A stretch of DNA of 56,336 nucleotides, filler included, from Dugesia japonica (lineage: Eukaryota): NCBI GenBank assembly GCA_001938525.1. It is 5 parts of 5 records of this genome, joined end to end, with 100 filler letters (N's around TTAATTAATTAA, not from the genome) between each part and the next. Parts side by side here need not be neighbours in the genome. Positions count along the whole stretch, not along the records: positions 23,219 to 33,165 come from MQRL01559042.1; 4 more parts are not named here. One strand, given 5' to 3'. The translations under genes were made by a program, and so were the position numbers. The notes beneath the pieces were generated by a model. It saw nothing but the letters and a program-made list of their open reading frames with translations, made no database searches and was not told where the DNA came from. This document shows, piece after piece, positions 1 through 56,336 of this stretch. The stretch's first letter is position 1. Each line of letters starts with the position of its first letter.

Positions 1-12699: not shown

Positions 12700-12765
<66 letters not shown>
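12551..12765. repeat. (ATT)n microsatellite spanning a gap
   Basis: Pure ATT runs on both sides of an N run. Confidence 0.9.
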
Positions 12766-12766
<1 letters not shown>

Positions 12767-12799
12767 TAAGTTATTGTTTTCAATTTATTTTTTATAAAG

Positions 12800-12898
12800 G
12801 ATACAAATGTATTGGGATTCAAAGGACCTCGTAAAATGACTGTCATTATTCCTGGAATGAATCAAGATCATCAGAGAATAGAATTTCAAAGAAAGAAG
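12800..12898 (+). CDS. tub: Tubby/TULP family gene, exon [33 protein letters not shown]
   Basis: Hallmark [12 protein letters not shown] motif; aag acceptor and gttata donor; 99 nt, phase 0-0. Confidence 0.93.
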
Positions 12899-13491
12899 GT
12901 TATACTTGAATTATTTTTTTAAAATATTGATATTGAAAATGTATGTATATGTTTTATGCAAATTTATCTACCATTTCATTGAAGTTATTTTGTAAGTTAT
13001 TTTTATAATAAACAACAGATATAAACTAATCTTCAAAATTTGAACTATTTTAATAATTAAATGTTTCTTCTGAATTTCCGTGATCAATTTTTATAATTAA
13101 ATTAAATGAACTTNNNNNNNNNNNNNNNNNNNNNNNNNNNNNNNNNNNNNNNNNNNNNNNNNNNNNNNNNNNNNNNNNNNNNNNNNNNNNNNNNNNNNNN
13201 NNNNNNNNNNNNNNNNNNNNNNNNNNNNNNNNNNNNNNNNNNNNNNNNNNNNNNNNNNNNNNNNNNNNNNNNNNNNNNATTTCCAATTTATTCTTTAATT
13301 AATTTAAGTTGAATAATGCCTCAATTAAATTTAGTTAATATAAGCCCGTCAGCATCATTTGGGATTTTTTTAAATATTAAATTTAAAATTAAATCCATTA
13401 TAGTAATTATTTTGTTACGTTAATTTTATAATATCATGTATTAATATTTTATTAATTGATATTGTTAATTTTTAAAAATAATTTAATCAAG

Positions 13492-13579
13492 GACGAAGAT
13501 GGTTTGATTGAGAGTTGGAAGAAAAAGAAAATGCACAACCTATTAGAACTTCACAATAAAACTCCTGTGTGGAATGATG
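13492..13579 (+). CDS. tub: Tubby/TULP exon DEDGLIESWKKKKMHNLLELHNKTPVWND
   Basis: LHNKTPVWND tubby motif; caag acceptor and gtatga donor; phase 0-1. Confidence 0.92.
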
Positions 13580-14645
13580 GTATGAAAATTATGTATTTTC
13601 AGTTTATTATTGTAATATTAAAAAATTACAATATTTAAGCAATTAGATTTGCACTGTTTAATCGCATATACATTCAAAATTTTATTAAAATTAAAATAGT
13701 AAATAAATAGCAAATATTTAATTTTATTTTTCACACTTTTAAATAACTTGTTAAATAAAAATAGGTCAATTCAATTTTGAGAGTTCATTATTTATTCTGT
13801 CGTGAATATTATTGATTTTTAAATGGATTACATCCATTTTTAAAATAATGATTATGTAAATTATAAAATATTTTCAAGAATAATAAAATATAATAAAATA
13901 TTTTATTAAAAAAAATATTAAAAAAAATAAAATATTTTAAATTATTAATAAATTATAATATCAAAAATGATTTCACATTTCGATTTAAACTTTTTTCGAT
14001 TGTGATAACTTATCACTTCTATAGATTTTAATATTTCCAAGAATTTATTTAATATTTTCTAAATTTGACAATTTAAAATATTAGTTTCAATTTAAATGTA
14101 AATTCGTTTCTAAACTAGCAAATGAATTTAAAACTAAAAATATTTAAAAATGTGTAATTTATCGACTATCATTCATATTTGATTACATCATTTTTTGATA
14201 TTTACTAATATTAATTGTTCTAAATATGTAGCACTTGAAAATATCTTTATTTATAATTATTATTGATTTCGCTGCACCATCAACATTTTATATTAAAAAC
14301 AAACTATGACGTATATATTATTAAAAACCATTACACTCATAAATGNNNNNNNNNNNNNNNNNNNNNNNNNNNNNNNNNNNNNNNNNNNNNNNATTTTCCA
14401 GTTTCTACAATTTAAAAATTACTTACACTGAGTTAGAAAACAAATTTATTCCATGATTTGAATGTTTAATAATTTGTAGTTTTTAATAGCCGCGATATTT
14501 ATTGAAAATATGCTCTGATTTCAAATAGTATGTTCTATTTGAAATTTATGGAATTAAGAAATTTGGTCACTCTAATTATCTAATTTCGTCATTGATTAAC
14601 GAAATTTTTAATTAAATAAATATTAAAATGTAACTTTAATTTCAG

Positions 14646-14729
14646 ATACACAATCATACGTATTAAATTTCCATGGTCGTGTCACACAGGCATCTGTGAA
14701 GAATTTTCAAATTGTTCATGATAACGATG
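14646..14729 (+). CDS. tub: Tubby/TULP exon (D)[27 protein letters not shown]
   Basis: Strongly conserved [18 protein letters not shown]; ttcag acceptor and gtaata donor; phase 1-1. Confidence 0.95.
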
Positions 14730-16044
14730 GTAATAATTGCTGATTTATTTTCGAGATTGATAAAATTAAAATCATCCTATTATTAACTTTATTTTATAAT
14801 TATTTATTTTGATAATAACTTAACATGATTTAATTTCAAATCTCTTTTTATATTTATATAAAGTCTTTAATATCGTTAACATTGTCAATTCAAAATAAAT
14901 CGCATATTTCAATTAAGATTTGTGTCAAAAAAATAAGACAGTTTTATGAATGTCAGATATTTGAATTTATAAATAATTTTACCAATATGTCAAGAACGTC
15001 ATGATAACATATATTGTGTAATGATAGATTCATATAAAGATAATAAAGTCCGTGAAGAATTTATAAAAAAAACGTCATTAAAGATTTATATATTATTTTC
15101 ATTATATTAAAATCCCAATGGAAATATTTTGTCTAGTTGAAATGACAAGGAATTATTAGAGAATTATTGATTTTAAAAATGAAAAAAAAAACTCAGAATT
15201 TATGTATATAACAAAACGGGTTTTTGATATTAAAATTTATTTTTATAATTTTCAATTTTATTTAGTTATCATGAAATCGTTTGTTACTATCATATTTGAA
15301 TTGATTTAAATAAACATTCATAAAATAAATAGTTAANNNNNNNNNNNNNNNNNNNNNNNNNNNNNNNAACTTAACTATTGATTTCGTTTTTTAATTTTCA
15401 ATAAGTAAAATACAAAAATCAAAATTTCTTTATTTTAAATATTTGTATTTTCAACAAAAGTTTTCTTCGAAGGTTTTTACTTTTTTGATAGTTTAAATTT
15501 CATGGAAAGTTTTTAATGAAAGAATTGATATGAATAGAAAAAATTAACAAGATATTTATGGCATTTTTTTTTAAATAAATGAACTACTATAAATTTGGAA
15601 AATTCCAAAATAATATTAATTAGCAATGACAAGTTGTTAATAATGACTATGCTGAAAAATTAATTTATAAAATATCAAACAAATTTATCACTTTTTACTC
15701 ATACTTTTTGAAAAATGGATAAAAAGAGAGTAAAATAAAACACGACAACAGTTATAAATCTTTATGGAATTATTAATGTTTTTTTTGGTGATTGTGTTGA
15801 TTGGAGAAAACTAAAAATATTTTCTTAATTGTTTTTAAGATTACAAAGGCATCATTACTTGAACTAGAAAAATTGGTTACAATATTTAGTAGTCAACACA
15901 TTGTTTGACTTATCAAAATGTTTACTGCTTGGCTTGTTGATTATGCCTCTAATGGAACAAGGTGATTCGAATATAAGTTGCTAAAATTCACATGCTCTAC
16001 TTATTTTTTGAAATATTTTATTTTTGAAATAAAACAAAGAAACA

Positions 16045-17705
16045 CTTATTTTGAAAAATGCGTTAAGATATTGATATTAGTTCTTTGCGTACAAATACGA
16101 GAGGTTTAATTTGAAATTGAATAAAAAAGGTTAACAAAGTGAATCGAATGTTTATGAGGTGTTGTAGGTATTAAAATATACGAAATAATTGCGATGTTGA
16201 ATTGTCAATGGTTAATGGAGCTGATTAAAAAAGGAAAATAATATATTATATTGGAAATAAAAATTGGTATGCTTAAGAAAAGGTTTTTAAACGAGGAAAC
16301 AGATATCATTGATCTTTTTGGAATATACTTCATACAAAGAAATCTTTGTTTTATAAACTTTAGACAATTTATAAAAGATGGATAATTACATTAACTATAC
16401 ATTTTAAAACGTATTTTGAGTTTATGTATACATTTTTTATGAGTGATGTTTGTTTGTAATGAGATAAGTATGTAAATGAGATTCAAATCGATTATATTTA
16501 AATTAATTCAAAACGAATTTTACAAAAAACTTTTACTATAATAAAATTTGAAAAATAAAAATTTATAATTATGAATTTATGTATTTTAAAATGTTTGATT
16601 TAGTAACTGTGAAAGTCTACTAGCTTGTATTTGAAAGAAAAAAACAAGTTGATATATACAACTACCGTTTAATAGATTGCAAGAATGAAAGTAAGGGGCC
16701 GTCCATAAAGTACGTCACGCTCAGAAGAGGGGGGGTCTTAGAAAGTGTGACAGTTTGTGACACGGAGGGAGGAGGACCAAGATCATATGCGACGTCACAC
16801 ATTNNNNNNNNNNNNNNNNNNNNNNNNNNNNNNNNNNNNNNNNNNNNNNNNNNCTTATTTTGAAACATGCGTTAAGATATTGATATTAGTTCTTTGCGTA
16901 CAAATACGAGAGGTTTAATTTGAAATGGAATAAAAAAGGTTAACAAAGTGAATCAAATGTTTATGAGGTGTTGTAGGTATTAAAATATACGAAATAATTG
17001 CGATGTTGAATTGTCAATAGTTAATGGAGCTGATTAAAAAAGGAAAATAATATATTATATTGGATATAAAAATTGGTATGCTTAAGAAAAGGTTTTTTAA
17101 CGAGGAAACAGATATCATTGATCTTTTAGAGAAATGTATCAACACTATCAGTTCTAATTAAATGGTTTTTATTGTAATATTTTGGTTTGTTCTAATTCTT
17201 TGTGTTATTAATTTATTTCGGTAGGTTTTTGGAATATACTTCATACAAAGAAATCTTTGTTTTATAAACTTTAGACAATTTATAAAAGATGTATAATTAC
17301 ATTAACTATACATTTTAAAACGTATTTTGAGTTTATGTATACATTTTTATGAGTGATGTTTGTTTGTAATAAGTATGTAAATGAGATTCAAATCGATTAT
17401 ATTTAAATTAATTCAAAACGAATTTTACAAAAAACTTTTACTAAAATAAAATTTGAAAAATAAAAATTTATAATTATGAATTTATGTATTTTAAAATGTT
17501 TGATTTAGTAATTGTGAAAGTCTACTAGCTTGTATTTGAAAGAAAAAAACAAGTTGATATATACAACTACCGTTTAATAGACTGCAAGAATGAAAGTAAG
17601 GGGCCGTCCATAAAGTACGTCACGCTCAGAAGAGGGGGGTCTTAGAAAGTGTGACAGTTTGTGACACGGAGGGAGGAGGACCAAGATCATATGCGACGTC
17701 ACANA
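16045..17705. repeat. Near-identical ~760/850-bp tandem duplication around a gap in the tubby intron
   Basis: 16045-16803 matches 16854-17705; the second copy has an extra ~100 bp at ~17128-17228. Confidence 0.85.
16695..16803 (+). mobile_element. MITE terminus, PIF/Harbinger-like (second copy at ~17600-17705)
   Basis: GC-richer island starting taa|ggggccgtccataaagtacgtcacgc, a TIR style and TAA flank typical of PIF/Harbinger MITEs. No partner TIR seen. Confidence 0.45.
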
Positions 17706-18735
17706 TTTTAATTTTTTTATCATATATATAACTTGATACTGACAGTGATGTTTAACTTTCTGTTGTGATGGACGTATTCTGACAGAATATGTCACTAACG
17801 CAGTGTTTTAGATTTAATTTTAATGAGTAGTTAAATTTTAAAATAATTTTTTAGTTCCAGAGTGTGATGTACTTTCAAGGGGGGATTCAATGGTAAAGAT
17901 TTTTGTTGCTTGGTTCACTACATAACTTTTTCAAGATCCTTGATTTATTTGTAAATATATTAAATATATTTTACTCATTTTTTTCACAATTTGCTTGTAG
18001 TTTTTGAGTTACAATTTTTTGAACAAAATTATTTTAATAATATTGAGGTTAATTAGCGTAAGCATTAAAACAAATGTTTTTACTTGTTAACCATTGATTT
18101 GTATTTTTTTTTCAAAAACATTTTCAATGAATTTAATGTTATAATTTCTTAACCAATGAAAATTGATTTTATTCAAATTAATTCGAATTGTGTTTCTATT
18201 AAGATTTTGTGACTAGAATGAATTGAAAAATTTTTCCTGATGAAGACTATCTCGAAATATTGAAGAATCTATGAAAATAGAAAACCAACAATTTTGATCA
18301 TCGCATTTTGAAAAATTTTATTTGATAAATACGGATCAATAGTTAACAAGTGGAAATGTGTTATTTGTGATTCTACTGAACCAATTATTGGTTTTATGAT
18401 ATTATATTTTATAGTATGTATTTTAAGATATTCGTTTATTTGACACATTTTTTACATTGGATTTACAGAATTGAGAAATTTCTGTTTTTAAAATTATTTT
18501 GCCGGGAATATCTTTACACAACTATTACTTTTTTGAAGATATTACATAATTATTCGAGGATTGTCTTAATTTGTTTGAATTAAAAAGAAATTTAATTATG
18601 ACTACTTCTTTTCTTTATAATTTATTTTCAATTTAATACATTATCTTGGAATGTAAATAATTTAAGAAAGATTTATTAAATTAATTAATTAATTAATTTT
18701 GATGTTACATATTCTTAAATAAAATTTTATTTTAG

Positions 18736-18869
18736 TGGACTATATCGTTATGCAATTCGGTAGAGTATCAGAAGATACTTTCACCATGGATTATTCATAT
18801 CCGTTATGTGCTCTACAAGCATTTGGAATCGCTTTATCATCATTCGACAGTAAATTGGCATGTGAATAG
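18736..18869 (+). CDS. tub: Tubby/TULP terminal exon (V)[43 protein letters not shown]
   Basis: Canonical tubby C-terminus FDSKLACE-stop; tttag acceptor. The four exons splice in frame. Upstream exons were not found and probably lie beyond the contig break. Confidence 0.96.
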
Positions 18870-20579
18870 ACTGTGAAATTTAAATAATAATTCTCAGTGA
18901 TAAGATTTTTCAAAAAAAAATGCTTTTATAATTTATTTTCAAACAGTTTCATATAATTTTAATAATTTCACTTAAAAAATTCGGAATTTGTTTCATTTTT
19001 ATTATTTCATTTGATTATTTCTTTTCATTGAGATTGTATCAACTTCATCAGAAACAATGGGAAACTTTCAAATTTTACCATGTGTGAGATTAAATATCTT
19101 ATGATCATTTATTTGTGGAATATCTTTTAATATTACTATTAATAATATTAATACTATTATCACTATTGTAATAAATTTCTATGAGAATGTGACATTGTTA
19201 TTTATAAGGATTTAATTATATTCGTCAATTTATCTCTTTAATATAATTAAGAGTGTTTATATTTTAAGAGCTCTAATATTGAGTGAAAACTGCTTGTTTG
19301 TAAAACAAGTTTGATGAAAATAATTTTATTATTGTTAGCTTAATATAGTCATGTGTATTATTTATCAGATTTTAACTAAAATAAGCTGGACTTCGCTTAT
19401 AAAAATAAATTTTAAATGATATTTTTTGTTCTGCTTTATTGTATTTTTGCGAATTAATTAAATAATATTTAATTAAAAATAATATTATTAAATAATAATA
19501 TTGTAAAATTTCTGATTTTGGTTTAACAGAATTTTTAAATTTTCTTTTTAAACCATATTACAAATATAATTCATCCGACTAATTTATTTAGTATCCATAT
19601 TTGATGAAAATATCAATGGCCATTAAAATAATTGTTTTAACAGTCGAATGGAAATTCATTTTGACAGTTATATAATGTTTCATGTAACACTTGTTAAAAA
19701 TAGATAGAAAATATATGAGATTTGAGAATTAAAGTTTTAAAATTTAAGGATGCTGGTTATCTTTAAGAATATGGTTAAAAAGTTTGCTTTAAAATAAATA
19801 AATCAATTTATTTAAATTTGAAGTCATCTCGATTACAATGGAAAATAGTTGTAAGATAATATTTCAATGATTATAAATTTGTATTCAAAATCAGAGAATA
19901 ACAACGAAATATGCATTTAAACCATAAAATATAAATATCAATTAAACTTCTAATAAGAATTCTTCAAAAGTAAAGAAGTTTGGAAATAATAAGTTCGGAG
20001 GAAATACAGAATTTAAAAAAATGAGTAAAAATGGACTAAAATTACCGGGAAATATTAAAGGCGGAAAATCGGTAATGAAGAATATGTTAAAATGAAAAGG
20101 ATGATATTATTATGTNTATATGTTTATTATGTAAAACCATTGAATAATAAAAATTCACCGCCTTTATGACTTTTAAACAACTCTAATTGCGCAATATTCA
20201 TAAGTAAATAATAAATATATAAATTTAAAAAAACTAAATAAATACCAAAATCATTAAAAGCTTTAACAATCATTCTCTTAAAATTTTTGTCTTGTCAGCT
20301 TCTTATGTATTTTAGAAACCTTAGTTGATTCTTGCTCTTTCATGTGTACTCAGTCGGTTCCCGGGCAATTCGTCGCGGATAATTCGTGGTGATTTATCTT
20401 TCTGGGAGCGATGGCAAAAATAATTTATTCTTATTTCAAATTTTGTATGTTTTCAATGACATCGTAATTACTGACAAAATTTAAATTACTAATAATGTTT
20501 TTTAATAATATTGTAGGAATATAAAATATGGTTGGATAGAAAAATGTAATTTCTAATAAAAAAATAAAAATGAGAAAAA

Positions 20580-21530
20580 CATCAAATCAATTTTGGTTTG
20601 TTTTGGCTTATTCTGGTCAATTTTGGTCTATTTTTGAACAATTCTGGTCACTATTGGGTGATTTTGGTAAGAAATTTCCTCGATATGGTCGGTCTTAGGT
20701 GATTTGGTTGATAATTATCAATTATAATTTGCTGTTTGGTAAATTTTGGATAATTTTGGTAAGAAATTTGCTCAACATGGTCGATATGGTTGATAATTAT
20801 CAATTATAATTTGCTGTTTGGTAAATTTTGGAAAATTTTGGTAAGAAATTTGCTCAACATGGTCAATTTTGATTGAATTTATGGATTTTGTTAAGATTTT
20901 CAAGTTTTTAAATTTAAGAAAAATTGGAGGAAAAGGGTTTTTGTTAAAATATTTTAAAAGTAATTCAAATTTTTATGGGAATCCGGGTGACCAACCATAA
21001 TTTCGAAAATTTTTTTATCGAGATTTTTCATCAGTTGTAAATTTTTTTCAAATCGTTTTTTTCTTAAAATTTGAAATTATCATGCCTTTTCGATAGAGAA
21101 TTTTTTGATGATAATTTTTGTCAAAACCTAAAATCGCCAAATTTTATCCTGGATGAAATAAATGAAATTTTATCTCGAAAAATCTCAAATTTTNNNNNNN
21201 NNNNNNNNNNNNNNNNNNNNNNNNNNNNNNNNNNNNNNNNNNNAAATTTAAGAAAAATTGGAGGAAAAGGGTTTTTGTTAAAATATTTTAAAAGTAATTA
21301 AAATTTTTATGGGAATCCGGGTGACAACCATAAATTCGAAAATTTTTGTATCGAGATTTTTCATCAGTTGTAAAATTTTTTCAAATCGTTTTTTTCTTAA
21401 AATTTGAAATTATCATGCCTTTTCGATAGAGAATTTTTTGCTGATAATTTTGGTCAAAACCTAAAATCGCCAAATTTTATCCTGGATGAAATAAATGAAA
21501 TTTTATCTCGAAAAATCTCAAATTTTAAAT
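20580..21530. repeat. Short ATTTTGGT-type repeats followed by a ~285-bp tandem duplication around a gap
   Basis: ~65-bp unit duplicated at 20700-20870; 20910-21193 matches 21244-21530. Confidence 0.75.
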
Positions 21531-21766
21531 TTTGGCGCTCAATTTCCTTGGCGTACTCGTATGGTTTCAACTTTGGTATCATTTTACTGAGAATTAAAAA
21601 CTGACTGGACAAAGTTAAATTATCGTCTTGGGAAAATAGTTTCTAACCACAGCCATATTAAGACTTCACAGGGTCCTAGGCCAGCATATGATGTGGATCC
21701 CCACCTCTGACATCAGTTATATATGGAATATGGACTAACGAAAAGGGAAATATTTTGAAATGTAAC

Positions 21767-22099
21767 TGTGAATATATTTTGAAAAGCGAGTTGAATTTTT
21801 TGTGTGGTTTAAGATCATTTTTCAATAATCTTTTTATTTAAACGTACTTAAAATTTTGAATGAATATTTATATAATGTATGAGTATTTGTTTTAAAATTT
21901 TAAATGACGATTTAACAATAATGTAAAAATTTTGTGTACAATTTTAATATTTGAAAAATGATCATCAATTAAAACATGGAATTTTAATTTGTTTGAATAA
22001 ACAAATAGTGTTGAACATAGTTTTGTTTTGTGAATAAATCTGTAATGGAAATGAGTTTTGACAAGTATGATCCGATGAGCACTTCAAACTCGTCTAACA
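21767..22099 (+). mobile_element. Solo LTR with perfect 5-bp TSD GTAAC
   Basis: gtaac|TGTGAA...CTAACA|gtaac; reverse-complement homolog of 1151-1537 and 10085-10421. Confidence 0.88.
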
Positions 22100-23118
22100 G
22101 TAACAATTAAAATTTTTTTATTTTTATGAAATTTTGACACTAATGTATTATGTAATTTATTTCAATTTCAAGTGAAAAAATTTAACAATTTCAAATAATT
22201 CCTTTAAAATCAAAAGAATTTTTTCCTTGATTTTTGTCTTGCAAATTCTAAAATAATATCGTCAAAATATTGGATTCGATACACAGCTAAGCTAACATAA
22301 TTTATTATGTAATCGACCGGGAATAAAATTTTAAGTTCAATTGAGACATTAGTTTGTAGTTTTTCAAGTCAAAATTTTATTTAGATAACCAGATTTTATA
22401 AATTCATATAAATTTACCGAAAATATTACTAAGTCTATAAGTAATTTCATTAAAATATATAAACCCACGATTAAAATATACACTAAATTTAATCAGATTT
22501 GTTGAATTTCCATTAATTTTCTTAAGTTTCATATATTTTAGTTATTAGGTCATTTAAAATGAATTAATTGCATTAAAATTCATCAAATCTAATAGGTTTA
22601 ATAGATTTATAGTGCTTATTAGAGCGTGGCATCAATTTTTCAGTAACTGTAATTATAACTGTGATAACAGAGAGGCTTAAGATGAAATCTGTGCTTATGC
22701 TACTGACAGATCTATAATGTACAATTTCCACTAAGTCTGACTGAGATGTCATTAATTATGAAATAGAGCGAATCTGTGATATTTATCTCACTATCTGAAG
22801 CTGGTGCTGTTTCGTTATTTAAGTTGCTGCAAGGTTACGGTTGGATAATTCGTGATCAGTTTGTGTCAGGCTACGTGTTTAAATTACTGCACTCAGCAGT
22901 TGTATACCATTGGTATATGGATAAGTAAAAACAAAAGTTTATCATGGACATTATAGCACTTTATTCCTAGACGATCATGATTCGAATCAAGAATTGTTAC
23001 AAGTAATGATTTTATTTCGATATTTCATGATAGTATAATTTTTAGTAATTTCAATCAAGATAGTAATCAATCGAGTCATCCATTCATCAGATTTTCATTT
23101 TAATAAATATTATTTATA

Positions 23119-23218
23119 NNNNNNNNNNNNNNNNNNNNNNNNNNNNNNNNNNNNNNNNNNNNTTAATTAATTAANNNNNNNNNNNNNNNNNNNNNNNNNN
23201 NNNNNNNNNNNNNNNNNN
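23119..23218. other. Artificial contig-joining spacer
   Basis: 44 N + TTAATTAATTAA + 44 N. Confidence 0.93.
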
Positions 23219-23281
<63 letters not shown>

Positions 23282-25353
23282 TATTATAAAAATCTTCTTT
23301 AAATTACAAAAAAGATATTATTATTTAAATTTTTATTATATATTTTTTACTATTGCTTTTTTAGAAATATTTTTATTACTTCTTAAAAAACATTTATTAT
23401 CATTATTATTATTGTTGGGTTAAAACGCATAATTTTAATGAAGAAGAAAGTATAAAACATCTTGAAATAATACGAAAATCCAATGGAGAACAAGCAGAAA
23501 AATAAGTACAATTTTGTGCTGGTCTAGAAAATCGACTCGATATTATCATTATTATTACGTATTTATTCTTAATATAATTATTATACGATTATTGACGAAA
23601 TGAGAGCAATGAAAATTGGGCGTAGAGGACCTAATTTTGGAGAAATAGGAAATAAATTTGGAATGTACAAGTAGGAAATAATAAGCTGAATAATAAAAAT
23701 AATATAAACTACTATAATAATATATTAAAAGGGTCTCTACGAACCATTATCGTTATTATTATAACGCTCATTAGCGTTTGATATTATTAATTAAAATGGC
23801 CAGTCACCAAAATCGAACGATAATTTTGGTTTTCCAAACGATGATTAAGTTGGAAAACCAGACAGTCAGAACAAGAACATTCTCCTGACGACACGAATAT
23901 GGTTTTCCAAATTTGTTGTCAATCAATCGCCAGATAAAGAGAGACATGCATCGACAGAGATACGACAAAAGTTGTGGTGTGATAAGTTTCAAATTCTCTG
24001 GAAGGCAGGCATCATGGGCCAATGAGAGAACGAGAATTCAAAATGAGAACTGATGATTGGGCTAGCTATGAGAGCTTCGCAATCTTCATATCTCAGAATT
24101 GAATAAAACATATCTACAGTGAGAAAATGGTCAGAATTAAATTCTAAAATTTTATTAATATTATTTTGTTATAATTTGAACCAGCTTTTACAAAATCTTA
24201 TTTAATATTTGCAAAAACTAGAAAAACTACACAAGAACAAAGAGTAAAGATTTCTTTATTTTTCTTCATTAATATGAATTAAAATAATGGCCTTAAAATG
24301 TATCCAAGTGTCATCATCAGAGTTTTTGCGTTTTGAATGGTCGTGGTGACCCGTGAATGAGAAATGCTCGTAAAGTAGAAATTTGTGAAAATGAGTATTT
24401 CTAAGAAATGGATTTAAAAAATTGGTAAAACGAGACGCCATGAATATTCAGAGTTATTGAAAGTAAAAAGTTTGTCAATAAAAATGAGAAATAGAGTTTA
24501 GAACTTAGGGGAAGATTTATGCAAGAAATTGTGAGTAGATGTAATTTCAACGTGAGGAATTTTTCTAAGAAATCATTATGTTCTGAATTTTTTTATGTAT
24601 GATTATAAATTAACTCGCAGTGTTTAGCGAATTCTGATTTAAACATTCAATAAATAATCAACTATTTATTTCTTATTATTATTTACTTATTATTATTTAT
24701 CTAGTTTTTAGTTTATTTTTAAGATTATTTCGAATTTAGAAAGGAATTTAATAATGCTATTTTTTATGAAAATAAAATTTTAATTCCATTAGGAAAATCA
24801 TTGAATAATTAAATTCATCAAGTTATTTATTTTCGTTGTACTTTGATCATTGAAGACGGTCGACAACCGAGAGATGTTGATTTGATAAGAATAGAAGTTT
24901 TGCTTATGGGATAACAAAAGATAATCTTAGAAAGATCTGTATTATATTAATGAGATAAATTCGTGCAGCACGTCGGATTTGTAGATTTTGGGACGTGGTG
25001 CAATGATTTCGTGATTTGCTGATATTAGGGACATCTTTTGAGGAAAGATGGAGAACGAGAAAAGATGGTAGTTTCTGGCTATCATTTTCTCTGGTTCCTC
25101 TTCTTGGAATAGGGATAAAGCACTATGAGGTTGCAGGCCGAAAAACCATGGAAGATTATAGGATATTTTATCATTTTATTTTACTTTTCGTTTTATTTCT
25201 GTCGTAATTTGATTATAACTACGACAAATGATCATAATTTATTAGATGCATAAAACTAGATGAGCAAGGAGAAGGCCCCGTTATATCTGGCCGTATATAG
25301 AAGACAGTAGGCGGTATTACATCGAATAGTCAAAGGTCCAGTAGATGTAGAGG

Positions 25354-25668
25354 ATGGAGAAAAGATATTATGCAGATGAAGTCACCAATGTGAGAGTAGA
25401 TTTAGATGTTCCAAATCTGCGGATCGAAATCATGGAAGCAAATTTACAGCTTCTCACGACCCAAAGGGATCGGCTAATGGCGGTTATCGTGGACACCGAG
25501 TCGGAAACATCTTTGTTAGATAACCATCAACCAGAATTCGATATACAATGCAGTTTTTTGGGAAATGCCATGTTGGAATCGCCGGCTGAAGAGGAAGAAT
25601 TAACAATTGTGAGAGATTTGATGGGCTTAAGCGCGTTTATTACAAATCCATCTGTAGATAAAAAATAA
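25354..25668 (+). CDS. Hypothetical acidic protein (104 aa), unknown family, converging on the Polinton module
   Basis: Open frame with protein-like composition and higher GC than the background; no motif recognised. Confidence 0.3.
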   Translation: MEKRYYADEVTNVRVDLDVPNLRIEIMEANLQLLTTQRDRLMAVIVDTESETSLLDNHQPEFDIQCSFLGNAMLESPAEEEELTIVRDLMGLSAFITNPSVDKK

Positions 25669-25689
25669 AAACGTGAAAATTTGTTAATT

Positions 25690-25900
25690 GAGAGATTCTT
25701 TACTATCCTTATCAACTACCTTCACTTTATTATACAATAAAGTATCATTCAAATCCAAATATTCAGTTTGAGATCCATTATAAAAATCTCTACGTCATTT
25801 TGTGATTCAGAAATTGAATTCATATGAAAGACATTTTCAAAACTACCACTTTCAATTACAGCTTGTGAAGTTGATCAATAATTCAGTTTTATTGAATCAC
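25690..25900 (-). pseudogene. Polinton major capsid protein, N-terminal fragment (module B)
   Basis: SQAVIESGSFENVFHMNSISESQNDVE..NGSQTEYLDLNDTLLY..KVKVVDK is a clear paralog of the 28921-30116 N-terminus; frameshifted and truncated. Confidence 0.8.
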
Positions 25901-26341
25901 TTATCAAATATCGTTGCATGTCTTCTAATTCGTTTGTTTATATGTGATGCATGTGATTTCTTGCGTTTTTTATTAGTTGGTTCTGTTTTAGATTGATTTG
26001 TTAGCATATTAGTTATTTCAGATGGTGTTTGATTTGTTATAATTTGTGGTAATATACCAGCTACCTTTGGAATCATACTGGTAACTCCACTAGATAAGGA
26101 AAAAAACTACATTTCCAAGTTCAACTAATGCATTTGACTCCAATGTGGGTAGTATTTTCCCATCATTAGCTAGTACATATTGAGATGTTTTCATACTAAA
26201 AGAACCAATACGTCTAGGAATAGGTAAAGCAAATCTTTATATTGTTCATAACCAGCCAGATCCATACAGTTTTCCAAAAAAGTAAGTTAATTCTTCACCT
26301 GCTTGACTAGTCCTATACAATGATTCAATATCAGAGTTCAT
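25897..26341 (-). pseudogene. Polinton putative core (basic) protein between penton and major capsid (module B)
   Basis: MNSDIESLYRTSQAGEELTYFFGKLYGSGWL*TI*RFALPI...KKRKKSHASHINKRIRRHATIFDK*. The QxG..GxG..R..LP pattern, basic tail and position match the conserved Polinton gene upstream of the capsid. Confidence 0.6.
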
Positions 26342-26344
26342 TAT

Positions 26345-26786
26345 TAATGTTTCTAAAATGTAACGTTAAATGTGTTTTTTAATCTTCAACAAAGTTTATT
26401 AGTTTTCCACTATCATTACGTATATTGATTTCTATACTGTTTAAATATGATGAAGAAATAGGTAAATACATTGGATGATCAACAATTATTTGAACTANCT
26501 CATCATTCTCATGTTCTTCTATCCATATTGCTTTCAATAAAGGAACATTAACATCCGCTACAATTATAGGTTCAACAATACTGCAATAAATGAACATTTC
26601 ATTATAATACTTTAATATTTCCGTTTTGGCTGCACACAAATCTACATTACCACGAACAATATTTATAATAATTTCAAGTAAATTATCTATAACATATGGT
26701 GGGAATGATTGCAAAATTCTCGTTCTAAAAGGTTTTGATGATTTAATTAAAGCTGTAAAAAACGGAATGCTTCTTTGTAATTTCAT
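26345..26786 (-). pseudogene. Chimeric ORF: N-terminus of the conserved post-ATPase Polinton gene fused to the penton C-terminus (module B)
   Basis: The first ~60 aa (RTRILQS..IDNLLEIIINIVRGNVDL) resemble the small conserved Polinton ORF. The remainder, MFIYCSIVEPIIVADVNVPLLK..PMYLPI..IEINIRNDSGKLINF..KTHLTLHFR, is the penton C-terminus, paralogous to 30224-30540. Confidence 0.72.
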
Positions 26787-26833
26787 CTTTATTCATTATA
26801 ATAATACATACCATTAATTTGTTAATAATAATA

Positions 26834-27056
26834 TCTATTTTCTGTTTATTATTTTCAATTTTTTTCCACTTTTTTTGCAAGTTTTAAACATATTCAGTTG
26901 TTTCCTTTTATTTACTTGTTGCTTCCTATTTATATGATGTTTCTTATGCGAGTATTACTTCTTTTTTCCAAAATTTGTCTTCTCAAAAGATATTTTTTGA
27001 CGTTTAATAAGACCATCAGTTACTTGATCAACTAGAAACTCTTTTAATTTTGTCAT
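26834..27056 (-). pseudogene. Small Lys-rich ORF downstream of the ATPase
   Basis: MTKLKEFLVDQVTDGLIKRQKISFEKTNFGKKK*YSHKKHHINRKQQ...; one internal stop; same strand and tight packing as its neighbours. Confidence 0.35.
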
Positions 27057-27075
27057 TTTTTTATATTATGAAAAA

Positions 27076-27698
27076 TTACCTGTTTTGTTTATATACTGTG
27101 ATACCATAAGGGTTGAATATAACTGTTCTCACTCTATAATCATCTAGACATTGTTGTGTAAAGTCAAGAAATAGGTATCCATGTAGCTTTTCTGTTGCAT
27201 CTTGAAATGATTCAATAAGAAATTGTCTGTTATTTGGATATCCTTGTCTTACTAGAAAATTAACAACAGTTTGACCTCTAGGTTTTTTGAATAGAACCAA
27301 ATATTGTACGTTTAAATTAAGAGTTCTATGACTACTTCCTTGATGAAATAGTAATTTAAATAACAGTCACATTATGATGTCTCGATATTTTTGTGAATAA
27401 ATTATTGAAATCCTTTTCTTTGTTTGCCTCTTCATACCGATCATCAACAACAATAACATCACCTCGTCTTAATCTTTTGCTCCAATTAGAATCAAAACCA
27501 TTTATAATTTTCATTTCAATACTACAAAATTCAGATTTAGTCAGTTCATGCTCCACATCTGCACCCCTATGCTAGTATATGTTTTTTAAATTTTGACTTG
27601 AATAACTTTGATTTCAATAATTGACATACAAACAGTGTTTTACCGCCACCACTAGGTACAACAATTTGATAGACTGCATCATTTCTTAATTTCTCCAT
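27076..27698 (-). pseudogene. Polinton genome-packaging ATPase (A32/FtsK-HerA-like)
   Basis: Walker A VVPSGGGKT, Walker B VIVVDD, FTKISRHHN, HRTLNLNVQYLVLFKKPR, HGYLFLDF; frameshifted. Confidence 0.9.
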
Positions 27699-27724
27699 AT
27701 TTTTTTTAATTTATTTATAAATCA

Positions 27725-28237
27725 ATGCATTGTTTATATTTGTTTTATCGAATCAATTCAATTGATTCCATGAAAACCTCATTTTTCCCCATTAATTCAT
27801 TAATTATGATAACAAATATTAATTACAGAGGTGAAGCGTCTCAAGATGTAACAAAAGAAATGANNNNNNNNNNNNNNNNNNNNNNNNNNNNNNNNNNNNN
27901 NNNNNNNNNNNNNNNNNNNNNNNNNNNNNNNNNNNNNNNNNNNNNNNNNNNNNNNNNNNNNNNNNNCCTGGAACCACAAGATTTGAACCCTTATGATATC
28001 AAAAATTTACAATTACAATCGTTAACAATCGTCAAAAATACAGGAGTTTCAATTAGTTTGTATAAATTAGCGAGAATAGTCAACTGTTGGTTCGAACCCG
28101 AGTTATTTCCTGCTTTGAGACTGGTAAAATATGACCTTTTATGTGTAAATGTGTTCTCAACCGGAAAACAAGTAATACTTGCACCTAAAAATTTATATTT
28201 TCTAGGATATGTAAATAAACTTACTTCAAATTTATAA
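27725..28237 (+). CDS. TATA-binding protein (TBP)-like ORF, apparently intronless, divergent from the Polinton ATPase
   Basis: LQLQSLTIVKNTGVSISLYKLARIVNCWFEPELFPALRLVKYDLLCVNVFSTGKQVILAPK aligns by eye with the TBP repeat FKIQNMV...IRLEGL...YEPELFPGLIYR...LLIFVSGKVVLTGAK. The N-terminal ITNINYRG resembles the first strand of repeat 1; the rest of that repeat falls in the gap 27864-27966. Confidence 0.78.
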   Translation: MHCLYLFYRINSIDSMKTSFFPINSLIMITNINYRGEASQDVTKEMXXXXXXXXXXXXXXXXXXXXXXXXXXXXXXXXXXXLEPQDLNPYDIKNLQLQSLTIVKNTGVSISLYKLARIVNCWFEPELFPALRLVKYDLLCVNVFSTGKQVILAPKNLYFLGYVNKLTSNL

Positions 28238-28920
28238 AGTTTGATTGAAAAATCTAAGAAGTTAACATCATAGATTCAATACAAGTACAACTCAAGTACA
28301 ATTTATATAACAATTAAAATTTAGATATTTAAGTTTCAAATTATTAATATATTACGTTGCAGTCTTTTATTATAAATATATTTTGCATTTAATAATTATT
28401 TTACTTTTTAAAATGTCTTAAAATTCAGATTTTAAAATGAATTTAATTCCTGGTGAAGAAATTAAAGAAGAAGAAGTTTTTAAGAAAAAAAAGTAATATT
28501 TATTTTATTTTTAATATTATTAACATATTATTATTTTTTAGAGCATTTCTTTCTACGCAACAAGTCACTAGCTAGTCATTGGCAACACACATATTGGTAT
28601 AATTTAGAGATACGTATGGGTGTTGACTTTGACAGACTGATTTGGTGCTACTTTGCTCAAATGTTGGTTTATAAATGTTGGTTTTGTTTTGCAAATAAAT
28701 GTATTTAATTTTTTTAAAACCTTTTTAAATAAGTAAATACATACAAAAAATTATTTATTATTATTTTATTATTATTTTGTCTAATGGATACACCCCCAAC
28801 CATGACGATCCCATTTTGATCCAATTTGATTAATCTGAAAAGAACTAATAAAGTAAAATATTTAAATTAAATTAAGAACTTACTTCACAATTTTGATTAT
28901 TTGATTATATTAGATATTGT

Positions 28921-30116
28921 TTACAGTAGTACTGTTCTATTAGCATTTATTTGGATTTTGCTTTCAGATACTACATATATTATAACATATGTTGGCGCAG
29001 TCAAAGTTTTAGCAAACTTTATATCTAAACTCAAATTTTCTTGTTGAGGCTATTGCCTCTGATTAATATAGAAATCTGGAGCAGGTACATATGTAAAAAA
29101 CGGATATTTGCTTTTAAATTCTTCAAGTTTTATTCCACAATTAATATTCTTATCCAAATATCCCATATTTCTAACAACACTTTGCATATATGTTGTACTA
29201 TAATCATCGTTTTCNNNNNNNNNNNNNNNNNNNNNNNNNNNNNNNNNNNNNNNNNNNNNNNNNNNNNNNNNNNNNNNNNNNNNNNNNNNNNNNNNNNNNN
29301 NNNNNNNNNNNNNNNNNNNNNNNNNNNNNNNNNNNNNNNNNNNNNNNNNNNNNNNNNNNNNNNNNNNNNNNNNNNNNNNNNNNNNNNNNNNNNNNNNNNN
29401 NNNNNNNNNNNNNNNNNNNNAAACGCAACAATTTCCTACTTTCTTATCGGAGAAATTGCATTTTTTTATTTAATCCCAATTAATGAGCAGCCAATACTGA
29501 CGGTTCAACGCGTACACGTCTAATCATTAATTTTCCATCTAGCCATACATAGTTATGTTCATTGACTGCAGATTCCAAACAAATTTTATAAGTTGCTCTT
29601 TTCAATCGAATTTGAACATTGACACCAGGAATAAGATATTTTGGTTGATACATAAAATCTAATTTCAATGGATTTTTTAATAGAAGCTTTTCTATTTTCT
29701 TCTGATCTATACCCCATTGCTGTAAGACAAATATTCTTACTATTGCGATTATAATTCAATATAGTTTCAACCAATGCGTTTTGAATATAGGTTCCATTTC
29801 CACCTTCAATTTTGTAATTATTAAATGAAAGAATTACATCCTTAAAANGTGTATGCAACATATAGTTACTAGGAACTGCATCATGAGTGTTAGTCAAATC
29901 TTTTCCAGACTTATCAACTACCTTCAATTTTATATACAATAAAGTGTCATGCAAATCCAAATATTCAGTTTGAGATCCATTTATATAAAATTCTACATCG
30001 CTTTTTGGTTCATAAATTGAATTCATTGGAAAAACATCTTCAAATGCAGCATTTTCAATAACTGCTTGAGGTGATGGACGATCAAAAATGCATCACTCAG
30101 TTTTACCGCAAATCAT
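28921..30116 (-). pseudogene. Polinton major capsid protein (double jelly-roll, hexon-like), module A
   Basis: KTE*CIFDRPSPQAVIE, VEFYINGSQTEYLDLHDTLLYIKLKVV, PSNYMLHTxFKDVILSFN, ETILNY, LDFMYQPKYLIPGVNVQIRLKR, RRVRVEPSVLAAH, and C-terminal NLSLDIKFAKTLTAPTYVIIY..IQINANRTVLL*. Stops, frameshift and a gap. Confidence 0.9.
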
Positions 30117-30224
30117 TTTCAAATATTGTTCCATGTCCTCTCATTCGTTTGTTTATACATGTTGCTTTTGATTTCTACCTGCTTGGCTGTTACTGTACTA
30201 TGATATATTATTGGGATTAAACAT
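30117..30224 (-). pseudogene. Internally deleted core-protein gene (module A)
   Basis: MFNPNNIS*YSNSQAG is joined directly to ..INKRMRGHGTIF; both ends are paralogous to 25897-26341. Confidence 0.55.
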
Positions 30225-31312
30225 TAGTTTTTCTAAGATTTAAAGTTAAATGTGTTTTTGNATCTTTTGGAAACTTGATTAATTTCCCGTTATCATNACG
30301 AATATTANTTTGTATATTGTTTNTACATGTTGTTGCAATCGGTAAATACATTGGATTATCAACTATTATTTGTACTACTTCATCAGGTTTATGTTTTTCT
30401 ATTCATACCGATTTCAAAAGAGGAACTTTAATATCTCCTACAATTATAGGTTCAACAATACTACNNNNNNNNNNNNNNNNNNNNNNNNNNNNNNNNNNNN
30501 NNNNNNNNNNNNNNCAACAATACTACTATAGATGAACATTTGTTGATGTAACTTAATTATTTTCGGTTTTCTAATACCTTGCAATATAGCATCTTTTAAT
30601 TCTAAATGTGAATATTTTTGTTTATCTAATCCCAATGTTTTTGTCAAGACTTTATCAAATGTAACAGTTTTGATATCATTTCTTTGTGACATTTGAAATA
30701 GATTATTTGATTTGAGTCTAATTTTAAAAAATAGCTCAGAACCGCTTTCTGTTGAATATTTAGTTAATTCTTCAATTTCTGTTATGTATAATTCATCTTT
30801 CAACTGTAAAGTATGATAACTTACTTGAGTATATTCTATTTTTAATTTTACAAATTCTATTGGCGGATCTTCTTTAAATGCTGTATACAGAAAAGGAAAA
30901 TATCCGGGTTCCATTTGGTTAATCTTATATGAGAACCCTAATATTTTTCAATTATTTCATTTTCAAATATGGCAACATATGGATATTCACATTTAATAGT
31001 AAAATAACTACTAAACGCTATATAGACATTATTATTTGCATTTTTACTTACACTCAAGGATTGTTGTTTGTGATCAGTTGTAACAGTTATTTTATTTGAT
31101 ATATTTCTTGTAGACACGCATTGAACTTTATACTTGCTATATAATGGAAATGCTTGATATACAAAGGTAAAGTCCAACAATGCTACTTCCCAACTATCAT
31201 CCATATAAATCGGATTTTGAAGCTCCACAATGAATTTACTAGCATTATTATTCGGATAAATAAAATGACAGCTATTACTTGGTATGAGTGTATAGAAATT
31301 ATTTAATGTCAT
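30224..31312 (-). pseudogene. Polinton minor capsid (penton) protein, module A
   Basis: N-terminal FYTLIPSNS..YPNNNASKFIVELQNPIYMDDSWEVALLDF and C-terminal MFIYSSIVEPIIVGDIKVPLLK..PMYLPI..NIR.DNGKLIKF..THLTL flank a variable insert; frameshift near 30920. Confidence 0.88.
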
Positions 31313-32190
31313 TATTAACTAACTGTGATGCTAATATCCAAGTAGGNTTTTGATATCCATGCCATTTTACATAATATTGTTTATTCTTTTTTGTTCCTTT
31401 TGATTTTATTATTTTTTCGATTCTATATATAGTAGGAAGTAGAATGACATGGAATTCTTGCTCATAAAATTTTCCTAGAGATGCACTTATTTTTGAGATT
31501 CTAACATGTTCACCGACTTTATATTTTGGTTTCTTATTTGCTTTACTTTAATCACGCGATAGCCATAATTTTAGTTCATTGTTTCCACTTACATCAACAG
31601 GTCTTGTTCCATTTAAACCTTTATGACTATAATGATTATAACTATGAATAAAATTTGACAACATATTTATCCAGGTTTTATTGTTCGTATACACAAAGTA
31701 TTTTTTCAAAGCATATGTTAATGTTCGATTAAATCACTTAACATGTGCCGCTTTATACTGAGAGAATACACTATAACGATTTATTTTTAGATGTGATAAA
31801 AGATTTTTGACTTTAGAGTTGTAAGACTTCTTACCCAAATCTGTTTGTAAATTATCTGGATGTCCATCTTTGAATATTGATTTAATTGCTGGTTCCACAT
31901 CATTGGTAGATTTCGTTTTAACCGGAAAAGCTCTTGCAAATCGACCGAATACATCAATACATGTTAAAATATACTTGTATCCTTTATTTTTTTTGAATAC
32001 GGGATTATCTCCATCAAATCCATTTGCCATAAATCATCAATACCAAACGTTTTAAATGCTCTTGTTGGAAATCTTTTCAACATTGGTTGGTTCAAACTCT
32101 ATGCTAGTTGACCTGATAACCACGTTTTGGTCTTTGTTTTTGTTTTTTGTAATGCATTCACTATACGGTATTTGCAGTATGATATAAAAT
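31305..32190 (-). pseudogene. Polinton retroviral-like (rve) integrase with C-terminal chromodomain
   Basis: WLSGQLA*SLNQP..RFPTR..GIDDLWQMDL, GYKYILTCIDVFGRFARAFPVKTKS, LQTDLGK, FNRTL, HSYN, KYKVGEHVRISK, and chromodomain YRIEKIIKSK..QYYVKWHGY..TWI. Confidence 0.92.
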
Positions 32191-32519
32191 ATATTCGTTT
32201 TCTCAATCATTCGTTTTGATTATTATCATGTTTTGATTGGTATTTCTTTGTTAAAATAAAAATATAAAAATAATAAATAATATTAAAAATAAAAATACAA
32301 AACCATTGCAATTTAAACAAAGTATTTGCATCTTTTTGATTTTTTGAATTTAAATGGACAAGTTGTGTTACATAAAATTTGTATATAAAGCCATTCATTT
32401 TTTATATACAAAANNNNNNNNNNNNNNNNNNNNNNNNNNNNNNNNNNNNNNNNNNNNNNNNNNNNNNNNNNNNNNNNNNNNNNNNNNNNNNNNNNNNTTA
32501 TTATTATTATAGTTATTAT

Positions 32520-32753
32520 TTATTTTCAGATCTTGCAAGAAGAATAATAAATGAAATGCATCCAGAATGTGAAAGAAAATCAAAAGTGTTGGAAGAAAAT
32601 GAATATTGGGAATATGTTTTGGAAAAAGAATTGATCGATTTTATGGAGATCTTATTCTTTTTCGAAAACGAATTCAAAATAGCAAACCTATATGAAAACG
32701 ATCCCTGTTCATACTGGATAATGGAGAAAATTATTTGGGAAAGATTTCCATGA
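32520..32753 (+). CDS. Hypothetical exon or ORF fragment (acidic/aromatic), unknown
   Basis: Follows ttttcag and reads ARRIINEMHPECERKSKVLEENEYWEYVLEK...WERFP*; no recognised motif. Confidence 0.25.
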   Translation, partial: LFSDLARRIINEMHPECERKSKVLEENEYWEYVLEKELIDFMEILFFFENEFKIANLYENDPCSYWIMEKIIWERFP

Positions 32754-33165
32754 TTTTGTATGTGGTTGTAAATGGTAGTTTTTTTATTAAATAAATGTTA
32801 ATTTAAACAGGCTTTATCATTTTTCTTCATAAGTGCAATAAAAATACCTAAAATAAAATATAAATATTTTTTTAACAAAAATATTTTACAAAAAATAAAA
32901 ATTTAAAAGAATATAAATAAAAAATAAAAAATATCTTAAAATTAATAATAATACAATATTAAAAAAAATTTTTAAAAAAAAATTTTTAAAAAATTAATAA
33001 ATAAATAAAAAATTATTTAAAAATGAAAAATATATATAAATAAATAAATAAATTTACAAATAAAAATTAAATTAATAAACAAAAGTTTACCAAAATTAAA
33101 ATATTCTATTGAGTAATTGAGTATATATATTCTATTGAGTAACTAAGTATATATATATATATATA

Positions 33166-33265
33166 NNNNNNNNNNNNNNNNNNNNNNNNNNNNNNNNNNN
33201 NNNNNNNNNTTAATTAATTAANNNNNNNNNNNNNNNNNNNNNNNNNNNNNNNNNNNNNNNNNNNN
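33166..33265. other. Artificial contig-joining spacer
   Basis: 44 N + TTAATTAATTAA + 44 N. Confidence 0.93.
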
Positions 33266-35302
33266 CAACAAACCCTATATAAAATATGTTTAAAACGTTA
33301 TTCTGAATCAAATGCTGTTATTTTCATGACCATACAATATGTTTTTGTCTAGAAATTAATAGATCAAGGTCAACTGTTCCAGTGCGCTAGTACCTTTATC
33401 TTGGAAAATAAAATTATTCATATAGCAAAGCATACATGAAAAATGTTCAGTTTTTAATTCTGAGTTAAAAAATACTAAATGTGTTATTTTTTCATTAGTA
33501 TTTCTTGAAAAAATAATTTGACTGTTCCAGTGCGCTAGTATCCATCTACTCAGACATCCGAAATTCATGAATCGATATTCACAAAAAAATTACAATTTCA
33601 TTAAAATATCTAACAGTTTTAGTGATAAATTTTAATAATTTTCATGTTTTTGATATAAATAATTAAACAAATTTCTTACAAACCATATAAAATTTAACAA
33701 AAATTTACAAGAAAAAGATAAAAATTTAGTAAAATCACTAGAAATCGTAAAATGTTTTCAAAATTTTACTTATTAGATGTTTTCAATAAATTATTCAAGA
33801 AATCAATATAGTTTCATATCAGAACCAATCGTGTTAGCATACAGTTTCACACAGGTAACCAATACAGTTTCACACAGGTAACTAATACAGTTTCATTATT
33901 TTTTTATAAAGTTAAAAGTTTATATTAAAAAACATAATATTTTTTGGATAATTGTTTAAAATTATTTTAAAACTAATTGTGGGTAAACCAATTTAATGGA
34001 TAATAAAAAATTTTTTACTCAATGTTTCCGAGATACCCCCGTGTTTGATGAACATGTAGGTGGGTAATATTTTATTAATTAATTACTAACAGTTTTAATT
34101 TAACCTTTACATGTTATCGCTAGTCTCATGAATTGTCTATTTGTGTTGGGTAATTTTATTTTTTATACTCACAAATGACCAGAAGGAGGGGGACTTTTAT
34201 CAGAAACTGAATAGGTAAAAGAAATAAAATACATAACCCATACATACATAACCTCGAAAACACATCTGCGTTAATTAATTCAGAAAATAAATTACTTCAA
34301 ATTTTATCATTACAGTTATTGCGAGAATAATTGTTGGACATAACCATTGATGGCATTTGAGATTTCATTAAAATAAAGAAAAGCTTCGATCAAAAATAAA
34401 ATGTAATTTTTAAGAAATTCAAATTTTCGAAACTTGTCTGCTACTAGTTCTTTAAACAATGTCTAGACAGTTTTTAGTTCTCTTTCTATTGGTATCATAG
34501 AAATTCATAATTGTAATGCGAAAATTTATCTGTACACGTTTTTGAAAATTGTTGATTTATCGATTTTGAAAATACCATAGAAAAATCCGTCCAATATTTT
34601 AATTGACTCAATTGGATAAGAATTGTAAACACTGGAACAATTTTACATAAAATGCATTTTAAATATGTTAATTAAAACAATAAAACAAATTAAAAATAGA
34701 TAATTTAAGATTACATCATCAAAACTAAATATTTCAACACTAGCCTGGCAATTTATAAGTAGTTTTTAATTCTCTATTCTGTAGACCTTTTTTAAAACAG
34801 TTTTTGTCAAATATAGATTTGTTTGATTATGAAAATATAATAGAAATGTGTGTTATCTCATTATACATACACCAATACCAAATTTGTTACAGTCGAATTT
34901 TAAATGGAAGAATTGGAACAACTTTTTAAAAATTGATTTATTGAAATATTTTCACAATACTTCAGTCTATATAGTTCACCTACATTTTACATTGTCACAA
35001 TTTCATCACAAATAATTATGACAACTGTAATTTTTTCAAAAAGGTAAAGTTTTATTTAATATCAACTGAAGAATTTTAGTTGAATTTTTAATTTAATTTA
35101 TAATTATAAATAAATATTTATAGATAATTATTAGAATTTTTTTATGGTTTTAACGTTTAAAAATTTTGAAATTTTATTTTAAGAAAATCAAATGGAAAAG
35201 CAAATTTAAACAAAAACATATTTTGTAAAATATGTAAATAGTTACATATTAATATCTCCATAACTATGAAACATTTGAAGAAATTTAACTATTTTTATTC
35301 AG

Positions 35303-35977
35303 ATAAAAACGATTTGCAAAAATTAATGGAAATAAATTGGAAAATTAGAATAAAATGAAATATTTAGAAAATTAAGTATTTCATTTGAAATCATTAATTT
35401 GTTTAAATTAATTAATTGATTTAAATTTTAATAAGGAAAATAAATGGTTGGAAAAGAAATTTGAGTAATAAATGAACAAATTCAACAAATAGAAAAGAAA
35501 TTATTGGAAATAGAAATCAATCAAAATAAAATTAAGAATTTGCGTGGAGAATCGATAAAATCAATGATAAAGTTAAGGATGCGATAAACGAAATCAACAC
35601 AATGATTTACAGTGATTCATTTTATACACACAAACATAGATATAAAATGTGTTTATGTGTATATCCTGATGGAGATGTTATTCGAAAAAGCACTCATTTA
35701 TTTGTTGGGTTTTGCTGGATGAAAGAAGATTTGGATGATATTTTGCAATGGCTATTTAAATATGATATTCTCATTAGTCAATCAACAAACTGGACTTGAT
35801 CAAGTTCGTGTAACAAATAAATATGGTAGTTTATCAAATAGTAAAAATTGGAATAAACCAATTAATTTTAAGAAATGGTGGACTGATTTCAAAGAAATTA
35901 ATGAATTATCAGCCAATGAAAGTTTTATTCTCAACAATAAACTATTTATTGAATGTACTGTAATTATTTCATCGTGA
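35303..35977 (+). pseudogene. TRAF-like gene remnant (coiled coil + MATH/TRAF-C domain)
   Basis: IYSDSFYTHKHRYKMCLCVYPDGD...THLFVGFCWMKEDLDDILQWLF, then a frameshift to FSLVNQ...FILNNKLFIECTV, matches TRAF MATH (YSxxFYTxxxGYKMCLRLYxNGD..GTHLS..YDxxLxWPF). The upstream coiled-coil-like segments carry stops. Confidence 0.8.
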
Positions 35978-36361
35978 AATAATTTTTATTTTATGATTGA
36001 ATTTAATATGGCATTGTTTTTTTTAGATTGTCTGATTTATTGTAAAATTTAATATGAAAAGTAGACTTTATTTGAAAAAAATATTTTTCTTTTCAAGTTG
36101 AAAAATTAATTGAATTTTAAAAATCAAAACATTGTTGCATATATCCGAAAAAAATCACAAATTTAGTAATTTTTAAAATCAATAATTTTATAATAATTGT
36201 CTAAAAAAGAAAAATAATTGTTTTAAAAATTTAAAATAAAATATCTGTTGAATCATTTTTATAAAATTAATAAAAAATTAAATCCAAACATTAATCGTTT
36301 ATTTTTCTTTTGGAATCATCAATTGATTAATTTAATTTTTCAGTTATAAATTTAAATAATG

Positions 36362-36540
36362 TCAGAACATGATTATGTTCTGCCGGTTGCTTTGTAGTAA
36401 CTTCATTTCTCGTATGGCATCGGGATGTATACTTCGTTACATGATATTCAATACATCTCCAAATTTTCTTATCGTTAATAATCTTCTCTTTTCTAAACGT
36501 GTAGCCGTTAACTATCTACACTATCTACTCCAACTCCATT
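36362..36540 (-). mobile_element. FLYWCH-type zinc-finger fragment (Mutator/MULE-like transposase N-terminus)
   Basis: VNGYTFRKEKIINDKKIWRCIEYHVTKYTSRCHTRNEVTTKQPAEHNHV fits the GY..WRC..HNH pattern; the second Cys is mutated. Confidence 0.65.
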
Positions 36541-36979
36541 ATTCTAATCTCAATATTTTAATCTTAATATTAAAGAAAAAGGCTCGTTGATCTATGCTCA
36601 AATATTTAACTTTGTTGAACTAGTCATCTNNNNNNNNNNNNNNNNNNNNNNNNNNNNNNNNNNNNNNNNNNNNNNNNNNNNNNNNNNNNNNNNNNNNNNN
36701 NNNNNNNNNNNNNNNNNNNNNNNNNNNNNNNNNNNNNNNNNNNNNNNNNNNNNNNNNNNNNNNNNNNNNNNNNNNNNNNNNTCTTCCATAACGAATTTGT
36801 CAATATCTCTAAAGTATTTACTCTTATTTAAATTTTAACTAACCTAAAACTTTTATTTTTAATATATTCAATTATTTCTTTTATGTTTACCTCTATAGTA
36901 ATTTGTTCATTGCGTTGAATTTTTATTATACTATCTTTATCATAATTTGAGCTTATTAGAATATTTATTTTTCTAACTT

Positions 36980-38295
36980 AAAATTTTTCAATTATTGAAA
37001 TGTTGTAAGAGCGGTACCTAATCCGAACTGTATGCGATCGAAACAAAATTGTTCTATTTGTGTGCTGAAAGCTATTTTAAATTTTGACTTCTCAGTTAGT
37101 TAAATTTGTAAATACGCCTATCCTAGATCGATTGATGAGCAAAACATAAAACTTTTTCGTGTATCCAAAAACAAAATTATATCTGGAATAGGAAATGAAT
37201 TTACCTAATTTAATTTTCTAAAATCAATGCACATTCTAAGAGAACCATCGTTTTTTGAAACAATCACTTGTGAAGAGCTCCATGAACTTTCAACAAGATT
37301 TTATGATATTTGCTGATAATATAGACTTTGCATCAATTCGTATATCTTGCCTGCTAAATGCATTGGTTGTCTTCTTGAATTTATCAATACGGGTTCTCCT
37401 TTAGTTTCTATGTTATACATTATCATTTTTGTTAAACATACATCAAATTTTGAATTCATAAATATGTGGTCATATCATTAATCTTATTTTCATCTCTCCA
37501 TCAATATTTGTCATATTTAGCTGCTATAACTTCATTGTGATCTTCTTAGGTTTTACATGGCTATGAATATTCATAATATTTATTTTTAATTGTTCTACAT
37601 ATTTATCAGAATTTTTAATGATTTTTGTTTCCCTTCTTCCAACATTCCACACATTGATTCTAGGTTTCCGCCCAAATAATATTTCATACGAAGTGTACTT
37701 AGTAATTTTTTGTGTTGTTGTTTGTACGCCATTTTCTATTATTGGTAGCACCGTGCTCCAATCTTGAATCTACTTGTCTACTAATATTGCACTAATCATA
37801 GGTTTGGTGGTTCTAAATAATCTTTCTACTTATCCGTTTCCATGAGGATAATGAGATGAAAATGTTTTCACGATTCCCAATTGCTTCAAATATTTCTGAA
37901 ATGTACCTGAACTAAAATTACTAAAACAATATGAGTGAATTCTACTAGGTATTCAAAACTTGGATATCCAATGTATCCAAGGAGCTTCTGATAAATCTTA
38001 AGTGGTTATTGTTGGCAATGAAATTAAAAATATAAACTTTGAAAAAATACACAACTCCAAAAATATATTTATAACCATATTGCGTTGATTTAAATGGTCC
38101 TGTAATATCTATTGTAATACTTCGAAATGATTCTTTTTTGGATATATTCTGTAATGGTGCTTTAATTCTTCCATTAATATATTTTTATGTGCATTTTAAT
38201 ATTTAGATTTTGATAGTGTTTCTCTTATGTTTTGGTCTATACACGGCCAACTCTTGTTAGTTTCTCTACACCTGGATGCCCCAATAAATTTTGAT
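36980..38295 (-). mobile_element. Degraded Gypsy-type pol fragment with integrase upstream of reverse transcriptase
   Basis: Minus strand, in order: GHPGVEK, APLQ, TIDITGPF, NG*VERLFRT, YEILFGRKPR (integrase, ~38295-37620), then NIETKGEP, SSWSS, KNDGSLRMCIDFRKLN, FPIP, SSIDL (RT, ~37450-36980). Confidence 0.8.
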
Positions 38296-38670
38296 ATTTC
38301 CAAAGGAAATAATCTCTTTTATGTCGTGCCATAACATAGATCCTCTTTATACTATAATGAAACGATAGCGTATATCTTGAAATTGTTGGTAAACTCACTA
38401 TAACATTATAAGTTTCAAGAATTTNGGATTTTAATTCGTTTAGAGTCAATGAACAATTATTGTCTAGTTCTACCCGTATAAACTTTTTTCCTTTTCATTC
38501 TTAATTTTCTGCATTATATTGTCTGTAATTTCTTCTACTATTCTTTGTTTCTCAGTGAAGTGATACTGAATGATGTCTGAGTGATATTTTTTCAACCTAC
38601 TTCATTTTGATTTAACTCTTCTACATATCCGAGTATTGCTTCGGTATGTTGTGTTTTATACCCTCCTTGC
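38295..38670 (-). mobile_element. IS630/Tc1-like transposase N-terminal (HTH) fragment
   Basis: NCSLTLNELKS.ILETYNVIVSLPTISR..SFHYSIKRI resembles the second HTH of Tc1/IS630-like transposases. Confidence 0.5.
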
Positions 38671-38759
38671 AAAATGTGTTTTAATAAAACTAATTAATTT
38701 GTGTAGATTTTAAATAAATTTTAGTAAACTCAAGTTTCCTTATTTAATTACAATAACAT

Positions 38760-41700
38760 AGCGTCACGATCATTGCTAGAGGATCTTATCAACTGGTTAA
38801 ATGAAAAAAAGATGTTTTCGAAGAAATTTACAATAAGAGAAAATATTTCAAATCATATTACCGAATTCGAAAAATTTGCCGAAAAACAAAAATTTGGGAT
38901 CCAACACAACGCTCAGAGAAGTTATTGAAAAGTTTAGAAGAAGAAGCATTTTTTGAACTCCAATCAATTCCAGAGTTTAAATCTAATAAATCGAATGATG
39001 AATGGTTGAAAACAAAGTTATTTGAATTATATCAAATTAAGTCAACCAAGGTAATTAATATTTTATCCTTGAAGCAGGAAGATATGACTCTTAGACAGTA
39101 TATAATGATTATAATGATTATATATGCCAGATTATAATGAATATTTTAAAGAAAAGACTCTCTTATCAATATTTCTGAAAGGGTTAAATAATCGTTTGGC
39201 AGCCAGAGCCACGGAAATTATGAAACAAAGCACTCTGGAAGAAGCTTTAATTTTATGAAAAAGGAAGATAAAAATCGACATAATGATAAATTGCGAATTA
39301 TTAGCAATGATGTTAATACAGAAAAATGGCAAAAAATTAAAACGAAAAATTATTGAGCTTGAAAATCGTATAGAGTATTTATAAAGAAACCATGCAACAG
39401 ATTATCCAAAGGATGCAGTTCAAAGGTTCAAACAAGAATTAAAATGTTATAATTGTAACGGGAAATGTCATATTTCTCGAAATTGTAACAAACTATTGCT
39501 TTGCAGGAACTGTAACAAATCTGGACATATAACTCGATTTCGTCAAGCAGCAAAAAGATCTAATAATCAGAAAGAAGCTTTTCGAAGACTAGAAAAAGCA
39601 AATGACAATTCTAATATTGGATATGATGAAGCCAGTTGTGATTATAAAAAGGAATCTGAAGATAATGAATTTTTCAAAATNNNNNNNNNNNNNNNGAAAC
39701 AAAACGAAATATCAACTACTCAGACGATATTATTAAGTTAGATGAATATATTCGAGGTTCAAGACACAAATCTCCAATTCATAAAGGACAAAGAACAATG
39801 ATATCAGATACAAAAATTGAACCCACAGCAAACAAACCAATAATCAAATGCAAAGTAGAACAAGAAGAAGAGAAAATCTTTATAGATTATGGAGCAGAGT
39901 CCAGCATCATGGATTTCAAACTATTTCATATGATCATAGAAAAAGAAATCATCAAGCTGCTTCGATCAAACAAGACCTTAACATGTGCAAACAGCTCACC
40001 AATTAAGGTAATTGGTTATTGTTTTATAAAAATGACTATAGGAAATAAAACTAATAGAATTAGAATTATTATTGTAGATAAATTTTTCCCAAAAGTCATA
40101 ATAGGAATAAGAGATATGAAAAAAATGAACATTTCGATTTTACCAAAACTAGACTGTGTAACTGTAGAGGAAATAAAAGTACCTTTCATGTCCAAAATAA
40201 GAGAGTTAGCGGAAAACTAAAGAGCACTGTATCCGAGGGTTCAGATAATAGTGCTAGAAGTATGAAGGGGGCTCAAATGTGTACAGTAAGAGTTATATTA
40301 GAAAATACAGTTACAATTTTGAGAAAAGAAGAGCTAACTGCTTTAGCGAGTGTAGAAAGCAATATTTTTTGTTTGAAAGAAGTTTTATTTAGTCATTATA
40401 AAGACAAGTTAGCAAATATAGGGGTTTTAGCTGCGAAAAATGTGTCTTATGTTAGAGAAACTGGTAAAATCCCAGAAAGAATAATTAACTTAAAAAATAA
40501 AGATATTACAATGTTTATAAATACGAGATTAGGCTGTATTGAGATTGTAGATGATACAAAGGATAACATTAGAAATTATAATAGAATATATCAAGATACC
40601 GGGATGAGGCATATTCAATGCATAATGGATACGATTTTGAACAGACCTTCAGTTGATATCGATAAAAAAGCGACAAATACTGTAATAAAGATAATTACAA
40701 AATTTAAAGATATATTTAGGTAATTATGATATCGGACATTGTCCACTTTTAAAACACGAAATAGATGTTATTAATCCTTAACCTATTGCTCAAACATTAC
40801 GAAGAGCTCCCTTTCATTTAGAGAGTAAAATCGACGAGATGATCAAAGAGCTTGAACAAAACTGAATCATATGCGAGAGTTCAAGACCGTGGTCTTCACC
40901 TATTGTGGTTGTTCAAAAGAAATCTGGAGACATTAGACTATCTATAGACTATAAGAAATTAAACTCAGTTACTAATAGACCTATACATTCTATTCCAGAT
41001 AACTAACAGTTCTTCGATTCACTTGTGGAATCAAGATTCTTTAGTGCACTTGATTTATCTAGTGGTTATTACAATATAGAAATAAAGGACAAAGACAGAG
41101 AAAAAACAGCTTTTGCTACACAAAAAAGGTCAGTATAAATTTATTTGCATGCCTTTTGGACTGTGCGGAGCACCAGAAACTTTTCAAAGATTAATGCATT
41201 TAGTTCCCAAAGAAGAAAATTTTGATAAATGCTTCATATATCTCGATGATATTTTGATTTTCAGATAAAGCATAGAGGAACACAATGAAAGACTGAAAAT
41301 GGTATTAGAGAAGATATGGCAGTCAGGAGTTAAGTTATCTTCAAAGAAATGCGTTTTTTTGAAAACTTCAGTTAAATATTTGGGTCAAGCGAAGGAGTAA
41401 CAACTGATCCAGAAAAAATTAATGCAGTAAAGAATTGTAGTATTCCTAAGACAAATGAAGAATTATCAAGTTTTTTAGGGTTTTGCAATTATTACAGAAG
41501 TTTTATTTGGGGATATGCCAAAATCTTTAAACCTCTAGAAGTTTTGTAAAGAGATGCGAACATCACGAAAAACGGAAAAGGGTAGATTTAACATGGAAGA
41601 ATTTCATAAGGAATCTTTTGAAAGTCTGAAATATGCTCTCACAAGTGCACCAGTTTTATCCTTTTCAAATAGGGATGATATTTTCTGATTGGATACAGAT

Positions 41701-42320
41701 GCTAGTTTAATTGAAGCAGTTTTAAGTTAAATTCAAGATAACGAAGAAAAGGTAATATGCTATGGATCTAAAAAGTTTTGGAAATCAGAAAACAAGTATT
41801 GTATAACCAGGAAAAAACTCATTTCAGTTTATTACTTTGTGAAGAAATGCAAGCATTATTTATTGAGGAAGAAATTTATTATTCGTACAGATCATAAGAG
41901 TTTAACATTGATGTTGAATTAGAAAAGACCAAATACATCACAGTACTGCTCCTGGATTGATGAACTAAGTGTGTATGATTTTGAAATTCACCATCGAAAA
42001 GGACAATTACATGCAAACGCACTTTCCAGAGAATTCCAGTGCGAACAATGTTAAATAAAACATGTCGACCCAAAATCTAAACAAAATGCCAAAGTGTCAA
42101 AGTCCAACAAAAGCGAATCAGATGATGAAGGTTATCGANAAATTAATGAATTAAAAGATACCCATAAAGAGTATAATGAAAAGAAAATCAATGACATTTT
42201 AAAATATTTTCTCGATCGATTAGGTCATCTAAGCGCTTAACAAACTTTGACTAATATTAAGAGATATCATGAATGGATAGATATGGGAAAAGATACGGAG
42301 AAGTTTGTGGCAAATAGTCG
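38760..42320 (+). mobile_element. Degraded Ty3/Gypsy retrotransposon (gag-PR, RT, RNase H, truncated integrase)
   Basis: PBS-like tagcgtcacga follows ...aaca. Zinc knuckles CYNCNGKCHISRNC and CRNCNKSGHITRF; protease IFIDYGAESSI; RT WSSPIVVVQKKSGDIRL.IDYKKLN, MPFGL, YLDD; RNase H DTDAS and RTDHKSL. Ends in the integrase zinc finger. Confidence 0.92.
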
Positions 42321-42899
42321 AATGACACAGTTTATTAGGGTAAGTTTGCATATTTTTTAGCCCTTTTTTTAGTAATATTTGTTCAGATTTGTCTTTCCAT
42401 TGGCTGCCTTTCGACTAAAATTTACAATAATTTCACACAAATTCTTGTAAGTATCCAGGAAAAAGGTAAATTTTTGTATAATCTAATTATTTGTTGAGTA
42501 ATTTATTTTGTTTTATAGGATATATGTAGTATTTCATTCGCTCCTGGGGGAATTTATCAGATATTCCAAAACCATTCCAACGATTGAGTGATATTTGTTT
42601 TTTTTTATTTATTTGCATTTTTCAATAAAGGTTTTTATTATTATGTTTTGGTTTTTTTTGTTTTAAACTTGTACTTTGCTTATTTCTCTATTTTATTGGT
42701 TTTTCTTTGATGAACAAATTAGTTGGGTTTTGTCGCAATAATNNNNNNNNNNNNNNNNNNNNNNNNNNNNNNNNNNNNNNNNNNNNNNNNNNNNNNNNNN
42801 NNNNNNNNNNNNNNNNNNNNNNNNNNNNNNNNNNNNNNNNNNNNNNNNNNNNNNNNNNNNNNNNNNNNNNNNNNNNNNNNATAAAAGTTTTTTTAAGAG

Positions 42900-44593
42900 T
42901 ATGATTTGTATTATTAAAACAAAATTGACTGTTTAAATAATCACTTTTATCTAATTTTCTTATCCACCGAAATTTAAAACTCGTTTTAGCTATTTAATCC
43001 AACTTTACTTTGGCATGTCTAGAAAAATCAGTCAAAGCTTGATGCAGACTTTATAACTTTATAATCGTATACGAACCTTCATATATGTCTTTAAATTTAA
43101 GAAAATTACAGGGTTCTTTTTGTAAAAGAACAGTTTTTCAAACTGTAAATTGCCTGTGACCATTTTTTATTTGATTCGTAAATTCTCATTTCCGCCGAAA
43201 CTTATTTCAGTTCTATTTTTGTTTCATTAACTTTTATCATTAATTTTATTTCAATTCCGTTTTAACACTATCAAAGTCCGTATTTTTTTTATTCACTTCA
43301 AGAAAATCAATCAATTTTACTTCTGTCATGAATCCTACACATAATTCCATCATATAAATTCTTACAATTACAATTATTGAGAGAATAAGTGTTTGACTTA
43401 ATCATTGATAATATTTTAGATTTCATTAAATTAAAAGCTTCAATCAAAATGCTATTTTTTAATATTTTTTATTTTTTATAATTTTTTAGTTGTTAGTATT
43501 TCAAATTTTCGACTTTTGTCTTTTTTAGGATATAAATGTTTTTATGCATTCCACTAATAAAATCAAGAGAAATATTTTTAGAAACCAAAGTTTCATTCAT
43601 CAAGTGTTTCTTTTCCAACACAATCTGTAAATANATCTTACCAATANATGGTTCATATTTTAAAGATAAAACTCCTCATAATCTAACTTCTGACTCCATC
43701 ATACTAAATGAACTATTTCAGATATAATTTTTACTAAGACTCAATTATTGAAGCTTCATAATCCCAATAAATTTCAATATTAAATTCATATCAATTTATA
43801 ATACTACATTGCAGTTCAACTATCTTTTGAAACCTTCTCAATTCTTCATCATACATTTCATCTCCATCTTTTCTATCTTTTTTATTAAAATAATTTATTG
43901 ACTCAACTCCACTAACAAGGTAGCTATAGGAAATTGGTAGGAGTTTGGTTCAATTTGACCATTGTCAATATCACGAACTTCATCTAAATTTCATCTCATT
44001 TATACTTTGTTCTTCATGACGAATGCATCCAATTCTTCTATTTTGATGGTTGCTGGGAACTAAATAACAATCTTTGAAATAATGACCATTTTGCCACAAA
44101 ACAAAAATCTANNNNNNNNNNNNNNNNNNNNNNNNNNNNNNNNNNNNNNNNNNNNNNNNNNNNNNNNNNNNNNNNNNNNNNNNNNNNNNNNNNNNNNNNN
44201 NNNNNNNNNNNNNNNNNNNNNNNNNNNNNNNNNNNNNNNNNNNNNNNNNNNNNNNNNNNNNNNNNNNNNNNNNNNNNNNNNNNNNNNNNNNNNNNNNNTA
44301 TTTGTCTTCCCTTAAGAACGTTGTTTATAATATTAGGGTTTATTAATTACTTGCGAATATGTTGGTTTCATATTGGACTTACCGATAAGACACTTATTTT
44401 TCTAAAAAGGTTGCAAGTCCTCTTCATCTTTCATTAGACATTGTTGAATCACGAGTAAAGAATTCACGTAGTTTTTCACCAGATAATCCTTGCAGAATAA
44501 ATGCTCTTGCAATTTCTTCTATTTATAATTTTTTTGAAATACGTTTATAATAATTTTCGTAATTCAAATGTCGAAATTTTTATATTTCATGCC
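42900..44593 (-). mobile_element. Very decayed LTR-retroelement remnants
   Basis: KFKDIYEGSYTIIK (~43060-43100) resembles the integrase GPY/F module; gag-like RAFILQGLSGEKLREFF near 44470-44510. Confidence 0.35.
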
Positions 44594-44693
44594 NNNNNNN
44601 NNNNNNNNNNNNNNNNNNNNNNNNNNNNNNNNNNNNNTTAATTAATTAANNNNNNNNNNNNNNNNNNNNNNNNNNNNNNNNNNNNNNNNNNNN
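44594..44693. other. Artificial contig-joining spacer
   Basis: 44 N + TTAATTAATTAA + 44 N. Confidence 0.93.
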
Positions 44694-47111
44694 AGTATTT
44701 AAATCCCAGTTTGAGGGTTGTGCGTGATATATTTTTTGAGCCATATCACCCATGACCCCAACAATAAGATTTATCGTTAAAATATAGGTTAAAGGGAAAA
44801 CAGGGGTTTAACAAGAAAAATATGGATTTTATAATGGAATTGTTGGTTTATCACTAAATATAAGACCATTAAGGCAGATATATTGAATAAAAAAATTGTT
44901 GTAAGTAACTACATTATATTTTATTGATATTTATTACTTAGAACAACATATTGACAAATAAATAATACTTATTCAACTATTTATAATCAAAGTTTGGTTT
45001 TACATCATTCTTTAATTTGTTTCATCATAGTAAGTTAGAAAAATGAACAAGAGTGGGAGGAAGCTAATACTAATGATGACAAGAAAGAGTGATATAGTAT
45101 TATCAAATTTACATGAAGTCAAATAATTTTATCTGAAATTTACTCAAACTTTTAAAACATTGTTGAAAATTTACTAGTCAAAATTTTTAAGAACTTTTTT
45201 AAAATCATAAAATCATCCTATGCAAAAGAGAGTAAAATTATTTCTAAAATTTACTAAAATTTACTTAAAATCATTGAAACTTTACATGAACTTTTTTAAA
45301 AATAGTCAAAATTCTACAATCCTTTTAATCATCATTGAAAGTTTCCATAAACCTTTCTAAAGCTGGTTAAAACTTACATAAAAGTTTCTGTAATAATGAC
45401 TCTAATACTCACAATTGACTATATACAATCTATCAATTATTAAATCAATTAACTGTACTTTAAGTGCACTATCAATCAAATCAAATAATTCAGTCAATCA
45501 TTCACATATGTTCCACTTAATATAATAAAATTTTTTGAAAATATAGGTTCATTCCAACTAATGTGAATTATTCACCTAACTATCAATAATATTCTCTATC
45601 ATTAAGTCTTATCATATACAATACTCACTATCAATAAGAATAATGCTTAAAATTATCAAGTCTTATTATATAAACAGTACAATATTCTCTTTTATCATGT
45701 CTTAGTACATAATACTCGCTATCAACAGCTCTGAGCATATAGAATACTCGCTAACATCAAGTATTATCATATACAATACTCGCAATCGTCATTTACTTAT
45801 TGATTATTAGTATAATGGCCTAATCTATTCATCGCTTATTCTTATAGTCAGGTCTAACCTTCACACTGAATAAATCTACCTTGTAACCAAATACCGTTTA
45901 ATTATTCACATATTTCCCTCTTAATATATATTACTCTTTTGTAAACCAACCTTCTAATCAATCAATTTACCCATTAATTATCTGTTTGTAACATCTAAAT
46001 TTATTCAAACATTAAAATTCCAACCAATTATTCAGAAACCTATTATAAACGTTTCAAATTAATTACTTAAATCCTGAAATAGAAATTGTATTCAAGCAAA
46101 GTAAAATAATTTATGCAAAAATTTGAAGTTTTAAAATAATTCAAACAGTACATTTACTATTAGTGAACAGTAAAGATCATAAAATAGTGTATTAAAACAT
46201 TGATGACTAGAGACTTGTGTACAGTGCCCGAGTATTGATGTCTGAGAGCCAGTGTTCAATGCAGAAAGTATTAATGATTGAAATCCAGTGCACAGTGACC
46301 AGAGCTTTGATGAGTGAGCACTAGTAAACCGAGCTTTGATAACTAAGAATTCATGAGATGTGAAAGAAGATCAATAAAGAGTAAATTATCACATAAAGGA
46401 GTTAAAACACAATTAAAAAGTAGACAGGATTGGATATTAATTTGGCTAAGAGCATCTAATGTTAACATTAATACTGTCCGGAATCAGCAATTATTTAATT
46501 GTACTAGAAAATCACCTATATGAAGTACTTGAATTTTGATTTATTTTATTAAAAATAAAGTTTGGCAATTATTATACTAATATTAATGAACTTTATGTTT
46601 GTTTAATCGCATCAAATTAATCATTTTATATGAACACGTTTTATTTCGTCATAATTATAAAATTCAGATAAACAATAAGTGAATTCTTTAATTTTTAAAT
46701 AGATTATAATTTTAATGTTTAGAAAAATGAAATATTCAACCAAATGTTACGATAAATATTGAAAATAATTGTATGATGGGAATTAAATCTGATTAAATTA
46801 CTTTAATTTAAAATTTTAATAGATTTTTGTAATATGTTACTCATGATTTTAATTTGGATTTAGAATCAAATAATATGAATGATGTATATATTTTAATTTA
46901 AACTTTAAAATTAATAGTTACTTATATTAACATTTTTAATAAATCTAATTTAAATTCATTGTATGCAATATATATCAACTTTTCAAATTTCAAAATTGAA
47001 TTTGATTGGGTTTAGAAATTACAAATACAAAATATAGACTAACTTTTAAATGTGTAAATAATCTTTAGGTAATTTAGAAGTTTAATTGAAGTTTAAAAAT
47101 CACTCCAATTT

Positions 47112-47437
47112 ATCCTATAACATAAAATTTCATCGATGAAATTAATCTTAGGACATAAATTGTGTGCAAATGATTTTCATAACTAAATGCACATATAAGT
47201 AGATGGATAGTGGCGGAGAACCACAGCACATATATAAACCCCCCTTCTCGCTAACGTAATGAAATTTAATCCTAATGCATTTCGCTGGTAATTTAAAAAT
47301 CGCATCATTAATTGCATCATTAGGTGATATTATGTCAGTAAGGTTGTTTTCCATGTTTATATAGTTGTGAAAATTGTTTGCACAAAAATTATGTCATGAG
47401 ATTAATTTCATCGATGAAATTTTAAGTATTAGGATTA
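47112..47437. repeat. ~325-bp foldback/MITE-like unit with ~75-bp inverted arms
   Basis: Left arm atcctataacataaaatttcatcgatgaaattaatct..acataaattgtgtgcaaa..ttttcataacta is mirrored by right arm tagttgtgaaaa..tttgcacaaaaattatgt..agattaatttcatcgatgaaattttaagtattaggat. Confidence 0.75.
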
Positions 47438-49329
47438 AGAGAGGTTATGTTTTCCTGTGATAATTTTTAAGAAAAAATTATCAGAAAAAAACTTTGATTA
47501 TAGTTAATTTGAGGGAATTACTGCGTATTTTTAGTATATTCTACTAGTTTTCAATGATTTTAGTTAAATAATTTACTCAATTGGATCAAATTGGATCAAA
47601 CTTTAGTCAATTATGGTTTATTTATTAAGGAATTTCTTAGTTATAATCTATTTGTTAAGGAATGTCATTGGAAATTGTCAAATCTAAATTTCAACAATAA
47701 TTTAGTCGCTTCCATTGAATTTTAACATTTATAGTTATAAGATGATAAATAAATTATAAATTAATTAATAAATGATAAATTATTTCCATACATTGAATTT
47801 CATAACAGTTTGTTTTCTTTCCATACGTTACATTACCTCACCAGGTTAGTACAGTCGAGCTATTATTCTAACTGTTTACATCGAGTCTCAAATTATTAAC
47901 GCTAAAGACCTTTAGCTTCCAATCGAGTCTGTCCATATATGAACTTGCCGATTAGCAATGATTCCAAACATTCACATGTGGTTATGAATGTACACTGCTA
48001 CAATTATTTAAAAAAATTCAGTCATCATCGTAAATTATTGACTAGACTCGGATCCCAAAATGATATGAAAATTTCAACTCACTATTATCAATTCCAATGT
48101 ATTAAATTACATTAAAATAACAAATAAAGGCAATAATAAAATATTAATAATTAAAATAATAATAATAATATTCATGATAATATAAATAATATTTAAAATA
48201 ATATTTCGTCAAAGGAAAATTTTAAAACAAATATAAATTAAAAAAGAAGAATAATAATAATGAAAAAATTTTAAATAATTAAATTCTGGAAATTTAAAAT
48301 GTCTGACTATTTAAATAAAGAAAATACAAATTAAAAATGTCTGTCTATTTAAGAAAATTCTAGAATATAAAACATTTTTGTATAAATTAATTTAAATTAA
48401 AAAATTGAGGTATAATTAATAATTCTTTTAATCATAAATCAAAAGAAAAAATATTTGGTCAATAATAATAATAATAATAAGTCATCAATACTAATTTAAA
48501 GAATAATAATTGAATTAATAATAATAATAATCAAAATCTTAAATTTTTTTTTGATCGGATCATATTTTTATCCTGATTGTGTATGTGTATTTTTAAATTT
48601 TAAAATTTGCGTGTGTTTGGGTTGTTAAGGTGGTTTTTAAAAAGTAGATCAAGTTGAGTTTGTGTGTGTGTTAGAAGGAATTTAGACTCGACGTGGAGCT
48701 GGAGATCTTGGAGATAATTTTTTTGGAGTTTTTAAGATTTGGTAATTGCTGGACAAAGGTTCGGTCTATATATTGTCTATAAGACTTATGGAGTTGGATG
48801 GATGGTTTGTCTTAGAAGTTTAGTAGCGCACGGTCACAGTAGTATGAGTTATCGTGTGGTGAATTTTTGGGGGGTTGTAGGTTTGTTGTGGGTGATTGTA
48901 TTTTGTTGGATGATGGTTTGTTGGAGAAGTAATGTGCTAGAGAATATTTTGGATGTCGATTGTGACGTAATTTCTGATTGGTTGTTTTTGAATTTGTTTA
49001 GTTGATATTTGTAAGTAGTATAAAAGTGTTAAAAAAATTTCAGAAGGGGGAGAGTGTTATGTGTGAAAAGAAAATTAATTATCAAATTTTATTAGATTTA
49101 TTTGAAATGTTTCTGTCAGGTGATTCTGTAGAAATAATCTTTTGAAATCTTTATTTTGGTTAAAAATGCTGTATTTTGCTTAAAATTATGAATTTGATGA
49201 AAGTAATGGTATTTTCGTTAAAATGATATATTTTTGAGTATTTTTGAACTGGGAAGGGTTGTTTTTAATATTTTTTGAACCGTGAAGAAGGGAATCTTGA
49301 TGATTTTTTTTGGCGGGAATTTTAAAAAT

Positions 49330-50090
49330 TTATTTTTGCATGGGAAATTTAAATATTTTTGATCAGACTTTATATTTATGTTTGAGATTAAGCAGTCTCT
49401 ATATCTACCATGGGATGAGGGGAGTTTCTATATTTTGCATGTTATTTATGCATGGTATGAGCAGTCTCTATAATATATTACAAGATATTGGACAGTCTTG
49501 ATATTTTGCATAGGATGGAACAAACTTGATATTTTGCAGTAAATGAATCAGTCTTCATATTTTTGTAAGAGATTGGACAGTCTTGATTGAAACATTATAA
49601 ATTATTTCTTAATATTTTACTTTAATAATGTCAATTTTGATATTTTTCTAAGAGATTGGTCAGTCGTGATTGAAGCATTATTGATTTTTTTTATATTTTA
49701 CTTTAAATGAGTCAGTCTTGATATTATTGCAGGATAATGGGTAGTCTTGATATCTTTAAGAGATGATTGTATTATTGATTTNNAAAAAAATATTTTTGCT
49801 TTATATGGGACAGTCTTGATATTTTGCAAAGGATGGTACAGTCTCAAATTTATAGACATGTGATTTTCAGTGTATGTGTGTTGCATTTTCATGGCATCGG
49901 CGTTGCATTTATTAAAAAAAATAAATAAAAATTTAAAATTTCAGCCATTTTGAGTTAAAAAAAATTTTTTTTGTGGGAAATTTATTAAAAATCTCAGACA
50001 CATAATTTTCAGTGTATGTGTGTGTTGCAATCGTGTGGCATTGGAGTTGTAAACCTATTTCATTTATTATTGAAAATTCTCAGGCACGTA
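49330..50090. repeat. Degenerate ~30-bp tandem repeats (cagtcttgatattttgca) and a duplicated gattttcagtgtatgtgtg block; related copy at 50960-51130
   Basis: The motif is visible repeatedly between 49360 and 49850 and again at 50965-51110. Confidence 0.6.
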
Positions 50091-50099
50091 ATAAATAAA

Positions 50100-50780
50100 A
50101 CTTCAAAGAGGAGAGTCTATTCGATATTTAAGTGATAAAACATATTTATCTAAACCTCAAAGAGGGAGTCTTTGTGGTATTTACATGATAAAATATATCT
50201 ATCAAAAAACTTCAAAGAGGAGAATCTTTGCGATATTTACATGATAAAACATATCTATTAAAAACATTTGATAGCGGGGAGTCTTTGTGATTTTTACGTG
50301 TTAAAATATAATTAGCTAGGTAATTGTTTCTAAAAACATATTAGTAGTGACAATTTTCAATAAAAATATCATAAGCGATGTAATGTTTAATAACAAATCT
50401 CATTAATGATGCAATTTTAAATAAAAAATCTCATTAGTGATGCAATTTTTCTACAAAAAACATATTAGTATTGCAATATTTTCATAAAACACATTAGTAG
50501 TGACAATTTATTTTATAAAAAACATATTAACTGATAGTTTTTCTTTACAAAATAATAAAAACAAAGAACATTTTTTCAAAGAAAAATCATAAATTCATGG
50601 AATCTTCACATATATAACTAATTAGTGTATATAAAAAAACTTATAAGTAAATATTTTGATATCTATAAAGGGATTATGAGTGTATAGAGTTGACGAGTAG
50701 ATACTGTTTCAAAAAAAGAAGCTTTAAGATTGATTGGAGGGTTTAAGAAGGAAGAGGTTAAAAGAAAGGAAGATGGTTTA
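50100..50780 (+). repeat. Left arm of an imperfect inverted repeat, with ~55-bp and ~30-bp tandem subrepeats
   Basis: cttcaaagagg..tct..g.gatattta units (about 4) and cattagt.(g/a)tg.caatt units. The arm from ~50190 is the reverse complement of ~55730-56230. Confidence 0.8.
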
Positions 50781-51793
50781 TGAATTCATAATTTACATAA
50801 TAACAGCATATTATTTGCATAGTTACTTTGTATTATTTTACATAACAACAGAGCAATATAAGGTTTATTTGCATAGCTATCGTGTATTATTTTTGTATTA
50901 ATTACATAGTTATCCTATGTGGGAAGGATATGTCTTTAGATTATTGTTATATTTTAGCGATTTTAGTTGGACAGTCGTGATATTATTGTAGGTCATTGGT
51001 CGGTTTTAATATTTTGCAATGATATTTGTTAAATATATTGGACAGTCCTAAATTATATTTAATTAAAAATATCCTAGGCATGTGATTTTCAGTGAATGTG
51101 TTTTACATTCCTATTGCGTCCCTATTGCATAAATAATGTATTTATAATTAAAAAAAAGCTGTTTACAATAATAAACATGTATTATTATTATTTCCCTTTT
51201 CTTCTTCGTTAATATATATTTGTAATAAAAATAAACTTAATAAATAATAAAAAANNNNNNNNNNNNNNNNNNNNNNNNNNNNNNNNNNNNNNNNNNNNNN
51301 NNNNNNNNNNNNNNNNNNNNNNNNNNNNNNNNNNNNNNNNNNNNNNNNNNNNNNNNNNNNNNNNNNNNNNNNNNNNNNNNNNNNNNNNNNNNNNNNNNNN
51401 NNNNNNNNNNNNNNNNNNNNNNNNNNNNNNNNNNNNNNNNNNNNNNNNNNNNNNNNNNNNNNNNNNNNNNNNNNNNNNNNNNNNNNNNNNNNNNNNNNNN
51501 NNNNNNNNNNNATTGTTATTTTTACCTTCCCATACGCGCTTATCATCTATATTAGTCAGTGCCATTTTGTTCAACTTAATGCTATACAATTGATGATTTT
51601 TAGTGGTTATCCGAAATTGTTGCACCAAGACCGATTTGTTCTCATTATAACAGTCAAGGTAAAACTCATGAGAAATTTTAGNNNNNNNNNNNNNNNNNNN
51701 NNNNNNNNNNNNNNNNNNNNNNNNNNNNNNNACAATCTAAATAAAACATGATTAAAATAACATTTATAAACAAATAAATAAATACCATTGTTC

Positions 51794-54700
51794 TTAACCA
51801 ATCTTGATTGAATGAACAGTTTTATGAGAAAAATTACTTAATACTATAATGACCATATTGTTATTTTTACCTTCCCATACGCGCTTATCATCTATATTAG
51901 TCAGTGCCATTTTGTTCAACTTAATGCTATACAATTGATGATTTTTAGTGGTTATCCGAAATTGTTGCACCAAGACCGATTTGTTCTCATTATAACAGTC
52001 AAGGTAAAACTCATGAGAAATTTTAGTTTTCTTCAATTTTTTGACTTTGGATCTCATGATGTTCTTATTTCCAATCAGGCTATAGCATTTCGGTCTCAAA
52101 ATACCCATTCTTGATANTTCTTCTCTTTATTCTCATCTTTGAATTTTCCTATAACTCAGTTCATGCTGTTACTATAAAGGGTATGATCTTTATCATAATT
52201 CAAAGTATCAAGTAACTGATTTCTCACCATACTTACTGTTATTGTTTCTAATTTGTTATTTTCTATTTCTAGAAAAACTGTATCGCCGGCTACAATATTA
52301 ATTTTACATTTAAATTCCTTCATATACTTATCCAACTTAATGTACTGAAGTTTATACATTCTCAATTTTGAGAGGTTAAATACAGTTTGTAACATGTAGC
52401 TCGGATGATCTAAACAAACTATGTCCTTATTGAGAAGAACAGCTATTAAATAATCATCAATGTTTGTTGTTTTCTTTAATCCGGCTTTTGATGTATATGT
52501 AATCTGCTTCTTTGCTGAATTACATAGGCGCAGATTGATCCTGTTCTTAAGATTCTCCACTGATTTTCCACATAAACTGTTATTAAACAGTTTACATTAA
52601 TTTTTCTCTAATTCCGCAACATAATTTGATCTGAGAATTGTGTTGGTGTTGATATAATTATAGAAAATTGAAACCTAGCTAAATTTAACTCCATGATGAA
52701 CCTCTATTACTTTAACTTATAAACTTAAATACATCTGCAGCAATCTCCAGTGCACTACGCAATTGTTTTTGGAGTAATGCGTTAATATTAATTTCTTCAC
52801 TTTACAACCTGGAGCGCTGCATTCTCACATTCTTCTAATATAATCCATCATAGATCCATTTAAAATTTGCAAAGGGAAACTTTTGACTAAGTGCCTGAAC
52901 ATATAAATTATTTATATCTATATACAACAAGTCAATATTTTCACTAGTGGCAACATGGTGCTTGTTAACGAATCTTAACCCTCCTCTTTTACCTCCTTCA
53001 AAAAAGGTATACATATCGTTATCTTGGAGCAACTCAATTGGTTTTTCTAATGACATCAACGCAGATGCCTATGATATTCCATTTATTCCAAATAAAATTC
53101 AACAGCTCCAAATTAATGTGTGCTAAAGACTTTGAAAGGAATTGCTGGAAAAAATCAACTAATAAATACACATCTAGCTTTAAATATAACATCATATAGT
53201 CCAGCAAATTTGTACAGTTAAATATATATCCCACATTGATAATGCTTTCACATACTCTTCCCTACTAACTTCTCCAATTTTGGCGGCATTTGCATTGTTT
53301 CTTCCCGAACATGTAAGCTCGTAGCAAAAATGTACGGAAATATTTCCTTTGACTTGTAAATAATCTGATTCTTAAACTCCTCTGCAGTCAAAGGTGTCGC
53401 TTTTAAGAATTGGACAGCAGAGTCCAATGAGTAATTTATGAACTAATAGCTGTCGATGAATTTAATTGTTGTTTGATTTCTCCGTACAATTAAACATATA
53501 AATTTTTCTGATGTTGTTGGGATGCAGGATATTGACCAATTCTTGAACTTGTTAATACCATACTTAAAGATATGATGAAGATCATATCCTTGTAAATTAT
53601 GAAAGACCACTGATAGCTGAATATGCAATTGTCTACTTAAATTGCATTGGTTGCATGCTGCTCCTCTATATTTCCCTGTGAAATGGTTATGGTCACGAAC
53701 AGGATCTCTTATTTCCTTCTTACATAAGTAACAAATTTTTTCAGCTTTGAATTCATTATCTTGTTTCACTTTTATTATAATTTTCTTTTTTTCTTTTTTT
53801 TGATAATAAGGAAACACAATCTTTTCGCTTATTTCCTTCACAGCCCTATAAAACTTATACACACAATGATCTCCAATAAACTGTCTTTATTTTGTTTTGT
53901 TGGTAAAATTATTTACCAGCAGCAGACAAGTTATTGTTTTCGAATAATCCTTAAAAATCAAGTTTTTCTCAGATGGCATCGTATACATGGTGGTACCTGT
54001 TTGGAAATTTTCGCAAATTGGTTCATGTTTCTCATATGCTACTTCATTTTTGAACCCGTTGAGACAGTTAGGACACCATGTTGATTGAATGCGAACACTT
54101 TGTCCTTTATTATTCCTGTTCATTAGACGATTTAGATTTAGTAATGCGGTGTAATGAAATCTGTTGTTATTTTCCAGTAATAACAGATATATTTTATCTC
54201 CATCTATTACTTTTGATCAGTGTATTATATCCAAATTTGGATGTTTCATGATTAATTCATCTGCTTCATCCTGATTGTTGATTCCATGATAGGACATTGA
54301 TGGATAGTCCTGGATTATTCTTCATCAAATGTAAGCTCCGACATGCATTGTTTATATAATGTTACGCAGTTTTTATTCCTTCCTCTATCTTGATCACTTT
54401 TGGTGATAGAAAAAATACTTTAAATAAAACAGTAATTATCATCATTTTTGATGTTTACAATTGCTTCTTTCTTTTTTAAATTTTCCGGTGTTTGAATATA
54501 ACTTTATCCAGAAAGTCGACAAATATTTGCCACCTTTGTGATCTTGAATTTAATTTCAAGTATTATGTTCAACATCCAACTGGAGCCTAGTTTGCTTCTT
54601 ATTGTTATTTTCTCATTCAATTGGTTTATCCCATCTTCAAAAACGATAACAGTTAATGCAACGGCTTTATTTGATATCCTTCAGGTTTTAAACTCCACTT

Positions 54701-54900
54701 CGTCTCCACCAGCAGTTGTTGTTAACCATTTGAATTCTACATTTATTCCAAATTGAATTTTAAGCTGTTTCATTTCTTNTAATGACTCGAAAACTTTGCT
54801 TATTATTGTATCTGCTAAAATAATTTCACGACAATTCCAACTTGAGACATCTTTTTTAAAACACGATAACAACGATTTAAATTTGTTTCTATTGTCACAC
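51794..54900 (-). pseudogene. Polinton-type protein-primed family B DNA polymerase (pPolB) with endonuclease VII-like insertion
   Basis: AIVNIKNDDNYCF; CPNCLNGF; CYLCK..VRDHNHFTGKYRGAACNQCNL; ExoII VVFHNLQGYDLH; KFIDSY; GIFPY-like; ExoIII YLKLDVYLL; RGG..LLYIDINNLY (motif A); L.NNSLCGKSVEN (motif B); VAGDT (motif C); GKFKDE; LRPKCYS; ALTNIDDKR. Many frameshifts. Confidence 0.93.
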
Positions 54901-54950
54901 CATCATCACAAGCATTAATGGTCCATCAAATTGAATATTTTCGTCTGATT

Positions 54951-55800
54951 TCAGGAACTGTTGTAATACAATGTTCTTGTCCCCAAATTCGTCAAATAGT
55001 TTGAAGCAATTCGATTTCTCTTCATCTGGTTTATTTTTAATTGTTTCTTNNNNNNNNNNNNNNNNNNNNNNNNNNNNNNNNNNNNNNNNNNNNNNNNNNT
55101 CTTCAATGATATTCTTGATTGTATTAACTTCATGTTCTTCTAACTTAATTATCTTATTTACTGATCATTCATTACTTTAACCCTCTTCCTTTTTAAACCC
55201 TCTTCTTTCTTTAACCCTCCTCTTGTCTTTGACTTTTTTGTTCCAAAAAACCAATGATCATAGTATCTTTCCATAATAATATGGCAGTCACCATTGTGAC
55301 TTACACTAGCGCAATGGTTTCTGTACATGTTGCAAGTATCTGCATTCCAAATCATTCTTGGTCCAATTTTTTCTGTTAATCTCTACTTTGAACTTAATAT
55401 TTATTATTTTTTATAGTTAAAATAAATTTTTTTTCAGTTTGTTTATGTATATTGACCATTTTAAAAACCCTTTTTTGTTTCTTTTACCCATTTCCTTTCT
55501 TTTACCCTATCTTTTTCTTAAACTCTCTTTTCCTTTTTAAACCCTCTTTTTCTTTTACGCACATCTTTCTTTTATCCTTTTTCTTTCTTAAACCCTCTTC
55601 TTCTTTTTTACCGTCTTTCTTCTTAAACCTTCTTTGCTTATTAAAGCCCTCATCCTTTCTTTTACTATTTCTTTTCTTAAACCCTCTTTCTTTCTTTTAC
55701 CCTCTTTATTTCTTTTACCCTTTTTCTTCTTAAACCCTCTTTTCCTTCTTTAACTCTCTTCCTTTTAAACCCTCTCCACTCCTCAACCCTATACACTCAT
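54951..55800 (-). pseudogene. Lys/Glu/Gly-rich low-complexity coding-like region upstream of pPolB
   Basis: Repeated aaaccctcttt units read K-E-G-L-K on the minus strand (cf. ORF 55158-55355, GGLKKEEGLKRKR); an ATG at 55800 lies inside the right inverted repeat. Confidence 0.35.
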
Positions 55801-56230
55801 AATCCCTTTAAAGATATGAAAATATTTAAATATAAGTTTTTTTATAGTCTTATTAGTTATATATGGGAATGTTCCATGAATTTATGATTTTTATGAAAAA
55901 AAGTTCTATGATTTTATCATTTTGTAAAGAAACGTTCTCAGCTAATATGTTTTTTTATAAAACAAATTGTCACTACTAATATGTTTTTTGAAAAACTTGC
56001 AACACTAATGAGATTTTTTATTATACGTTGCAACGTTTTCTATTTAAAATTGCATCGCTAATGAGATTTTTAAAGAAAATTGTCACTAGTAATATGTTGT
56101 TTTTATAGAAAATTACCTACCTAAGATGTTTTTTTTATCATTTTGTAAAGAAAAGTTTTAATTTGAATATTTATTCATGTACATATCCCAAAGACTTCCT
56201 TCTTTTAAGTTTTTTTGATAGATATCTACC
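55730..56230 (-). repeat. Right arm of the imperfect inverted repeat
   Basis: Its reverse complement contains aaaaatcataaattcatggaa, aaagggattatgagtgtatag and attagtagtgacaattt, collinear with 50190-50780. Confidence 0.8.
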
Positions 56231-56336
56231 TACTAATGGTCAAATAAAGATTTTTATAAATGGTGGCTAGATATTATATCTCAAGTAAAGTTTCAATAAA
56301 CAAATATTATATTAAATGAATTTAATTAAAAAAAGA

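Follow-up and report, generated by a model that had tools for sequence, protein, structure and literature searches.

A reduced, element-borne TATA-binding protein of Polinton-type elements and a matching candidate late-promoter box

Does a Polinton-type mobile element carry a TATA-binding protein (TBP) gene of its own, and if so, which genes would that protein serve? The question is raised by a locus in a 56,336-nucleotide stretch of Dugesia japonica DNA (the window, analysed as a whole), in which a first-pass annotation had proposed a TBP-like gene beside a packaging ATPase gene. The timing and switching of Polinton capsid genes are not addressed in the Polinton literature that we searched, and virion formation by these elements is a long-standing question. 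We report a reduced, element-borne TBP together with a matching candidate late-promoter box; viral TBPs as such were already known.

The reading frame 27710-28237 on the plus strand is open throughout, with a 103-N assembly gap included, and comprises two parts.

27806..28237, plus strand: mini-TBP ORF; the 143 codons of the assembly comprise 19 sequenced, 35 inside the gap 27864-27966 and a further 89 sequenced
27725..27805, plus strand: in-frame upstream extension, not conserved and probably non-coding, overlapping the ATPase promoter region

No intron is seen in the ORF, and its stop codon occupies 28235-28237. Because relatives begin at the equivalent of 27806, with MITNINYRG as the family N-terminus, this is the likely start; the ATG at 27725 is in frame but not conserved among relatives, and was rejected. 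The first-pass annotation had placed the start close beside that of the ATPase on the opposite strand, and it was right about the strands, the distance from 27806 to the ATPase ATG at 27698 being 107 bp. The saddle motif to which it had drawn attention (FEPELFPAL...VNVFSTGKQVIL) is present in the open frame, as are both C-lobe intercalating Phe positions, and the profile and structure comparisons that it had recommended point the same way. The 89 aa 3' of the gap match the Pfam TBP profile PF00352 with 23.6 bits (E 4.6e-5; cut-off 22.9) and match TBPs in the PDB with a best E of 1.6e-6. An AlphaFold2 model of this part (pLDDT 87) has TBPs as its five best matches among 48,161 chains, and it superposes on a TBP lobe with Z 10.7 and an rmsd of 1.4 A over 71 residues, as against Z 6.0 for the best unrelated fold; it covers the C-lobe only, most of the N-lobe lying inside the assembly gap. 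The TFIIB-type C-lobe glutamates are present, and of the 19 conserved columns that can be tested in the ORF, 2 are off the family consensus (0 or 1 in 126 of the 175 members). Its identity is ~20% to cellular TBP in structural alignments and 40-53% to Polinton-linked relatives. No longer homologues of the 89-aa part were found at E 0.01, which is weak evidence. The window ORF is a genuine TBP-fold, element-encoded TBP homologue.

Polinton core genes (ATPase, rve integrase, protease and capsid) are present around the ORF as broken copies, together with smaller genes that are named here by their clusters (C4, C19). Relatives from a metagenome scan, described below, carry L numbers.

27082..27698, minus strand: packaging ATPase (A32/FtsK type), 54-70% identical to the L051 and L053 ATPases; two frameshifts and stops
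26607..26792, minus strand: small conserved gene (C4) that follows the ATPase in relatives, 47% identical to L051
26352..26639, minus strand: putative minor capsid (penton) C-terminal fragment, left copy, named from gene order, no profile match
26105..26341, minus strand: small gene (C19) between penton and major capsid, 52% identical to L051; stops
25696..25779, minus strand: left major capsid remnant, 63-64% identical to relatives over 27-28 aa
28773..28814, minus strand: adenain-type protease, weak remnant, 64% over 14 aa (E 0.006); the family is Peptidase_C5
28924..30116, minus strand: major capsid, right copy, 46-55% identical to L051; frameshifted, with a 206-N gap
30229..31318, minus strand: putative penton gene, right copy, broken
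31317..32122, minus strand: rve integrase with chromodomain, broken (Pfam rve E 2e-7, Chromo E 2.5e-6), 77% identical to L053 over 43 aa

The two capsid modules between which the TBP gene had been said to sit are two copies with internal deletions, their DNA being 77-78% alike. The left copy retains the ATPase, C4, the penton end, C19 and the capsid remnant, and its C4 gene runs into the penton fragment via the deletion that removed the integrase; the right copy retains the integrase, penton, capsid and protease remnant. The module is a fragment to which neither a polymerase nor terminal repeats are linked: in the window, pPolB and inverted repeats occur only in a separate element 18 kb away, and the repeats there show no match to the module.

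At least seven positions of the ORF depart in the window copy from a letter common to nearly all other copies, which fits private decay. Judged by its sequence, the window copy looks decayed and is probably inactive. It had been remarked earlier that the ORF, unlike its neighbours, shows no internal stop; this is true but not significant, since a hand count gives ~16 breaks in ~1,400 codons of the neighbours, a rate that predicts ~1.2 for the 108 sequenced codons, with a P of ~0.3 for none. The idea of a specially preserved copy is thus dropped, and we regard the window copy as a decayed witness and not as the best specimen. In one DNA run, 20,667 contigs fall on 25500-30260 and at least 105 lie at one TBP position, at a depth like that of the ATPase, so that many copies in the organism carry the gene, as the first-pass annotation needed them to. 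One contig of ~86% identity spans 27612-27829, and the head-to-head TBP/ATPase junction is therefore not unique to the window copy; upstream of 27795, 21 RNA reads from other copies part from the window sequence, and other layouts therefore occur as well. Three RNA runs gave 38, 1,212 and 106 reads, almost all from other copies and only 6 at 99% identity or above; their strand bias is the same over the TBP gene and the opposite-strand ATPase, and so is no sign for or against expression of the TBP gene.

The window ORF belongs to a family of proteins of ~150-175 aa, which we call mini-TBPs. A phmmer search with the window part against 1.84 billion representatives gave 114 matches at E ≤0.001, most of them of 100-200 aa with 36-58% identity and the N-terminus N-I-N-Y-(R/K)-G, and a profile search gave 177 proteins at E ≤1e-10. 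The matches listed (120 of the 177) come from ENA, JGI, Logan and MGnify and none from NCBI or UniRef, and the same was true of 20 clusters checked. Median length over 175 members is 158 aa. Forty-two of 44 relatives scanned pass the PF00352 cut-off, the two failures being unrelated repeat proteins. INPHARED had no match for TBP or capsid. IMG/VR contained no family member when searched with the window part and alignment A1, and with alignment A2 it yielded one unrelated full-length TBP (L081), which lies outside the mini-TBP group in the tree; no Polinton ATPase or capsid loci were found there either. GTDB genomes gave one partial match (L082), at the end of a 3.4-kb MAG contig. Matches in the ESM Atlas are all TBP clusters, but their recognition values are below its threshold, and we treat them as a lead only.

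The metagenome scan returned 167 matching stretches, of which the best 80 were taken, L081 from IMG/VR being left out; all loci were thus picked via the TBP gene. The homologues neighbour Polinton genes, which the first-pass annotation had named as a point to check: relatives sit among ATPase, integrase, capsid, protease and polymerase genes, and a Polinton core gene is present in 42 of these best 80 of 167 loci and in 29 of the 36 that reach 3 kb (one locus was counted by its penton label alone). The usual order is TBP, ATPase, small gene, integrase, penton, small gene, capsid, protease. The divergent arrangement of TBP gene and ATPase seen in the window recurs in L045 and L053, there with at least one gene between; in L004, L021, L055-L057, L059 and L077 the TBP gene is linked to pPolB. 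It occurs in PF03175-positive, PLA2-bearing elements and in PF03175-negative ones. The labels for integrase (rve), protease (Peptidase_C5), PLA2 and pPolB rest on Pfam. A Pox_A32 match was obtained for 9 of 18 members of the ATPase family, and the major capsid family has weak matches (Capsid_N 2/10, DJR-like 1/10), its alignment giving no PDB match and no useful PHROG match. What we call penton is presumably the minor capsid gene, a label taken from gene order, without a profile match. No TFIIB was detected among 72 neighbouring ORFs scanned in Pfam (including 50 of the 104 listed). We infer the label 'animal-type' for these Polintons from the element type described in the accessible part of Starrett 2021.

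Related elements also carry cargo genes for a ubiquitin-conjugating enzyme, RING fingers and KilA-N proteins (L021:225-719, L051:1710-2168, L057:13315-13893, L058:218-1216). Another gene, cluster C2 (L005:5870-6352 and 23 other loci), encodes ~160 aa with no Pfam match, often adjoins the TBP gene and is sometimes doubled; at a guess, it could correspond to 'MAEL' in Starrett's maps.

A tree with 132 rows was built from the window ORF, 57 locus proteins and 74 archaeal, eukaryotic and other TBPs. The window ORF and its 57 relatives fall on one side of a long branch with support 100, in keeping with the earlier judgement that the ORF is too diverged to be the host TBP, and the window ORF nests in a 17-row subgroup (support 95). 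The six eukaryotic TBPs included were recognised by motif and none is a known animal one; given the long branch, which drew a warning, and rows that include neither an animal TBP nor an animal TRF, the tree does not name the donor of the mini-TBP. A second divergent group of full-length TBPs (P0085, P0243 and P0249, 172-192 aa) sits on its own long branch, outside the cellular TBP groups and the mini-TBPs. An origin of the window gene as a retrocopy of a host TBP/TRF, or as a passenger that is there by chance, would be in line with the mosaic make-up of the locus, two deleted copies in an assembly with gaps, and with a tree without animal TBP or TRF. We nevertheless consider it extremely improbable: the ORF is 40-53% identical to Polinton-linked relatives but ~20% to cellular TBP, its place in the tree is inside the mini-TBP group, one DNA run covers it with at least 105 contigs, and L045 and L053 share the divergent layout. 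The host retrocopy in particular is largely refuted by Polinton linkage, many copies and tree position.

The dN/dS comparison among copies that had been suggested for this gene gave a median of 0.21 for TBP (59 pairs, not independent of one another), as against 0.10 for the ATPase (12 pairs), and the mini-TBP family is under purifying selection. Across 20 elements TBP and ATPase distances are correlated (Mantel rho 0.61, 0 of 2,000 permutations), and the mini-TBP gene behaves as an old, inherited gene of these elements.

The anatomy of the family is best seen in relative P0003, whose model (pLDDT 97) is a two-lobed saddle with 145 of 148 residues aligned to human TBP 164-337 (Z 13.5, rmsd 2.6 A; Foldseek E 1e-9). 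A single-lobe protein was rejected, as both lobes are present in the family. The first TBP repeat exists in shortened form and is mostly covered by the 103-N gap in the window. A spacing of ~66 aa, as against ~90 in canonical TBP, had been noted earlier; the shortening of the N-lobe holds, while the lobe-to-lobe median in the family is 79 aa, not ~66, compared with 87-91 in four full-length TBPs. In the window as assembled, the first conserved Asn and the last Phe lie 113 aa apart; the family median is 117.

Yeast-numbered equivalents were set from alignments and from Table 1 of PMC12529657. Over 175 members, E186, E188, F190, P191, F207, F116 and N69 are retained at 88-100%. Among these are the TFIIB-site glutamates (E186 96% E, E188 99% E), which in the available part of PMC7221094 are the C-lobe residues that bind TFIIB, and the intercalating phenylalanines F190 (100%), F207 (100%) and F116 (95%). 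Three of the four intercalating Phe of canonical TBP are thus kept; the F99 position aligns to Pro in 94%, with uncertain register, and replacement of this one N-lobe Phe may, as far as sequence can tell, weaken DNA binding. The DNA face is changed at V122 (R 97%), T124 (M 99%), L205 (N 99%) and I194 (R 92%), and further at V203 (C 95%), V71 (N 83%), N159 (S 89%) and V161 (T 83%). I194, V203 and L205 are the three positions whose mutation alters TBP DNA specificity in the accessible part of PMC1636458, and the mini-TBP may be a natural altered-specificity TBP. The equivalent of the residue that clashes with C at box position 7 stays aliphatic (I 41%, L 33%, V 21%).

In the window's subgroup the N-lobe linker has a median of 21 aa and is neutral and proline-containing (33 of 36 parsed), whereas the same stretch in six eukaryotic TBPs is 33-34 aa long with a net charge of +3 to +5. 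The P0003 model has no helix in this stretch. In PLA2-class relatives the linker is acidic and longer, with a median of 28.5 aa over the 12 of 21 that could be parsed. By alignment and model, the basic helix H2 appears to be absent in the window's subgroup, a loss that is not family-wide. The basic N-lobe H2 cluster of cellular TBP binds TFIIA, TAF1, Brf1/2 and BTAF1/Mot1 (PMC7221094, accessible part).

The packaging and virion genes of these elements share a strand-specific sequence box, YATAAAC. For the box test the 80 loci were reduced to 61 groups and the 120 nt upstream of the first Met were searched, with a background of 5.7%. YATAAAC was found upstream of the ATPase in 23/24 groups, C4 in 16/18, the major capsid gene in 9/10, PLA2 in 9/12, integrase in 11/16, penton in 10/13, C19 in 6/6, protease in 4/6 and C2 in 12/16; it was found upstream of TBP in 1/59, C3 in 1/13, C10 in 0/5, C13 in 1/8 and pPolB in 0/2. 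Pooled over ATPase, C4, capsid and PLA2 the count is 57/64 against a shuffle mean of 2.8, and dinucleotide shuffles of the ATPase upstream regions gave a mean of 1.1 and a maximum of 4 of 24. Its reverse complement was absent upstream, save in two TBP upstream regions. Many of the sites lie 30-50 nt before the ATG, and both element classes carry the box (ATPase 13/13 and 10/11). TATAAA is followed by C at 66 of the 80 sites of virion genes, as against 2 of the 30 that belong to TBP and three genes nearby. Canonical TATAWAD stands upstream of 24/59 TBP genes, a modest excess (shuffle mean 13.9, maximum 20), and of C13 in 7/8. Several boxes lie inside coding DNA (for example in the ATPase 3' end, encoding Y/H-K-Q/R) and could partly reflect protein constraint; the boxes upstream of ATPase and PLA2 mostly do not. 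A further gene, encoding an LRR protein with a hydrophobic N-terminus (L039:1918-3327, L028, L042, L043, L048), is preceded by the box in 5/5 groups and so would be late-class cargo.

In the window module six boxes lie on the virion-gene strand and none on the other, and the rest of the window has 17 and 17.

27732..27738, minus strand: TATAAAC, a candidate late promoter 40 nt before the ATPase ATG
27087..27093, minus strand: TATAAAC, inside the 3' end of the ATPase gene and before the small gene that follows
25936..25942, minus strand: TATAAAC, upstream of the left major capsid remnant
28667..28673, minus strand: TATAAAC, downstream of the protease remnant, where relatives have a C2-cluster gene; no ORF left
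30151..30157, minus strand: TATAAAC, 41 nt upstream of the right major capsid ATG
30387-30393: CATAAAC, inside the right putative penton gene 30229..31318

The position of the boxes bears on a reading in which the mini-TBP is a structural DNA-bending or packaging aid that binds the box for replication or encapsidation. The gene does often lie just upstream of the packaging ATPase operon, but a strand-specific box ~30-50 nt upstream of many start codons is core-promoter-like and the TFIIB glutamates are kept, and we consider this function very unlikely. The first-pass annotation had offered two others, a factor that redirects Pol II to late capsid promoters and a decoy. A decoy or repressor would soak up TFIIB or NC2, or occupy TATA boxes, and so damp host or early viral transcription; near-invariant TFIIB-binding glutamates, a cut-down N-lobe and the seeming loss of one intercalating Phe would all suit it. 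Both lobes and three of four Phe are retained, however, the altered DNA face is strongly conserved, and a dedicated box marks the very genes that a late activator would be expected to serve, so that a decoy seems to us rather improbable and less likely than a late-gene activator.

To the first of the two proposals, redirection of Pol II to late promoters, the YATAAAC box lends support at the level of inference, not of demonstration. We think it probable, going by sequence, that the mini-TBP is a late-gene factor that works via host TFIIB and Pol II and reads the element's own YATAAAC boxes. Once the element is activated, host TBP/TFIID would read the mini-TBP gene early, from an ordinary promoter. 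The mini-TBP would then bind the YATAAAC boxes, its changed DNA face preferring C at box position 7, and its kept glutamates would recruit host TFIIB, and hence Pol II, to the packaging and capsid genes, while loss of the basic helix H2 would free it from control by TAF1, TFIIA, Brf1 and BTAF1/Mot1. Packaging and virion genes would in this way be switched on as a class, an early-to-late switch without a viral RNA polymerase. A strand-specific box before virion genes that is near-absent before the TBP gene supports such a switch. The N-proximal lobe of TBP touches the 3' half of the box (accessible part of PMC1636458), which is where the box of the mini-TBP family differs. Several observations count against it: the position-7 contact residue is still aliphatic and host TBP can bind such a box, the helix loss is not family-wide (the PLA2-class linker being longer and acidic), and the window TBP gene has no TATA box at the usual distance, the nearest TATAAAT being at -90. 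All loci were picked via the TBP gene, and no Polinton without one turned up in IMG/VR or INPHARED for comparison, so the box may instead be a late promoter common to Polintons and served by another factor. The wider proposition, that animal-type Polintons of both polymerase classes make the early-to-late switch by one 150-aa orthogonal mini-TBP escaping host TBP regulators, we would put at an even chance.

We regard it as unlikely that host TBP/TFIID or another factor reads the box, with the mini-TBP serving as a non-specific booster, for example as a surrogate where host TBP is low. Cellular TBP tolerates C at position 7 by way of a Hoogsteen pair, which it needs there, and so would still be able to bind the box (PMC13566119, in an accessible passage that summarises Patikoglou 1999); the aliphatic position-7 contact residue also speaks for such a factor, and the box counts come from TBP-bearing loci only. 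A generic surrogate, on the other hand, would not need the near-invariant V122R, T124M, L205N, I194R and V71N, and the TBP gene itself is excluded from the box (1/59).

With cellular TBPs (eukaryotic TBP/TRF and archaeal TBP) the mini-TBPs share the two-lobed saddle, F190/P191/F207, E186/E188 and N69/F116, and their EPELFP stirrup is of eukaryotic type. They differ from them in their length of ~150 aa, with no N-terminal tail and a short N-lobe, in a polar DNA face, in an identity of ~20-25%, in being encoded by a mobile element, and in a Pro that apparently replaces F99.

Our best reading is that the mini-TBP works like the herpesvirus vTBP (ORF24/UL87/BcRF1), to judge by analogy, being far smaller and not a member of that group. 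The vTBP of KSHV, ORF24, is likewise a viral TBP mimic used without a viral RNA polymerase, it acts at a non-canonical TATA-like late box (TATT, where mini-TBP elements have the candidate box YATAAAC), and it has polar changes at the V122, T124 and L205 equivalents (PMC12529657, accessible part). According to the same source, ORF24, a multidomain protein of 752 aa, binds Pol II, works with other viral factors and is without the TFIIB glutamates. Its late-gene function is proven, that of the mini-TBP a predicted one. The mini-TBP differs in being a bare saddle, the whole model aligning to the TBP core, with the TFIIB glutamates kept. Beyond the fold we see no sign of common descent, BFVD matches being weak.

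Most Nucleocytoviricota and mirusviruses encode their own RNA polymerase. Their TBP-like proteins share with the mini-TBP a virus-encoded TBP fold and loss of the N-lobe regulatory signature, and many of these large viruses also encode TFIIB, with diverged TFIIB-binding positions (PMC7221094, accessible part). Their matches in BFVD are at least 169 aa long and at most 20% identical. In MELD viruses, a Polinton-like midsize virus group, a TBP-like gene is labelled (PMC8502044 Fig. 5; preprint 10.1101/697771, legends of Figs 5-6). There the 'TBP' is a legend label only, with no family, structure or promoter described in the accessible text of PMC8502044, and it may belong to the mini-TBP family. 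The earlier statement that TBP is undescribed in such elements was therefore partly wrong, given this Fig. 5 legend (Starrett 2021). The Fig. S2 maps of animal adintoviruses in Starrett 2021 have no TBP label in their legible text. With adintoviruses, Polintons and Mavericks the elements share an A32-type ATPase, an rve integrase with chromodomain, an adenain-type protease, a putative double jelly-roll capsid and, in related loci, pPolB. TATA or TBP does not occur in the main text of PMC11131425, PMC10748475, PMC8097293 and PMC11161782, nor in the supplements of the first two, and these four Polinton papers do not count TBP as a core gene. Among papers on Polintons, adintoviruses or Mavericks that also concern TBP, TATA or promoters, no such family or box is described in titles and the beginnings of abstracts, Repbase and subscription journals lying outside this scope.

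A mini-TBP and a shared box before packaging and virion genes make up a concrete, testable control circuit, and the box gives a new way to sort unidentified Polinton genes into early and late classes. As a natural TBP with a rewired DNA face and, in the window's subgroup, without the N-lobe regulatory helix, the protein tests what a TBP minimally needs. If the proposed switch is true, this would be a viral late-transcription system far smaller than the herpesvirus one and direct evidence of a regulated virion-making programme in these elements.

Other features of the window were noted in passing. An open stretch at 32498-32753 (plus strand, ~85 codons), upstream of the integrase, has no Pfam match and no same-strand match in the 80 loci, and may be another element gene. 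The separate Polinton-like element at ~50340-56100 (~5.8 kb) has nothing but a frameshifted pPolB, 32-56% identical to the L004 and L021 polymerases, flanked by inverted repeats of ~450 bp that are 77% alike; it looks like a deletion derivative that has no capsid genes, and in its left inverted repeat there is what we take to be an AGTAGT-type end motif. Two decayed LTR-retroelement-like regions (~7000-10150, minus strand; 37500-41000, plus strand) contain gag zinc knuckle, protease, RT and integrase-like pieces in their translations, the first with an integrase tblastn match. Fragments at 2244-2657 and 5864-6791 (plus strand) presumably represent mariner-type transposases. Direct duplications, 86-100% alike, at 16045-17639, 20911-21526 and 51512-52026 adjoin N gaps and are probably assembly artefacts.
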